From IMG/VR virus record IMGVR_UViG_3300044617_001255, positions 1 to 64,000 of that record: a stretch of 64,000 bases of DNA. One strand, written 5' to 3'. The stretch is from a virus. Shown here in pieces: positions 1 to 64,000 of the stretch; the stretch's first letter is position 1, and each line of letters begins with the position of its first letter. Both the position numbers and the translations under genes were made by a program. A model generated the notes under the pieces. The model ran no database searches, was not told the DNA's origin, and saw only the letters and a program-made list of their open reading frames with translations.

Positions 1-641
1 TCTTTATATGAAATCCATTTTTTATTTTTTGCATCCACTGTTGTATTTGTAGTAATCCAACATTTATCCCATTGATAAAATAAAGATTTACATGGAGCAT
101 ACACATTTAAATTTGGAATTACTTCTTTTGCGTAACCAACATCTAATGGTATTTTTCTATTAATTGTACTATTAGAATTATTAATAAATGTTTCAATTGC
201 TTTTTGATTTAAAAATATCATTGCGTGCGTTCCGAGGCAATGTTTTAGTTTAATCCAATTATCATTATAAAATTCACAATAAAAATCAACACCTAAATCT
301 TTCCATGAACCTGCAGTAGAAATACCCATGTAAATTACATCAGCATCATCTGGAACACTTATTTTTCCTTCTGTCACATACTCACTATACCAAATTGTTG
401 GTTTTGCATCATCTTCTAAAATAAATAGAGGTAAATTATTTTTATATTGAATCATCAAATCATGATGACTTTGACTACAACCATGATTAAAATCTCTTTT
501 TTTCGGTAATAATCTAGCAGAAAATCTCTCTATATTAGAATAGTTTAAGTTTGATATATTTTCTTCAAACTTATTTTTTCTGTTGGTATCTCTATCTAAA
601 TTAATGTATACCTTTTTAATACTACAAAGATCAATAATCAT
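1..641 (-). CDS. Glycosyltransferase family 25-like protein (3' end beyond window start; not in ORF track)
   Basis: Hand translation from ATG at 641: MIIDLCSIKKVYINLDRDTNRK...RFSAR...GCSQSH...FILEDDAK; INLDR, GCxxSH and EDD motifs typical of GT25. Confidence 0.7.
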   Translation of the reverse strand, partial: MIIDLCSIKKVYINLDRDTNRKNKFEENISNLNYSNIERFSARLLPKKRDFNHGCSQSHHDLMIQYKNNLPLFILEDDAKPTIWYSEYVTEGKISVPDDADVIYMGISTAGSWKDLGVDFYCEFYNDNWIKLKHCLGTHAMIFLNQKAIETFINNSNSTINRKIPLDVGYAKEVIPNLNVYAPCKSLFYQWDKCWITTNTTVDAKNKKWISYK

Positions 642-1249
642 TTAACTTTCCCCTTTAGTCTACGACTAGCTTGTGTATGCTCTATTACTATTTCGTTTTC
701 TGGTTCGAACCATTTACAGTCAAATACTTTGCAATAACCTTGTGGAAGATTAAAAGTTTTCAATCCTTTATTGTCAAATTCTTCCCATACTTTCTGTAAA
801 CTTTGTTGTTCCCATACAGTTGGATTTGCTTCACTTTGCTTTTTCCATGCATGAATCAAATCTATTGCTATTTGAGTATTATTAAAGAATAATGTTCCAC
901 CAGCAAGTGCTTCATTTCCTCTGGACCAGGGTTTTAAGTGTGTATTTCTGGGTTGATTCCATACATTTGGAATCCAGTAACAAGCAAAATCATATTTCTC
1001 TAGTTCTTCAAATAGTTTTGGTTTTGCTTTAAATCTTGCATCTGCATCGGTCCATAGAATACCCATTTTGTATTCGTGAATTGAATTTAATATTACTTCT
1101 GCTTTCATTGTGCAATTATGAACCCATGATTTTTTGCTAGGCATTTCATATGATTTAAAAGATGTATCAAGAAATGCACTACAGGATTTTTTCCATTCTG
1201 AAGCTTCTTGAGTGTACTCTGGTGTATAAAAAGTTACTACGGTTATCAT
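638..1249 (-). CDS. Nucleotide-diphospho-sugar transferase (GT-A fold)
   Basis: W..N...K motif, DxD (WTDADA), GGTLFF, EQQSL; paralogue of next gene. Confidence 0.65.
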   Translation of the reverse strand: MITVVTFYTPEYTQEASEWKKSCSAFLDTSFKSYEMPSKKSWVHNCTMKAEVILNSIHEYKMGILWTDADARFKAKPKLFEELEKYDFACYWIPNVWNQPRNTHLKPWSRGNEALAGGTLFFNNTQIAIDLIHAWKKQSEANPTVWEQQSLQKVWEEFDNKGLKTFNLPQGYCKVFDCKWFEPENEIVIEHTQASRRLKGKVK

Positions 1250-1869
1250 TCTTTCCTATTTACTTTCTGCATTACCGAAGCCAAATCATGCAACACAACT
1301 GCATTTCTGCTTCCATGTAACTTATCTATCTGGCAATATTCTCTTGGAAACCATTCAGTATCAGGTTGAACGTCTGCCCATGCTTGCTGTAGATTCCACT
1401 GATCCCAATTAGTTGGATGCTCTTGCCCAAGTTCAATCCATCTTTCTACCATTCTGCGAATGCTTTCACATGGTTCAAAAAGAAGAGTTCCGCTATTGAA
1501 CCAGATATTTCCAAGATTTTTAGGCCAATTTACTGGTAGTGAAATTGGTTCACGATCCACTTGTTTTCTTGTTGGTCCACCAGGTTCAGCACGAACCCCG
1601 AATGAAGCAGTAGTACTTTCAAGAAGATCTGGATATTTGCCAAATCTACCATCTGCGTCAACCCAAACTACTTTTTTATCATGCTTTGTTATGCAATCCA
1701 TTATGAAAGTTGCCTTATAATTGCAATTTTTTACCCAGGAACCCCTATCTTCAACTTGTCGTATGTCATAAGGTAAATTGAAATTCTTGCAAGATTCAAT
1801 CAGTCTTTCTGCCATTTTCTGATAAATGTTCTTTGGAGTAAAAAAAGACACTACTATTATTTCTGCCAT
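1246..1869 (-). CDS. Nucleotide-diphospho-sugar transferase (GT-A fold)
   Basis: WVDADG, NSGTLLF, DQWNL motifs. Confidence 0.65.
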   Translation of the reverse strand: MAEIIVVSFFTPKNIYQKMAERLIESCKNFNLPYDIRQVEDRGSWVKNCNYKATFIMDCITKHDKKVVWVDADGRFGKYPDLLESTTASFGVRAEPGGPTRKQVDREPISLPVNWPKNLGNIWFNSGTLLFEPCESIRRMVERWIELGQEHPTNWDQWNLQQAWADVQPDTEWFPREYCQIDKLHGSRNAVVLHDLASVMQKVNRKE

Positions 1870-2885
1870 GGCATATTCCTTTTGGATCTTTCAAGACGCA
1901 TTTGCCGTATTGTTCTTCTATCGTGAATAACTTTCTCTTCTTTTTTTTCAATTATTTGTTTTGACTGACTACCTAATATTTTTTCTCTGTATTCCTGTCT
2001 TTTTTTCTTTTCTTGAATTATTCTTTTTCTTAAAGAATTTCTTTTTTGCTCATCTATTGATGGTTCTTTAATTTTTACTATATTTTGTTTTTCTACACTA
2101 TCTCTTGGTTGTATTCTTACATTATTTTGTCTTTTTATTTCTCTTTTTATTCTTGGTATATTTGTTACATTTGATACAACATTTACCTTCATGGAACTTT
2201 GTATGCATTCATAATCATAAATATTTAGATCATAATCTTGAAGTTCAAATGTCTCTTGATTAAAGGCAGGAACAAATGATTCAAATACTGGTCCACATTT
2301 CCAAGAATACCACTCAAATCCACGTTTTAGAGCATATGGATACCATTCTTTTAATGTAGACTCTGCTTGATTTAAACTTTTTAAATAATTTGATGACTTT
2401 TTCTTATCATTATTATTCATTTCATATGCATATTTTTCATCTGGACTTTTTGCAGAAAGATCATTTCCTGCAAATATTAAAGTCTTGATTCCAAGATAAT
2501 GAAGAACTTGTATTGCAAATGTTATTGATTTATGTGGTCCACGAATAAAGTCACTATTTTGAGTAAACAAATCTGTTTCAAGATAATTTGTCTTGTTTGA
2601 TGTTCTATAATTGCAAACCACTATATTTGTATTTGAATTTCTTTCATTCTTATTTGATGGTATAAATTTTAGTATTTTAGAATTTTCGTTTGCTCTTTTG
2701 CCTTCTTCTCCATGCATATCATTCAATCTATCAGCATAAATCCATATATGTGGATTTGGAATATAACGAATTGCTGTGCTTATTGCAACCACAGGAAGTC
2801 CAAGACTGAATACATCTACGTTTCTAATAGATGGACCTGAACAGGCAACAACTGCTTTATCTATTGGGTAACATTTCTCGTTCAT
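1857..2885 (-). CDS. MptE/Maf-like (DUF115-type) sugar-transferase-related domain with basic coiled-coil tail
   Basis: VVACSGPS, VVAIS, AIQVLHYLGIKTLIFAGNDL pattern. Confidence 0.45.
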   Translation of the reverse strand: MNEKCYPIDKAVVACSGPSIRNVDVFSLGLPVVAISTAIRYIPNPHIWIYADRLNDMHGEEGKRANENSKILKFIPSNKNERNSNTNIVVCNYRTSNKTNYLETDLFTQNSDFIRGPHKSITFAIQVLHYLGIKTLIFAGNDLSAKSPDEKYAYEMNNNDKKKSSNYLKSLNQAESTLKEWYPYALKRGFEWYSWKCGPVFESFVPAFNQETFELQDYDLNIYDYECIQSSMKVNVVSNVTNIPRIKREIKRQNNVRIQPRDSVEKQNIVKIKEPSIDEQKRNSLRKRIIQEKKKRQEYREKILGSQSKQIIEKKEEKVIHDRRTIRQMRLERSKRNMPWQK

Positions 2886-3516
2886 ATTTTTTTATTGATT
2901 CATATAAATTTTTGACATGATCAATCGGATTCTCTTGGAATACATTCACACTTCCATCTTCGCATGACATCAATATTGCAACATTATTTATTTGAACACC
3001 AGTTCTCTCTTTACACATTATTGCATATGCCGTTGCTTGCATGAAATATTCCTTGATGTCAGAGTAATGCTTTTCTCTTGCTGCAGTTTTGAAATCTATT
3101 ACAGAAAGAACACCATTGTATTCTGCTATGCAATCTACTCTTCCTGCAAGACGAAGAGTAGATGACCACAAAGGCATTTCTTGACATCTTATGTTGTTTA
3201 TCTTATTAATTTCTGGAAGAATTTGTTGATATAACATTGATTCGTAGTATGAATATTTTTTTACATCTACTTCAGTATTATTCAAATAATCCTCTATCAT
3301 TTTATGAAAATTTGTTCCTCGCTTGACTGCTCTTTCTGCTCTTTCTGGATTATTCTTTCTCCATTCTGCAAAGAACTGTCTTTTTTCATAACCTGTTACA
3401 GAAGTTACAGAAGGATATAATTCCCCGGTAGGAATTTTATAAAAACGATTTCCGTTTGTTTCTTCTGTTATAAGATCTGGTTGCTTATCGAAAGGTACAT
3501 GTATAAATGAATGCAA
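2857..3516 (-). CDS. PD-(D/E)XK Cas4/Exo5-like exonuclease of T4-like phages
   Basis: YPSVTSV, RGTNFH, E-x-L-W, AGRVDCI, IDFKT, QATAY motifs; RBS AAGGAG before TTG start. Confidence 0.85.
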   Translation of the reverse strand: MHSFIHVPFDKQPDLITEETNGNRFYKIPTGELYPSVTSVTGYEKRQFFAEWRKNNPERAERAVKRGTNFHKMIEDYLNNTEVDVKKYSYYESMLYQQILPEINKINNIRCQEMPLWSSTLRLAGRVDCIAEYNGVLSVIDFKTAAREKHYSDIKEYFMQATAYAIMCKERTGVQINNVAILMSCEDGSVNVFQENPIDHVKNLYESIKKYEREMLPNR

Positions 3517-3549
3517 ATTTCACTCCTTACGTTTACAGTATGTATCTGT

Positions 3550-3586
3550 AAAAATAAAGATGGATTCGGATTTCTCCGAATCCATC
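3550..3586 (-). terminator. Intrinsic terminator of the small RNA
   Basis: Perfect 12-bp stem 3559-3570/3575-3586, GAAA tetraloop on - strand, followed by UUUAUUUUU. Confidence 0.85.
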
Positions 3587-3669
3587 CACTATAACGGTCA
3601 GAAGGTAGCGAAATTACTTGCCCGCATGAATGGCGTAATCGACGCCTCTCGGTAAGTGAATGTCTGACC
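3550..3669 (-). ncRNA. Candidate ~120-nt late small RNA antisense to host 23S rRNA H69-H70 and the flanks of H71
   Basis: + strand 3588-3620 matches 23S 1913-1945 (30/33) and 3621-3639 matches 1961-1979 (17/19, E. coli); bounded by late promoter and terminator on - strand. Confidence 0.8.
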
Positions 3670-3674
3670 ACATA

Positions 3675-3682
3675 TATTTATA
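3675..3682 (-). promoter_or_regulatory. T4-type late promoter TATAAATA
   Basis: TATTTATA on + strand; 5 nt upstream of the 5' stem of the small RNA. Confidence 0.75.
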
Positions 3683-3689
3683 TAATTTA

Positions 3690-3914
3690 TTATCTTGACC
3701 TACAAGAAATTCTTGCAGCCCTACGAAGATTTTCCTTATCTTCTGCGGGAATAATGACGATTTCTGGGGCTGTTTTATGATACCAGTCCATAAAGCCCTT
3801 ATAGGGCTTCACAGTTGAACATTTGACGCAAGTTGTGACGTTTGGAATGGCTTCAATACGACCTGCAGGAATGACAGTATTACACGACTCACAATGACGT
3901 TCAAAAACGCTCAT
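3690..3914 (-). CDS. TraR/DksA C4-type zinc-finger protein
   Basis: CESC..IPAGRIEAIP..TTCVKC pattern; lacks the N-terminal coiled coil. Confidence 0.75.
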   Translation of the reverse strand: MSVFERHCESCNTVIPAGRIEAIPNVTTCVKCSTVKPYKGFMDWYHKTAPEIVIIPAEDKENLRRAARISCRSR

Positions 3915-4089
3915 AACTCTCCTTGATCATCTTACGCTGAATGACATAAAGACCATCAATTGCAGCCTTTCGTTCCTTGTGCGTTTTACGACCATAGCAA
4001 CGTCTAGGTTGAGCAATTGCATGACGATAAGAGGCAGATCCCTGACGTTCTGCCTCTTGATCAATACTATCCCAAATTCTCTTAGCCAT
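3901..4089 (-). CDS. Hypothetical basic protein, leaderless early gene
   Basis: ATG 6 nt after TACAAT of the promoter at 4096-4123. Confidence 0.6.
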   Translation of the reverse strand: MAKRIWDSIDQEAERQGSASYRHAIAQPRRCYGRKTHKERKAAIDGLYVIQRKMIKESYERF

Positions 4090-4095
4090 GACACT

Positions 4096-4123
4096 ATTGT
4101 ATCATATTGCTATGAGATGTCAA
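4096..4123 (-). promoter_or_regulatory. Early sigma70-type promoter TTGACA-N16-TACAAT
   Basis: tgtcaa 4118-4123, attgta 4096-4101. Confidence 0.75.
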
Positions 4124-4259
4124 GTTTTGGATTGAGAAAGATCTTTTTTTATTTTTTGAATAAGATCAGTTCTTATCTTTTCATCTATTTTTTTGCCTTG
4201 CTTTTTCAATTCTGCAAGTTTGACAAAAAGATATTTTTTAATAAGTTCTTCTATATCTT

Positions 4260-4538
4260 TCATAAAATTGTATTTTCTACAATTATTCCCATTACAATAT
4301 CGCTTATTTTGCAATTTGAAATTAAAGACTTCTTTGCAAGACTCATAAGAATTTGTTTTGAACTTTCAGAATTATCAAAATATAATGTTATACTGAAAGA
4401 ATCGCTATCAACATCATATTCTTTTTGCTCTTCGTTTTCTTTTGGTTGTTGTTGAATGTTTTCAAGATTTTTCTTTATGTTTTCAATTACCGATTGCATG
4501 TATTCATGATCAAAATTTTCAGGCATTGTATTCTCCAA
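4260..4538 (-). CDS. Hypothetical protein
   Basis: ORF track; in - strand gene run. Confidence 0.5.
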   Translation of the reverse strand: MENTMPENFDHEYMQSVIENIKKNLENIQQQPKENEEQKEYDVDSDSFSITLYFDNSESSKQILMSLAKKSLISNCKISDIVMGIIVENTIL

Positions 4539-4540
4539 TA

Positions 4541-4578
4541 AAAAAATAAAGAGGTGGTTTTAGCCACCTCTTTATTTA
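4541..4578. terminator. Bidirectional intrinsic terminator
   Basis: aaaaaataaagaggtgg-tttta-gccacctctttatttt. Confidence 0.7.
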
Positions 4579-4599
4579 TACTCGCTACCTTCTTGAGTA

Positions 4600-4878
4600 T
4601 CAGCGAATTGCGTAACGGCTACCGTTTGCGCGGAATCCGTAACGACGACGACCTGGATGCACATCTCGCATACCATAGCAGGTCTTGCCGCTTGCAGTCG
4701 TCTCACGAACAATCTGCCAGTTTCCGTACTCCGTAACTACCTCACGAATATCACTCATGGTAGCACGAAGATTACGGACACCAAAGCGAGCCCGAGCCTG
4801 ATCTGGAGTCAGGGTACGACCATTTGCTAGGTAGTTGATTACCTTGCGCATCTTGCTCATATTACGTGTCATTGTCAT
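4600..4878 (-). CDS. Small winged-HTH-like DNA-binding protein
   Basis: VINYL..GRTLT..QA..RFGV.NL.A..SDIR pattern; RBS GAGG. Confidence 0.55.
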   Translation of the reverse strand: MTMTRNMSKMRKVINYLANGRTLTPDQARARFGVRNLRATMSDIREVVTEYGNWQIVRETTASGKTCYGMRDVHPGRRRYGFRANGSRYAIR

Positions 4879-4893
4879 AACTAGTTACCTCAA

Positions 4894-4948
4894 TGATGCT
4901 TCTCACTAAAAAGTTTTTGAAATTAAGCATCAAACATTTCAAAAACTT
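4894..4948 (-). other. H-type RNA pseudoknot ahead of the RBS of the wHTH gene
   Basis: S1 AAGTTTTTGAAAT/ATTTCAAAAACTT; loop TGATGCTT pairs with downstream AAGCATCA. Confidence 0.6.
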
Positions 4949-4955
4949 ACGTTAG

Positions 4956-5029
4956 TAGCGCGAGTGGGATTCGAACCCACACATAAAAGCATTTTGAATA
5001 CTCCGACTCTGCCGTTGGTCTACCGCGCT
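4956..5029 (-). tRNA. tRNA-Leu(CAA), short variable arm
   Basis: Cloverleaf AGCGCGG/TCGCGCT, loop TTCAAAA, TTCGAAT T-loop. Confidence 0.75.
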
Positions 5030-5034
5030 TACAA

Positions 5035-5119
5035 TGGGAATGGTGGGAATCGAACCCACATGGTTTTTAAAACCGACAGATTTTAAGTCTGTTGCGTCTG
5101 CCTATTCCGCCACAGTCCC
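5035..5119 (-). tRNA. tRNA-Leu(TAA)
   Basis: Anticodon loop CTTAAAA, long variable arm, TTCGATT T-loop. Confidence 0.92.
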
Positions 5120-5130
5120 ATATTTAACAA

Positions 5131-5202
5131 AGCGGATGATCGGATTCGAACCGATGGCGATCTGCTTGGAAGGCAGACATTCTACCACTGAATTACACCC
5201 GC
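5131..5202 (-). tRNA. tRNA-Gly(TCC)
   Basis: GCGGGTG/CATCCGC, loop CTTCCAA. Confidence 0.92.
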
Positions 5203-5205
5203 AAG

Positions 5206-5279
5206 TACTCCCACTGGGAATCGAACCCAGAGTCTTCGCCTTGAAAGGGCGGTGATTTAGCCAGTTAATCTATGGGAGC
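5206..5279 (-). tRNA. tRNA-Glu(TTC)
   Basis: GCTCCCA/TGGGAGT, loop CTTTCAA. Confidence 0.92.
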
Positions 5280-5328
5280 AGGAAAACCCCATTACTTTGC
5301 CCGGGGTCCAGGCGGATCTCAGCTGATC

Positions 5329-5418
5329 CTAGCGTCTTGCAAGGGCTCTTGCCCTTCTCATTTTGCTTCCAACCTTACGACGGCGTTTGAATTTTCTGTG
5401 TGCGGTTTTACGAGACAT
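5329..5418 (-). CDS. 29-aa Arg/Lys-rich peptide MSRKTAHRKFKRRRKVGSKMRRARALARR (below ORF-track cutoff)
   Basis: Hand translation; RBS-like AAAGGT upstream; overlaps the end of the TrmH gene. Confidence 0.6.
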   Translation of the reverse strand: MSRKTAHRKFKRRRKVGSKMRRARALARR

Positions 5419-5962
5419 TGCACTTTACCTTTCGACAATAATCATACATTGCGATACCCGATGCAGTTCCAACATTCAGACTTCTTACTGATCCATACTG
5501 CGTAATATACACGATATCATCGCACTTGTCAAGAACATTCTGCGGAATTCCTTTCTGCTCCTCACCAAAAATCATGAGAGTATGAGCATCATCTGACCAA
5601 TCATAAGTCTCAACAGGAACAGAAGAAGAAATATTATCAAACCCAACAACACGAAGATTCGAATGATTATTCTTAAGATCCATGATATAATCTTCCAGAT
5701 CATCAATAGTCTTTACATGTTGGAACCTAGTATATAGATGAGTCCCAACAGTGCCACGCCTATCGTAACGCTTGTTCCCGTAAATAACCACCTTTTCAGC
5801 AAGGAAAGCATTCGCATTTCGTATAACAGTAGCAATGTTAAAATCATTCCCAAGATTACAGCAAAGAACTGTAAAATTATTTCTTTTACTATCCAGATCT
5901 GCAATGATTGCATCATGATCCCAATAATGATAAAAGTCGATGATGTTACGTGTCTCTTCCAT
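5408..5962 (-). CDS. TrmH/SpoU (SPOUT) RNA 2'-O-methyltransferase
   Basis: NIATVIR, IFGEEQKG, SLNVGTASGIAMY SPOUT motifs. Confidence 0.9.
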   Translation of the reverse strand: MEETRNIIDFYHYWDHDAIIADLDSKRNNFTVLCCNLGNDFNIATVIRNANAFLAEKVVIYGNKRYDRRGTVGTHLYTRFQHVKTIDDLEDYIMDLKNNHSNLRVVGFDNISSSVPVETYDWSDDAHTLMIFGEEQKGIPQNVLDKCDDIVYITQYGSVRSLNVGTASGIAMYDYCRKVKCNVS

Positions 5963-5964
5963 AA

Positions 5965-6035
5965 TACGCGGTTCAGGTGCTGCCCCTGAATGAGCCGATT
6001 ATAAGTCGGCCTGCGAAGCTGTCCGCCCACCGCGC
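5965..6035 (-). tRNA. Atypical tRNA-Ile(TAT)
   Basis: Acceptor GCGCGGT/ACCGCGT, anticodon arm GCCGA-CTTATAA-TCGGC, T-stem TCAGG/CCTGA with non-canonical loop GGCAGCA. Confidence 0.7.
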
Positions 6036-6045
6036 AAGTGCGTTC

Positions 6046-6073
6046 ATTATACCGTATCCTGCTCGTTTGTCAA
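6046..6073 (-). promoter_or_regulatory. Early promoter TTGACA-N16-TATAAT upstream of tRNA-Ile
   Basis: tgtcaa 6068-6073, attata 6046-6051. Confidence 0.75.
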
Positions 6074-6325
6074 GCCAGAAGTCTTGTAAAGAATACGACT
6101 TTTCTTGTTGTTGACATGACCAGATGGGCTCTTCATGAAGTAATTGCTCTTCTGACGATCTTCATCGTGACCAAGGCGATAATTTACAGATTCAATGCCA
6201 ATAATATTCATCTCCATTTTTGCAAGGCGATTATCAAAGCAAAAACGAATAATAGAATCTGCAGCACGAAGTGCTTCCTCTTCTGTGCCATCAATTGGAA
6301 TATCAATATGCAAACGATATGTCAT
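6047..6325 (-). CDS. Hypothetical protein
   Basis: ORF track; ATGA overlap with upstream gene. Confidence 0.55.
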   Translation of the reverse strand: MTYRLHIDIPIDGTEEEALRAADSIIRFCFDNRLAKMEMNIIGIESVNYRLGHDEDRQKSNYFMKSPSGHVNNKKSRILYKTSGLTNEQDTV

Positions 6326-6660
6326 TTTTCTTCCTTTGTAAACTTTAGATCATCAGAACCATAAGGCCATCTACTGTCTTTGTCAATCAAATTCCTGATT
6401 ACCAATTCATCAAGAAATTCATCTATCATTAGAATAGATTCTTCGCTTATAGGCCACTCATTTTCAGGATAATTTTCATCCTTGCAATCTGGATCTTTCT
6501 TGCAATTTTTCATTTCACCAACTATAAGATCACCAATTTTTGCAATGTTACCAAGAATACCTAAAGTAGTTGCTGCCCGATAAAAGAGATATTTATCTGG
6601 TAGGTTTTCTGTAGTTTTTGCCATTTTACGCAACTCATAAATCATTTCAGAAATTTTCAT
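6322..6660 (-). CDS. Hypothetical protein
   Basis: RBS AAGGAG. Confidence 0.6.
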   Translation of the reverse strand: MKISEMIYELRKMAKTTENLPDKYLFYRAATTLGILGNIAKIGDLIVGEMKNCKKDPDCKDENYPENEWPISEESILMIDEFLDELVIRNLIDKDSRWPYGSDDLKFTKEEK

Positions 6661-6670
6661 GGCATTCTCC

Positions 6671-7048
6671 TTAAAACTTCATTTTTTGCATACCATCATT
6701 CGTACTATAGTAGATAGTATCAAATACTTCCTTACACCAACCAGTGCAAAGATTGCATGGACGAGCCATACGCATCTCACCAAACTGATTGAAACGGAAA
6801 TTCATGAGAATAAGATTTTCATCCCTGAGATGCTTTGGAACCTTTCTAAATGCATCTAGTTCCGAATGCATTTCATCAAAAGGATAGCCGATTTCCTTGG
6901 CAATAGGATGCGTCTTAAAATAATTTCTTCCAATAGAAATAATTCGCTTTCCATGAACAATAATAGATACATGCTTCTTCTGCCTTGGAATTTCAAGACA
7001 AAGAGGATAAGCGAGATTAGCAAAATTAGAAATCTGATTGTCAGTCAT
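6671..7048 (-). CDS. Cytidine/dCMP deaminase-superfamily protein
   Basis: HSE and PCNLC zinc-binding motifs. Confidence 0.75.
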   Translation of the reverse strand: MTDNQISNFANLAYPLCLEIPRQKKHVSIIVHGKRIISIGRNYFKTHPIAKEIGYPFDEMHSELDAFRKVPKHLRDENLILMNFRFNQFGEMRMARPCNLCTGWCKEVFDTIYYSTNDGMQKMKF

Positions 7049-7050
7049 AA

Positions 7051-7123
7051 CGCTCCTACCTGGATTCGAACCAGGAAGAACCGCTTAGAAGGCGGTGGGT
7101 TTATCCGATTAGCCTATAGGAGC
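7051..7123 (-). tRNA. tRNA-Arg(TCT)
   Basis: GCTCCTA/TAGGAGC, loop CTTCTAA. Confidence 0.92.
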
Positions 7124-7131
7124 ATGGACGT

Positions 7132-7159
7132 ATTATATCAAGTTGTATCTGGTTGTCAA
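7132..7159 (-). promoter_or_regulatory. Early promoter TTGACA-N16-TATAAT upstream of tRNA-Arg
   Basis: tgtcaa 7154-7159, attata 7132-7137. Confidence 0.75.
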
Positions 7160-8074
7160 TCAAGAATACAGAGATTCTATGAACTTTAGCCAACTATTTC
7201 TGGCGACAGACCAATCATATTTTTTAGATTCTTCAAGTGCAAGAGAACACATGTTTTGATATTTTTCTGGATTTAATTTTAAATCATTTATTACATCTAC
7301 TGCTTTATCTATGAATAAATTTTCCTCAAATGGAAGAATTATTCCTGCACCACATTCTGCCATACTTGGAAAAATACCAGTGTGTGTTCCTAATATGGGA
7401 ATTCCTGAAGCAATTGATTCTATCGCTACAGTAGGAAGACCTTCTGTTAATGAAGAAAACATCAGAAGGTCGAAACAGTACAATTCTTCGGAGCATAAAA
7501 AGTGAAGGTTTTTTTGTTGTATTAAAGGAAGACCTGTTATTTCTGCAACTTTTTCTACCAATCTTCCTCTTTTTATGTCAACAGATTCATTTGCATCAAT
7601 ATTCTTTTGTATTGCTCCAACATATCCTATGCTTCTTAATTCTTTTGATTGATTTTTACGATGAATATTTGTGAAACAACCAACCTCAAGAATATGAGGA
7701 ATTCTATACACCCCATGTGCAATTGACATTGTTCTGACAATAGGAGATATTACACCATATGACTTAAATTTATTAAAATATTCTGCACCTAATTTTTTTT
7801 CAAAAATTATGTGCTTTATATCCATGTTTGAATGTGATATTGCACCCATTTTATTCAATGGTAATTTATAAGATGTATCAAGAACCATTGCTCCATGTGG
7901 AGTTGTAATTATGTAATCATATTTTTTGAGAAAATATTCAACATCTGTAGAGGAGTACCCTATTCTCCAATCAATTATATCACAATGAACATCTGGATAT
8001 AATGTCTTTATCAGGTCATTGTGTATTCTTCCAAATGCCCAATTATTTTCAATGTAAAATAGTATTCTCTTCAT
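7160..8074 (-). CDS. GT4-family glycosyltransferase
   Basis: [25 protein letters not shown] motif. Confidence 0.8.
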
Positions 8075-9842
8075 AATTTAATCTATATCCAAAAACATGA
8101 TCTCTTACATAATCTCTTGAGTCATCTTCTCTCAAGATTATTTTAAATCCATTTTTATCTAAAAATTCAATTACTTTGCTTTTTGTTCTGTATTTTTCGT
8201 CTTCTCCTCTATCCGCTCTAAAATCATGACAGCATATACAGATATTGTCAATAAACTTAATTGAATTTGTCATTCCTTTTATAATATCTATTTCTGAACC
8301 CTCAACATTCATTTTCAGATAATCAATTTTTGTTATGTTCATTTTTTCACAAAGATTATCTAGAGTATCTGCTTGAACCTTGATTCCAGTTTCTTCCTCA
8401 GAAATAGTATTGGAAATCCAATCTTGTTTATTTTCGATACAAACTTGTTTTGCTGAATCTGTTAATGCTAAATTAACTGGAATAATATTCGCAATATTAT
8501 TGTTACTGCAAACTTCCCTAAGAGAAGAGAAGACTTGAGGATGTGCTTCTATTGCAATTACTTTACCAGATTCTGAAACTTTTTCAGAAAATGGAATAGA
8601 ATCCTCACCCTTTCCTGCTCCAATGTCAATTACAGTATCACCTTCTTTTGGTGTGTAATTTACAAACCAATATTGTTCTGCATCTGAGAAGTATTGTTTA
8701 TACTTTTTTTTTAATTCTACTGGATGATTTGGATATTTCTTCTCAAAAGCATTCAGCACTGAACTATCCTTGGTTGTATACCAACCTGGTCCTGTATATA
8801 CATCCAATACATCTTGGAAATACTTTTCATACATCGGGGCAACCTTCTCAAGTGAGAAGTTTTCACCCCATTCTCTACAGTTTCTTGGGCTAATCTTGTC
8901 GATATTGTGAATTGCTTGCACAAAATCACCCATAGTTCTGCATCTATATCCAGTCAAACCATGTATGTTATTTTCTGCAAATGCACCCCAATCTGTTGTA
9001 ATTGTTGGAGTTCCAGACAGAAGATTTTCAATTTGAACACCGCCAAATGGCTCAACATACATGCTAGGAAGAAAACTGGCTTTTGCTTTACTCATAAGGC
9101 GTTTACGCATAGGCACATCTGCATAACCGACATATTCGACATGTGGAGGAAGTTTATAACCTTCTTCCTTTTGTCCAGCAATTACCAATTTTACTCCTGC
9201 TATTTCAGTAGCCTGTATTGCTACTTCTACTCCCTTACCGCTGTAGACTCTTCCCAAGTAAAGGAAATAATCTTCTTTTTCTTCACAGAAATCAAACTCT
9301 TCCAAATCAAAATAATTTGGAATCACGACATCATACCAATCTTGTTTACACATTCCGACATTTTCCAGACCGCAGTATGCATGGTAAATTGCATATGATT
9401 CAAATATCTTCCATCTAGCCCAATGACCACCAGCATAACCGATTCCTGGTTCCACTACAATCATATCATTCTGATGAGCATCACAAATAGTTCTGACACC
9501 AGAACCCCAGAAAGGAAGGAGAAAATCATTCTTTTGTTTTCTTTTGAAAAGTTCAATTATAGCATTTCTGTAGAAAGTTTGATATGCATGATCTCCAGTA
9601 TCAAATTTGAAGAATTTATTTCTCCAATCATGAGATCCATACGATATTTCAAAATCCTTATTTGTCAATACTGACACATGTTCATCACATACAACATCTG
9701 AATCTTCATGACCATAATGAATAACAGTATGTCCTCTAGCCTTCATCATTTTACAAAACTTTACAACTTTTTGTGTGTAAGCACAAGCATTGAAAGTTCT
9801 GCTAGAAACTGTATGGGGAAGACCTAAAACATGAAATCTCAT
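8049..9842 (-). CDS. GT4 glycosyltransferase fused to FkbM-family methyltransferase
   Basis: [16 protein letters not shown]; C-terminal [23 protein letters not shown]. Confidence 0.85.
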
Positions 9843-10393
9843 AAGTTAAATGCTCCATAATAACTTTTACCATAACAACCAGATTCTGCTAATTGAACAA
9901 CTGAACCTTTTTGACTAATCCATGAATTTAAAGTGGTTTCCTTAAGTTCATGTGGATGTCCTTCATGAGGAGGAATATCAATCCATTCAAAAATTCTTAA
10001 TACTTTAGCAGATCTTTTGGCGTTATTAATAATTTTTTCTGGATCTATGGTGTGTTGAAGACAATTATAAATCCACACTTCATCCCAACTTTCTTCTTCA
10101 ACATTTTCACCGACATCAACTTGAACCTTGATATTTTTTATACTATATCTATCGACAGTCCATTTTGGATATTGAATTGGATCTACAACTTTTCCTTCTT
10201 TTAAATTAAAACATTTTAAAAGAATTGATGTTGGACCTCCACCGATATCTAGAATTCTTTTATTGTGAACATTAAAAGAATAACCATGTCTTTCTAATCC
10301 CATGTATTTTGCATAAACATAGTGCTTTTGATCTTCATCAAAAGTGTTGCAGCAATCGCCCCAACAATTTATTTCAAATTGATAATCAATCAT
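9839..10393 (-). CDS. Class I SAM-dependent methyltransferase
   Basis: ILDIGGG, NCLQH..DP motifs. Confidence 0.75.
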
Positions 10394-10402
10394 GATTTAT
10401 TA

Positions 10403-10714
10403 TCAATCTGCTAGTTTTAGTTGTGCTGTTGAGATAGATGAATCTGGGATAACAATACCATTTCCAAACATGCTGCTATAGTGATTTGCAAGTTCTGTTC
10501 TTGGTTCAACTACACAAACAACATGAGACGACTTGAGTGTAACTCCAGTAGTTTCAACATTTGTATAAGGAAGCCAAGGCATAAGACCAAGTTCTCCCTT
10601 ACCAGTTGGAATAATAATTGTTGGTTTTGTAATTGTTACTGTAGTGTCTGTTTGTTCAGTAACTGTTGTGAGAAGTTGTTCACCTGTTGTTAGTACGACG
10701 AGTCGAATATTCAT
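10403..10714 (-). CDS. Conserved T4-like phage Sm-fold-like hypothetical protein
   Basis: LVVLTTGEQL...LMPWLPY...Y..MFG.GIV.P pattern. Confidence 0.55.
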   Translation of the reverse strand: MNIRLVVLTTGEQLLTTVTEQTDTTVTITKPTIIIPTGKGELGLMPWLPYTNVETTGVTLKSSHVVCVVEPRTELANHYSSMFGNGIVIPDSSISTAQLKLAD

Positions 10715-10830
10715 TTTGTTTTTTCACTTTCTTTTTAAAGATTTTATCATAATTCTCTGACCACTTCTTATAGTCTACTCTACGGTATGTATCACCTTTT
10801 CCTGCTGAATGTTTACGATTACTCATGATT

Positions 10831-11025
10831 TTATGCTGTAATATAAAATGTAGCGTTCTTGTATATGCGAATTTGATCTGATCTATAGTGTCTCACAATA
10901 CCAGTATCACAATGGACTACACACCATATATCGTTTTCAAATGTACCACCATCTCTTACATAAAGAGCATATCCTTCTTTGTTTTCTTCAATAATTACAG
11001 GTATTGGATTTGAAAATTGCATCAT
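10831..11025 (-). CDS. Hypothetical protein
   Basis: ORF track. Confidence 0.5.
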   Translation of the reverse strand: MMQFSNPIPVIIEENKEGYALYVRDGGTFENDIWCVVHCDTGIVRHYRSDQIRIYKNATFYITA

Positions 11026-12026
11026 TATATTTTCTCCGGATGTGATGAAAATAATACATCAGCATCATCCATATAATTTCGATTTTCATCCCAGATAGTT
11101 CTGCTGATGTAAGTCTTCATTTCATTAAACGAATCAAAAGTTTTCAATTCATCTTTATGATATAGTTTGAATACACCAATTTTTTGAAGTACATCACATT
11201 TATTGATAATAATACAAGTTGCACCAGAAAGATTAATAGATTTCATCAACATATCAAGATTTAGCCAATTTGCAAATCTTGCACGACCGGTTGTAGTACC
11301 ATATTCTCCACCTTCCTGGACTATACGATTCAAAGTTTCATCATTGCGAAGACTTTCTGGGAATAGAGGATCAACTCCGCTCTTAGTATCATAAATCTTG
11401 GCTACACCAATAATAGATGCAATATTTAGTGGAGAAAATCCAAGAGAACATGCTGCATATGGAAGAGTGTTACTGCTTGTTACATATGGATAATTTCCCC
11501 AATCGACATCAAGCCATACACTCTGTGCACCTTCACAAAGAACATTTCCCGATAGTTTCTCATCCCAAATGTACTGAGATTCAAGTTTATCTTTTGCTAA
11601 AATTCCTTTGCGTAACATCTTATCTGCATAACATGGAGCAATACCCTGTGAGGTAGTTCCTAGATTTTTAGATAAATGATTTACATCATATACAATATGT
11701 TCATTTGTGATTACATGTGTTCTTGGGGAGACTTTTACAAGAGAAGTATCAAATCCTTCTTGTTTGAGATATTCAAGTTCTCCATAAAATTTATCAATAT
11801 TAATAACACATCCAGGTCCAATGATAGATGGAACACCAGCAAAGACTCCACTAGGAATCATGTGTGTTTTATACTTTTTACCATTGAGATAAACGGTGTG
11901 TCCAGCATTCGGACCACCATTCCAACGGCAAACGAAATCATATTCATTCGCTATACCACCAGAAACTTTTCCTTTTCCTTCATCTCCCCAACACAAACCA
12001 CAAATAATATCAACAGATTCAACCAT
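11025..12026 (-). CDS. purA: Adenylosuccinate synthetase (short form)
   Basis: WGDEGKGK, GGPNAGHT, GTT..GIAP.Y.DK, EGAQ, YPYVTSS, EYGTTTGR, NKCD; start placed at MVESVD after AAGGA. Confidence 0.93.
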   Translation of the reverse strand: MVESVDIICGLCWGDEGKGKVSGGIANEYDFVCRWNGGPNAGHTVYLNGKKYKTHMIPSGVFAGVPSIIGPGCVINIDKFYGELEYLKQEGFDTSLVKVSPRTHVITNEHIVYDVNHLSKNLGTTSQGIAPCYADKMLRKGILAKDKLESQYIWDEKLSGNVLCEGAQSVWLDVDWGNYPYVTSSNTLPYAACSLGFSPLNIASIIGVAKIYDTKSGVDPLFPESLRNDETLNRIVQEGGEYGTTTGRARFANWLNLDMLMKSINLSGATCIIINKCDVLQKIGVFKLYHKDELKTFDSFNEMKTYISRTIWDENRNYMDDADVLFSSHPEKI

Positions 12027-12037
12027 TGTATAATCCT

Positions 12038-12826
12038 TTATATTGTAATTTTGTTCCACAAATTTTTCCAGTTTGTGCATTCTGCATCTATCTCTGGCGG
12101 TTGTATATAGGCAAGATGATACGCTAAAGATGGAATAGGATTGAATGCAATAATAGTTTCATTTTCCTTGACATTCAATCCTTTATACTTTAAATTTATA
12201 GTATTATCTTCACAAACATTTGGATATTCTAAAGCCATTCTTTCATACATTTCAAAATTATTTCTCAAAATAATAGAATGTGTGAAAAAACTTAAAGTTG
12301 TATACTTGACATGTCTCCAATATCTTTTGTTGACGTTAAATAAAACTGTTGGTTCTTCTCTATTGTTAATATAACGGTAAGGGCAATCAAAAGGAAAAAT
12401 CAATACATTATCCTTAAATCTTTCTGTGAAATAATGATATGCATTATACATTTCATCAATAGCATTTTTTTCATGAAGATAATCATCTTCAATCACATAA
12501 ATTAATTCATCTTTTTGAATTGCTAACTTAAATTGTTCGTGGGAAGAATGATTGAATCCTCTTTGTTTAAGATTTATAAATTTACATTTTACATTGAGTG
12601 ATTTCAAACATTTTTTCATTTCTTTTATAAAAGAAACATCAGAATGATCATCTAAAATGGTAAATGATATATCATGACAACTATTATTGATTGTAGTTAT
12701 CAACGAATTTAAACATTTAAGAATCATGATAGATCTATCACTACCACAAATTCTATTTGATTTATTGATGTTATTGTCTAATAGAGAATTAAGACAAGTT
12801 CTCAATATTACATGAATCTTTCCCAT
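12038..12826 (-). CDS. GT2-like glycosyltransferase
   Basis: ILDDHS, YVIEDDYLH. Confidence 0.7.
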   Translation of the reverse strand: MGKIHVILRTCLNSLLDNNINKSNRICGSDRSIMILKCLNSLITTINNSCHDISFTILDDHSDVSFIKEMKKCLKSLNVKCKFINLKQRGFNHSSHEQFKLAIQKDELIYVIEDDYLHEKNAIDEMYNAYHYFTERFKDNVLIFPFDCPYRYINNREEPTVLFNVNKRYWRHVKYTTLSFFTHSIILRNNFEMYERMALEYPNVCEDNTINLKYKGLNVKENETIIAFNPIPSLAYHLAYIQPPEIDAECTNWKNLWNKITI

Positions 12827-12828
12827 AA

Positions 12829-12900
12829 AGCCACCTAAAGGATTTGAACCTTCAACCTATCGCTTACAAAGCGATGGCTCTGCCGTTGAGCTAAGGTGGC
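12829..12900 (-). tRNA. tRNA-Thr(TGT)
   Basis: GCCACCT/AGGTGGC, loop TTTGTAA. Confidence 0.92.
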
Positions 12901-12901
12901 A

Positions 12902-12974
12902 CTCTTTCGGCTGGGTTCGAACCAGCGACATTGGAGTTAACAGCTCCACGCTCTACCAACTGAGCTACGAAAGA
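12902..12974 (-). tRNA. tRNA-Asn(GTT)
   Basis: TCTTTCG/CGAAAGA, loop CTGTTAA. Confidence 0.92.
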
Positions 12975-12975
12975 A

Positions 12976-13046
12976 TTCCCTCGCATAGATTCGAACTATG
13001 AATAAGAGGTTCAAAGCCTCCTGTGTTACCGTTACACCACAAGGGA
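12976..13046 (-). tRNA. tRNA-Gln(TTG)
   Basis: TCCCTTG/CGAGGGA, loop CTTTGAA. Confidence 0.9.
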
Positions 13047-13050
13047 AAAA

Positions 13051-13123
13051 TGCCTCCTGTAGGGATCGAACCTACGACCAGCTGATTAAAAGTCGGCTGC
13101 TCTACCAACTGAGCTAAGGAGGC
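13051..13123 (-). tRNA. tRNA-Lys(TTT)
   Basis: GCCTCCT/AGGAGGC, loop CTTTTAA. Confidence 0.92.
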
Positions 13124-13128
13124 AAAAA

Positions 13129-13174
13129 TACGGTTTATGTTTTAGATTTGAGAGAACCGTAAACTTCAAATCTA
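13129..13174 (-). other. H-type RNA pseudoknot just 5' of tRNA-Lys
   Basis: S1 TAGATTTGA/TCAAATCTA; loop TACGGTT pairs with downstream AACCGTA. Confidence 0.55.
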
Positions 13175-13252
13175 GGATTCCTTACTTATAATATAAACTA
13201 AAATAATTTAAATATAATGAATCATGATAAACCTCATCAACTGAACATGCGT

Positions 13253-13280
13253 ATTATATAGCACTACTTGCTGTTGTCAA
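13253..13280 (-). promoter_or_regulatory. Early promoter TTGACA-N16-TATAAT for the tRNA cluster
   Basis: tgtcaa 13275-13280, attata 13253-13258. Confidence 0.75.
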
Positions 13281-14362
13281 GTACCAATCGTATAAGGTTC
13301 AAAAGTTTCATTTAACTGACGGTTTACACGAATAAACGTAGTACAACGGGGAAGATCTCTAAGTCTCTCTGCACCTGTGTAGGTGCAAGCAGAAGAAATA
13401 CCACCCAAGATGTGCTTGATAGTCTTTTCAATTGGACCGCTATATGGGACGTAAATTACTCGTCCTTCAGATGAACGATAATCTGCGACACCACCAGCAT
13501 ATTTGTTCATTGCTTCTGAAGAAGACATTCCATAAAACTTCTTGCTTTTGATATTACCAGCATCGTCATATTGAATTTCTCCGCCTGCTTCGTCAGAGCC
13601 AGCGAACATTCCACCAATCATTACAAAATCTGTTCCAGCACCATATGCCTTTGCAACATCTCCGGGTGAAGTACATCCACCATCAGAAAGAACATATGCA
13701 TCCATACCATGCGCAGCATCGGCACATTCTAGAATGGTTGAGAGTTGTGGATAACCAACTCCCGCTACCTTACGTGTCATACAGGCTGAACCTGGTCCGA
13801 TTCCAATCTTTACAATATTTGCACCTGCAATGATAAGAGCCTCAGTCATTTCTCTAGTAACAACATTACCAGCAATTATAATCTTATTTTTAAAGATCTT
13901 TCTGACTGTTGAGACATAATCAACAAACTTTTCCGTATAACCGTTTGCTACATCAATGCAGATGAAATTTACATTTTGACAATGATCCAGAATCTTGGTA
14001 GCCTTTTCGATTTCATTATAAGTTGATTCTGAAGAGGATCCCATACCCATGGTATATACAAGATTTCCAGAGCAATTTGTTTGCATTAGAAGATGATTGT
14101 AATTTTGTACCCACTCATCATAAGAATAATACTTGTGAATCGCTGTCAACAATCCATATTTACAAGCCTTTTCTGCAACTGTAAACGTTCCAGTAGTATC
14201 CATATTTGATACTACAATTGGAACACCAGTCCATTTTAGATCTGGATTCTTGAAACTAAAAGTTCGTTCAAGTTCGACCTCTCTACGAGAACTCAAATCA
14301 CTTCTCTTTGGACGAATAAGAACATCACAAAAATCAAGTTTCACACCATCTTCAATTCTCAT
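13277..14362 (-). CDS. guaC: GMP reductase
   Basis: [49 protein letters not shown]. Confidence 0.92.
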
Positions 14363-14381
14363 AATATAAATCCTTTTTCAA

Positions 14382-14567
14382 TTATTTCTTTTCGTTTATC
14401 CAATCATATCTAGCATCTACTAACGAACCTAGTCTCTTCATTATTTTTGCAAGATCTTGTGAATTGATTTTGTCTAGAAGGTATTGTTCATAACCAATTA
14501 CTGCTTCTTCGGCAGCACCAATCAATTCCTGAATGTAAGCAAAAGAATCTGGTTGTTTTGATTTCAT
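14382..14567 (-). CDS. Hypothetical protein
   Basis: RBS AGGAG. Confidence 0.5.
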   Translation of the reverse strand: MKSKQPDSFAYIQELIGAAEEAVIGYEQYLLDKINSQDLAKIMKRLGSLVDARYDWINEKK

Positions 14568-14576
14568 TTTACACTC

Positions 14577-14813
14577 CTATTCTGACAAGTCAATTAAGTC
14601 TTTGTTGTTTTGTATGGATACTTGATTTTCTATAATCTTATTGAAAAAATCTCTTAATTTTACTATCTCATCTATGCGAAAATCATTATCCATATTATTT
14701 AGACAAAACAATTCTCCATGGGTGGAGTGTGTTACAACAATACAATTAGGATTATCCTCAGTGAGGTCATATAGTTTACACTCATACCTTGCATTCATAT
14801 TAATCCAATTCAT
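14577..14813 (-). CDS. Hypothetical protein
   Basis: ORF track, overlapping neighbours. Confidence 0.5.
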   Translation of the reverse strand: MNWINMNARYECKLYDLTEDNPNCIVVTHSTHGELFCLNNMDNDFRIDEIVKLRDFFNKIIENQVSIQNNKDLIDLSE

Positions 14814-15072
14814 ATTTTCCGGAAGTTTCCATGTGATGGAGATTCATGATTAAACGAACAGAATCGGACATATCAACCACATCGTCATAATCTCCTATGA
14901 AGACATAGGCATAGCCAATAAGTTCTTTTGGATTTTTTGAACTTGCGAGTGGTCTTGCTTCAGTTTTATCTATTTGGCAAAATAAAGAGTATATTCCATT
15001 ACCAACATAATCTATCCATAGATCACTCTTTGGTTCCCGATTCTGATTGTTGCTTGACTTCCTTGATTTCAT
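14800..15072 (-). CDS. Hypothetical protein
   Basis: ORF track, overlapping neighbours. Confidence 0.5.
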   Translation of the reverse strand: MKSRKSSNNQNREPKSDLWIDYVGNGIYSLFCQIDKTEARPLASSKNPKELIGYAYVFIGDYDDVVDMSDSVRLIMNLHHMETSGKYELD

Positions 15073-15640
15073 TTTCTGTTTCTTTCTTTTGTCTTATTTT
15101 CCAGTAATTCTTACCATAGTTTACAAAAATTTCAGAATCTTTTGGTATTAAAGTTTTTGCTTTTACTGTCATAATTTCGTTTTTATAATCAAGGTTTACA
15201 ATCGTATTTTGATTATCGGAATGATTATAGATTGAACCATATCCAAGAGCCATATACTGATGGGGACCATGAATTTGGCAGTCTTTGCACATGCAATTAT
15301 TATTGGTCCAAACATAATCTTTAATTACTGGATCTCCATTGTACTTTGCCCTCCAGCCCAATCTGAGAAGACGAACTTCTTCAATTAACTCTCCCTCTTG
15401 GATATCTTCATTGGCAAAAACACCATAATTATGTACCGGAGACTTTTTTACTTGAATTTTATTTGATGGACCTTTGATCAAATCTAGAATAGGAGGAGCA
15501 GAGGGTGTTTCTGTTTTTTGATCAGGTTTAGAAAGAACAGCAACTCCTGGTTCTGGTACTTCTACTTTATATTCCTTCAGTTTTGGATTTGCTTCAATAA
15601 ATTTCTCAAAATCACTCAACTTTTCATTATCTAGATTCAT
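15023..15640 (-). CDS. SET-domain protein-lysine methyltransferase
   Basis: S.VH.YGVFA..DI..GELI, GYGSIYNHS, EIFVNYG..YW. Confidence 0.88.
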   Translation of the reverse strand: MNLDNEKLSDFEKFIEANPKLKEYKVEVPEPGVAVLSKPDQKTETPSAPPILDLIKGPSNKIQVKKSPVHNYGVFANEDIQEGELIEEVRLLRLGWRAKYNGDPVIKDYVWTNNNCMCKDCQIHGPHQYMALGYGSIYNHSDNQNTIVNLDYKNEIMTVKAKTLIPKDSEIFVNYGKNYWKIRQKKETENEIKEVKQQSESGTKE

Positions 15641-15654
15641 ATTTTATTCCCTTA

Positions 15655-16194
15655 TCACTTTTTTTTCTTTTTGGGTGGAGTATTTTCTTCCTCACTATCT
15701 ATGTCCTCTTCTTGAGGTTGTTCTTCATTTTCTTGAGGAACTTCTTCTTGAGAAACTTCTTCTCCTTCAACTGGTTGTTCCATTTGTTGTTCTGCATCAT
15801 CCATATCACCTGTTTGATTTTGCATTTCTGCTTGTTGCATCATCATTTGCTGTTGCATCATCATTTGTTGCATTTCCATTTGTTGAATATATTCAGCAAC
15901 CATATTGATTTTTGCCATTGTATCTTGCAATGGTGTTGTTTGTATAATCTTGAACAATTTATCTTTTAAATTTACTGGTAATTGATATGAAGACAAAGAT
16001 CCCATAGTGAGTTGCGCTGGAGCAACACCGAAGGAAGGAGCACCTGCAATATTTGTGTTCATGTCTTGACCAGGAACAGAGGGTCCAATATCTTCACTCA
16101 AAACATGTTTAAGTTGCTCTTGAATGCGTGTCTTTTTTCTTGATTTCAAAACACTATTGAAAATTTCATGTATTTGGCTGCTCTTGCTGTTCAT
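15655..16194 (-). CDS. Hypothetical Q/M- and E-rich low-complexity protein
   Basis: Start moved to MNSK after AAGGA. Confidence 0.55.
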   Translation of the reverse strand: MNSKSSQIHEIFNSVLKSRKKTRIQEQLKHVLSEDIGPSVPGQDMNTNIAGAPSFGVAPAQLTMGSLSSYQLPVNLKDKLFKIIQTTPLQDTMAKINMVAEYIQQMEMQQMMMQQQMMMQQAEMQNQTGDMDDAEQQMEQPVEGEEVSQEEVPQENEEQPQEEDIDSEEENTPPKKKKK

Positions 16195-16882
16195 TTGGGA
16201 ATCCTTTTTGATTGTAGTAATTTTCCATATATTCGGGTGCAAACGTCAATACTATTTGTTCAAAATCCATATTTTTATCTGGATTATTTATTTGTGCTTC
16301 GACTTCAATGTTAGGATGAGTGAAGGTTACAACGGCATCTGGTGAATCATCTGGGGGAAGAATTACACCATACCCCAAATCAAAATATGTTGGTCTTTCT
16401 TCTGCGGCTCTTCTATTGTCTTCTGCTCTCCAACGAAGACTACGAGAATGCCCATTATCTCCCATATATTTTTCTATTGTAGCAGCATATCTGTCTTGAA
16501 ATTCAGGATCGAAGTCTGCTCTCATTGCTGATTGAAAATTTACCATTCTATCTTGTGGTTCAAGATATTTGATAAAATCTGGATAGTGTCTCATTACTTT
16601 TTTTGTATGATCTATCCATGCCTTATGTCTTGTTGTTTCGCCATAAAGATCATCTGGTGTAGCACCAATTGAATTTGCAAATTCTACGTTTGACATGGCG
16701 AAACCATTTAGATCATTGTGAACTTTAGACATGTCAACATCATATGCTCCTGCGTCGTTTGATTTTGCATATCCTTTATTTGCCATCCACTCTAGATGCT
16801 TTTGTCTAGCCTCTTGATCTTGTGCATTAGAATGACGACTTAACATAAGATATTTTGCCAACATTGGAGGTAAATATGTCAT
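16166..16882 (-). CDS. Hypothetical protein
   Basis: Start moved to MTYL (ATGA overlap). Confidence 0.55.
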   Translation of the reverse strand: MTYLPPMLAKYLMLSRHSNAQDQEARQKHLEWMANKGYAKSNDAGAYDVDMSKVHNDLNGFAMSNVEFANSIGATPDDLYGETTRHKAWIDHTKKVMRHYPDFIKYLEPQDRMVNFQSAMRADFDPEFQDRYAATIEKYMGDNGHSRSLRWRAEDNRRAAEERPTYFDLGYGVILPPDDSPDAVVTFTHPNIEVEAQINNPDKNMDFEQIVLTFAPEYMENYYNQKGFPNEQQEQPNT

Positions 16883-17454
16883 GATTTTGCCTTTCTTGGA
16901 TTGACTGTAAGTAGAGTGTCTTGGTGTTGAAATTCTTGTCCCCAAATACTTTCCGGAGTATTTTTATCAGGATTATATTGTATTTCTTCTCCGCCTTGTC
17001 TTAAAGACACTCTACCATGAGATCTTGCAACTCTATTCCAATATTTTATTGCTCCTTCAGTTTGCTTGTAGTCTGAAACCACAGGCATTTGATAATGATC
17101 TGCAACATGATGAAGTATTCCACTGTGTAATTTATTTTTCATCTGTGGATTTCTTAACATACTGGAAATTTGAAGATGATCTTTACGATGATTCATTTTC
17201 AAATAACCATGCGGTTCTCCAGAATCGTCATGTACAACAAAATGAACTATTCCTTTTGGTCCAGATGCTGCTGTAACTTTATATCCTTCTAACTTTGGCA
17301 AAGATTCAGAACCAAATTCTGCTGCATCTTGATTTACATCATTAATAACCTTATCCCACACATTTTTTCTTTCATTTTCATTTTCTGTAGTTGGTTTGGA
17401 TGGTATATTTGATACTGTAGGCATTTCACATATAAATTTCAAAAAAGATTTCAT
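16879..17454 (-). CDS. Putative internal virion protein, possible degenerate GNAT-like fold
   Basis: N-terminus MKSFLKFICE; VVSD..QT.GA.KYW. Confidence 0.45.
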   Translation of the reverse strand: MKSFLKFICEMPTVSNIPSKPTTENENERKNVWDKVINDVNQDAAEFGSESLPKLEGYKVTAASGPKGIVHFVVHDDSGEPHGYLKMNHRKDHLQISSMLRNPQMKNKLHSGILHHVADHYQMPVVSDYKQTEGAIKYWNRVARSHGRVSLRQGGEEIQYNPDKNTPESIWGQEFQHQDTLLTVNPRKAKS

Positions 17455-17455
17455 A

Positions 17456-17725
17456 TTAGTTTTCTTTATCTAATTTATCATAATATTCTTTATTTCTTCT
17501 TTCCATCTCTCTGTAGTCAGCAGGATGGGAGAGGTATCTATCAGTAGGTTTACCAGTCATACGACCCAATATTCTATTAATTTTTTCTACATCTTTTTTA
17601 GAAGTATTTGAATCTTTTCTTTTGCGAATAAGTTGCATTACCCTCTTAGATCTACTAACTCTTCTCTCTCCAGTTAGTTCTTCAGGATTTTGTAAATATT
17701 CTAATAATTGTTTAAATGATGACAT
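17456..17725 (-). CDS. Putative internal virion protein
   Basis: MSSFKQLLE; late promoter 17741-17748. Confidence 0.5.
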   Translation of the reverse strand: MSSFKQLLEYLQNPEELTGERRVSRSKRVMQLIRKRKDSNTSKKDVEKINRILGRMTGKPTDRYLSHPADYREMERRNKEYYDKLDKEN

Positions 17726-17740
17726 ATTTTCCTCTTCACA

Positions 17741-17752
17741 TATTTATAAATA
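17741..17752. promoter_or_regulatory. Palindromic bidirectional late promoter TATTTATAAATA
   Basis: TATAAATA on both strands between divergent genes. Confidence 0.7.
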
Positions 17753-17816
17753 TTGTTAGACTGCCCATATGGGGGTCTGAATATATTTTGTCTAGCTTAT
17801 TATAAAGGAGGCAAAC

Positions 17817-18278
17817 ATGACAAATACAAAAAATCTATCCATTTCTAATTCACAAATTAATCGCTATTCAAGCGATGATATTATCGACATTTTTAACCGA
17901 AGTATTGGTTGGAACAGTCTTTTTGACCGATACAAACACCCTTCATATTCTTCAACATATCCACCAACAGATGTGACTCAATTGAATGAAACTGAGACTG
18001 TAATTGAAATGGCAGTTGCTGGTTATAAAGAAGAAGATTTGAAAGTTGAGTATTTTAAAAATACTTTGACTGTAACCGGTTCAAAAGTCAGTCCAAACAC
18101 TGTTCATTCAAAAATTGTCGGAGAGATCGCAAGAAGGTCTTTCGTAAGATCTTTTGCAATTGCTGATGATTGTGAGATCAGAGATGTAACTCTGAGTGAT
18201 GGCATTCTTTCAATATTGGTTGTTCAAAACATACCGGAAGAGAAGAAGCCAAAAATACTTACAATCACCAGAAAGTAA
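17817..18278 (+). CDS. Small heat shock protein (Hsp20/IbpA family)
   Basis: YPP.D, IEMAVAG, IARRSF.RSF, L.DGIL.I, IPEEKKP. Confidence 0.92.
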   Translation: MTNTKNLSISNSQINRYSSDDIIDIFNRSIGWNSLFDRYKHPSYSSTYPPTDVTQLNETETVIEMAVAGYKEEDLKVEYFKNTLTVTGSKVSPNTVHSKIVGEIARRSFVRSFAIADDCEIRDVTLSDGILSILVVQNIPEEKKPKILTITRK

Positions 18279-18279
18279 G

Positions 18280-18313
18280 AAAAAACCCCGGATCTCTCCG
18301 GGGTTTTTGTTTT
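18280..18313. terminator. Bidirectional intrinsic terminator
   Basis: aaaaaaccccgga-tctc-tccggggtttttgtttt. Confidence 0.75.
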
Positions 18314-19268
18314 ATTCAGTTTCGTTGTGTGAAACAAGCACCTGATTTATGTTTGAATACAACTTGTTTTTGGTATTTTCTGTCAATTTCACTTCATATA
18401 GATTTTCAACTATAATATGTGTGGCTTGAGATAGAGTATCTACATAATCTTCTCTCATGCCTCTTCTTGTTCCCGTTGGTCTTACATAACCGCTGGCAGT
18501 TTCCCAGTCGGTATCATACTCTCCTTGATCTCCACGGGTGGTTGTTGTTTTTCCTGATGTTCTTTGTCTTGGACCACTACCTTCGCCATCTCTTCCTAAC
18601 ATTGCTGCAGCACCTGCAGCACCAGTAGCAAGAATACCAAGAGTACCAAGAGCACTTTTTCCTGTTGCTTTTGCAAGATCCATACCGCCCTTATAACCTG
18701 CTTGTTTAACTGTGCTTCCTAAAAATCCTTGTTTTCCTCCACCTGGTTTGCTAAATTGAGGAGTCATTTTTTTACCTGCGATTTCAGCTTTTTGACCAAG
18801 TTTTACTAAAAATCCTTTTTTTGGCATTTGTGGTGCAATATCATCAACAAAAGGAATGTCTCCTTTTCTGCCACCTGTTTCCCATGCTTTTAATGCTTTA
18901 TCTTGTGCAGTTTTTGTTGCTTCTTTTGCTTTTGTTATTGCTTCTGCTCTTTTTGTTTTATATCCTGTTTGTGCTGCTTTTCCTCCTGCTTTGATTCCTG
19001 ACCCGATAAGTCTTTTTCCTGCAGTCCAGCCCAATTTTATTAATGGAAAAAGTTCATTCAATTGAACTTGCTCATCAATATAATCAATTTCTTCTTCTGT
19101 GAGTTCAATACCGAAAGTATTCTCGATAGATTCTACTATAATTGCGAGATTTGTGAAATGCTCATTGAGTTGTTCTTCTGTGAGAACAATTTCATTTGTA
19201 TTTTGTGTATTTGTAATATTATTACGGTAAGATTCGTTTAATTCTTTTACCCAATCGTTATTATGCAT
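18312..19268 (-). CDS. Hypothetical late protein, probably virion-internal
   Basis: Late promoter 19295-19302; several L-x-E sites; N-terminus shared with 21864-22271. Confidence 0.5.
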   Translation of the reverse strand: MHNNDWVKELNESYRNNITNTQNTNEIVLTEEQLNEHFTNLAIIVESIENTFGIELTEEEIDYIDEQVQLNELFPLIKLGWTAGKRLIGSGIKAGGKAAQTGYKTKRAEAITKAKEATKTAQDKALKAWETGGRKGDIPFVDDIAPQMPKKGFLVKLGQKAEIAGKKMTPQFSKPGGGKQGFLGSTVKQAGYKGGMDLAKATGKSALGTLGILATGAAGAAAMLGRDGEGSGPRQRTSGKTTTTRGDQGEYDTDWETASGYVRPTGTRRGMREDYVDTLSQATHIIVENLYEVKLTENTKNKLYSNINQVLVSHNETE

Positions 19269-19392
19269 TTTTTTCTCCAGAAGTTATACTTCATTATTTA
19301 TAAAAAAAGACACTCTTAAAGTGTCTTTAATAAGTATAGAATTAACCTTGAATGCTAACACAGTTATCTATAAGATTCCAGAAGTTAACAAA

Positions 19393-19734
19393 TTATTTTG
19401 GTACGTTAATTGTTCTACCAGTTAGTAGTGGAGGAGATTTAGATTTAATATAAGAAGGCTTTGGTTGTCTTCTAAGTTTTGATGCTTTTCTTTTGGCAGA
19501 TTCACTTCCACCTAATGTTGGTTCTCCAAGTCTTCGGAGCATTCTTACTGCCTGTCCATGCTCTTCAGCAGAACGAGTTGGATCTCTAAGAACTTTATGT
19601 AATGCCTCTTCTCTATCAGAACGAGTCAATGCTGCAGTATCTGCTTCCTCTTGAGAACGTCCCTTACTCAAGTAATATTTTTCAACCTCTTTGGGTGATC
19701 TTAAAGATTCAATTAATTGTTTAAATGTTTTCAT
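19393..19734 (-). CDS. Putative internal virion protein
   Basis: MKTFKQLIE. Confidence 0.55.
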   Translation of the reverse strand: MKTFKQLIESLRSPKEVEKYYLSKGRSQEEADTAALTRSDREEALHKVLRDPTRSAEEHGQAVRMLRRLGEPTLGGSESAKRKASKLRRQPKPSYIKSKSPPLLTGRTINVPK

Positions 19735-19743
19735 AAATTATTC

Positions 19744-20400
19744 TCAACGGTCATCTGGGTCCCAAGTGTAAGCATCCATCGGATTTTTTCTTGCGAAATT
19801 TGTAAAACTTTTTTCACTACGAGAATGCCTTTTAGATGCATCTTTTAAAATATCAAAATTTATACCAGTCATAGGTTCTATTTCAGGACCATCTACTTTT
19901 CCTTGTCTTCTAAGATATTCTAAATTCTCTTTTGGAGGATTTGCTATCGTATCAAATTTATCTGGATTGACACTTGGAACATTCATACTGAATATTCTGT
20001 TACGCCTATCAGCATCTCTATATTCTTCACCTTTTGTTTTATCAAAATAAGTTTTATTATCTCTGCCTATTTTACCAGCGTGCATCCATTTCTTTCCATG
20101 CTTTTCAATAAATTTCTTTATTGGGTGTTGTTCCTCTGGTGGTACTGGTTTTTTATCTCTGAAATCTTGTTGTATTTGGTATGATTTTTTTTCAGCATCT
20201 CTATGCTGTCTGTTCAAGTCTTTTTCTACAGTTCGAACATTTTGGAATCTTTGTTTTCTACGCTCTTCCGCTTCTTGTGCTTTTTTAAAAGCAGTTTCTT
20301 TATCTGTACCTTTTCTTACTTCATGACCATAAACATCTGCTGCATGTTGTTGTGGTGTCATTACTTCCAGTAGATTAACTAATTGTTTAAATGTTTTCAT
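19744..20400 (-). CDS. Putative internal virion protein
   Basis: MKTFKQLVNLLE; late promoter 20421-20428. Confidence 0.55.
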   Translation of the reverse strand: MKTFKQLVNLLEVMTPQQHAADVYGHEVRKGTDKETAFKKAQEAEERRKQRFQNVRTVEKDLNRQHRDAEKKSYQIQQDFRDKKPVPPEEQHPIKKFIEKHGKKWMHAGKIGRDNKTYFDKTKGEEYRDADRRNRIFSMNVPSVNPDKFDTIANPPKENLEYLRRQGKVDGPEIEPMTGINFDILKDASKRHSRSEKSFTNFARKNPMDAYTWDPDDR

Positions 20401-20501
20401 ATATTAGATCCTGTTTACTCTATTTATACAAAAGAAAAACCCTCAGATTTCTCCGAGGGTTTTCTTTTTCATAACGCTTTTTTAAAGCGCTTTTTTACAA
20501 T

Positions 20502-20660
20502 TCACTTGGCTGTAACTACTGCGATAGCGGCTTCGATTGCGCTCCAGATTGTTCCGATGCCTGCGACAGCGAAAGGAAGTAGAGCGAAGAATGCCATAAC
20601 ATGCCAAGGGTTCTTCCAGCAGATCTTGCATCCGACTGGGCAATTTGTTGAGTTTTCCAT
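20502..20660 (-). CDS. 52-aa membrane protein MENSTNCPVGCKICWKNPWHVMAFFALLPFAVAGIGTIWSAIEAAIAVVTAK (not in ORF track)
   Basis: Hand translation; RBS AAGGAG; hydrophobic segment. Confidence 0.6.
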   Translation of the reverse strand: MENSTNCPVGCKICWKNPWHVMAFFALLPFAVAGIGTIWSAIEAAIAVVTAK

Positions 20661-20690
20661 TTTTTTCTCCTTTTTTTTGAAAAACTTTTT

Positions 20691-21443
20691 TCAGAAACTA
20701 AAACCAACACCACCAGAAACTACTGCAGAGTTCTCTACAGCAACCGTCTGTGATACGGGGAAACCGATTCCCAAGGTAACAGAAACGTTTGATGCAGGGT
20801 TCCACTTAAGCTCTGGACCGAGAAGAAGAACTTGACTTCCATCTACTTCGTAAAGTTGGGTGAAATTCGCACCAACGTCAAGAGTAGTTGAAAGGTCGTA
20901 GTTCAACTCAGTTACCATAGTAATAAGATCTGATGTGGTCTGATAGCCGAGCAATGCGCTATACGTATCGCCTGTGACGAAAGTATAGTCAAATGATTGG
21001 CTAAGAGTCCATGCAGACCAGTTTTGGGAAACAACGCCACCGACATGAGGGGCTACTTCAGATGTTGAGTAGACCGTTGAGCCAGTTGGAAGGTAAAGTC
21101 CGATATTAAAATCGAAACTCATTTCTCCTCCGAGAACTGCCCAGTCACGAACGATGTTATTGGTCATACCGACTTCTACGCTACCGTAACCACTATCCTC
21201 ACTCACATAAGTCGGAAGACTAATATTGAGCGTTGTAAAGTCCATAACACGTGCCTTAACGGTGGTGTTAAGTTCTACCACGCTACTGGCGTCTCTCTTA
21301 CCATAGAAACCAAAGACCTCTTGGAGCGTAATGTCCGAGATAAGATTTGGATTTGCTGGTGCTGATGGAGCAGGTGTGCTCTGAGCAGCAACAGGAAATG
21401 TCACTAGGGTTGAGAGAACCATTCCTGAAACGAGATTTTGCAT
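20691..21443 (-). CDS. Outer-membrane beta-barrel protein
   Basis: Signal peptide (..PVAA-Q), alternating beta strands, LPTG motif, C-terminal GVGFSF. Confidence 0.7.
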   Translation of the reverse strand: MQNLVSGMVLSTLVTFPVAAQSTPAPSAPANPNLISDITLQEVFGFYGKRDASSVVELNTTVKARVMDFTTLNISLPTYVSEDSGYGSVEVGMTNNIVRDWAVLGGEMSFDFNIGLYLPTGSTVYSTSEVAPHVGGVVSQNWSAWTLSQSFDYTFVTGDTYSALLGYQTTSDLITMVTELNYDLSTTLDVGANFTQLYEVDGSQVLLLGPELKWNPASNVSVTLGIGFPVSQTVAVENSAVVSGGVGFSF

Positions 21444-21534
21444 AATTTCTCCTTTTTTCAAAATCCCACACTCCCTATGAGCGTGGACAAGTATATAGAC
21501 AGGGGAACTTTATGCGAATTTGTTAATTCACAAA

Positions 21535-21801
21535 TTACCAACCATACCATACGGGGTAGCAGGAGCCATATCCGTAGGAATAATTGTTATAATAATAGGG
21601 GTAATATGTGTAATAAGGTGCCACATTGACACCTCTGCTCAAATTCTCAGAGGTCCAATTAGGGTTATATCCATAACCATTGCTCTTGTTCTCGTAGCGA
21701 TACTTGGAGCCGTCCGGAGCGGTGTACTCGGTTATGATGTAGGTCTGTTGAGGAGCACAGGAAGGGAATAGTAGAAAAGCGGAAATCAATAATTTTTTCA
21801 T
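21535..21801 (-). CDS. Lipoprotein with Tyr-rich tail
   Basis: MKKLLISAFLLFPSC lipobox-like signal. Confidence 0.55.
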   Translation of the reverse strand: MKKLLISAFLLFPSCAPQQTYIITEYTAPDGSKYRYENKSNGYGYNPNWTSENLSRGVNVAPYYTYYPYYYNNYSYGYGSCYPVWYGW

Positions 21802-21863
21802 GATGTAAATCTCCGGAGAGTATGTAGGAACTAAAAACCCCCGTTTCCGGGGGTTTGTTTTTT

Positions 21864-22271
21864 TCATTTCTTGTCGTTTTCTCCGAGATGGTCCCAGAGG
21901 TGACCCTCGACATTCTCTACAGCATTGTCGATGAGTTGTTCGTATCTGGGGTGCTCACTATGATCTCCGCCTACGGTATCATTGACATCATATGAATGCC
22001 CCTCAATACCATAGTGATCGTGAATTGCTTCAATGGAAGCATCTACGACATTATCCCTATTTACTTCCTTGTCACCAAGATTATTATGAATTGTTTTTAA
22101 TGTTTGGACCTTGGGATGCTTTGCATAATGTTTATCCAACTTGGAGTGAATAAAATCAGCAGCCTTGTGAACCATAGGATGGTACTCTTCTGATTTACCT
22201 TCTTCTTCATTTATTCCGAGTCTTGTCTTGAGATAACTTTCTGTGAGTTTATTGATCCAATTGTCGTACAT
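21864..22271 (-). CDS. Hypothetical late protein
   Basis: MYDNWINKLTESY; CATAAATA upstream. Confidence 0.5.
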   Translation of the reverse strand: MYDNWINKLTESYLKTRLGINEEEGKSEEYHPMVHKAADFIHSKLDKHYAKHPKVQTLKTIHNNLGDKEVNRDNVVDASIEAIHDHYGIEGHSYDVNDTVGGDHSEHPRYEQLIDNAVENVEGHLWDHLGENDKK

Positions 22272-22310
22272 GTTGAGTTCCTTTTCATATTATTTATGTA
22301 AATAAAAAAA

Positions 22311-22480
22311 TGGGGGATGGGACCCATTTCAAAAAAATGTTCAGAATACTGTATGGGACCCGTAAGAAAAAATTACCGGATGGGACCCTATAGGGGAGGT
22401 AATGAGAATTTAGGGGGGGTATATAAAAAATAGGGGTGGGGTTTAGGTAGGGGGGGTCCCCAGGGGGGAGGGACCCATTG
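22311..22480. repeat. Non-coding G-tract region with GGGACCC repeats (candidate origin/terminus signal)
   Basis: ATGGGACCC at 22317, 22353, 22380; GGGACCC 22470; inverted copy 22454; G4-G7 runs. Confidence 0.55.
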
Positions 22481-22574
22481 GCAAAAATACTGTTCCCCTC
22501 TCCGAGGCTCGCTGAAGGCCCGCCGAGGGCTCGCCACCCCCTCCCTCCGAGAGTGGCGAGCCCAGGGGCGGGGA

Positions 22575-22805
22575 TTAGGTCATTTTCAGAATCGACTCTT
22601 CCCGGTCGTAGTTCGCCGCCGTCACCTCGTCCTGAAGATTGTTCGCCTCGTCGCTGGTGAGGTAGCCGAAAGTACGTCCGCCCAGGATGAATCCGTTGGC
22701 GAATGAAGTGGCAACCTTCAGAGTGTGCAGGTCCGGGGCACGACGTATCGCCGCAAGTGCGGCCATGAAACGGGGGAGAAAGTTGTTTGGAGTAGCAGTG
22801 GTCAT
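22575..22805 (-). CDS. Hypothetical early protein (leaderless)
   Basis: TTGACA-N16-TACAAT-N6-ATG (22812-22839). Confidence 0.7.
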   Translation of the reverse strand: MTTATPNNFLPRFMAALAAIRRAPDLHTLKVATSFANGFILGGRTFGYLTSDEANNLQDEVTAANYDREESILKMT

Positions 22806-22921
22806 GCGTGTATTGTAACCGGCTCCGGCCCGGTGTCAAGGAGTAATTTCACATATTCGCCAGGGAGCCATTTTCGAATATTCCCTATTGACATATTCGA
22901 TTCTGCCCTTACAATACTCGC

Positions 22922-23329
22922 ATGACCACCAACCTTCTCAACATCGGCAAGTCCCCTCTCGTAACCTTCGTCAAGGGCTTCTTTCGCAAGCCCACCAAGC
23001 CCGTGCAGCCCGTCGCCGTGAATGGCTCGACGGACGAGGACGCTACCCGTACCATCACGGTGCAGGTGTTGCGCCCCTGCACCGATCGCATTCTCTACGC
23101 CTTCTCTGTTCGCTGCCCGGTGTCCGCTGCCCCGGCTCGCATCGCGCAGCGTGTCGCCGTCCTGAAGAACATCCCCGGTAATCATCGGGTGTGGATGACG
23201 GATACCCGGTACGGTGTCGTGGACCCCGCCGCTACGGTCGGCGTGAACGGCATCTACGACTACCGCTACCGTGTGCTGCGTCAAGACAACACCGTTGGTG
23301 TCCGGTTGATCGATCCCCGCCGTAGGTGA
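22922..23329 (+). CDS. Hypothetical early protein (leaderless)
   Basis: TTGACA 22888, TACAAT 22910, ATG 6 nt later; terminator 23346-23389. Confidence 0.75.
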   Translation: MTTNLLNIGKSPLVTFVKGFFRKPTKPVQPVAVNGSTDEDATRTITVQVLRPCTDRILYAFSVRCPVSAAPARIAQRVAVLKNIPGNHRVWMTDTRYGVVDPAATVGVNGIYDYRYRVLRQDNTVGVRLIDPRRR

Positions 23330-23433
23330 GTGGTGGTGAGTCATGGACCCCCGGACGGCACGTTGCCTCCGGGGGTTCTTTTATTTTTGAAATTCCCTAT
23401 TGACACGCTCTCGCCCCCGGTTACAATACGCGC

Positions 23434-23763
23434 ATGACAAACTCACCCGCCTACCGTCCCGCTAGCTCCTTCTCCGCCGAAGCCATTCTGGAGGCACAGA
23501 CCGATGCAGGTCTGCGCTGCATGTCTGACCTGATGATCGTCCTTTCGAAGACCGATCGCCACGTGCCCATGATCGCCATCGTCGCCTTCTCGCAACGCTA
23601 CCCGATTCAGTTCGAAACCTTCGAACTCATTCTCAACGCCCTTCTTTGCAACGATCTCGTCGGCTACCGCCTGAACCCCGAGAACATCGAAGACTCGTCC
23701 ATGTTCGGCACGGACAAACTCCGCATGGTCATGGGATGCAAGGGGGCCGGTGTCCCGGACTGA
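23434..23763 (+). CDS. Hypothetical early protein (leaderless)
   Basis: TTGACA 23400, TACAAT 23422, ATG 6 nt later. Confidence 0.75.
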   Translation: MTNSPAYRPASSFSAEAILEAQTDAGLRCMSDLMIVLSKTDRHVPMIAIVAFSQRYPIQFETFELILNALLCNDLVGYRLNPENIEDSSMFGTDKLRMVMGCKGAGVPD

Positions 23764-23856
23764 ACCATAGTCGTGGTGATCGCCACGCACCCCACCCAGC
23801 CATCCCCTGGGTGGGGTTCTCTATTTGTGTAATTCCTGGCAGAATTTCCTTGACAC

Positions 23857-23927
23857 GAATTTGTTGACAGCGTCCACCACCAATACACACACATATCAGC
23901 CGGGTGGTGGTCGCTGTCAACAAATTC
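23857..23927. repeat. Inverted-repeat element copy 1
   Basis: 25-bp arms GAATTTGTTGACAGCGTCCACCACC / GGTGGTGGTCGCTGTCAACAAATTC, 1 mismatch. Confidence 0.9.
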
Positions 23928-24033
23928 CAGGCCAAAGTCAAGCGGAAAGTTCACATTTAGTTGCAAATAGCGATTTCACATATTCCCGATGGTAACCCCT
24001 TGCATATGGCGATTCTGCCCTTATAATTGGGGC

Positions 24034-24588
24034 ATGACCAACTCACCCGCTACAATCGATACGATCCTCCCCGCCCTTCGCACCCGTGTGGCGAATGCCA
24101 CCATGTCCGATATCATGCACGCCCACGCATGGTACGATGCGGCGAATTGCATCGCCCGCCGTATGGCGATTCTGAATCCCGCCCTTACCGTCGAGTCGGC
24201 GGCTACCATCGTCGCCGCATTCTCGCCCCGTGTGTCGTGGGCGCAGAATGTCCGCAAGGCGTTCGCCTTCGCCGTGGGATCCCCCGTCCGTGGGCTTTCC
24301 GCTCATACCCGTACTGCCGAGCGTGCGGTTACGATGGGCTTCGGTGCTATCGACCCCCGCACCGCCCCGAAGACATATAACTTCGCCCGCAACATTGCAG
24401 GCGACTACAACGCCGTCACGGTCGATATCTGGATGTGCCGTGCCGCCGAGATCGGACGGGACGCACCTACCATCCGCCAGTATCGCGCCATCGCTGACGC
24501 TGTGCGGACTCTCGCCGCCGAGTACAACATGACCCCCGCCGCAATGCAGGCGCTTATCTGGATTGTGGAACGGGGTCGCTCCGAGTGA
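24034..24588 (+). CDS. DUF7178-like protein (HhH DNA glycosylase-related fold), leaderless early gene
   Basis: WY, AAFSP..SW..N, KT.NF, VTVD.W..R, MQA..W; promoter TTGCAT-N16-TATAAT-N6-ATG. Confidence 0.6.
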   Translation: MTNSPATIDTILPALRTRVANATMSDIMHAHAWYDAANCIARRMAILNPALTVESAATIVAAFSPRVSWAQNVRKAFAFAVGSPVRGLSAHTRTAERAVTMGFGAIDPRTAPKTYNFARNIAGDYNAVTVDIWMCRAAEIGRDAPTIRQYRAIADAVRTLAAEYNMTPAAMQALIWIVERGRSE

Positions 24589-24678
24589 CCGTAGCGGGTC
24601 CGAGAATAGCCCCTGGCCCAGCGTCGGGCCGGGGGTTATTCCATTCCTGGCGCAAATAGGGAATTTCGCAAATTAATA

Positions 24679-24756
24679 TGTTGACAGCGACCTAGACCGA
24701 CGACACGCACACCCTTTAAGTGTGCAGTGTAAGGAAGGTCTAGGTCGCTGTCAACA
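24679..24756. repeat. Inverted-repeat element copy 2
   Basis: Perfect 20-bp arms TGTTGACAGCGACCTAGACC / GGTCTAGGTCGCTGTCAACA. Confidence 0.9.
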
Positions 24757-24855
24757 ATAGGCCCTGGTTGTCAAGGGAATTCCAGGAAGATTGTCGAAAA
24801 AAGAAAATGTTTATTTGGCGATTGACGAATGGCGAATGGAGATTATAATGGGGGC

Positions 24856-25155
24856 ATGAACACCACGACCCCTAGCGTCATCTGGCCTTGGAATCGCATC
24901 CTGCACACGGGCTACACGATCCTCACCACCGTCGAAGTCTGCACGATGCAGGGAAACCTGCTCCGCATCACCTACCGTCCGGAGACTGGCGATACCGTGG
25001 TGCGTGTGGTGAAGCCGGAGAATGTCTCCACCACGCAGGATCGGAACATGATCCTCCACGCCAGCCGTCATGAGAACGGCGAGACTGTGCAGCGTTCCTA
25101 CCGCCTTGACCGCATCGAGAACATTGACATTCTCCCCGATCTGCGGGAAATGTGA
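24856..25155 (+). CDS. Stand-alone WYL-domain protein, leaderless early gene
   Basis: LRITY....G....RVVKP...ILHA...RSYRLDRI; TTGACG-N16-TATAAT-N6-ATG. Confidence 0.7.
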   Translation: MNTTTPSVIWPWNRILHTGYTILTTVEVCTMQGNLLRITYRPETGDTVVRVVKPENVSTTQDRNMILHASRHENGETVQRSYRLDRIENIDILPDLREM

Positions 25156-25199
25156 TCTTTCCGATTGACACCACCCCCAACCCCCGGTACAATACCGCC

Positions 25200-25607
25200 A
25201 TGAACCACAACAACGACAACATCGATGATTCGGACGACCTGTTCAACGACCTGCCCCCGGAGGTCGAGCAGATTCTCAACAGCATGACCGAGGCGGACAT
25301 GACCGCCTTGCGTGAGGTCACCGATGACCCCTTCGGACACCCCGACTCGCCCTTCCTGATCAACCTTGACCGCATCAGCGGCAAGGATGCAAAGGATGTC
25401 GCCCACGGCATCATCACGGCGCAGAACTGGATGCTGATGAACTTCACCTGCTTTGAGCAGGTGATGAAGGAGACAGAGAAGGATCTGCCCCCGTACCTCG
25501 CCCGTCGCGTCAACACGGCGATGCGAAAGATGTGCCACATCATCAAGGAGTCTGCGGAGGTCACGCTCGCCATCGGCTGCAAGGTCGGTGAGGCGTACAA
25601 AGCCTGA
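25200..25607 (+). CDS. Hypothetical early protein (leaderless, acidic N-terminus)
   Basis: TTGACA 25165-N17-TACAAT 25188-N6-ATG. Confidence 0.7.
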   Translation: MNHNNDNIDDSDDLFNDLPPEVEQILNSMTEADMTALREVTDDPFGHPDSPFLINLDRISGKDAKDVAHGIITAQNWMLMNFTCFEQVMKETEKDLPPYLARRVNTAMRKMCHIIKESAEVTLAIGCKVGEAYKA

Positions 25608-25742
25608 TCCCCCGGTTCAGCCGGGTGGGGTGAGCGAACGCACCTCCCCCACCCGGTTTTCCCCGTCCCTGGCTAACCCCAGCAACCCGCAAGGGCCTGG
25701 GGTTTGTCAATAGGGGAATTTCAGAATTTCACATAAAAAATA

Positions 25743-25820
25743 TGTTGACAGCGAAACAAGCCCCGACGAAACGTAACGAAGTGAAGTTGAGGAGATTTAA
25801 GGCTTGTTTCGCTGTCAACA
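25743..25820. repeat. Inverted-repeat element copy 3
   Basis: Perfect 20-bp arms TGTTGACAGCGAAACAAGCC / GGCTTGTTTCGCTGTCAACA. Confidence 0.9.
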
Positions 25821-25826
25821 AATCCC

Positions 25827-26012
25827 CTAGCCTATGTCTAGGGAATCTCTGCTGCCGTCCAGAGACTGGCGAATCTGGTTTTTCATCATCCGGCGAATCT
25901 GATCCGCCGAACGAATGCGGCCATCCCAGGTCTTCGACCGGAGACGGCGACCCTGACGGAGATCATCGACCAGGAACTTGTGAGGACGGTGCGTGTGGCG
26001 ATTCTGCTTCAT
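25827..26012 (-). CDS. Small basic early protein (leaderless)
   Basis: TTGTCA-N16-TATAAT(26019-26024)-N6-ATG on - strand. Confidence 0.55.
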   Translation of the reverse strand: MKQNRHTHRPHKFLVDDLRQGRRLRSKTWDGRIRSADQIRRMMKNQIRQSLDGSRDSLDIG

Positions 26013-26073
26013 GCACATATTATACGGCGAAATGAGTCCTTGACAAGTGGCAAATGGAGATTATAATGCAAAC

Positions 26074-26274
26074 ATGAGTTATCGAACACTAATCACCAAG
26101 GATGGGTCAGCAGCGGTCTGCGTCCCATATTACAACTTCCACCTATTCCGTCAGGATCTCAAGCATATGACTTGGGATGATCTGAAGGGAGAGATTCGTC
26201 AGAGGTTCCCGGATTTGACCCGAGATGACCGATCTGTGCTAATGCGTGTCATCCGCGAAAGGACCACACCATGA
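26074..26274 (+). CDS. Hypothetical early protein (leaderless)
   Basis: TTGACA 26040-N16-TATAAT 26062-N6-ATG. Confidence 0.7.
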   Translation: MSYRTLITKDGSAAVCVPYYNFHLFRQDLKHMTWDDLKGEIRQRFPDLTRDDRSVLMRVIRERTTP

Positions 26275-26558
26275 CTGACCACATCCCCAAGTTCGACCCC
26301 ATCCCCCGCCTTCAGCAGATTGCCGCAACCATTGAGGAGAGCGGTGCAGACATCTTTGATGCTCCCGCTACCGCTGTTCACTACATTGAATGCGCCATCA
26401 AGGAGATTGAACGGCTGCGGAAAGAGCGCAATGAGGCGAGGCGGCGAATCTGTGAAATGCTGCATGAGGAAGGCTATGGCCGTTCTCCCGAAGAGTGGGC
26501 AGAGCGCAAAGGTTGGGATTGCTTTTGGGAACCCTTCAATGAGGACACCGATGACTGA
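26271..26558 (+). CDS. Hypothetical protein with ER(N/D)EARRxxC...GWDCF module
   Basis: RBS AAGGA; motif shared with 34399 and 35043 genes. Confidence 0.65.
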   Translation: MTDHIPKFDPIPRLQQIAATIEESGADIFDAPATAVHYIECAIKEIERLRKERNEARRRICEMLHEEGYGRSPEEWAERKGWDCFWEPFNEDTDD

Positions 26559-26638
26559 AATGACTGTGATCAGCGAAGAGTTCCCGAATATCGACTTCTG
26601 ATGGTTGACATGGTGCATTAGTTTGGTAAAATGCACAT

Positions 26639-27088
26639 ATGCCAAACTGGTGCAACAACTTCCTCCGCATCGCAGTCCCCACCGACCCTGCGTTTCGTGC
26701 CTACTTCAGAGGCTTCTGCTCCGCAGACCACAAGGAGTCAGGACTGGTTCTTCCCTTCTCGTTTGAGAAGATCGTGCCGATGCCCGAGTCCGAGGCAAAC
26801 AACTGGTATGACTGGCGCATTCAGAACTGGGGGACCAAGTGGGATCTCGTTCCACCGGACTGCTACACTTGGTCAACCACCAAGTCGATCTGGTACAACT
26901 TCCAGACAGCATGGGGACCACCCATCGAAGTCATCAAGGTTCTGTCCAAGAACTTTCCAACGAACTTCATGCGGTTGGAGTTTGAGGAGAAGGGCCTGAA
27001 CATGAGCGGGAATCTCCGCTTTCAGGCGGGGTTCATGCTCTCGCACTCTACGGCGACATGTGGCGGGAAACCGATGCAACTTGTGTGA
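26639..27088 (+). CDS. DUF1281/YubB ferredoxin-like (Api92-like) protein, leaderless
   Basis: MPNWC.N.L.I, WYDWR..NWGTKW, F.TAW.PP; TTGACA-N16-TAAAAT-N6-ATG. Confidence 0.8.
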   Translation: MPNWCNNFLRIAVPTDPAFRAYFRGFCSADHKESGLVLPFSFEKIVPMPESEANNWYDWRIQNWGTKWDLVPPDCYTWSTTKSIWYNFQTAWGPPIEVIKVLSKNFPTNFMRLEFEEKGLNMSGNLRFQAGFMLSHSTATCGGKPMQLV

Positions 27089-27121
27089 AAATTTCAACAA
27101 ATCCCTGGACAACCGGGGAGA

Positions 27122-27200
27122 TTGTTGACAGCGAATCAATCCCTTTAAAGTCCCTCCCACCTCTTCGATGTGGTCGGGGGGATTGATTCGCTGTCAACAA
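27122..27200. repeat. Inverted-repeat element copy 4
   Basis: Perfect 22-bp arms TTGTTGACAGCGAATCAATCCC / GGGATTGATTCGCTGTCAACAA. Confidence 0.9.
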
Positions 27201-27468
27201 ATATTAATTTCACATATTGATTGGGGATTTCGCTTGACGCCCCAGGCCCGGAGCTGCAGTCCGCCAGGGCGTCTGGTGAATGGCGAATATAAAAAAAGAA
27301 TCCCCGGCGTGACCGGGGATTCGTGAGACGGTTTAGTAAGTCATCCGGGGAGCCGTAACTCGCAACCGGCGAATGGTGATTTAGGAAACTCACCGAACCT
27401 TCAATATAAACCCCTGTTCACGGATATCCTGTCGGTAGGGGCAACACCGTTTCGCGCACGGCGAATCG

Positions 27469-27726
27469 TCACGCCGGGACACGGCGGGGACGACCACGCT
27501 TCTCCTCACGGACGGTGAGGGTGGCGAGATTGGTTAGTTCGGGGAACTGGAACATACCCCGACCTGCCTTGCGGCTCGCATCGCTCGTCACCCACACGGG
27601 GATGACGCTGTAACCGAGCGCATCCTTTGCGGTGAGGAGTTCGGAACGGCTGAACACCGTCTTGCCCGGATGGGCGGTGGCGAGGTGCGAGAGGAACTGC
27701 ATCTGATTGGAAGTGTAAGTCTGCAT
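27469..27726 (-). CDS. Small putative DNA-binding protein resembling the N-terminal domain of the adjacent AAA+ ATPase
   Basis: RBS AAGGAG; SR.EL...P.W....RK.GRG.F..PEL; C-terminal KRGRPRR. Confidence 0.6.
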   Translation of the reverse strand: MQTYTSNQMQFLSHLATAHPGKTVFSRSELLTAKDALGYSVIPVWVTSDASRKAGRGMFQFPELTNLATLTVREEKRGRPRRVPA

Positions 27727-27945
27727 TGTGCAGGCTCCTTTTTGTCTGAATGAATCTTGTCACCGGGAACGCCCCTGCGACACTATTCATTATATCCATT
27801 TTTTCGTCAAGTCAAGGGGATTTCTTCGATTTTCGAATACCACAATTCTTCCTGAATTTGTGATATTTCCTCTTGACATTCCAGGCCCTCCAGGAGGAGT
27901 GGGTCACACAACTCAACCCACTCCTCCAACTCCAAGAGGTCATCG

Positions 27946-29136
27946 TTAGGCATTGAGTGCCGCCTCCGTGCTGACGCTCTCCGCCGGGACTTCCGGCTTC
28001 GACGCGATTGCCGATGCGTCGATCTTCGTGTAGAGGTTGACGAACGAATCGCGGCTGTCCGGGCTGAACCGACCAACGCAGTCGGTGACTGCCTTCATCC
28101 TGTCGCGGAAGATGCTGTAGTTCAGCACAATGTGCTCCAGTCGGCGGGTCGTGATGATGTCATCGACACCACCCTCCTTGAACGTCTTGCGGATGATCTC
28201 TGCCCACTTCACAAGGTTGTCGGCAAACTCATCGTCGCGGCATCCGTTGTCCTTCATAATGTTGAGGACGATGCGCTTCTCAACCGCCTTCGATGGGTAG
28301 TCCTGCTCGTACATGACATAGAACCGCTCAAGGAAGGCTTCGTTGAGAATGTTCGTGCCTGCGAACCGCTCGCTGCCCTCGCCTGCCTGTCCCTTTGTGT
28401 TGGCGGTGGCGAACACGTTGAACCCCGGCGCAGGCATGACGTACTTGTTGATCTTCTTCAGGAAGATGCCCTTGCCCTCAAGCACGGGCTGAAGGCACAT
28501 GATCTTGTGCGAGCCGAGGTCAACCTCGTCAAGCAGCAGAATCGCGCCACGCTTCATGGCAGTAATGACTGCGCCATCCTGCCACACGGTCGAACCATCG
28601 ACCAGTCGGAACCCGCCAAGCAGGTCATCCTCATCGGTCTGTGCGGTGATGTTGACACGGACGTACTCCCGGTTCAACTTGGAGCAGACCTGCTCCACCA
28701 TCGTCGTCTTGCCGTTGCCCGACAAACCCGTGATGTAGACGGGGTAGAACCGCTTGGACTCGATGATCTTGCTGATATCGCTGAAGTGTCCGTAGGGGAC
28801 GTAGTGCGACAACTTCGCCGGGACGAGGTTGTCGGTTGCGGTGGTGCTGACGGACGGCTGATAGTTGAGAACTGACATTGGAGTTTCCTCTTGTGTTGGA
28901 AGTGTGAGAATGGTGGAAGGCACAGATGGGACGATGGTAGCCGGGGCGGTGTTGGAGGTCAACTCCTGCACCTCGTACTTGCCACTAGCAAGACGGCGTG
29001 TAGGCACGTTGAGGATCCATGTAGGCATGGGAACCTTGTGCTTGTACACGACCGCCTTGATCTGTGAGCGGGTGAGAGGTGAGGTGTAGCCTTCTGCACG
29101 GCAGGCTTCGACAAACTTGGTCATGGAGTCGTTCAT
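27946..29136 (-). CDS. CobS/MoxR-like AAA+ ATPase
   Basis: Walker A GLSGNGKT, DEDDLLGG, Walker B LLLDEVD, ATANTKG, AFLERF, TRRL. Confidence 0.9.
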   Translation of the reverse strand: MNDSMTKFVEACRAEGYTSPLTRSQIKAVVYKHKVPMPTWILNVPTRRLASGKYEVQELTSNTAPATIVPSVPSTILTLPTQEETPMSVLNYQPSVSTTATDNLVPAKLSHYVPYGHFSDISKIIESKRFYPVYITGLSGNGKTTMVEQVCSKLNREYVRVNITAQTDEDDLLGGFRLVDGSTVWQDGAVITAMKRGAILLLDEVDLGSHKIMCLQPVLEGKGIFLKKINKYVMPAPGFNVFATANTKGQAGEGSERFAGTNILNEAFLERFYVMYEQDYPSKAVEKRIVLNIMKDNGCRDDEFADNLVKWAEIIRKTFKEGGVDDIITTRRLEHIVLNYSIFRDRMKAVTDCVGRFSPDSRDSFVNLYTKIDASAIASKPEVPAESVSTEAALNA

Positions 29137-29356
29137 GCGGTGCAGTATAAGGCATCCGGGGTGGGGTGCAATAGGTTTGTTGCAATAATGTCACATATTG
29201 CGCAGAATGGCCGAAACCTGGATTTTACAAAAGGCAGGGCTGGCCTGACATTTGAATAATTGCAAATCCCCCTGGTCGCAGCTCCTGGCACAACTATCTG
29301 CATCGAACTTCACAAATAGTGCTTGCAACCGAGGCAGGAGTCGGTATACTTGGGGC

Positions 29357-31633
29357 ATGACCAACCCAATCAATCCATCCAAGTCCTCGCTCGCTCGCCT
29401 GATGTCCACAGAGAACCTGAAGGTTGTCTACGACAACAAGGCGCATACCGCATCCTTCAATGTCGTTTCCCGTGAACTCCGGCTCCCCGTCTACAAGGAT
29501 TTCGTGGACGAGACTGTCGATATGTTCGTCGGGCATGAGGTAGGGCACGCTCTCTACACTCCCGGCACGGAGGAGGCATTCGTCGGTGCGCTCAACGCCA
29601 TCGACCCCAAGAACCATCCCTCCGCAAAGTCGTTCCTGAATGTCGTTGAGGACGTTCGCATCGACCGCCTCATCAAGAACAAGTACCCCGGCATTCGCCG
29701 CTGCTACACCGCAGCATCCGCAGACCTTGTGAAGCACGACCTGTTCGGTCTGCGTGAGCCGGGTGCGGAGCCAGTCGATCAGATGCCGATGATCGACCGC
29801 CTCAACCTCCACTTCAAGGCAGGCATCTACGGCACTCTGCCCGTGTTCCTCACGGAGCGTGAGCAGGCATTCGCTGATCGCATGGAGCGAGCAGAGACTT
29901 TCGATGAGGTTGTGCAGATCGCAAAGGATCTGTACGAGGCATCGTTCGATGACATTCAGAACTCGCCGGATCAGAAGGTTGCCGTGCCGCAGCAGGCAAA
30001 GCAGGGCGAGGAGGGCGAGGGCAAGCAGGGAAATCCCCTTGACACGGAGAACCGCAAGGTCGATGACTCCGCAGAGGGCAACGATGGCAAACTCGCAGCC
30101 AATCCACGAATCGACAACAGCCACAACCGCAGCCGTCCCCGTCCGTGCAGCACGCAGGAGAAGTACGAGCAGGCAAAGAGCCGCAAGATCGACTCGCAGA
30201 GCGACGAGTACGCCTACTACGAGATGGCGAAGCCGAACCTTGACGCAATCGTGATCGACTACCCCACCGTGCTTGCGGACCTTGATGCGAACCGCAACGA
30301 TCCGGCAAACCGCTGCGCGGAGTGTTGGGTCGGAGACTCGCTCTACGAGAAGTACCGGCAGACGAATCTCCCTGCCGTCCGCATCATGGCTCGCACCTTT
30401 GAGCGCAAGCAGTCAGCGGTTCTTGATGCTCGCACACTCATCAGCAAGACGGGAATCATCGACCCGAACTCGCTCCACTCGTACCGCTTCAACGATGACA
30501 TCTTCACCCGGAATCAGGAGCAGCCCAACGGCAAGAAGCACGGCATGGTGATCTATGTCGATTGGAGCAGCAGCATGGGAGGCACGATGCTCGCTACCGT
30601 GCAGCAGATCGTCGCACTCGCAGACTTCTGCGATATGGTGCGAATCCCCTACGAGGTGTATGCGTTCTCATCGGCTCTTGATGATCGCCAACTCAAGAAG
30701 GCAGGCATCAAGCGCAAGGATCGTTACGACACTCCCGCACAGATCTACGGTGCGTATTGGCATGGCTTCTCATCCACGCCGAATCAATGGGGCAGCGAGG
30801 ACATCGACCCGCAGGGCAGGCTCTACATGAGTCCGTTCCAACTGGTGAATCTGCTCTCGTCCAAGATGAGCAAGACGGAGCGAGTGTCGATGCAGAAGCA
30901 TTTGCTCGTCATGGGCGCATCGTTCGATGGCGCAATCATCAACGGCATTCGCTACTACTACCCCATCCCCTCGCTCTACAACTTGGGCAGCACTCCGCTT
31001 GATGAGGCGGTTGTGTGTGCCTGTGAGCAGGTTCCTGCGTTCATGCAGCAGCACGGCGTTCAGGTGATGAACACGGTTCTCATCACCGATGGCGGATCCG
31101 GTTCGCAGGTCGTGAAGGATGCGTACATCAACAACGTGCTGCGCTACAACGGCGAGGACATTCCGCTTCAGCCGTGCAACTCGTACAACTCGTTCACCAA
31201 CTCGCTGCTTGGCGTTCTCAAGCGCAAGACGGGGACGAACATCATCAACTTTGAACTGCTCATGGGTCGTGGACACGACCACCGCTTCTGGGGCATGGCT
31301 ACTCCGTGCTTCACCCGTCACAACCGGATGCGGCACGACAATCGGGTTCACATGAAGCGCAACGTGACGGATGAGCAGAGAATCGCAGATCAGATGAAGA
31401 AGCATTACGAGGACAAGAACTACGCCATCCGTGAGAACTACGGGAACATCGACGCATTCGTGATGATCCCCGGCAAGACCGGACTGGTTGAGGCGCAGTC
31501 GTTCGACTCGCTCGTTGAGGGTGCTACGACGATCACCAAGATTCGCTCTGCGTTCGTCAAGACCTCATCGAATGCCGTCAACACTCGCTTCATGCTGAAT
31601 CAGATGGGCGAGGTGTTCGCCAGTCAACTCTGA
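29357..31633 (+). CDS. HExxH peptidase-like plus von Willebrand A domain protein (CobT-like AAA partner), leaderless
   Basis: HEVGH, NVVEDVRI, MIDAS VDWSSSM, STPL, LITDG; TTGCAA-N16-TATACT-N6-ATG. Confidence 0.85.
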   Translation: MTNPINPSKSSLARLMSTENLKVVYDNKAHTASFNVVSRELRLPVYKDFVDETVDMFVGHEVGHALYTPGTEEAFVGALNAIDPKNHPSAKSFLNVVEDVRIDRLIKNKYPGIRRCYTAASADLVKHDLFGLREPGAEPVDQMPMIDRLNLHFKAGIYGTLPVFLTEREQAFADRMERAETFDEVVQIAKDLYEASFDDIQNSPDQKVAVPQQAKQGEEGEGKQGNPLDTENRKVDDSAEGNDGKLAANPRIDNSHNRSRPRPCSTQEKYEQAKSRKIDSQSDEYAYYEMAKPNLDAIVIDYPTVLADLDANRNDPANRCAECWVGDSLYEKYRQTNLPAVRIMARTFERKQSAVLDARTLISKTGIIDPNSLHSYRFNDDIFTRNQEQPNGKKHGMVIYVDWSSSMGGTMLATVQQIVALADFCDMVRIPYEVYAFSSALDDRQLKKAGIKRKDRYDTPAQIYGAYWHGFSSTPNQWGSEDIDPQGRLYMSPFQLVNLLSSKMSKTERVSMQKHLLVMGASFDGAIINGIRYYYPIPSLYNLGSTPLDEAVVCACEQVPAFMQQHGVQVMNTVLITDGGSGSQVVKDAYINNVLRYNGEDIPLQPCNSYNSFTNSLLGVLKRKTGTNIINFELLMGRGHDHRFWGMATPCFTRHNRMRHDNRVHMKRNVTDEQRIADQMKKHYEDKNYAIRENYGNIDAFVMIPGKTGLVEAQSFDSLVEGATTITKIRSAFVKTSSNAVNTRFMLNQMGEVFASQL

Positions 31634-32232
31634 AAGACTGGCTCAAGCACTCGTCGCACAATCGTTGGTATGGTCAGGTGAGCCCTTCTCCGAAAGGAGG
31701 AGGGCATCACTTTTTGTATGTACTTGTTGCTGAAAGGATCCCTGCGCCAATTCCAAGTAGGGAATTCGCGCATCATGTGGTAGAGATATATGTACGTATT
31801 CGCCGCACGAATATATGTCTTTACTCCGATGCGCAGCCTGTGGCGTAGTGCTAGCTCGATGGCCTTGCGTTCAGTCTGTCGCTCATATGTGCGAACACGG
31901 CGGAATGCCCAATCCAACTGACGACGAGAGTACCTGCGGGCACCAGTCGTGTAGTCAGCAACAATATGTGTAGCACGGTCGTCCTGGCGTTCGTCTCTGG
32001 CTGACTGCTCCAGCCACAGAACGAAATGCGAATACTCATGAAGCAGAGTCCATAGCCAACGACCATTCCCCCTGGCTACACGGATCTCTCTCCTGGCTGC
32101 GTTGAAGTAGCCAGCGATGCGAATACCTTCGCAATTCACATTTAATCCTTTTCCAAATATAAGTTTCCATCCGTACTCTGCCAGATGGGAACGAACATGC
32201 TGGACGAACTTAAATGTGGTATCTTGCATCAT
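31624..32232 (-). CDS. Zn-metallopeptidase-like protein
   Basis: LLHEYSH and downstream E. Confidence 0.55.
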   Translation of the reverse strand: MMQDTTFKFVQHVRSHLAEYGWKLIFGKGLNVNCEGIRIAGYFNAARREIRVARGNGRWLWTLLHEYSHFVLWLEQSARDERQDDRATHIVADYTTGARRYSRRQLDWAFRRVRTYERQTERKAIELALRHRLRIGVKTYIRAANTYIYLYHMMREFPTWNWRRDPFSNKYIQKVMPSSFRRRAHLTIPTIVRRVLEPVFQS

Positions 32233-32304
32233 ATCTATTTAGGTTATAAGGGACCGAAAGGGCCGAAAAGACCTGGCTGGTTTTCGATCTGGGAATTTCA
32301 CATA

Positions 32305-32384
32305 TTGTTGACAGCGATTTAACATATTAAGCGAAGACAAGCGAGAGCGAGTCGAGTGGGGATATGTTAAATCGCTGTCAACAA
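32305..32384. repeat. Inverted-repeat element copy 5
   Basis: Perfect 23-bp arms TTGTTGACAGCGATTTAACATAT / ATATGTTAAATCGCTGTCAACAA. Confidence 0.9.
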
Positions 32385-32467
32385 GTCCGATAATAAGGCC
32401 CCTGGCGGCTTTCAAACCGGATAGAGAAACTTGACAGGTCCGATAAGTTACCGTACAATGGGGGTTC

Positions 32468-32818
32468 ATGAGCAGTTACCGCCCATATTATCGACCGTTT
32501 CGAATGGTGAAATTATCGGACCTGACCGATAACCGATTTGAGAAATTTACAGTTATCGGAATAAGCGCGCTGCTGCTGATGCTCATGTGGGGATTCGTCT
32601 GGGTAATTTTCAAATTCACATATTCGAGCGGGGAAGACGACCAGACAATCCAGGCCCCACTGAACCAGCCAGAGAATCAGGATATATACAATTGGAGAAC
32701 TATATCATGCCCACCTACGAGTACAAGTGCTTCGCCTGTGAACACACATTCGAACAATTCCTACCATTATCCCAACGTCAAGCCCCGACCAAGGAGGCTT
32801 GCCCCCACTGTTCCTTAA
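32468..32818 (+). CDS. Hypothetical membrane protein
   Basis: TTGACA 32431-N17-TACAAT; one TM segment; long overlap with next gene. Confidence 0.45.
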   Translation: MSSYRPYYRPFRMVKLSDLTDNRFEKFTVIGISALLLMLMWGFVWVIFKFTYSSGEDDQTIQAPLNQPENQDIYNWRTISCPPTSTSASPVNTHSNNSYHYPNVKPRPRRLAPTVP

Positions 32819-32991
32819 AGAAAGTAAAACAAGTAGTACTCAGTGTACCAGGCATGGCTGTCGATACATCACATAGAATCGATGGTAAGGCTACGGGACA
32901 GTTTAGAGATATCATGCAGAAGGTATCTCAGTCTCCAGGTATCAAGGGCTCTAAGAGGGAGAGGGCTCTGAAGAACCGATACGGGCTGTAA
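32707..32991 (+). CDS. FmdB-family zinc-ribbon protein
   Basis: MPTYEYKC..C.H.FE...CP.C; RBS GGAG. Confidence 0.85.
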   Translation: MPTYEYKCFACEHTFEQFLPLSQRQAPTKEACPHCSLKKVKQVVLSVPGMAVDTSHRIDGKATGQFRDIMQKVSQSPGIKGSKRERALKNRYGL

Positions 32992-33168
32992 TATATGAAT
33001 TGATTGGGGAATTTTCGAAAAGTCTTCGAATAAGGCTTCGAATGGGGAATTTGTGAATTCATATATTGGATTCGATTAGAGAAAATCCGAATATGTGAGA
33101 AAGACTATACCACACAACACCCCCATTAAAAAACATTAATTTAATATTCATTTTCTACATACTTCTGT

Positions 33169-33711
33169 ATGAAATCATTTACTCAATATCTCTCTGAACA
33201 ACAAAAGTATACCTCTGCGTCTACTTCTATTAATAAATCTAAACTTCCAAAGGGCTATACGGCTGTAGGAAAGCACTTTGGATGGCAAAAGGGTTCTACT
33301 CATATAGACATTGGGGGAGGTAGATTCGATAATGCTATAGAGCATTTATCAAAACATGGCGTAAAGGGTCATGTATATGATCCGTATAATCGTACTGCGG
33401 AACATAATGAAAATGTTTTAAAAACAGTTGGGGGAAAGGCTGATACGGCTTCTCTATTTAATGTATTAAATGTAATAGAGGAGCCTGAACATCATGTCTC
33501 TGCTTTGAAACTGGCTCATGGCAGTCTTAAACCCGGTGGTAGGCTATTTGTGGGTGTCTACGAAGGGGATAAGAGTGGTAAGGGTAAGCAAACGGGGAAA
33601 GACTCCTATCAGAGAAATGAGCGACTGGGGAATTATTTAAAAACAGTTCAAAGCGTGTTTCCAAATGCTGCGATTCATAAAGGTGTAATACATGCCACCA
33701 AAGACGAATAG
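33169..33711 (+). CDS. Class I SAM-dependent methyltransferase with capsid-targeting-like N-terminus
   Basis: MKSFTQYLSE; IDIGGG, YDPY, NVLNVI, LKPGG. Confidence 0.7.
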   Translation: MKSFTQYLSEQQKYTSASTSINKSKLPKGYTAVGKHFGWQKGSTHIDIGGGRFDNAIEHLSKHGVKGHVYDPYNRTAEHNENVLKTVGGKADTASLFNVLNVIEEPEHHVSALKLAHGSLKPGGRLFVGVYEGDKSGKGKQTGKDSYQRNERLGNYLKTVQSVFPNAAIHKGVIHATKDE

Positions 33712-33768
33712 GGAATTTCACAAAACATTCCCTCTTGACAGACGAGGTGTATGAGTTACAATACACCC

Positions 33769-34212
33769 ATGTCAAACACAACACTCAATCGTAAGAACCG
33801 TATCATCAAGACCAACATCACGGCTACCACTAGCGGCAGGGGCCTGTGGACGGAGGAGCGCAAGACCGTGAACATTCACTCGGTCAAGTTCATGCCTGTC
33901 ATCTATGACGAGCCTGGGCGTGAGAGCGGAGCCATGTACATCGAAGCCTACTTTGACCGTAAGGAGTGGAACACTCGTCAGGATGGTCTGATCTATACGG
34001 ATCAAAAGTGGATGCGAGAGTTTCGTCAGGGGTTCTTTGCTCAGTTTCCTGAGTTGCGAGAGGTTGATGCCAACATCGACTACTCAGAGCAGGGGGCGCA
34101 GGGTCTAAACTACGTTCATATTGTTCTGGTGGCTAACAAGGGCAAGAAGTTCGACAAGTTCATGGAGTTTCTTCGTCAGTACGATCTGATGGCTACCGTG
34201 GAACTTCTCTGA
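33769..34212 (+). CDS. Hypothetical early protein (leaderless)
   Basis: TTGACA 33735-N16-TACAAT 33757-N6-ATG. Confidence 0.7.
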   Translation: MSNTTLNRKNRIIKTNITATTSGRGLWTEERKTVNIHSVKFMPVIYDEPGRESGAMYIEAYFDRKEWNTRQDGLIYTDQKWMREFRQGFFAQFPELREVDANIDYSEQGAQGLNYVHIVLVANKGKKFDKFMEFLRQYDLMATVELL

Positions 34213-34398
34213 ATTTCACAAATAGGAATTTGTATAAAATGCCTGAGACACATATGGAACAACTGCTGAAGCAGGAAATTGAGAAGTTAACAAAAGAGAA
34301 CGAACAATTGCGTCTTGAGAGAGATGAACTTGAGAAGCGAGTGGATGAATTCATTGACGAGAAGTATGCTCCACGGGGCATTTGGGGAGATTTTACAA

Positions 34399-34704
34399 AT
34401 GAGTGACGACCTTTCTCTGTCCCGAAGTGAGCGAGAAATGTATACAACAGATTCTCGTATTTGTGAATTAACAAATGAGCGGGCAGTTCTGAATGAGATC
34501 GTTGAGTCTCAGAGAAATGAACTGGCTTTCCTTGTGGAGAGAGTCCGTGTCCTTACGCAGGAGCGTGACGAGGCACGACAGGAGATATGCATACGAGTGT
34601 GTGACACTCTTGGTGCGGTACTTAGTGGTTCACCTCGCACTCCGCAGGACTATGCTGAGAAGATGGGGTGGGACTGCTTCAAAGAGGACACAAATGACCG
34701 ATAA
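34399..34704 (+). CDS. Coiled-coil protein with ERDEAR...GWDCF module
   Basis: RBS GGAG; shared motif. Confidence 0.6.
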   Translation: MSDDLSLSRSEREMYTTDSRICELTNERAVLNEIVESQRNELAFLVERVRVLTQERDEARQEICIRVCDTLGAVLSGSPRTPQDYAEKMGWDCFKEDTNDR

Positions 34705-35050
34705 CGACATCGTGAGCCGCCTGAACCGCATTCTGTCTGCTGCGGACGAACGAGGGCTGGATGAGACTGAATGCCGTGCCATGCAGGATGCGGTTACCGA
34801 AATTGAGAAGATGCGTAACAATCCATTCACCTGGTGGGTACGCGAAAAGAATTTCAATTGTACCATTGAGGCAAATGTTGCAGTCACCTTTGAGTTTCTT
34901 CAGGAAGCGGATGCCCTTGGAAATGATGAGATACTGCGACATGTTTGTGATATGATCGCTGGTGACATCATGGCTGCATACCGAAAGAGAAATAATGAAC
35001 TGTTCGGGACACCGAATAGAATTTCTAACAAGGAGAACAACAATGACTGA
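34694..35050 (+). CDS. Hypothetical protein
   Basis: RBS GAGG before MTDND. Confidence 0.55.
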   Translation: MTDNDIVSRLNRILSAADERGLDETECRAMQDAVTEIEKMRNNPFTWWVREKNFNCTIEANVAVTFEFLQEADALGNDEILRHVCDMIAGDIMAAYRKRNNELFGTPNRISNKENNND

Positions 35051-35594
35051 CGGCATTCCAAATCTACCTCCCAATTGGGTGAATGAGGCTGACCAACTCC
35101 GAGCAGAGCGAGATAAGGCAAGAGCCGCCGTGGTTGACCTTGTGCTTGAAGTTGAGCGATTGCGACCCATTGCAGCAGAGCAGAACAATAGTTACAAATT
35201 GGCTGCTACATACTTCAATGAGTTGGAAAACGCGAGTGCTCAAAACAAGTCTTTAGCCAAGGAGCGTGATGAGGCCATCAAGGAGCGTGATGAAGCAAGG
35301 CGTGAGGTATGCTATTTTCACCACATTACCGGCTTCCTTGCGGGTGACTATGCTTACAGCCGTAAGTGGGATTGCTTTCCTAGCAAGGAGTATTATGGTA
35401 TGCCAGATCCAGTTAAAGAGTTTCGTCAAATAATTGAACAGGACTACGATACACTCCGCAAGCAGCGTGACGAGGCACGGAGAGAGGTCTGTATGCTGTC
35501 TGTAGGCAAGGGTGGGCGTTCCTCATCTGCCTCTCCTGACGCCATTGAGGAGGCAGACAAGCGGGGTTGGGAGTGTTTCAAGGATAATGTGTGA
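35043..35594 (+). CDS. Coiled-coil protein with two (E/Q)RDEARR...W(D/E)CF modules
   Basis: RBS AAGGAG; internal duplication. Confidence 0.6.
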   Translation: MTDGIPNLPPNWVNEADQLRAERDKARAAVVDLVLEVERLRPIAAEQNNSYKLAATYFNELENASAQNKSLAKERDEAIKERDEARREVCYFHHITGFLAGDYAYSRKWDCFPSKEYYGMPDPVKEFRQIIEQDYDTLRKQRDEARREVCMLSVGKGGRSSSASPDAIEEADKRGWECFKDNV

Positions 35595-35794
35595 AAAAGT
35601 CTATAAAGAAGGCACTAGAAAAAATTCGTAAAAAGCACGGCGAAGCACTCAAACGGCTCGCCCAAACAAAGGTAAAAAGAAAATGAATAATTCAGCAATA
35701 TTTGAAATCTTTATGTTTCTTGCAGTTATCGTAGTCATTGCATTGTGTGTGACTGCTATTATCCATGACTATCATATTCGTGGAGTTCGTAAAA

Positions 35795-36019
35795 ATGAAG
35801 AAAAGAAGTAATATTGAGCCAAAGAAGGACATTTTTCTAAAGTTGCGAGAGCAGACCAAGAGGACTGATCTGCCCGAGGATGTCATTCGGACGATGGCAG
35901 AGGCATATTACGTCCTCACGACTCTTGAGATAATGAACGAGGAGTTGGAGAGTCTATTGGATGACTATCGTAGAGAGGACATGGACAGATCTAGGTATGA
36001 AGGATTCATGAATGACTAA
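35795..36019 (+). CDS. Hypothetical protein
   Basis: RBS GGAG. Confidence 0.5.
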   Translation: MKKRSNIEPKKDIFLKLREQTKRTDLPEDVIRTMAEAYYVLTTLEIMNEELESLLDDYRREDMDRSRYEGFMND

Positions 36020-36416
36020 TTACACATTTGTAGGCGATAATGATCACGGGGACGACAAGCCAGTAGAGCACAACTGGAAGGCTATCGCTGAAGGTATGAG
36101 AGCCTATTGTAGAGCACTAGAGACACAAATATTAGACATCAAGAATGGCTTTGAAGGGTGTTGCCATTCCTGCGAGCCTGTGGGTGAACTAAATAAGAAA
36201 CTTCAAGATGATATTGAATATTTAAATAAAACAATTTCTGAAGTTTGTGAAGAAAGAGATGAGTTATTTGAAAAGTATAATGATCTGGAAAGTCTCTTTC
36301 TAGATATTAAAAGTGAAATCTCATGCCGAATTGATCATGGTGCAGACAGCAAGGGTCATCTTGAAGCAATACAAAATTTATTTCTGAAAAATCAGCAAGA
36401 TGGACAAAAAAGTTAG
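36012..36416 (+). CDS. Hypothetical coiled-coil protein
   Basis: ORF track; CCxxC motif. Confidence 0.5.
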   Translation: MTNYTFVGDNDHGDDKPVEHNWKAIAEGMRAYCRALETQILDIKNGFEGCCHSCEPVGELNKKLQDDIEYLNKTISEVCEERDELFEKYNDLESLFLDIKSEISCRIDHGADSKGHLEAIQNLFLKNQQDGQKS

Positions 36417-36840
36417 CAAGATCAAGAAGAACATTTCACCGGAACTTCCTCTGGAAGGTCTGGATGATACTTCTTTAGAGTTAGAGAAAAAGAAATGCAA
36501 TCATTGCAAAATTGAAAAGCCTCTATCTGAGTATAGATTGGATCGTGGCTTTGTTCGTCATCTCTGCAGAGAATGTGATACTCATAAAGGCAAAGTTCGT
36601 AGCAGACTTCACAAGACAGCAGAATCACAACCTGATTATTGCCAATGCTGTGGTACTCATAAGAGCGAGTGTGCAAGAAAAAAATTGGTTCTGGATCATG
36701 ATCCTCATACAGATCTTTTTCGTAGATGGATATGTGAGAGATGCAATCTTGGTCTTGGAAGATTGGGAGATACGGTTGAGAATCTTATGAAAGCAATTCA
36801 ATATCTAAAAAACAGCAAAGGAAATCAAAATGACACATGA
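36400..36840 (+). CDS. Endonuclease VII-like His-Me finger nuclease
   Basis: C..C...C..C zinc finger, LDHD..T..FR..IC..CN..LG. Confidence 0.8.
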   Translation: MDKKVSKIKKNISPELPLEGLDDTSLELEKKKCNHCKIEKPLSEYRLDRGFVRHLCRECDTHKGKVRSRLHKTAESQPDYCQCCGTHKSECARKKLVLDHDPHTDLFRRWICERCNLGLGRLGDTVENLMKAIQYLKNSKGNQNDT

Positions 36841-37054
36841 CACCACACCAATTCCCGTGACAAAGCCACCAGAGTTTCTTCTTGGTTCTCCTGACCATCC
36901 TTGCTATTCTGCTATTTGCATCATTGACAATGAGGGAGTACGCAGAGTTCAAGTGTCAATGGTCATGTCTCGTTCATATATTATGAGCAAGGAAGATGTA
37001 TATAAATTTGGAGATTGGATGAGTTGGGCTACAGCATGGATGGCAGATAGATAG
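36830..37054 (+). CDS. Hypothetical protein
   Basis: ORF track. Confidence 0.45.
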   Translation: MTHDTTPIPVTKPPEFLLGSPDHPCYSAICIIDNEGVRRVQVSMVMSRSYIMSKEDVYKFGDWMSWATAWMADR

Positions 37055-37058
37055 TATC

Positions 37059-37544
37059 ATGAGAGTAATCATAGCAGGTAGTAGAACTTTTGATAATTAT
37101 GATATAATTGACATCTCAATTAAGATGTCAAAGTTTATTATTACAGAAATCATCTCTGGTGGTGCTGATGGTATAGATTCTCTTGCTGAAAGATATGCTA
37201 AAGAGAATAACATTCCTTTAAAGGTATATCCTGCTGATTGGCAAAAGCACGGCAAAAAGGCGGGACCAATTCGAAATGGTATCATGGCAAATAATGCTGA
37301 TGCTCTTATAGCAATATGGGATGGAAAATCTCGTGGCACAAAAAACATGATTGAAACCGCTTTAAAGAAGAAATTAAAAGTTTCAGTTACAAACTTGCAA
37401 GCACCATTAAGTGAGAATACAATAGAGTCTCTACGGCGTGGGCTAGAACAAGCAAAAAATAGAAAATTTGTCCAAGTTGATATGGAGACTGCAAATGAAC
37501 GCACAGCAAATCTTAAACGATCCAGATCCCGTAAATCAAATTAA
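37059..37544 (+). CDS. SLOG-family (DUF2493/YspA-like) protein
   Basis: IIAGSR, SGGA.G.D, ADW..HGK.AGP.RN, WDGKS.GT. Confidence 0.85.
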   Translation: MRVIIAGSRTFDNYDIIDISIKMSKFIITEIISGGADGIDSLAERYAKENNIPLKVYPADWQKHGKKAGPIRNGIMANNADALIAIWDGKSRGTKNMIETALKKKLKVSVTNLQAPLSENTIESLRRGLEQAKNRKFVQVDMETANERTANLKRSRSRKSN

Positions 37545-37689
37545 TAACTATATGAAACAGCAGCAGGTTGCAACAATGGAGACTATCATTTTCAACAATT
37601 GCAGAATTGAAATTGAGAATCTTCGTGCCATGCTGGACGCAAATGCCAACAATACAAAGTTTCACAGTGGAGATAGGATGAAGTCATGA
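37495..37689 (+). CDS. Hypothetical protein
   Basis: RBS GGAG. Confidence 0.45.
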   Translation: MNAQQILNDPDPVNQINNYMKQQQVATMETIIFNNCRIEIENLRAMLDANANNTKFHSGDRMKS

Positions 37690-38081
37690 GTGATACTGTA
37701 AAGTCAAAGTTCTCACAAAATGGTGATATTTTTCTTGAGTGTGGTCCTGGTTGGTACGATCTAATTCAACATGCAGTTAAGTTGATTGATGATCATGTTG
37801 AACATATTGCCAAGAGAGACAATAATCAAGTTCTGCTTGATGAGTTTCGATACGATCAAATCAAGGAAAAGTTCGGAGGACTTCGCATTTACACAACATA
37901 CGAGGACGAGTTCATTCGTGGTGTAATTAGTATGGCAGAATCATTGTCATATGCAATATGTGAAACTACAGGGGCATCCGGTACTCTTTGCATTCGTGGA
38001 TCGTGGCTCAAGACTCTTTGCCTTGAGGAAGCAGCAAGGCAAGGCTACAAGCCATATTCAAGAGAGGATAGGTTTGTATGA
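37686..38081 (+). CDS. Conserved phage hypothetical protein
   Basis: GW..LI, QIKEKFGGLR.Y, CE..G, W..TLC. Confidence 0.7.
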   Translation: MSDTVKSKFSQNGDIFLECGPGWYDLIQHAVKLIDDHVEHIAKRDNNQVLLDEFRYDQIKEKFGGLRIYTTYEDEFIRGVISMAESLSYAICETTGASGTLCIRGSWLKTLCLEEAARQGYKPYSREDRFV

Positions 38082-38473
38082 AAGAGCACGTATTCTTTTC
38101 AAGATATGGACAAAAGAGAACTCTCACCAAGGTTGGTGAGGGTTCTTATATTCTTGAGGGCAAGACGAACTTTCTGCGAGGTGCAGAGGGCATGGTAGAC
38201 TTTGAGGGTGGTCCTTTCATTCTGAAGGGAATGCCTCTTTGCCATCCGGAGGTTGACTCACCCGAGTTTGTGAGTGTAAATGAATATATTAGTGAGGTGA
38301 AGGCTGTGCCTGTAAGTGAGGTTGCAGAATTTCTTAAATATGATGAGGAAACCTTTGCAGATACGAACTACGCATGGGTGAAGATCACCACTTTTTTAAA
38401 TAAAAAGAATCTTTCAGAAAAAAGCCCATTGGATAGACTGGCAGAACTAGACGAGGAACTGGGTCTACTATAA
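38078..38473 (+). CDS. Hypothetical protein
   Basis: ATGA overlap. Confidence 0.55.
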   Translation: MKEHVFFSRYGQKRTLTKVGEGSYILEGKTNFLRGAEGMVDFEGGPFILKGMPLCHPEVDSPEFVSVNEYISEVKAVPVSEVAEFLKYDEETFADTNYAWVKITTFLNKKNLSEKSPLDRLAELDEELGLL

Positions 38474-38527
38474 ATGCATTATTATAAATACTGAAGTAAT
38501 TAAACATATTTTTCAGGAATTATAAAA

Positions 38528-39019
38528 ATGTACAACAATTCTTTCTGGCAATTTAAAAAATGGTTATCTGAAGCAAAACAAAAGAAAATGAGAGGTGGTA
38601 GTCCTTCGTATCAACCACCAGAAGCATGGACAAATGTTCACGGGGATACAAGAAGAAAAGAATATATTCAAGCCAGAAAAGCAGAGGAAGAGGGAGTAAA
38701 AAAGAAAACATCTGCTGCGGTAGATGCAGCAAAGCAAGTTCCTGATCATGGTGTTCCTGAGAACATTCATAACATCATTACAAGTGGAAGTAGCAGAGAA
38801 TTAGAAAAACACTCTTTTAAACTAAGATCTTCTAAGAATCCTAAATTAAAGAAATTGGGTGATCATTTACAAGACCTTGCACATAGACGTAGCAAGAACC
38901 CACCACATCCACAAGCACCAGAATCTGATTATGATTCAGTCATTGCCGATAGGGAAGCAGAGAGAAGAGAAAGAGCAGGAGATCCTGGTCGTCACTTCCC
39001 TTTTTATCCTAATCAATAA
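38528..39019 (+). CDS. Putative internal virion protein
   Basis: Late promoter 38483-38490; FKKWLSE. Confidence 0.5.
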   Translation: MYNNSFWQFKKWLSEAKQKKMRGGSPSYQPPEAWTNVHGDTRRKEYIQARKAEEEGVKKKTSAAVDAAKQVPDHGVPENIHNIITSGSSRELEKHSFKLRSSKNPKLKKLGDHLQDLAHRRSKNPPHPQAPESDYDSVIADREAERRERAGDPGRHFPFYPNQ

Positions 39020-39162
39020 TTTATAAATTCTGATTTATTTCTAAATTGTTTTTTGATACGATTCAAGGTTTTAACATAATCCTTGAATTTTATCTCTTTT
39101 CTTCTGAGTTGATTGAATCCGCCACGACCTTTGCCTTTAATTTTAGCTTTTGCTGATGCCAT
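39013..39162 (-). CDS. Small basic protein
   Basis: RBS AAGGAG before MASAK. Confidence 0.45.
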   Translation of the reverse strand: MASAKAKIKGKGRGGFNQLRRKEIKFKDYVKTLNRIKKQFRNKSEFINY

Positions 39163-39238
39163 AATATACTCCTTTTGGTGATATTTAGGAGGGTTTATAC
39201 TATTATAAATACAAAGAGTTATTAAAAAGGATATAAAA

Positions 39239-40645
39239 ATGAGCCTCAGAGACGATATCACAAATAGTTACCAAAAATTATTAATTGAACAACAAGTATC
39301 TGCTGGAGCAGAGGGCGAAGATCCATCTGAGGGTGCACCAAAGAAAAAGAAAAAAGTTGTACCTGCAACTGCACCAGCACAACAAAAAGGTAGTCTAGGT
39401 GCAGGCGCAGAGGGGGATGCAAACTTATTAGGTGTAGCACCTGCTCCTGCCCCACAAGTAGCACCACAACAAACACAAGCACAATCTCCATATTCAGGAA
39501 TAGCATCGGATTTATCTCAACAGGTAATGGCAAACAATCCATTAGGTTTCGCATCTACATTGGCTAATTGGGCAGGGCAACAAAAAATGCCACAACAAGC
39601 ACCTCAAATTTCAAGAGGACTGGCATCAACTGCCATGAATCCATCAGGGGCAGCCACACCAATGCCTGTTGGTTTAAATGGAACTGTTGCAATAAATTCA
39701 AATCAACAAAGCCCAAATGTTATGAGAGCAACAAATCCAATGCAAGCCAGACAAATTCAACAAAATGCAATGAATCCTTCTGGTGCATCTACTCCAGTAG
39801 CAGTTGGATTGGATGGCAAAACTGCAGTAGATAGAGCAAATCCTCTTGCTCAACAACAATCTCCAAGTTTGTGGCAGAGAGTTAAAAATTTCTTTGGTGG
39901 AAATCCAACATATTCATCTGGTTATGGTAATGATCCTCAATCAGATGCATATGCAATGCAACTACAAAAACAAAATGCTGCAAGAGCAGGTATGACACCT
40001 CAAATGACTCCTACTCCTGCTATTAGACCTGCACAAGGAGTTTCTGGTGCAGGAGCAGAAGGAGATGCAAGTTTAATTAGGGCAGCACCTTCAAATAGAC
40101 CCGTACCACAAGCACAATCATCACCTAGACCTGCACCACAAGCAGCGTCTACAGCCAGACCTGTAGCCGCTCCCGGAAGAGATACAAGATCTGATAGACA
40201 AAGATTGCAAGATATGGGTAGACAACTTCCTCCCGGCAATACAACAACGACAAGAAGTGGAAACACAACTACGACTACAACAACAAGTAGTGGGAAATTT
40301 GTAGGTGGTAAACTTGTAGGGCCTGATGGTAGAGCAGTAAATCCAGCAGATCAAGCAGATGTAGATGCTGCAAATGAAATGAGAAAGAGAATGCAACAAT
40401 CAGGTGGGTCTAGAGGAGGAACAGGAATTTCAACCGCTAGATCACCACAACCCCCCAGTTCATTTAGTGGAAGAACAAACTCTACGCCTAGACCAACAAC
40501 ACAAGGAAGCAGACCACCAGCAAGACCAATCGGATCTACTTCTAGCAAACCAGTAGCAAGACCAACCGGAACTCAACCTAGAAAACCACAACCAACAAGA
40601 AGACCATCTGGTAGTAGTGGTGCAGGAGCAGAGGGTGAATTGTGA
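39239..40645 (+). CDS. Low-complexity disordered late protein with AGAEG(D/E) repeats
   Basis: Late promoter 39204-39211; Q/P/A/S/T-rich. Confidence 0.6.
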   Translation: MSLRDDITNSYQKLLIEQQVSAGAEGEDPSEGAPKKKKKVVPATAPAQQKGSLGAGAEGDANLLGVAPAPAPQVAPQQTQAQSPYSGIASDLSQQVMANNPLGFASTLANWAGQQKMPQQAPQISRGLASTAMNPSGAATPMPVGLNGTVAINSNQQSPNVMRATNPMQARQIQQNAMNPSGASTPVAVGLDGKTAVDRANPLAQQQSPSLWQRVKNFFGGNPTYSSGYGNDPQSDAYAMQLQKQNAARAGMTPQMTPTPAIRPAQGVSGAGAEGDASLIRAAPSNRPVPQAQSSPRPAPQAASTARPVAAPGRDTRSDRQRLQDMGRQLPPGNTTTTRSGNTTTTTTTSSGKFVGGKLVGPDGRAVNPADQADVDAANEMRKRMQQSGGSRGGTGISTARSPQPPSSFSGRTNSTPRPTTQGSRPPARPIGSTSSKPVARPTGTQPRKPQPTRRPSGSSGAGAEGEL

Positions 40646-40929
40646 ATGGCAGAGAGCATATAGTTGAATTTCAATTGTGGCAAAGAATAAGAAATTTCTT
40701 TGATAGAAATTCACAATTAGTTGATAATCAAAAAACACAATCCAAAGAACAGTCGCTAGATCGTAGAACTCAAAGAAGAGTTGGAAAACCTGGAGAGATA
40801 AGAATTGTTCCTTCCCCGGGAGGAAAACCAGTAAAAGGAAATCCAAATATTGGTGTAATATATGCAATGATAAATACTCCAGCCCAAGCAGCAAGAGCAA
40901 ACAGATTGAATAGTAAGCTGTATAAATAG
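40642..40929 (+). CDS. Hypothetical protein
   Basis: GTGA overlap. Confidence 0.4.
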   Translation: MNGREHIVEFQLWQRIRNFFDRNSQLVDNQKTQSKEQSLDRRTQRRVGKPGEIRIVPSPGGKPVKGNPNIGVIYAMINTPAQAARANRLNSKLYK

Positions 40930-40950
40930 TTTAAACTTCGGAGAGATGAA

Positions 40951-43900
40951 ATGAGTGATATTGCACCTGACAGTACTAATAAAGATTTTTATTATTTTTA
41001 TGAAAAATATGAAGAAAAAAATACTCCATTGTTTGCAGGTCCAAATATTCCTGAAGATAATGAATTAACAGAAAAACAAGGAGAAAACCTTATAATTTCT
41101 CCTGACAATTATATTGAAGAAGATTCCTGTATCAAATCAATTATAGAAGCAAATGTAGATGATGAAATATCTGTATTTGATACCTCAGAACCAAGACTTA
41201 CTGAAACTGATAATAATGATAGAAAAGAATATGTAATCACTAAAAGTGATATTGAATTAGATGGAACTGAAATCTTAGACGTTTTCACAGAATTAGAAGA
41301 AGATAATGAATCGACATTGGTATTAGGAGAACAATTAGATCCAATACCTTGTTGGACAATTGAATATTCTGATGGTACTTCAGACTTTTGGTGTTCTCAA
41401 GTTCCTCTAAGACCAGTTGCAATATCCAAGATATTTCAAGAAATTAAGAGAGTAAGATCTTATTTCTTGACAGATCAAGAAGCAGAAGCATTAAGATCAG
41501 ATTTGAGAGTAAAAGCAGTTGAAATTCCAGCAGAACAAAATGGTGGATTTATTACTACAGATGCAACCGATCATTTTGGTTCGTTTCAGTCAGGAAATTT
41601 TACTAGATCAGTAGCAGGATTTAATGATCCATATGATTTATTGAATATTATATTATGTCCTTTTCCTAATTGTGGTCAAAATTCTTGGAATGGTATAGAT
41701 TTTATTCCAGGTGAAGAAGTAATTCAAGTTTTAAATTCGGGACCATTCAACATAGAATATTCATTAGCAACTGCAAAAGGAACAATATTAACATGGCATG
41801 ATGGCAGACGTAATGGTAGTATCTATTACTGGCCTATGATAAATGTTGTGAATTATACCGGAAATTTCGTAGCATCTGATAACACAACATCACAATTTAT
41901 TAAAGGTGTAACTTCTGGTGCCATATTCAGAATCACGAATTTTGGTATCGGAAAATTTTTACAACAAGATTCAAATTGGGGGTTGCCTAGAACAAATTCA
42001 CTAGGAAATACAGAAGAACCAGTTCCAGATCGATACAACTATATGTTGGACGGCACAGGAGTTGATGTAATTATAATTGATACTGGAATATATCCTGATC
42101 ATCCTGAATTTCAAGATGCAGATGGAAATTCAAGAGTTGTACAGCATAACTGGTATGTTGAAGCAGGAAGACCAGCGGAAGCAAATAAGCAACATCAAAG
42201 ATTTTACACAGATCAAAGCGGTCACGGAACACATGTTGCAGGAACAGTTGCAGGAAAGACTTTTGGATGGGCAAAGAATGCAAAAATATATTCAATGAAA
42301 ATAATGGGTGCTTATACGATACCATATCAAGAAGCATTTGATCTAATTGCCGCATGGCACAATAGAAAACCAATTGATACAGAAACAGGAACAAGAAGAC
42401 CAACTATAGTAAACTGCAGTTGGAGTTGGAGAAGATCTATTGGATTCGGGCCACCAATGATTTATGGTGGTAAATGGAGCACAACTGCACCATCAACAGC
42501 CCTTCCTTCTGTTTGGAACGAAGATACTACATCTACAGGAATTACAGAATTATATCATAAAGGAATACTTTATGATAAAAATAGTTATCCAATTTCTGGT
42601 AATTTAGTGGATTCTCAACGACTAGATTTATTCAATACAGGTCCAAAAACATATGATGGAAATGTTTTGCCTGCAATTTATCGTGATGTGGCACAAGATT
42701 ATAATGGATTTTGGAGAACATTTGCAAGTCCGCTTCATTACATAGAAATATTTACTTTTGGAAAAGACTATCTCAACAGAGATCTACTTTTCTCAAGAAT
42801 AACAGTGAACGCTGAAATTGATTATGTCAATGAAGGTATTCAAACAATGATTGATGCAGGAATACACGTTTGTATTGCAGCAGGAAACAACAAGGATCTT
42901 GTCGCAAGAGAAGGCGACTCCGATTACAATAACTATGCTCTTTATGAGACATATCCCAATTCATCAGGATTTGCAACAAAAACAACAGAAGATGGTTGGG
43001 TATTGGGATCATCAACTAATTATTCGACACCACTTATAAACAAAGTATTTTTTAATAGAAAAACAAGCCCATACGCTACAGACGCAATCATTGTTGGAAG
43101 TTTAGATTCTCAGACAAGAAAAACCGGGAACTGGCGATATACAATGACTTTCAATAATGATGTAAAAGATTCTACTCCAGAGGGAGATGAATTAAAAAGT
43201 GGTTTTAGCAATTTTGGACTAGGTATTGATGTATATGCTCCAGGTTCACATATAATTAGTTGTGTTCCAAATTATCATGGTAATACTAATGGTGTATTTG
43301 TTCCCTCTGAAACTAATTATAATTATACCACTTATAGGGTACAACCATATTATTATGATAATACTTTTTCACAAGTTAAAATTAGTGGAACTTCCATGGC
43401 AAGTCCGCAAGTTTGTGGTTTTGGAGCATTATTGCTTCAAGCATATCCCGATTTAACGCCATATGAATTAAAATATCTTATTAAAGGATTATCACATAAA
43501 ACTACTCTAGTTACTCCAGATTTATATTTTACTACTCAAGACAAATGGGGAAGAAATGTAACGTTGTGCAATTTCCTTGTTCCTATTAGTAATAATTCTT
43601 GCAGTCCAGATAGAGCAGACGTTGTAACTTTCAATTATAAAGTTTATGGTACAAAAGCATTTACTGGAATGGGAGATGTAAATGAAGTTAACATACTTTA
43701 TAATCCATATTCTACAACCCTTCCATCTGATACTGATATTATAATCAGAAGAATATTGGCGGCAGATAATCCTGTAGAACTAGTAGCCGTAACAAACGGA
43801 TACAGTTTTATGCGTGTAATGTGGAATGAATCTAACGGAGAAGATTTAGTTGGTTATATTGTGGAGAGATCTCTTTCTGAAAATGGAGTTTATGTTCAAC

Positions 43901-44865
43901 TATTCAATACTCCAATAACCGGAAGATTCTATGATGATTACTCATCAGAACCGGATGTTACTTATTACTATAGAGTTGTTGCTGTAGGTGAAAATTCTTC
44001 GAAGTCTACTCCATCAAATGTAGTTTTTGGAACTAGAATACCAATTAGACAGATTTTGGTCGTTGAAACTCCAATATCTGACTTAGAGGGAACTGCAACG
44101 ACTAAATCAATTAATTTAGCTTGGAAACCTGCAATTGCACAAGATCATGTAGAATATGAAGTAAGAAGATCTACAAATCCAAATTCAGGATTTGTAAAAA
44201 TAAATTCATCTCCCATAACAACAACAAATTATTCTGATACTGAAATATCATCTTTAGTTAAATATTATTATAGAGTATATTCAAAAAATATAAAGAATGA
44301 ATATTCACCAGATTCTCCTACTGTAGAGGTAAAGGCATTGGAACTAATTGGAAGAGCACCTATTGATGGAGGAAAATTACTACCATTTGATCCTAATCCA
44401 ATAGAACCAATTCTTCCCACAGAACCACCAACAGAACCAACGATTGAACCGTCAACCGAAACTCCTTTTGAACCAATTAAGTCCAGTCCTTGGTTCTACA
44501 AAGGAAATGTAACAGTAACTAAAATTAATACTGATAATGATGCTTTAAAAGTAACAAGTAGATCATGGTGTCAAGCTGGAATATCCACACTTGGCAAAGA
44601 AAACATAAAACTCAGATTTACTTTTGAGAATAATAACTATGAAGTTAATGAATTTTTAGCGGTTTTGTGTTATATTAATAATGAATGGAAAATCATATTC
44701 GTTGGTAGAAACAATGATGGTCCAAGAGAATACGAAATCGATCTAGACGAATCTCTCTCAAATAAGAGTGAAGTTCTAATCAGATTCCACTCGTTTACTA
44801 CCTCTTTGTCGAGCGACAAATGGGTAAATGTAAGTGAAGTTTCGCTATTCGGTACTTTAATTTAA
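40951..44865 (+). CDS. S8 subtilisin-like serine protease with two FN3 domains
   Basis: IIDTG, HGTHVAG, AAGN, GTSMASP; YYYRV FN3 motifs; late promoter 40921-40928. Confidence 0.9.
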   Translation: MSDIAPDSTNKDFYYFYEKYEEKNTPLFAGPNIPEDNELTEKQGENLIISPDNYIEEDSCIKSIIEANVDDEISVFDTSEPRLTETDNNDRKEYVITKSDIELDGTEILDVFTELEEDNESTLVLGEQLDPIPCWTIEYSDGTSDFWCSQVPLRPVAISKIFQEIKRVRSYFLTDQEAEALRSDLRVKAVEIPAEQNGGFITTDATDHFGSFQSGNFTRSVAGFNDPYDLLNIILCPFPNCGQNSWNGIDFIPGEEVIQVLNSGPFNIEYSLATAKGTILTWHDGRRNGSIYYWPMINVVNYTGNFVASDNTTSQFIKGVTSGAIFRITNFGIGKFLQQDSNWGLPRTNSLGNTEEPVPDRYNYMLDGTGVDVIIIDTGIYPDHPEFQDADGNSRVVQHNWYVEAGRPAEANKQHQRFYTDQSGHGTHVAGTVAGKTFGWAKNAKIYSMKIMGAYTIPYQEAFDLIAAWHNRKPIDTETGTRRPTIVNCSWSWRRSIGFGPPMIYGGKWSTTAPSTALPSVWNEDTTSTGITELYHKGILYDKNSYPISGNLVDSQRLDLFNTGPKTYDGNVLPAIYRDVAQDYNGFWRTFASPLHYIEIFTFGKDYLNRDLLFSRITVNAEIDYVNEGIQTMIDAGIHVCIAAGNNKDLVAREGDSDYNNYALYETYPNSSGFATKTTEDGWVLGSSTNYSTPLINKVFFNRKTSPYATDAIIVGSLDSQTRKTGNWRYTMTFNNDVKDSTPEGDELKSGFSNFGLGIDVYAPGSHIISCVPNYHGNTNGVFVPSETNYNYTTYRVQPYYYDNTFSQVKISGTSMASPQVCGFGALLLQAYPDLTPYELKYLIKGLSHKTTLVTPDLYFTTQDKWGRNVTLCNFLVPISNNSCSPDRADVVTFNYKVYGTKAFTGMGDVNEVNILYNPYSTTLPSDTDIIIRRILAADNPVELVAVTNGYSFMRVMWNESNGEDLVGYIVERSLSENGVYVQLFNTPITGRFYDDYSSEPDVTYYYRVVAVGENSSKSTPSNVVFGTRIPIRQILVVETPISDLEGTATTKSINLAWKPAIAQDHVEYEVRRSTNPNSGFVKINSSPITTTNYSDTEISSLVKYYYRVYSKNIKNEYSPDSPTVEVKALELIGRAPIDGGKLLPFDPNPIEPILPTEPPTEPTIEPSTETPFEPIKSSPWFYKGNVTVTKINTDNDALKVTSRSWCQAGISTLGKENIKLRFTFENNNYEVNEFLAVLCYINNEWKIIFVGRNNDGPREYEIDLDESLSNKSEVLIRFHSFTTSLSSDKWVNVSEVSLFGTLI

Positions 44866-45096
44866 TTTATTTTTGCAATTGCAAGGACAAATGTTAAAAA
44901 TCTTGCGCCAGAATGAGCAATCTCTTGGTTTCTCAACAGGCCAACATTTACAGCATTTATCCATATCAATGTAAGGTGAATTCTCAACATTTAAACTTCT
45001 ATGATGAGATTCTGCAACTTCATCTTGTGTAAGAAGTAGATCCAAGCACCTATCATCGACATCAATTGTTGTATGAAGATATTTTTTGTCTTCCAT
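44857..45096 (-). CDS. Small Cys-rich hypothetical protein
   Basis: Late promoter 45115-45122, RBS GAGG. Confidence 0.5.
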   Translation of the reverse strand: MEDKKYLHTTIDVDDRCLDLLLTQDEVAESHHRSLNVENSPYIDMDKCCKCWPVEKPRDCSFWRKIFNICPCNCKNKLN

Positions 45097-45225
45097 AATT
45101 TACCTCTATATTTGTATTTATAAAATAAGAAACCCCCGAAAGTCTCGGGGGTCGGCCTAGAAATACGATTTCTAGGGGGGTGTGTTGGATTTTGCTGAGA
45201 TTCGCCCAATCTATTCTATGTATAA

Positions 45226-46440
45226 TTAAGATTTTTTGTCTATTTTACAAATTCTTTGACCTATCCATCTCATGCAATTTACTGCCATACTATTACCAAT
45301 AGCCTTGTATCGTGGACTGTCTGGGCAGTTTTCTTCGTCTTTGCCTCTCCAAGGAATGCGCGTATAATTGTCTGGAAATCCTTGAAGCCTTTCTGCTTCT
45401 ATTGGAGTGAGTCTACGAACTCTCATCGATGAACTTAAAACTCCATGCGTATCTCTCTCACCAGTATCAAATGCATTTAATGTATTTGCTTCGTTCGCCG
45501 GAACCCAAGTTTCATCATCAGTATTTGATTGTGCTCTTTTTGATTTGCGAAATGGAATCGGTTGAATGACACCATGTACATCTTCTTTTGTCAAAGTATA
45601 CATTGAACCATTGTCAGTGGCTCCAACTCCAACAGGACCACCTGCTTCTGATCTGCCAATAATATTTCCCTGCAGAGCAATAGGTTGCAGAACAGCAGGA
45701 AACCGATTCTTTTCTGGCATAGTCTGTCCCTTGCTTAAAACAGCATCAAGAGTCTGGCTTACTTGTCCTCCGTCCCACCAGCATCCTCTTGTGTTATCAC
45801 TTGATCTAGTGCTTGTTTCAGCATCTCTGGCAGTTTCTTTCCACGACGCTCCGCTCTTCGGAGTATTCCTTGACACGCTTTCTGACTCAAAAAGAACCTT
45901 TGCGGCACTTCTCCAGTCTCCAAGATATCCGACAACGAAGCAACGTCTCCGTCGTTGCGGGACGGCATTTGGGAACCCGTCCACTCTGACCCATTGAGCG
46001 TCCAACACCCGGTAGGCCCACCCATACCCCAACTCCCCCAACGCCCCGACGAAGGAACCAAAGTCCCGTCCTCTGGAACTTGTAAGAACTCCGGGGACAT
46101 TTTCCCATACAATCCATCTAGGTCTGAAACGTTGAGCGATTTCAAGAAAAGTAAGCATGAGTCCCCCCCTTGGATCTCGCAATCCTTTTCGCAATCCTGC
46201 GATGCTGAAGGATTGACAAGGGGTTCCTCCGACAAGAAGATCAACTGTGCTGGTTGGTATTTCCCATTTTTCATAATTTGTCATATCTCCATAATTAATA
46301 ATATTAGGATAACGGTATTTTAGAACTTGTGATGCAAAGGAATCTATTTCAGAAAACCCTACTGGCTTCCACCCAAAAGGCTCCCATGCTACGGTAGCAG
46401 CCTCAATGCCGCTACAAACACTGAGATATTTCAAAGTCAT
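45226..46440 (-). CDS. DNA (cytosine-5)-methyltransferase
   Basis: SVCSGIEA, GGTPCQSFS, WENV, QRRRR.F, RRLTP.E.ERLQGFP, YKAIGNS. Confidence 0.92.
   Translation of the reverse strand: MTLKYLSVCSGIEAATVAWEPFGWKPVGFSEIDSFASQVLKYRYPNIINYGDMTNYEKWEIPTSTVDLLVGGTPCQSFSIAGLRKGLRDPRGGLMLTFLEIAQRFRPRWIVWENVPGVLTSSRGRDFGSFVGALGELGYGWAYRVLDAQWVRVDGFPNAVPQRRRRCFVVGYLGDWRSAAKVLFESESVSRNTPKSGASWKETARDAETSTRSSDNTRGCWWDGGQVSQTLDAVLSKGQTMPEKNRFPAVLQPIALQGNIIGRSEAGGPVGVGATDNGSMYTLTKEDVHGVIQPIPFRKSKRAQSNTDDETWVPANEANTLNAFDTGERDTHGVLSSSMRVRRLTPIEAERLQGFPDNYTRIPWRGKDEENCPDSPRYKAIGNSMAVNCMRWIGQRICKIDKKS
45759..46274 (-). CDS. Out-of-frame overprinted ORF, M.EcoHK31I beta-polypeptide-like
   Basis: Same strand, different frame; SLSDILE..VPQRFFLSQKAC.GILRRAERRGK.LP..L..AL. 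Confidence 0.55.
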   Translation of the reverse strand: MKNGKYQPAQLIFLSEEPLVNPSASQDCEKDCEIQGGDSCLLFLKSLNVSDLDGLYGKMSPEFLQVPEDGTLVPSSGRWGSWGMGGPTGCWTLNGSEWTGSQMPSRNDGDVASLSDILETGEVPQRFFLSQKACQGILRRAERRGKKLPEMLKQALDQVITQEDAGGTEDK

Positions 46441-46512
46441 AATATAAAGTTCTCCACTTGATACAGTATGTATGGACAAGTTTGAAACCCATAATTACAT
46501 ATATACCTTAAT

Positions 46513-47493
46513 ATGCTACATGGAAATAAAACATTTTTTAATTTATTAAAAGAGGCAAAAACTGCTAAAGAAAAAGCAGAGGTTATCGCTAAAAGAGGTA
46601 TGGCTATATATAGAGATCAAATTAAAAATAAAAGACAGGGAACTACATATTTAGCCGTTTCTCACAATCCAGAAGATTTAAATTCTGATCATGGTTATAC
46701 ATCATTAATACACGATGGTTCTCCGGGAATATTACATCTTGCTAGACAATTAAAATTAACTCCAAATATCCATACAGAAGAATTAAATACTTCTTTAGGA
46801 CGAAAAAGCCACAGCAAAGAAGTATATAGTCCTGCAATATTTTCCAGAATACCCAGAGATAGACATATAGGTGATGAAAGTGCTAAAAGTAATGCTAGAA
46901 AAAATGGTGGGATATATATCCCACATCCAAAGCATCGTGATTATCCAGTATTTAAAGCAAAAGCATTAGATCATTTTCCAATAAGGGAAGGAAGTCGAAA
47001 TAAAAAAAATGAAACGAAAGAGTCTTTATCTTTATTTGCTTTCCATACGGCATTACAAAATGCAGGGTACAAAAGAATAGATCATAGAGATCCTTTAAGA
47101 TCAAAACCTGGAGAATATTATCTTGGAAAAGGAAAAACTGGAACTGATTTTTATGCTCATACTCATGAAGATGAAAATGGAGTAAGTCATAAGGTTGGAG
47201 ATGATCCAGAAAAACCATTTGATGTGAAATTTGTAAATCCCAATTCCTCTACAAATACAGGAAATCTTGCTATGGTTTCTTTATTTACACAAAAAAGAAA
47301 AGGATTGGCATTTCCTTCTATGAGAACTGCTTTAAAACTTATAGATCCCAGTGGTAAAATGCAAGTATTAAGTAGAAAAAATAATAAAACAGAGGAAGAA
47401 AGATTAGAAAATGCAAGAAGAGAAGCAGAAACAAAATTAACTTCAGAAATACAAACAAGACAAAGACAAAGAGAATTAAGAAAAAAAGTATAA
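46513..47493 (+). CDS. Hypothetical basic protein, putative internal virion protein
   Basis: KTFFNLLKE near N-terminus. Confidence 0.5.
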   Translation: MLHGNKTFFNLLKEAKTAKEKAEVIAKRGMAIYRDQIKNKRQGTTYLAVSHNPEDLNSDHGYTSLIHDGSPGILHLARQLKLTPNIHTEELNTSLGRKSHSKEVYSPAIFSRIPRDRHIGDESAKSNARKNGGIYIPHPKHRDYPVFKAKALDHFPIREGSRNKKNETKESLSLFAFHTALQNAGYKRIDHRDPLRSKPGEYYLGKGKTGTDFYAHTHEDENGVSHKVGDDPEKPFDVKFVNPNSSTNTGNLAMVSLFTQKRKGLAFPSMRTALKLIDPSGKMQVLSRKNNKTEEERLENARREAETKLTSEIQTRQRQRELRKKV

Positions 47494-47505
47494 GGATTAT
47501 AAATT

Positions 47506-47790
47506 ATGCCAGCAGTAATTAGATTTGGAGATCCTGTAACTTGTGGAGATAAGGCAGCAAACGGTTCTCCTAACGTTTTTATAAATAATCGTAGAGTTAT
47601 ACGAAAAGGAATTGATAAGACAAAGGGACATTGCTATCCCCCAGTTCCGTTTCTTAAAGGTTCACCTAATGTTTTCGTTAATAATATTCCAGTAGTATTT
47701 CAGGGTTCTCCTATTCCAACACATTGTTGTGGAGATAACTGCCACCGTGGAGTGGCTGCAAAGGGTTCCCCAAACGTTTTTGTAAATTAA
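47506..47790 (+). CDS. PAAR spike-tip protein (T4 gp5.4-like)
   Basis: Three GSPNVF(I/V)N repeats with His/Cys. Confidence 0.9.
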   Translation: MPAVIRFGDPVTCGDKAANGSPNVFINNRRVIRKGIDKTKGHCYPPVPFLKGSPNVFVNNIPVVFQGSPIPTHCCGDNCHRGVAAKGSPNVFVN

Positions 47791-47812
47791 TAAATAGAGA
47801 GTAGGAGATAAC

Positions 47813-48226
47813 ATGAATACAAATAACATTTTTCATTTTATGAAGTTTAATAAACTTCAACAACAACAAATAAATGAACATATTCCTCTAAATGATAAAG
47901 AGGGAGAAATGGCTATGGCAGAATTAAGTAGCGTAATTGAATATGCTAATGAAATTCAAAAAATGCTAAAACCAGAAACCCAAATGGAAGCATGGGTACA
48001 AAGCAAAATCACAAAAGCAAAAGATTATTTAGATGCTGTTGCTGATTATTTAAAACATACAGATGGTGCTCTTGAAGAAGCTAAGAATTCTGTTCTCATT
48101 GGCAAAAGAAAAAGACTAGATGCAAACAACAACAATAAAATAGATGCAGAGGATTTTAAAATTCTTAGAGCAAAAAAGAAAATGAAAGGCAAACCTCATG
48201 GCAAAAATGACTCTAAAAAGAGCTAA
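47813..48226 (+). CDS. Hypothetical virion protein with EF-hand-like loop
   Basis: AWVQSKITKA.DYL; LDANNNNKIDAEDF. Confidence 0.55.
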   Translation: MNTNNIFHFMKFNKLQQQQINEHIPLNDKEGEMAMAELSSVIEYANEIQKMLKPETQMEAWVQSKITKAKDYLDAVADYLKHTDGALEEAKNSVLIGKRKRLDANNNNKIDAEDFKILRAKKKMKGKPHGKNDSKKS

Positions 48227-48545
48227 ACAACTTTATAAAAAAGCTCATATAGGATTGACTCCTTCTGAAGAAGAGGCTGCACACAAGGCAGAAAAATTAT
48301 TAAAGAAAAAGGGAATAGAAGCTGAAAGAAATGGAAAAAAGTTTTCTTTTTCTCATAAGAAAGGTGAAGTAAAAGAAGCAAAAGACTTTTACCCAGGATC
48401 AGGAGAAGTTCATCCAGTTACAGGCGAAATAATTCATGAGCCAGTTCCAGTTAGTCGAAAAGATAAACTGATGAGAATGCTTCGTAGTCTTTTAAAACAA
48501 AAGAAAAAACAAAAACCATCAAGCAATGAAAGGTTACCATTCTAA
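48198..48545 (+). CDS. Hypothetical basic protein
   Basis: ORF track. Confidence 0.5.
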   Translation: MAKMTLKRAKQLYKKAHIGLTPSEEEAAHKAEKLLKKKGIEAERNGKKFSFSHKKGEVKEAKDFYPGSGEVHPVTGEIIHEPVPVSRKDKLMRMLRSLLKQKKKQKPSSNERLPF

Positions 48546-48817
48546 TGGCAATAACACCAGAAAACTCATTTAATTTTGATGAATTTCTATCGGATTCAGA
48601 CTTTGGATTTACCTTTTCTGGATCAGAAGAATTTGAACAAGATCTTGCTCAAGTAGAAAGCGAATGCACTACAAAAATGAAAGCTCTTGAAAAACTTATA
48701 ATGCCTCTTCTTGCTAATTTAGCAAAGAATCCTGATAAGGAATATATTCTTTGGCCTAATCGTAAAGCAGCAGTTGAAGCACAAGCGAAAAAAATTCTTG
48801 CAATTACTAGATCATGA
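48545..48817 (+). CDS. Conserved T4-like phage hypothetical protein
   Basis: DFGFT...PLL.NL.KNP.KEYI.WPNR. Confidence 0.65.
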   Translation: MAITPENSFNFDEFLSDSDFGFTFSGSEEFEQDLAQVESECTTKMKALEKLIMPLLANLAKNPDKEYILWPNRKAAVEAQAKKILAITRS

Positions 48818-49590
48818 AAACTTATTTTCAATTTCGTCAACAGTTAGATGAAAGAAAACTAACAGGTGCTCTTGTTGCTGCTTCTGGTATTCTTGGGAGT
48901 GCTGGCTTTGGTTATGGTATACATGCCAGATCCAAAGAGCAAGTCGCTCCACAAAGACAACAGCAAGTACAACAACAAGTTCAACAGCAACCGAGACAAC
49001 AAGTTCAACAACCACAGCAACAAAAACAACGTGAAAAAGAAACAATAGAGATGGCTCCAATTGCTGATTCGATTCATCGTTATGAATCACAGGGAGCAGA
49101 TTATAAAAAAATATCTAGACCATTCAAAGACCATAAAGGAAATTTAACTCTTGGTCATGGACATTTAATTACAAAAAATACTGGAGAAACTTTACAAAAA
49201 GTATTTGCTGATGAACATAAAAAAGATCCAAATTTTCATGAAAATGTTCTTTCAGGTAGACAGGGATTGACTAACGATCAAATGAAAAAATTAATGCATC
49301 ATGATATTAATATTAGAATTCCGCAATTGCAAAAAATGATCCCTCAATTTAATAAAATGCCTACATACCTACAGCAAGAATTAGCATCTGAACACTATAG
49401 AGGTGGCATAGGAAAAGCTAAAAAAACACTTGCACACATAAATGCAGGAAAATTTCATGAAGCAGCACATGAATATTTAGATAGTGATGAATATAGAAAA
49501 GAAAAACCAGATAACAGTGGAGTTGCAAAAAGATATGATGCTCTTCATAATGCTTTGCTAAAATATCATAACGAAAGAAAAGGAAATTAA
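48814..49590 (+). CDS. Lysozyme (GH24/T4-lysozyme-like) with capsid-targeting-like N-terminus
   Basis: YE...D..G..TLGHGHLI; A..E.LDS...R; MKTYFQFRQQLDE. Confidence 0.75.
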   Translation: MKTYFQFRQQLDERKLTGALVAASGILGSAGFGYGIHARSKEQVAPQRQQQVQQQVQQQPRQQVQQPQQQKQREKETIEMAPIADSIHRYESQGADYKKISRPFKDHKGNLTLGHGHLITKNTGETLQKVFADEHKKDPNFHENVLSGRQGLTNDQMKKLMHHDINIRIPQLQKMIPQFNKMPTYLQQELASEHYRGGIGKAKKTLAHINAGKFHEAAHEYLDSDEYRKEKPDNSGVAKRYDALHNALLKYHNERKGN

Positions 49591-49591
49591 A

Positions 49592-50233
49592 ATGGCTAAG
49601 GCTAAAAAACAAAGAACAACTTCTCGCGCTAAAGAAGTAGAACATAAAATGAAAACAGATAAAGTATTCGCACAAAAAATGAAAGACGAATATGTTAAAA
49701 AATTTGGCGAGATGAAACCAGGTGAAGATAAGTTGCGTGGCGACTCTGCAATCGTTGCTAAAATTTTAGCAAATGCCGAAAAGAGCGGTAAAACAATTAA
49801 AGGATATAGTGGTTCTGGCTCTGGTGATAGTTCCAGAAATAGTGAAGAGGAAGAGAAAAAAGAAGAGAAAAAAGATGAAAGCGATGATGAGGTTGTAACG
49901 CCAAAGAAAGGCAAAAGATCTCCAGAGGAACAAGAGAAAGCAGTCAAAGAATATTCTGACGTTGCAGCAGAAGCAGAAAAAGCCGGGGTATCTCTTCAAA
50001 AATTCCTAAAGAACAAGAAAAAAGTTCAAGAACAAATCGAAGAAACTTCATCAGAAAATGTTGACATGCAACTTGCATCAACATATCTCAACATGATTGC
50101 TGAAGCCGAACAAAATAATTTTGTAGCACAAGTAATACAAGAGATGGAAAATATTTTAGAAGAAGGTTTCAGTGATGAAGAATATAACGTGCTATATGAA
50201 TATATTTTGAATAAACTAGAGGAAACAAAATGA
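49592..50233 (+). CDS. Hypothetical K/E-rich protein
   Basis: RBS AAGGA. Confidence 0.55.
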   Translation: MAKAKKQRTTSRAKEVEHKMKTDKVFAQKMKDEYVKKFGEMKPGEDKLRGDSAIVAKILANAEKSGKTIKGYSGSGSGDSSRNSEEEEKKEEKKDESDDEVVTPKKGKRSPEEQEKAVKEYSDVAAEAEKAGVSLQKFLKNKKKVQEQIEETSSENVDMQLASTYLNMIAEAEQNNFVAQVIQEMENILEEGFSDEEYNVLYEYILNKLEETK

Positions 50234-50574
50234 ATAACAAATTAAAAGTTTCAGATCACATAAGTTTAACTGAAGATATTCAAAGAATAATGTTTGTTCC
50301 TGCTCAACAAAGAACAGGAACAAATGAATCAGATTTTCTTGTAGAAGCAATTTCTACTCTTGAAGAAAAATTAGGAAAAGAATTTACTACAGAAGAAATC
50401 AAAGTAATACTTGAAACTGTTGTATATCTTTCTGAAAAAATCATGAAGAAAGGAAAAAAGTTTGTAGTCACCGATAGTGCTGGCGAAAAAACTTTAGGCG
50501 TTCATGACTCAAGAAAAGATGCAGTTCGTCAACTACAAGCAATCGAAGCAAGCAAAGCAAGAAGAGGACAATGA
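50230..50574 (+). CDS. Hypothetical protein
   Basis: LG.H.SR..A..QL.AIEASK tail. Confidence 0.55.
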   Translation: MNNKLKVSDHISLTEDIQRIMFVPAQQRTGTNESDFLVEAISTLEEKLGKEFTTEEIKVILETVVYLSEKIMKKGKKFVVTDSAGEKTLGVHDSRKDAVRQLQAIEASKARRGQ

Positions 50575-50987
50575 ACTTTTCTGATTTTAGAAATAAATTG
50601 AATGAAGAGGTTATTCTAAGACCTTATTCTGTTCAGGCTCTGGGCAGAAAAAGAAATGTAATGTTAAATACATTACAACTTGACGATGCTGAATTTGCCG
50701 GTTGGGTACAAGACCGTCTTTATCGTGTAGCAGAACAAAATAAGATTCCAATTGGTCAATTACCCATAGATTATGTTGTTACAGGATTTCAAAAATGGGA
50801 AGATGCTTTCCGCAACGGAGATCAAGCATGGGAATCCTACAAGACTCAGTTCATGGAGTATGAGAAAAGATTTATAGATACAGCAAGAAAGATGATTCAG
50901 GACAAGTATGAAAAACCTGGAACATCACCAACAGAACAACCAACTCCTCCGAGTATGGTTAAGTATCAGGCTGCAGACGGTCAATAA
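50571..50987 (+). CDS. Putative internal virion protein
   Basis: MNFSDFRNKLNE. Confidence 0.5.
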   Translation: MNFSDFRNKLNEEVILRPYSVQALGRKRNVMLNTLQLDDAEFAGWVQDRLYRVAEQNKIPIGQLPIDYVVTGFQKWEDAFRNGDQAWESYKTQFMEYEKRFIDTARKMIQDKYEKPGTSPTEQPTPPSMVKYQAADGQ

Positions 50988-51004
50988 AAATTGAGGTTTA
51001 TATT

Positions 51005-51511
51005 ATGAAAGATGTTTTATTATTAAACGCTTCGGAAGAGGCGATTGGTGTGATAGATTGGTTTAGAGCAGTAAGATTATTAATGACAGGTAAGGCAACT
51101 AAGCCATATAATTATGAACATGTTTATGAGATTAAAACTGGAAGTGGAGTATATGAACTTCCTTGCGCAATAGTCTTATTAAAATATGTTCATATTCCAT
51201 ATAAGGATCTGACTCTTACGAAGAGAAATCTTTATATGAGAGATGATATGTGTTGCCAATATTGTGGTTGCAAAGTATCAAAGCCAACAATAGATCATAT
51301 TATTCCAAGAAGTAGGAATGGAAAAAATACTTGGAATAATTTAGTAACTTGTTGCAAACCATGCAATAGCAAAAAAGCCAATCGAACACCAGAAGAAGCA
51401 GGAATGAAGTTACTAAAACAGCCAGGAAAACCAAAATATAATATATTACATATTATAGCAACAGATAAATATGACAATAAAGTATGGGAAAGATGGATAC
51501 AATATAAATAA
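51005..51511 (+). CDS. HNH endonuclease
   Basis: VLLLNAS, RD..CQYCG, TIDHIIP.S, W.NLV..C..CN..K..RTP.EA. Confidence 0.9.
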   Translation: MKDVLLLNASEEAIGVIDWFRAVRLLMTGKATKPYNYEHVYEIKTGSGVYELPCAIVLLKYVHIPYKDLTLTKRNLYMRDDMCCQYCGCKVSKPTIDHIIPRSRNGKNTWNNLVTCCKPCNSKKANRTPEEAGMKLLKQPGKPKYNILHIIATDKYDNKVWERWIQYK

Positions 51512-51532
51512 TTGTATAACAAGGAGACATAA

Positions 51533-51838
51533 ATGAGAGCATCAGATCCAGCTGGTTATGACGGAATAGAAAAATTAGTAGCAGTAACAAATCCCACTGC
51601 AACTGGCAGAGGATTACTTCTTACAGCAAGTGCTGCAGGAAATATAACTTTGGATATCACAACAAACGAAGTAGATCAAATTATTAGAAATTATGAAAAC
51701 GGAACAACTACAGTTGCATATAAACAATTAAAATCAGTTACACTTTACATGGCTGCAAGTACAACAATGATATTACCGATTGTTGGTACTTTTGAATTAT
51801 CTTCTAGTTCAAATGTAATTGCTTACGTTTTAAGATAA
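51533..51838 (+). CDS. Hypothetical late protein
   Basis: Late promoter 51503-51510, RBS AAGGAG. Confidence 0.6.
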   Translation: MRASDPAGYDGIEKLVAVTNPTATGRGLLLTASAAGNITLDITTNEVDQIIRNYENGTTTVAYKQLKSVTLYMAASTTMILPIVGTFELSSSSNVIAYVLR

Positions 51839-51933
51839 TATGATACAAGACAGACGAAAGATTAGAGCAATGAACAATAAAAAATCAGGATGTGGTTGTG
51901 GCAAGCCAAAGCCAGAGCAAAAAGGAAAATGAT

Positions 51934-52230
51934 ATGAATAAAAGTAGTGTTATGAAATCTTTTTTAAAGTTAAATGGTGGTGAATATCATAAAAGAGATG
52001 GAAAATGGTATTGGAAAAAAAATAATGAGGAACATCTAGTAACATCTGGATTTTTATTAAATTATAAACCAATTGTAAAAATAGAAGAACCCAAGCCAGA
52101 AATCAAAGAAGAACCAAAAGTAGAAATTAAAGAAGAAATTAAAAAACCAAAACCCAAGAAAAAAGTAGAAGTTAAAAAAGATGAAAACATTCAAGAACTT
52201 CATAACGGAAGCAAAGAAGAGGGATTATAA
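51934..52230 (+). CDS. Hypothetical protein
   Basis: RBS AAGGA; EEPK repeats. Confidence 0.5.
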   Translation: MNKSSVMKSFLKLNGGEYHKRDGKWYWKKNNEEHLVTSGFLLNYKPIVKIEEPKPEIKEEPKVEIKEEIKKPKPKKKVEVKKDENIQELHNGSKEEGL

Positions 52231-52447
52231 AAAAGAATACGAAAAGTATGGCGGAACGCCTGCTTATCGTAAAAGAAGATCTCTTAGAGTTTTGGCTCGT
52301 AGAAAATTAGAAAAGCAAGGTAGAGTTCGTAAAGGTGATGGAAAAGATGTAGATCATAAAAAAGCCCTATCAAAAGGCGGATCTAATGGGCACAGCAATC
52401 TAAGAGTTGTTCCTAGAAGTGTAAATAGAGCAAAAGACAATAATTAA
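52181..52447 (+). CDS. Small HNH-motif protein with capsid-targeting-like N-terminus
   Basis: MKTFKNFITE; DVDH...LSKGG.N..SNL......NR. Confidence 0.75.
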   Translation: MKTFKNFITEAKKRDYKKEYEKYGGTPAYRKRRSLRVLARRKLEKQGRVRKGDGKDVDHKKALSKGGSNGHSNLRVVPRSVNRAKDNN

Positions 52448-52468
52448 AATTCATAAATAAATATAACA

Positions 52469-52789
52469 ATGAAAACATTCTTACAATTTCAACAACTTTT
52501 AGAGTCTAAGGCAGATATGCCTTGCAACAAACCAAGAAGATCTACATCTGCTGGTAAAAAGATGATGGTAAAAGCTTGTGAAGGCGGGAAAGAAAAAATA
52601 GTACATTTTGGAGCAAAAGGATATGGACACAATTACAGTCCTGCTGCAAGAAAATCATTCAAAGCTCGTCACAAATGTAGCCAAAAGAAATCAAAACTCA
52701 GTGCTCAATACTGGGCATGTAAAAAACTCTGGGCAGGTCCAAAAGGATCAAAGAAATCCTGCCCAGAGGGAAGAAAATGTAAATACTAG
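52469..52789 (+). CDS. Conserved viral basic protein with capsid-targeting-like N-terminus
   Basis: MKTFLQFQQLLE; VHFGA.GY, SF.ARH.C, SA.YWA. Confidence 0.65.
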   Translation: MKTFLQFQQLLESKADMPCNKPRRSTSAGKKMMVKACEGGKEKIVHFGAKGYGHNYSPAARKSFKARHKCSQKKSKLSAQYWACKKLWAGPKGSKKSCPEGRKCKY

Positions 52790-52804
52790 AATTAGGAGAA
52801 AAAA

Positions 52805-53239
52805 TTGAGATACAAGCATCTTAAAAGAAAAATAAATGAACATTTAGAAGATCCTGCACTTTCCAATGCCCAAGAACCTGAGACACCATTGTTTGATGTT
52901 GATAATCCAAAGTCTCTTGAAAGAATAAATTTATATCTCAGCAGATTGAATAAAACATCATTTCAAGATCCTCGTTTCGTTCTTACTGCTGTTCGTGCAA
53001 AACTAAATCTTATTGGTCTTGATTTCAACTATTATGGAAGAGAAGATCTTGGAGAAACCGAGACATTTGAAGTCAAAAGATATGGAAATGTCACAACTGA
53101 AGATCCTACGACAGGAAAAATTAAAAAAGATGATGCTCAAAAATTGAAATTGATTGTGACTACTGCAAAACATGATGATGGTCAAAATATAATTTCAATA
53201 AAATTAGTAAACACAGGAGCATCATCAGAAGAAAATTAA
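52805..53239 (+). CDS. Hypothetical protein
   Basis: RBS AGGAG, TTG start. Confidence 0.55.
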   Translation: MRYKHLKRKINEHLEDPALSNAQEPETPLFDVDNPKSLERINLYLSRLNKTSFQDPRFVLTAVRAKLNLIGLDFNYYGREDLGETETFEVKRYGNVTTEDPTTGKIKKDDAQKLKLIVTTAKHDDGQNIISIKLVNTGASSEEN

Positions 53240-53257
53240 TATCATGAGTTTTTAATT

Positions 53258-53635
53258 ATGGATTTTACCGTGCTAACCGATGACAACTTTACATTATATG
53301 CAATGAAAACATATTCAAATCCTCAATGCAAAAATATAGATGAATTTCATGAGGATATGAACAGAATAAAGTACCTGAAAAGATTATTTAAAAAGTACAA
53401 GAGTTCTGGAGTTTTACGTGAAAGACTGATATTGAATCATATAATAATATTTTATAATGTATTCAATACTGTGCCTGCAACTAGATTATTATTCAATAGA
53501 ATTGAGCCTGAATTTCATTCTTGTTTGAAAACTTTTATAGTATATTTGAACTTATTACCGAGTAAAATACCTGAGTTAGATTTAGTAAAAATTCCAATAG
53601 AAATGAGAATAGCAAACAAATTGAGAGAGATATGA
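53258..53635 (+). CDS. Conserved T4-like phage hypothetical protein
   Basis: NF.LYAMK.Y.NP.C, EF.ED..R.KY.KRL, ERLILNH. Confidence 0.75.
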   Translation: MDFTVLTDDNFTLYAMKTYSNPQCKNIDEFHEDMNRIKYLKRLFKKYKSSGVLRERLILNHIIIFYNVFNTVPATRLLFNRIEPEFHSCLKTFIVYLNLLPSKIPELDLVKIPIEMRIANKLREI

Positions 53636-54507
53636 ACCTCATACTAGAAGATCTAAAAAGATGGTTTAAAGAAAAATGGACAGCCCAAGACGGCTCAAAA
53701 TGTGGTTCTTATGAGGGCAAGGGTAGAGTTAAATGCCGCCCATCTAAAAAAGTATCAGGTAAAACTCCCCAGACCTGGGGAGAAATGAGCAAGAAACAAA
53801 AGAAAAAAGCAGTTCGTTTAAAACAAAAAGCCCATAGAAAAGGTCATCAATTTAGCAGCCACAAAACAGGCGAAACCTGGAAAGCAGACAAAGGTAAATA
53901 TACTGCTTCAGTAAAAGAAGAATGGAATCCAAAGAATAAAAAGAAACATGCTGCCTGCAAAGCCAAGATCAAGGCAAAAGTAAAGGTATGGCCTTCTGCA
54001 TATGCAAGTGGCTTGATGGTTCAATGCTATAAGAAAAAATCAAAGAAAAAATTGTCAGAAAGTGCTGAAAGAGATGAAATATTGAACTACATGAAGAGTT
54101 CAATGAAAAATCCACTGAGATTTTATTATCTTCTTCTCTTATCTGGTGAACCGGCAACTGAAGCACAAAAAACATTATATAATCTAAAATTCCCAATTGT
54201 AAGAACTGCAAATTATGAAATTAGAAAAAAGATGATGAAATTGTTGACAAGGATCATAGATCTTATGGTAACAGATCCAATACTTTATTCTAGATTGCGT
54301 TCACTAGCCATGGGAAAGAAATTAAATATAGACGAAGAAATGGGAGTTGGAACATCTGCAATACCTGCAGTATCAGCAACACAAGATGGAAGTATTGAAA
54401 CACCACCTGTCGCTGCAGGGATAGTATCTGCAATGCCACCAAAAAAGAAAAAAAGAATACCAGATCCTATTCTTAAAATGATGTTTAGACAAGGAGATAG
54501 ACCATGA
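53632..54507 (+). CDS. Multi-module basic virion-associated protein
   Basis: L.RWFKEKW..C.P.K.VS.KTP and KVWPSAYASG modules separated by x-x-E sites. Confidence 0.6.
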   Translation: MNLILEDLKRWFKEKWTAQDGSKCGSYEGKGRVKCRPSKKVSGKTPQTWGEMSKKQKKKAVRLKQKAHRKGHQFSSHKTGETWKADKGKYTASVKEEWNPKNKKKHAACKAKIKAKVKVWPSAYASGLMVQCYKKKSKKKLSESAERDEILNYMKSSMKNPLRFYYLLLLSGEPATEAQKTLYNLKFPIVRTANYEIRKKMMKLLTRIIDLMVTDPILYSRLRSLAMGKKLNIDEEMGVGTSAIPAVSATQDGSIETPPVAAGIVSAMPPKKKKRIPDPILKMMFRQGDRP

Positions 54508-54941
54508 TAGCACCAGAACTACTTTCGATGTTAGGAGGCGGAGTAGCAGGTTTTCTGTTCCGTTTCTGGGCACAAAAAAGCCAAGATCAAAAGGAGATGT
54601 TTGAACGTCTTCTTAAAGCAAACACACAAACAACTGAGAATCAAGAAAAAGCAGCCAAAAGAGTTCCTATTGATATTGGCAAAGGAGTAAGACAACTTAT
54701 AGTTCTTACTGTTCTTTTCGGGACAATAGCAGCACCATTCATTCTACCTTTCTATGGATTACCAACATATGTTGAAGTTGATACTGTCAATCCAGAGGGA
54801 TTGTTTGGATTGTTTCCTGAATATTCTAAGAAATTTTTCGTAGAAATTAATGGATTTGTTTATACTTCAGAAAATAGACAAATTCTACTTAGCATTGTTG
54901 GATTTTACTTCGGCAGTGCAGCAGCAAATAACAAATCATAA
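54504..54941 (+). CDS. Holin-like membrane protein
   Basis: About 3 hydrophobic segments, IVGFYFG. Confidence 0.5.
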   Translation: MIAPELLSMLGGGVAGFLFRFWAQKSQDQKEMFERLLKANTQTTENQEKAAKRVPIDIGKGVRQLIVLTVLFGTIAAPFILPFYGLPTYVEVDTVNPEGLFGLFPEYSKKFFVEINGFVYTSENRQILLSIVGFYFGSAAANNKS

Positions 54942-54951
54942 GGAGTGAATT

Positions 54952-55224
54952 ATGTATAGATTATTGTTTTTAGGATTGTTCTTACTTTTTGTTGGTTGTA
55001 ATACAACTCCAGAAATTATTCCAGACCCACCACCAGATAGCCCAGTTGTTATGAAATTAAAGAATGACATAGTTACTGGTAACGCAACCACATTCTGGGG
55101 ATGGATTCTTTGGTATGTTCCTGTTCTACTTCTTGTGGTAGCATGGGCATACAGAGAGTTCTTCTATAAGCCAAAAAAGAATGGAATTAATCACGATAAA
55201 CAAGATACTCAAGTAGTTGAGTAA
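54952..55224 (+). CDS. Lipoprotein with C-terminal TM helix (u-spanin-like topology)
   Basis: LFVGC lipobox plus WGWILWYVPVLLLVVAW. Confidence 0.45.
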   Translation: MYRLLFLGLFLLFVGCNTTPEIIPDPPPDSPVVMKLKNDIVTGNATTFWGWILWYVPVLLLVVAWAYREFFYKPKKNGINHDKQDTQVVE

Positions 55225-55772
55225 TTGATATTATCAAATAATTTTTTACAAATAAAATAGGAATCTACGATATCCGATATCGGACTTCCTATATCTTTTT
55301 TCTCATAATTCATTCTAATTCGGAGATCTACACCTGTCTCCAGCATGAATGATTTATACATGGTTTCTTTATCTGCATTTCCCTTACCAGTTGCATATTT
55401 CTTGGCTACTGTTGGTTCAACTATAGTCACAGGTATTCCCATCTCATATAATTTATATTTAAGAACTCCTGTATTTTCTGCAATATGAAATACCTTACCA
55501 GTTGAATTGTAAGAATATCCTTCTAGTGCGACTTGTTGACACCCTAATACAATCTCAAGAGCCCAGTCTGCTATGGACTTGTATCTTTCTACTTCGCTAT
55601 TCCAATCGTTAAAATTTTCACCTATTAGATTATAGGTGTGTAAATCCTCTACAGTATACTTTTTCGTATCTGTTAAGTAATAAAATGTGCAATGGTCAAA
55701 GGAGAAGAAATCTCCGTTGAATACGCAAATGCTAGGTCCGCACAATGAATAATCTATTCCTGCTATTATCAT
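55209..55772 (-). CDS. RuvC-like Holliday junction resolvase
   Basis: GIDYSL, ALEGY, AENTG.LK, KK.ATG.GNADK, DIVDS. Confidence 0.8.
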   Translation of the reverse strand: MIIAGIDYSLCGPSICVFNGDFFSFDHCTFYYLTDTKKYTVEDLHTYNLIGENFNDWNSEVERYKSIADWALEIVLGCQQVALEGYSYNSTGKVFHIAENTGVLKYKLYEMGIPVTIVEPTVAKKYATGKGNADKETMYKSFMLETGVDLRIRMNYEKKDIGSPISDIVDSYFICKKLFDNINYSTT

Positions 55773-55791
55773 ACAAGAATATTTATCCAAT

Positions 55792-55818
55792 AAAAAAAGC
55801 CACCCGAAGGTGGCTTTG
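55792..55818. terminator. Intrinsic terminator
   Basis: aaaaaaagccac-ccgaag-gtggctttg; CUUCGG loop and U-tract on - strand. Confidence 0.75.
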
Positions 55819-55834
55819 TTAATTAACTGTCTTT

Positions 55835-56197
55835 TTATCGACAGTTAGGTAAAACAACAGGTACTGCGCACCCACCAGTCCAGACTGGATAGTAGGGTAC
55901 AATCGGTTGTGGATATGTAAAATAGGCAGGTGCTCCGATTGCCATTTGCTGGGTTGTGGCTGCAACTGGTACTTGGGTAGGGAAAGGCCAGGTAGTTGGT
56001 CCACAGTAGCCAGTATAGGTTACTGGATAGAATCCAGATCCAGCATATGCTCCAGAATATGCACCATATCCATTTGATGCCCCTACTGCTACTGATGTTC
56101 CACCACCAGAATAACCAAAACTAAATGCTGATTGGGCACGGGAAGGAGCAGTTAGAAATGCAACTGCTAGGCATACAATAGAAACCAGATACTTCAA
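55835..56197 (-). CDS. Secreted G/Y/P-rich protein
   Basis: Signal peptide ..SRA-Q. Confidence 0.5.
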   Translation of the reverse strand: MKYLVSIVCLAVAFLTAPSRAQSAFSFGYSGGGTSVAVGASNGYGAYSGAYAGSGFYPVTYTGYCGPTTWPFPTQVPVAATTQQMAIGAPAYFTYPQPIVPYYPVWTGGCAVPVVLPNCR

Positions 56198-56442
56198 TTT
56201 GAACTCCTTGTGGAACGGCGAGGACGGGAATCCATAGAATCAGCAACATTATTTGAAAGTTCATCCAACTTACTCTCAAGCTTGTCAATTCTCATTTGAA
56301 TACGCTCTTCTTGATGCCACTTTCTTTCGTTTTCAATGTCACGCTCATGATTATTATTAATGTCATTCAAATACATCATAATAAAAATAATAATACATGA
56401 AATGAAAGAAATTCCTGCTGCAATCTCAAAATATAGTGTCAT
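56194..56442 (-). CDS. Membrane-anchored coiled-coil protein
   Basis: N-terminal TM; promoter TTGACA-N16-TACAAT at 56465-56492. Confidence 0.55.
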   Translation of the reverse strand: MTLYFEIAAGISFISCIIIFIMMYLNDINNNHERDIENERKWHQEERIQMRIDKLESKLDELSNNVADSMDSRPRRSTRSSN

Positions 56443-56488
56443 TTTATTTCCTTTCGTTGGGTTTATTGTACCACACTAATTCAACATG

Positions 56489-58414
56489 TCAAGAACTAAC
56501 TAGATCAACCATCTCACACTTATCGCCGGTGCAGGCAAATGTCTGCGTTCCAGATGTTTGGTCTTGCTTCTCATAATTCTTTAGAAGTGACCAATCAACA
56601 TTCTTTGGCATTCTAGCCAACATTTCTTCATACTCTTCTTTTGTGCAATCCTGGTATGGAGCCTGACGATATGAATGGTCAGAATGAGGAAGGAATGAAA
56701 TACCGCTAATATCATCGAAGTGCTTATATACCCAAGCACCAACTTCCATCCATTCGTGCTCCTTTACTGTTACTGTAATACTTGGCTTATGTTCACACCA
56801 GAACTTCTGATAAGCAAGCCATAGATTCAAATGTTCAATTGCAGTCATATCACTTCGTGTTACAGAACCTTCAGCCTTCATTGGAAATGAGAAGACCATT
56901 ACATTATCTGGTTTCATCACGCATGGCTCATGTGGGAATCCCATCTCCATCATCATGCTGCAAAGAGGATCCTTTCGATCTGCACGAACTGTACGAATGT
57001 AGTATTCGTTGTGTCGAGCATGAATACCTGAAGCAGCATCAGTCAATTGTGATACTGTACCAGATGGTTTGATACAAGTAATTGCAGCAGCCTGATTGAT
57101 CTTAATCTTCTTAGCCCATTCCTTATTTGTATCAATTGCTGTTTGCTTGAGTGTTGTTAAAATTTCAGGTAACTTAGATCCATTTATTCTAAGCATTTCA
57201 TTATCCATGATACCAGTCAACGATACACCAAGCAATGCTTCCTCTTCGCAATTATTCTTCCATTCCGAAGAAAGATATGGAAAATGAGTCAAAGATGCTT
57301 GCCATGTTCCTAGAATAGATGCCAGACGAATCTTTCTCTTGAGTGATTCTACTGTATCTTCCTTGCGAACTATAACTTCTGTAAGATTGCAGAATTCACG
57401 ATCACGAAGAATGATTTCTGAACATGGGTTTGTTCCGAAATCATAGTTTGGATCACGGCGATCTCCAAGTTTTTCTACAGTCTTTTTACAGGCATCACGA
57501 TTGAAGATACCACGCTCTCCACTCTTGCTCTTATAAAGAGAAACCCATTCTTCCATATAAACGCCAATTTCAGGCTTCTCTTTGTAGGCTACTGAATTGT
57601 TGGAAAGTGCTCGTTGTGGATTTGCCTCCCACCAAGCACCAACCTTGGCTTCTCTCATCCGCTCATCCGTGAGATTCGATAGGCTAATAAGAGCAGATCT
57701 ACGGACTCCTCCCACCACCACAATCTCTGCAATTTTACATACGATATCGTGGCATTCGATCGAAGTGAGCTTTCTCCCTGCTGCTCTCTTAAAAGTATCA
57801 CAGGTGAACCTGAAAAGATCATCAAGGGGCTTTGGACCGGAGGCTCTTCCACCAAATACTTTGAGCCTCGCACCAGCAGGACGTATTTTCGATAGGTCCC
57901 ATTTTGGTATTTGACCACCAATGAGTAGGGAGATAAGTTCTTTGTAAGCTTTAGCCCAGCCACCTTTAGAATCCTGTACAACAATCGTGGTGTCTGAATT
58001 AGTAAATTGTTCAGCAATTGTAGGGAGTTTTTCAACATATTGCCTTTCTACCGAGAAACCAACTCCGGTTCCACACATTAAAACGTAAAGTATTTCATCA
58101 AATGCACGAACTCTATTTACTGCAACGTATGAGCAATTATATCCAGCAGTGTTGTCACGGTGAAGTGCTTCGCCTGCAGTCATGAGTGCTCTCATGCTTG
58201 GCATGATCTCAAGATTCAAAACAGCAGTCTCAAGTTCAGAACGAAGATCCTTTGAAAGAATGAACTTATGATTCTCCTTCAAGTGATTTTCAAAGAAATC
58301 AAAATATCTTTTTACTGTCTCTTCCCAAGTTTCTCTTCTATTTTCACTTTCAAGCCATCTTGAATAACGTGAAAGGTGAATGAAATCTTGATATAGAGTC
58401 GGTAAATTCTTCAT
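56489..58414 (-). CDS. nrdJ: Class II (adenosylcobalamin-dependent) ribonucleotide reductase, monomeric type
   Basis: MPSMR, NCSY, GTGVG, RRSALISL, TNPCSEI, KPSGT, C-terminal CTGDKC. Confidence 0.85.
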   Translation of the reverse strand: MKNLPTLYQDFIHLSRYSRWLESENRRETWEETVKRYFDFFENHLKENHKFILSKDLRSELETAVLNLEIMPSMRALMTAGEALHRDNTAGYNCSYVAVNRVRAFDEILYVLMCGTGVGFSVERQYVEKLPTIAEQFTNSDTTIVVQDSKGGWAKAYKELISLLIGGQIPKWDLSKIRPAGARLKVFGGRASGPKPLDDLFRFTCDTFKRAAGRKLTSIECHDIVCKIAEIVVVGGVRRSALISLSNLTDERMREAKVGAWWEANPQRALSNNSVAYKEKPEIGVYMEEWVSLYKSKSGERGIFNRDACKKTVEKLGDRRDPNYDFGTNPCSEIILRDREFCNLTEVIVRKEDTVESLKRKIRLASILGTWQASLTHFPYLSSEWKNNCEEEALLGVSLTGIMDNEMLRINGSKLPEILTTLKQTAIDTNKEWAKKIKINQAAAITCIKPSGTVSQLTDAASGIHARHNEYYIRTVRADRKDPLCSMMMEMGFPHEPCVMKPDNVMVFSFPMKAEGSVTRSDMTAIEHLNLWLAYQKFWCEHKPSITVTVKEHEWMEVGAWVYKHFDDISGISFLPHSDHSYRQAPYQDCTKEEYEEMLARMPKNVDWSLLKNYEKQDQTSGTQTFACTGDKCEMVDLVSS

Positions 58415-58487
58415 ATTTTGTTCTCCCAATGATAAAGCGGTACAGTATGTAGCCAAGTGTAAAAATGCAACGAATAAAGATTTTGAA

Positions 58488-59108
58488 TCAACTTATTTTA
58501 TTATTTTTAAAAATCATTACTCCATTGCGATACCAAGGATTGTCCAGTATAATTTCATAAGAATCTGAATCTGACAGTACTTCATTTCTTATTTGTTCAC
58601 ATTTTCTTGAAGTAGTATCATCTAATCCGATAAATAAAGATCTGTCTTTCAATTTTAAATATTCTGAATAAGTTGAAAATTCACCACCATCAAGAAAGAG
58701 AAAATCTATTCTTTTCGGAATTTTACTCAAGACATTTGGACATTTTAGAAATGCATTGAGATCCTGTTCGAACCATAATTTTTCGTCAGGATGATAACAC
58801 CCTAGATGTTTATCATCCATTTCTTGAACATCAATAATTCTACCCCAAACAAACTTTGCCCAGTTAGGCAACATATCTTTCCAAATTTGAACTGCGGTAG
58901 AATGCATATTCAATTCCGCTTCAAGACTAAGAAACGATATTTCTTTCTTATTAGAATCGGATAGACCACGAATGATACATTCGGTGCTTCCCAATCCTTT
59001 CCATGTGCCTATTTCTACAACAGTTTTTATTGATGAATTTTTCAGACACAATTCATACAACTTGTGTCCAAATTGACTTTCTAACTTTATTTGTCCATAT
59101 TCTTCCAT
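58488..59108 (-). CDS. SAM-dependent methyltransferase-like protein
   Basis: VVEIGTW.G.GS, FLDGG, LDD. Confidence 0.6.
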   Translation of the reverse strand: MEEYGQIKLESQFGHKLYELCLKNSSIKTVVEIGTWKGLGSTECIIRGLSDSNKKEISFLSLEAELNMHSTAVQIWKDMLPNWAKFVWGRIIDVQEMDDKHLGCYHPDEKLWFEQDLNAFLKCPNVLSKIPKRIDFLFLDGGEFSTYSEYLKLKDRSLFIGLDDTTSRKCEQIRNEVLSDSDSYEIILDNPWYRNGVMIFKNNKIS

Positions 59109-59111
59109 AAA

Positions 59112-59537
59112 TTATAAATTATTTGCAGCCATATACTCATCAATCTGCTCATGTGAATTCAACAACGAAATTTGTTCTCTTTTTTGTCTTAAAGATAATA
59201 TATTTTCTGTAATCGTATCTATACAGCAGTTATCATTTGTAGAACATGAACATTGAAATTCTTTTGTAATCTCAAAACTAATTGCCCTTCGTTCTTCCTG
59301 TGTTAAAATCATTAGTAAAGTTTCTTTACGATCATTAACACTCAGATCCTTAACACCCCATACAATCTCTACAGGAGTCTTGCTAGTATCAAAATAATAC
59401 CCCTCTACAATTTGTCTATTTGGAATAGGATTTGCTAATATATCCACTGCTTCACGCCAATCACCTTCTCTGTTTGGATTGTAACCCAAACATTCAACTA
59501 CTACACCTTCTTCAACACGTACCCAATAATTTGCCAT
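59112..59537 (-). CDS. Hypothetical protein (tail-fibre assembly-like context)
   Basis: RBS AAGGAG; position in fibre module. Confidence 0.45.
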   Translation of the reverse strand: MANYWVRVEEGVVVECLGYNPNREGDWREAVDILANPIPNRQIVEGYYFDTSKTPVEIVWGVKDLSVNDRKETLLMILTQEERRAISFEITKEFQCSCSTNDNCCIDTITENILSLRQKREQISLLNSHEQIDEYMAANNL

Positions 59538-61308
59538 TTTCAGTCTCCTTTTTGCTGTATCTTGAATTTAATTCTTCTTTCAATTCAATCATTGGAGCAT
59601 TCCAAGAACCATATTTAGTTTGTCTAAAAAGTCTAACGGAATCGTAATATGGAGTCCTATTTCCTGGTACTGCCCATAAGTAATAATGTAAAACAGGAAC
59701 AATTATCCAAGTATCTATTCCCATTGCTCCGCTCATGTGTGCAATACTTGTGCACGATGATACAACTAAATCACATTTTGATAGTTCTGCACGGGTGTCC
59801 TCCCATGAATCCAAACGCACCTTCCTCATCCACGGCGGAGTCTCGTCTATTCCCTCATCACGCTGTAAGCATACAAAGTCTGCGTCTATCCCATCAAATG
59901 CCTTGAAAAACGGCTTTAAAGGAAATCTGCGATTCTGTTCGTGCTCAAATTTTGGATTTCCCCACCATCTTATTCCGATAGTTGGTCTTTTACTTGGATT
60001 TGATATATACATTTTTGGAATATATGGTTTACCACTAATATCTGGATATTCATACCCAAGAGGGAGAAGTACAGACATGGCAGGAACCCACCAATCATGA
60101 TAAACACCCCCTGCAGCTTCATGTTGAATGATTGTTTTTATCCCTTCACAACATTTTACTACAGGAAATAATTCAGGTGAACATGCCACAATTACGTCAC
60201 ACCCTCGGCGCGTTATATCTTTAATATATCTAAGCGCATGTATTTGATCTCCAAGTCCTCCCTCAAGATAATAAAGAATAGTTCCCATTCCTTTTCCGTC
60301 CCATATTTGAGTTGGAACAGGAGGTTTGGGATTTCCGAAACATTTATCATAACGACCACGGGAAAGATATTCCATACCTTGTTGTAATTTATTTTGTCCT
60401 AAAGCAAACCATCCCATATTAAATGCAATTTTGTTGCATATTGGATTTTCTTTTTGTGCTTCGCATAAAATTTTATATGCTTGTTTTGATTTACCCTGCA
60501 TAGAAAGACGTACTGATTGATCAATTTTTTTAGGAATTACTGAATCAAAAGATTCACCTTTCCAAAACTTTGGAGGATCAAAATTATCATAATGATATCC
60601 CAATATTTCTTTTGCACTAATATTATGTTGTCTCTCAAGGCGAGAACCAATTTTGTGAAGATTTGGAATACCCCATATTTCATCATCTCGTTCTGCTACT
60701 ACTTGAGTATCCAAAGAATTAAAATTATAGACATGGGAATTTATATTTAAAAATGTGTGAATACGATTCATCTGTTCTTGTGGATTGGTAAGAAGATCCT
60801 CATAGTCTACAAACAAAAAACAATCAGGATTTTGTTTGTATCCATTATAAAGAGTAGCATATGAGGTTTTAAGATGTTCAACTAATTGTGAGTCAAATAG
60901 AAATGTTTGAAGATCAGTAGGTTTTGCAAGTCTTACAAATGATGCTGCACATTCTGCAGGATGTCTAACTGTTGCAATAATTTTTGGTTTTTTACCAAGA
61001 ACTTTTTCTAAAGTATTCACAATTTGAGGATTTGCCCATCCGCGACTTTTATCTATTATAATTGGTTTATGTATGGATTCATATTTTGTGTACATCACAG
61101 ATTTTAATAAACTATAAACTTCATGTTTATCTGTTTTTTGTGTATGAATCGCAGGAGAAGATTCCCATGCATTGCATACTGCACCCATAAGATCTATAAG
61201 CCCACTAGTAGTGGTAGAATGTATTTCAGGATGTTGAGTTAATAGAGAAGATAAAACAGTTGAACCGCTACGTGGAATTCCAGCTAAAAAATGCACAGTA
61301 TTATTCAT
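59512..61308 (-). CDS. Sulfotransferase-domain protein fused to TPR and GT9-like (GT-B) domain
   Basis: GIPRSGST, VR.P, YEDL; WDG, E.GLGDQI, W.GNP, DLVVS.CTS.AH..GA.G, YDSVRLFRQ. Confidence 0.8.
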   Translation of the reverse strand: MNNTVHFLAGIPRSGSTVLSSLLTQHPEIHSTTTSGLIDLMGAVCNAWESSPAIHTQKTDKHEVYSLLKSVMYTKYESIHKPIIIDKSRGWANPQIVNTLEKVLGKKPKIIATVRHPAECAASFVRLAKPTDLQTFLFDSQLVEHLKTSYATLYNGYKQNPDCFLFVDYEDLLTNPQEQMNRIHTFLNINSHVYNFNSLDTQVVAERDDEIWGIPNLHKIGSRLERQHNISAKEILGYHYDNFDPPKFWKGESFDSVIPKKIDQSVRLSMQGKSKQAYKILCEAQKENPICNKIAFNMGWFALGQNKLQQGMEYLSRGRYDKCFGNPKPPVPTQIWDGKGMGTILYYLEGGLGDQIHALRYIKDITRRGCDVIVACSPELFPVVKCCEGIKTIIQHEAAGGVYHDWWVPAMSVLLPLGYEYPDISGKPYIPKMYISNPSKRPTIGIRWWGNPKFEHEQNRRFPLKPFFKAFDGIDADFVCLQRDEGIDETPPWMRKVRLDSWEDTRAELSKCDLVVSSCTSIAHMSGAMGIDTWIIVPVLHYYLWAVPGNRTPYYDSVRLFRQTKYGSWNAPMIELKEELNSRYSKKETENGKLLGTC

Positions 61309-61337
61309 AATAATTACTCCATAATATATATGTGAAA

Positions 61338-63503
61338 CTAACGAGTTCCCATGGTATGAGTAGAACTAGGTCCTGTTACAATTGTTTTCCAATCTGTATC
61401 TGTACCTATTTGCACAGGAGAATTTACTCTAAAAGCAGGATTATCGAATCCTAATGCATATTGTGCATTATTTCCCCAAGCCCAAATTGTTCCGTTTGTT
61501 TTAATAGCTATGCTACCCAAACGCATTGCCCCTACAACTGCCCAGTCTGTTGCAGTTCCTATTTGCACTGGTGATGATCTATTTGTTAAATCTCCTAATC
61601 CTAATTGACCAACATTATTATATCCCCAACTCCACATTGTTCCATTAGTTTTCAGAGCAATAGTATGATATCTTCCTACTGCTGCAGAAGACCAATCTGT
61701 TAGAGTTCCTATTTGGACAGGACTACTTGTAGCATTTGTTCTGGCTGTTTGTCCTCTTGTACTACCTCCCCATGCCCATAAAGATCCTGTTGTTTTTATT
61801 GCTATTGTAAAATCTGTTGATGGAATTGCAAAAGCCCAATTTGCATCTGTACCTACTTGAACTGGAGAAGAACGGTCTGTTGTATCTCCAAGACCTAAAC
61901 GTCCATTTAGATTTCTACCCCAAGCCCATAAAGTTCCACCAGTTTTAATTGCCATTGTGTGTTCAGTTCCTGCATTTGCCTTTGACCAATCTGTTGCAGT
62001 ACCTATTTGAACAGGAGAAGAGCGATTTGCGGTATCTCCAAGACCTAAACGCCCATTTCCACCAGAACCCCAAATCCATAAACTACCACCAGTTTTTAAA
62101 GCAACTGTATGAAGGTTCTGACAAGATACAAATGACCAATCTGTTTGTGTTCCCACCTGAACTGGACTACTTCTATTTACGCCTCCAATTACTCCGAGTC
62201 CTAATTGAGCAGAACCATTAGGTCCCCAAGCCCACAAACTTCCACTAGTTTTAATTGCAAAAGTATTTGTGTATCCAGTCATTACAAAAGACCAATCTGT
62301 TGATGTTCCTACTTGAACTGGAGAAGATCTAGTTATTCCATCCGATAATCCTAATTGCCCATACTGATTAAATCCCCATGCCCATAAGGTGTTATTAGTT
62401 TTTATAACAGATCCATGACGGGTTTGATTAGAATTTAAAGTGGACCAATCTGTACCTGTACCTATTTGAACTGGAGAAGATCTACTTGTAACTGGAAAAA
62501 ATCCTAATTGTCCAGATGAGTTTAATCCCCATCCCCACAAAGTTCCATTTGTTTTAGTTGCTAAAGTATGGTTTGCTCCAGAAGATATAAGTGACCAATC
62601 TGTATCTGTGCCTACCTGTACAGGAGAAGATCTATTTGTTAAATCTATCAATCCTAATTGTGCATTATTATTACGACCCCAAACCCATAAAGTTCCATTT
62701 GTCTTAGTAGCAACTGTGTGTGATCCTCCAGAACTAATTTTATTCCAATCACTACCTGTACCTATCTGCACAGGAGAAGATCTATTTGTTAGATCTCCTA
62801 ATCCTAGTTGACCATAACTATTACGACCCCAAGCCCAAAGAGTGTTGGTAGTTCTAATTGCTATTGTATGGTTATCTCCCGGACTTACTTTAGACCAATT
62901 AGTATCTGTACCTACCTGTACTGGTGAGGAACGACTATTAATGTTTCCTGATCCTAAACGACCATAATTACCAGCACCCCATGTCCATAAAGTTCCTGTG
63001 GTTTTAATTGCACCTGTAAAATTATTGGAAGTAGATACAGAAGCCCAATTTGTGTCCGTGCCTACTTGAACAGGGGATGAATAACTAGTAGTATTTCCAA
63101 GTCCTAATGCACCAAATGTTGAAGCAGAACCCCAACCCCAAAGAGTACCTGTAGTTCTAATTGCCATTGTATGATCTCCACCTGCACTAGCAATAGACCA
63201 ATTTGTATCAGTACCCACTTGAACTGGTGAAGATCTAGCTGTTGTATCTCCAAGACCTAATCGCCCACTGGAATTAGCACCCCAGGCCCATAATGTGCCA
63301 TTTGTTTTAGTGGATAAAGTATGTGTTCCACCAGTTGTTATAATAGACCAATCTGTATCTGTACCTACTTGAATTGGAGAAGTTTTATTTGTTGCATCTC
63401 TTAACCCTAATTGTCCCGATGTATTGAATCCCCACCCAAATAGTCTGAAAGTTCCAGATAAAGTAGGTTTTATAATCCATCCTCTGAAATTAGGAATAAT
63501 CAT
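61338..63503 (-). CDS. RCC1/BLIP-II repeat beta-propeller protein (putative receptor-binding or tail component)
   Basis: About 14 repeats of ~50 aa: GTLWAWG.N..GQLGLG....RSSPVQ(V/I)GT.T.W. Confidence 0.88.
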   Translation of the reverse strand: MIIPNFRGWIIKPTLSGTFRLFGWGFNTSGQLGLRDATNKTSPIQVGTDTDWSIITTGGTHTLSTKTNGTLWAWGANSSGRLGLGDTTARSSPVQVGTDTNWSIASAGGDHTMAIRTTGTLWGWGSASTFGALGLGNTTSYSSPVQVGTDTNWASVSTSNNFTGAIKTTGTLWTWGAGNYGRLGSGNINSRSSPVQVGTDTNWSKVSPGDNHTIAIRTTNTLWAWGRNSYGQLGLGDLTNRSSPVQIGTGSDWNKISSGGSHTVATKTNGTLWVWGRNNNAQLGLIDLTNRSSPVQVGTDTDWSLISSGANHTLATKTNGTLWGWGLNSSGQLGFFPVTSRSSPVQIGTGTDWSTLNSNQTRHGSVIKTNNTLWAWGFNQYGQLGLSDGITRSSPVQVGTSTDWSFVMTGYTNTFAIKTSGSLWAWGPNGSAQLGLGVIGGVNRSSPVQVGTQTDWSFVSCQNLHTVALKTGGSLWIWGSGGNGRLGLGDTANRSSPVQIGTATDWSKANAGTEHTMAIKTGGTLWAWGRNLNGRLGLGDTTDRSSPVQVGTDANWAFAIPSTDFTIAIKTTGSLWAWGGSTRGQTARTNATSSPVQIGTLTDWSSAAVGRYHTIALKTNGTMWSWGYNNVGQLGLGDLTNRSSPVQIGTATDWAVVGAMRLGSIAIKTNGTIWAWGNNAQYALGFDNPAFRVNSPVQIGTDTDWKTIVTGPSSTHTMGTR

Positions 63504-64000
63504 GTTGTCAAATTACCAGCAACATTAAATATATTTGTAGCATAACAAAATAATGTTGCTGCTCCATGTTGTGCTGAAATCTTCAATCCACTTGCAGAAT
63601 TAAGTGTAGTTCCAGATGCTACAAATGTAACTTGACCTGCCCCTGCTTGTATTACTGTACAACTAAAGCCTGCTGTCCCTACTGTAGTACTTACTGTTAA
63701 ATTTTGTGGAGTTGCAGCATCTATTACTATTATTTTTCCATTATCTGTTGTTCCTAGTGAAAAACCAGCTCCAGTGGCTCCAACAGAAGAAGATGTTACT
63801 CTGTAACCTTCATTTGCAGTCATATTTCCTGTTAAAGTTACATCATCATTTGTTATAGTAAATCCACCAGTAGCTCCTGCAACACCATTATTATTAAATA
63901 TTATTTGAGTATTTGAACCTGCTACTGGACCAGTGGCACCTGTTGTTCCTTGAACACCAGTTGCACCTGTGGTTCCTTGAAGACCTGTGGCACCAGTTGC
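63500..64000 (-). CDS. C-terminal part of a collagen-like tail-fibre protein (5' end beyond window)
   Basis: Frame open to window edge: GAT-GLQ-GTT-GAT-GVQ-GTT-GAT-GPV then GSNTQIIFN. Confidence 0.75.
   Translation of the reverse strand, partial: ATGATGLQGTTGATGVQGTTGATGPVAGSNTQIIFNNNGVAGATGGFTITNDDVTLTGNMTANEGYRVTSSSVGATGAGFSLGTTDNGKIIVIDAATPQNLTVSTTVGTAGFSCTVIQAGAGQVTFVASGTTLNSASGLKISAQHGAATLFCYATNIFNVAGNLTT

Follow-up and report, generated by a model that had tools for sequence, protein, structure and literature searches.

Phages act on translation in their hosts through proteins and tRNAs. The small RNA locus of a T4-like phage analyzed here resembles, in different respects, several described classes of RNA. 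Trans-encoded base-pairing sRNAs share with it a stand-alone gene of ~100-120 nt, an unpaired complementary stretch and a Rho-independent terminator, but they target mRNA, whereas the predicted target of the phage RNA is mature-sequence 23S rRNA, with a complementarity of 35-100 nt that is split over segments. CopA/CopT, RNA I/RNA II and Sok/hok are likewise structured antisense RNAs with complementary loops or tails and a spread of pairing, predicted also for the phage RNA, to a longer duplex or junction; they control the mRNA or primer of their own replicon, whereas the phage RNA would be directed at a housekeeping RNA of the host. The snoRNAs U3, U8 and snR30 pair with rRNA segments that are due to pair later and thereby control folding, but they are eukaryotic and have proteins and box motifs, whereas the phage RNA lacks boxes and its expected effect is inhibitory. 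T4 rnaC and rnaD (species 1 and 2) are small non-coding RNAs of the T4 type encoded beside tRNA genes, but rnaD is processed from a tRNA transcript and shares only 8 nt with the family described here, which has a gene of its own. The closest documented precedent comes from H. pylori, in which an rRNA precursor is paired by an antisense RNA: a cis-encoded RNA is complementary to the leader of the 23S-5S precursor, and RNase III cleaves the duplex (Iost et al. 2019, PMC6582327). That RNA is host-encoded, acts in cis and is directed against a leader, in contrast to the phage RNA, which is phage-encoded, predicted to act in trans and complementary to the conserved core of domain IV.

As far as our searches reach, no virus-encoded RNA directed at host rRNA appears to have been described. 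Rfam 15 (gathering and E-value scans) returned only tRNAs and noise for six relatives and for the window, by which we mean the whole 64-kb stretch of phage DNA analyzed. Searches of the cultured phages in INPHARED by blastn gave no match for the window region, for 20 kb of the window or for two family members, and full-text literature searches found no description of a phage RNA antisense to 23S. The statement in the preliminary description of this locus that no such phage system had been reported thus holds for each of these sources.

Results

An rRNA-like stretch between two phage genes

The IMG/VR record from which the window was taken is 79 kb long, belongs to a T4-like phage and is ~44% complete. 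The RNA locus occupies the gap between two − strand genes (window 3517-3689; Table 1), and all of its neighboring genes are on the − strand. The same DksA/TraR-like upstream neighbor is present in two other loci of the family, L050 and L076.

The top blastn match between E. coli 23S and the whole window placed + strand positions 3588-3620 on A1913-G1945 with 30 of 33 positions identical (E 3e-7), and a second match, of the E. coli 23S fragment against the window, covered 3624-3639 (15/16). Aligned by eye, window 3621-3639, which joins 3620 directly, corresponds to C1961-U1979 at 17 of 19 positions. The 15 nt of 23S skipped at the junction (1946-1960) are the H71 hairpin. Blastn and visual alignment therefore confirmed the two-block match that had been proposed, including the omission of H71. 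The remaining 23S matches across the 64 kb were 10-14-mers at noise level; complete rRNA operons compared with the 64-kb window revealed nothing rRNA-like outside 3588-3639, and a search of the phage record with an LSU rRNA model gave no match.

The E. coli query was a 23S fragment (L083) in which A1913 is fragment position 285; it was used because the first E. coli reference (L082) had an assembly defect in the target region. Local rrl defects occur in these two RefSeq E. coli assemblies (L082:2490-2510 and L083:400-470), with a 4-nt loss in GGTCCTAAGG in one and an extra A plus a 23S/16S junction in the other, and such assemblies need care as rRNA references.

Nine − strand tRNA genes are also found in the window, in three clusters (4956-5279, 7051-7123 and 12829-13123) that lie 1.3-9 kb from the RNA gene. 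A 67-aa GTG-start ORF (3468-3671, −) that spans the RNA and the terminator was rejected as a coding sequence because family indels are not multiples of three; linker lengths among family members are 34, 36, 37, 54 and 58-62 nt.

Table 1. Coordinates of the RNA gene, its predicted elements and the flanking genes in the 64-kb window.
Feature	Position	Strand	Basis or remark
Exonuclease, downstream neighbor	2857..3516	−	phrog_298, 3.9e-64
Intrinsic terminator, 13-bp stem, 4-nt loop, U-run	3550..3587	−	sequence signal
Small RNA gene, ~120 nt with terminator	3551..3671	−	promoter, terminator, conserved 5' end
Single-stranded tail GUUAUAGU, complement of H69 loop 1913-1920	3588..3595	−	unpaired in predicted fold
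P1 3' strand UCUGACC	3596..3602	−	complement of 23S 1921-1927 save two bases opposite 1925-1926
Block B, complement of 23S 1928-1945	3603..3620	−	family comparison
Block A, complement of 23S 1961-1979 (H70 3' strand and H67 3' strand)	3621..3639	−	family comparison
P4 hairpin GGCGU-CGAUU-ACGCC	3632..3646	−	in minimum-energy fold
P1 5' strand GGUCAGA	3663..3669	−	pairs with 3596-3602
T4-type late promoter motif TATAAATA	3675..3682	−	5-6 nt upstream of conserved RNA 5' end
DksA/TraR-like zinc-finger protein, upstream neighbor	3690..3914	−	phrog_54, 9.5e-9

Transcription signals and strand

The rRNA-antisense strand of every family member carries both a late-promoter motif and an intrinsic terminator. 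The promoter motif (TATAAATA, CTAAATA or TATACATA) stands at a fixed distance before the conserved 5' end, and the terminator stems covary freely across the family. In the window, TATAAATA occurs 12 times, compared with 4.5 copies expected. The conserved 5' end of the short-form relatives, GUGGU, was used to place the gene boundary, and transcription is predicted to start near G3671-G3669. Both signals lie at positions conserved in relatives and agree with the preliminary description, which had put forward transcription of the − strand from a late-type promoter to a terminator; the terminator and its U-tract stand as proposed, but the stem has 13 bp rather than 12. The phage RNA thus resembles trans-encoded sRNAs in having its own promoter and Rho-independent terminator, as judged from these signals.

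On the + strand of the RNA locus, neither a promoter nor a T-run was found. Moreover, the non-terminator helices of the family, counted on the − strand, contain ~50 G-U cells compared with ~6 A-C cells, so that the rRNA-sense strand would lose the family helices. Together, the transcription signals and the G-U-rich covarying helices in relatives identify the − strand, which had been favored from the outset, as the functional RNA, and they speak decisively against an rRNA mimic.

Members and forms of the family

The family was traced from loci with a neighboring exonuclease and then with a pattern joining the two best-conserved blocks. This two-block pattern detected ~45 loci in IMG/VR viral contigs, ~34 of which are distinct, and a metagenome scan added 19 further loci and one new subtype. 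The members are uncultured T4-like phages from freshwater and lakes. A pattern for the exact junction had no match in the viral contigs searched, a set that probably does not include the window's own record, and nhmmer found no RNA within the flanks searched in more distant exonuclease-bearing relatives (L010-L036).

The family members share a position upstream of an exonuclease gene: among the loci examined, 22 have the exonuclease downstream, a zinc-finger gene or gp32 lies upstream in relatives, and in L064 and L070 the RNA immediately precedes tRNA arrays. Because more than 50 related loci conserve the element, a chance match is excluded, and the rRNA complementarity, whose persistence in homologous loci had been named as a check on the proposal, is conserved in these loci.

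The RNAs fall into two forms, a long form with a hairpin at the anti-H71 position and a short form, which includes the window RNA, with a 3-7-nt linker there. At L038:4743-5753 (−) and in its homologues, a long-form RNA directly follows gene 32 (ssDNA-binding protein, PF08804, 3.5e-49), and long-form loci have a late-type promoter between gene 32 and the RNA. A further short subtype (L206:976-1010, L208:4698-4732 and L214:11414-11448) is characterized by GGAGUUUCGCUACC and a distinct 5' arm, and the two changes that distinguish GGAGUUUCGCUACC from GGAACUUCGC both retain rRNA pairing by G-U wobble.

Fold of the RNA

Folded as single sequences, the window RNA on the − strand has a z of −5.1 and the + strand a z of −6.4. 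Comparative analysis with RNAalifold and explicit counts of pairs supported a family-specific fold with covariation: 92.7% and 91.3% of the helix cells are paired in the two family alignments, and the observed covariation was reached by 0 of 500 shuffles.

In the short-form fold, the 5' end pairs with the complement of 23S 1918-1928, with compensatory changes; this helix (P1, helix 1 of alignment A2) is 97% paired and contains compensatory changes and many G-U pairs. All short-form members mismatch the rRNA at 1925-1926, and the same bases pair with the RNA's own 5' arm. In the long-form fold, P1 is formed by the 5' end with GGAAY of block B, and P3, the P4 hairpin and P2 are also present. P3 covaries, being G-C in nine long-form sequences and A-U in seven, and P4 reads AGCGU/ACGCU in long-form relatives, which makes the G-C pair of the window a compensatory change. 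Of the helices originally proposed, the fold-back GGUCAGA/UCUGACC and the hairpin GGCGU/ACGCC are both present in the minimum-energy fold and show covariation in relatives, but the third, AUUCACUUACC/GGCAAGUAAU, is specific to the window and absent from the − strand minimum-energy fold.

Two stretches suggested earlier to be single-stranded were also recovered as such. The sequence UUCGCUACC (anti-1929-1937) within block B is invariant and is unpaired in both family consensus folds, and the tail GUUAUAGU is free in the window fold. The window shares with four other short subtypes a free tail complementary to the H69 loop, located between P1 and the terminator; in those four, whose flanks differ, the related tail reads CAUAGU. 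The core of block A, AUUACGCYAUUCA, is also invariant in the family. The part of the RNA complementary to the H69 stem (the complement of the H69 3' strand) is locked in P1 and probably stays closed.

Positions complementary to 23S rRNA

Analysis per position revealed that complementarity to 1929-1943 and 1963-1981 is near 100% family-wide, and that complementarity to 1987-2013 is ~90% in long forms and in most short forms. In the long relatives, the anti-H71 hairpin is retained and complementarity extends to about nt 2013, whereas in short forms it stops at 1942-1943 and restarts at 1963. The family-wide constant target is both strands of H70 and the 3' strand of H67. These results modify the view of the RNA as an antisense of H69-H70 that bridges H71. 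The antisense relation and the bridging both stand for the window, but bridging is a derived feature of the short subfamily. Similarly, the window does have a tail complementary to the H69 loop, but the constant feature of the family is complementarity to 1929-1943 and 1963-1981, not to H69.

Conservation alone is no proof of pairing because the conserved islands of a captured antisense copy are complementary by default. The pattern of substitution is more informative. Most substitutions within the anti-1938-1943 segment retain pairing through G-U wobble (GGGAU, GGAGU and GGGAAU), and the one internal core change that disrupts pairing is found in the window, at 1942. The variants seen opposite 1980 (G or C), 1979, 1972 and 1918 have counterparts among natural rRNA variants. 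For example, the window C opposite 1972 and U opposite 1918 parallel the common G1972/A1918 rRNA type, GUCGUUACGC in L005 and L007 parallels the GUAACGAC rRNA type, and GUGAUU versus GUCAUU in phage RNAs parallels AAUCAC versus AAUGAC in Phycisphaerales 23S. Furthermore, complementarity persists while the flanking exonuclease has diverged to 40-59% identity and the flanking DNA is unalignable. Ongoing selection for rRNA pairing is therefore favored, from few independent events, by variants that change in step with rRNA, by wobble-preserving changes and by the precision of the match despite divergence of the flanks.

Host lineage and cofolding with rRNA

Half of the family carries AACUUCGC, which requires G1938, whereas E. 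coli 23S has A1938. An exact scan for the G1938 variant in one genome per species (185,579 species) gave at least 120 matches, and the carriers among the matches listed were nearly all Planctomycetota (Phycisphaerales, Planctomycetaceae, Pirellulales, Gemmatales and Isosphaeraceae), plus some Patescibacteria. G1938 23S (GGUAGCGAAGUUCC) appears, among the matches listed (L084-L203), to be a signature of Planctomycetota and some Patescibacteria. A subgroup of Phycisphaerales additionally has GCGCAUGAAUAGCGUAAU(C/G)AC in its 23S, a feature mirrored in phage RNAs.

The long forms are 77-82% complementary to Phycisphaerales 23S over ~95-109 nt, compared with 71% for E. coli, and seeming phage inventions in the long forms proved to be the exact antisense of the 23S of the Phycisphaerales subgroup. 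Cofolding gave a similar picture. For the RNAs of L070 and L039, Phycisphaerales rRNA gave a net gain of approximately −73 kcal/mol and E. coli rRNA one of −48 to −54. The net gain for the window RNA was −36 to −43 with every rRNA tested, compared with −9 ± 3.5 for shuffles. At the level of sequence, the complementarity of the family is thus host-lineage-specific. The window RNA itself, as judged by cofolding, fits E. coli-type and Phycisphaerales-type rRNA equally well, so that the host of the window phage cannot be named from its RNA. We know of no cultured T4-like phage for Phycisphaerales.

In the predicted complex of the window RNA with E. coli 23S, H71 stays a hairpin between two intermolecular helices; the duplex that the preliminary description had placed around H71 was thus reproduced, with pairing on both sides and H71 protruding. 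Like trans-encoded sRNAs, the phage RNA has a conserved, accessible stretch complementary to its predicted target, given that UUCGCUACC is unpaired and that the cofold gain is far beyond that of shuffles.

An 8-mer shared with T4 rnaD

T4 rnaD (L223:2054-2172, −; AF158101 71053-71171), a stable T4 RNA of unknown function that adjoins tRNA-Arg, contains UCGCUACC, an 8-mer invariant in the anti-23S family. The rnaD hairpin bearing it, CCGG-GUCGCUA-CCGG, is invariant in seven divergent homologues, and a second 8-mer, AAGGAAUU (anti-1938-1945), is present in T4 only among rnaD homologues. The chance of UCGCUACC occurring in rnaC plus rnaD, taken together, is ~0.004. In nhmmer searches, both family profiles gave no match to rnaC or rnaD at E ≤ 100, and with no detectable homology the link between rnaD and the anti-23S family is only a hint.

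Discussion

From these comparisons we infer a transcript that would bind rRNA with consequences for the ribosome. The phage probably base-pairs with host rRNA. In our preferred explanation, which we advance tentatively and with slightly less than even confidence, the locus encodes an independent small RNA of ~120 nt, of a family that descends from host 23S domain IV and stays complementary to it, and this RNA most likely acts in trans by pairing with 23S outside the mature 70S ribosome.

The constant target, H70 and the 3' strand of H67, is among the last parts of the 50S subunit to dock, according to assembly studies. Because this region is paired and buried in mature 50S and docks late, we favor nascent or assembling 23S, or else free 50S, as the binding partner over 23S locked in mature 70S. 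First contact would be made by the unpaired, invariant UUCGCUACC and, in the window phage, also by the tail GUUAUAGU. Pairing could then extend to both strands of H70 and the 3' strand of H67, leaving H71 as the third arm of a junction. The H67-H71 interface region would thereby be kept from folding, and the subunit would be unable to mature or to join 30S. Several considerations weigh against this explanation. The RNA's own helices tie up much of block A and some of block B, and the burial and base-pairing of the target in mature 50S mean that binding requires unfolded rRNA. In addition, what a phage would gain from disabling ribosomes late in infection is not obvious, and since complementarity is automatic in antisense-derived islands, it is the host-tracking and wobble patterns alone, from few events, that argue for pairing.

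A broader proposal, which we regard as somewhat more speculative, is that aquatic phages of several lineages carry host-lineage-matched "anti-ribosome" RNAs that hybridize to the H69-H72 core and decide the fate of the ribosome by blocking its assembly, triggering its recycling or shielding it. Such RNAs would form a new class of device for host takeover, to which T4 rnaD might possibly belong. This proposal draws on the coincidence of the target with the point where cells start 23S decay, the RNase E cut after nt 1942.

This same coincidence underlies the next explanation, that the antisense RNA triggers destruction of host 23S, either by exposing or guiding the decay site or through cleavage of the duplex by RNase III, so that its nucleotides could enter phage DNA synthesis. 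Decay of E. coli 23S, during starvation as well as in quality control, begins with a single RNase E cut after residue 1942 (PMC4931109), and the end of short-form complementarity at 1942-1943, with resumption at 1963, would place this site at the edge of the duplex; the H. pylori antisense RNA, whose duplex with pre-rRNA is cut by RNase III, provides a precedent for the second route (PMC6582327). We nevertheless consider destruction unlikely. The long forms cover 1942 within the duplex, the RNase E site is known for E. coli only, and ribosomes are still needed late in infection. A search for RNase III (PF00636) found no match in five partial phage genomes (43-60% complete), so that the host enzyme would be required.

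The opposite role, protection, is improbable. In this case the RNA would cover the single-stranded 1929-1943 stretch of free or damaged 50S against ssRNA endonucleases that inactivate ribosomes there, in RNase E-initiated decay or as MazF-type abortive-infection toxins, or would serve as a repair splint. Two cleavage sites fall within the invariant core, that of RNase E after 1942 and UUCCU in H70; Schifano and colleagues reportedly found in 2013 that MazF-mt6 cleaves this UUCCU site. Phage tRNAs have been proposed as a counter to tRNA-cleaving defenses, and the position of the RNA directly before tRNA arrays in L064 and L070 would fit a protective function. However, unwinding of H70 into a heteroduplex should inactivate the 50S subunit, so that protection would have to be transient, and the window RNA mismatches the rRNA at 1942. 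Nor was an Rnl2-type RNA ligase (PF09414) matched in the five partial genomes (43-60% complete).

A further explanation, to which we assign a similarly low probability, dispenses with rRNA pairing. An inverted rrl fragment captured once may have been exapted as a scaffold for an unrelated purpose, such as protein binding, with complementarity as a by-product. The RNA has a fold of its own with innovations that lower complementarity (P3, P4, P2 and a variable H71-like hairpin), and default complementarity is what the conserved islands of a captured copy would show. In contrast, a scaffold would not explain that unpaired positions vary in step with natural rRNA variants, that most core substitutions preserve wobble pairing, or that lineage-specific complementarity is retained despite divergence of the flanking proteins to ~55% identity.

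It is very improbable that the + strand is the functional one, serving as a mimic of rRNA or as a decoy for an H69-H71-binding protein or toxin, even though this strand folds well as a single sequence (z = −6.4). It has no promoter or T-run and opposes the direction of all neighboring genes, the ~50 G-U cells become A-C mismatches on it, and the rRNA fold is not reproduced, since it lacks the H69 5' strand and has H71 deleted or altered. A sense-strand mimic comparable to ribosomal-protein leader mimics was rejected on the same grounds, the signals and the G-U pairs being on the opposite strand and the H69 5' strand missing. Finally, the reading of the locus as a non-functional relic, chance match or assembly contaminant, which only the short match length in the window taken by itself would suggest, is refuted by comparative data (promoter, terminator and covarying helices conserved in more than 50 syntenic loci) and has a negligible probability.

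Three known classes of element were also considered and rejected. A modification guide, one of the functions raised in the preliminary description, found no support, in that conserved C/D or H/ACA boxes are absent from the family. With respect to C/D-box guides, there is no C box (RUGAUGA), and the CUGA (D-box sequence) that follows the guide-like stretch in the window is replaced in relatives by UAGA, UCGA, ACGA or nothing. In H/ACA guides, a hairpin pocket leaves 2 target nt unpaired and an ACA box stands 3 nt from the 3' end; in the phage RNA, by comparison, the looped-out target (H71) measures ~15-19 nt, an ACA box is lacking and the RNA ends in a terminator. A homing-endonuclease site of the I-CeuI type in rrl, which we take to be ~26 bp long and located around 1923, does not fit either, because the site is missing from the long forms, which end opposite G1929, and all short forms differ from it at 1925-1926.

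If our preferred explanation is true, base-pairing of a phage RNA with host rRNA would represent a new mode of host takeover or counter-defense, and it would reveal which segments of rRNA an antisense RNA can reach in vivo, a matter of interest for antisense antibacterials. The anti-23S family also suggests an idea for the function of T4 rnaD that is testable in a model phage. Lastly, clade-specific rRNA bases, which here point to Phycisphaerales, could serve as a sequence-readable marker of the host for uncultured phages.
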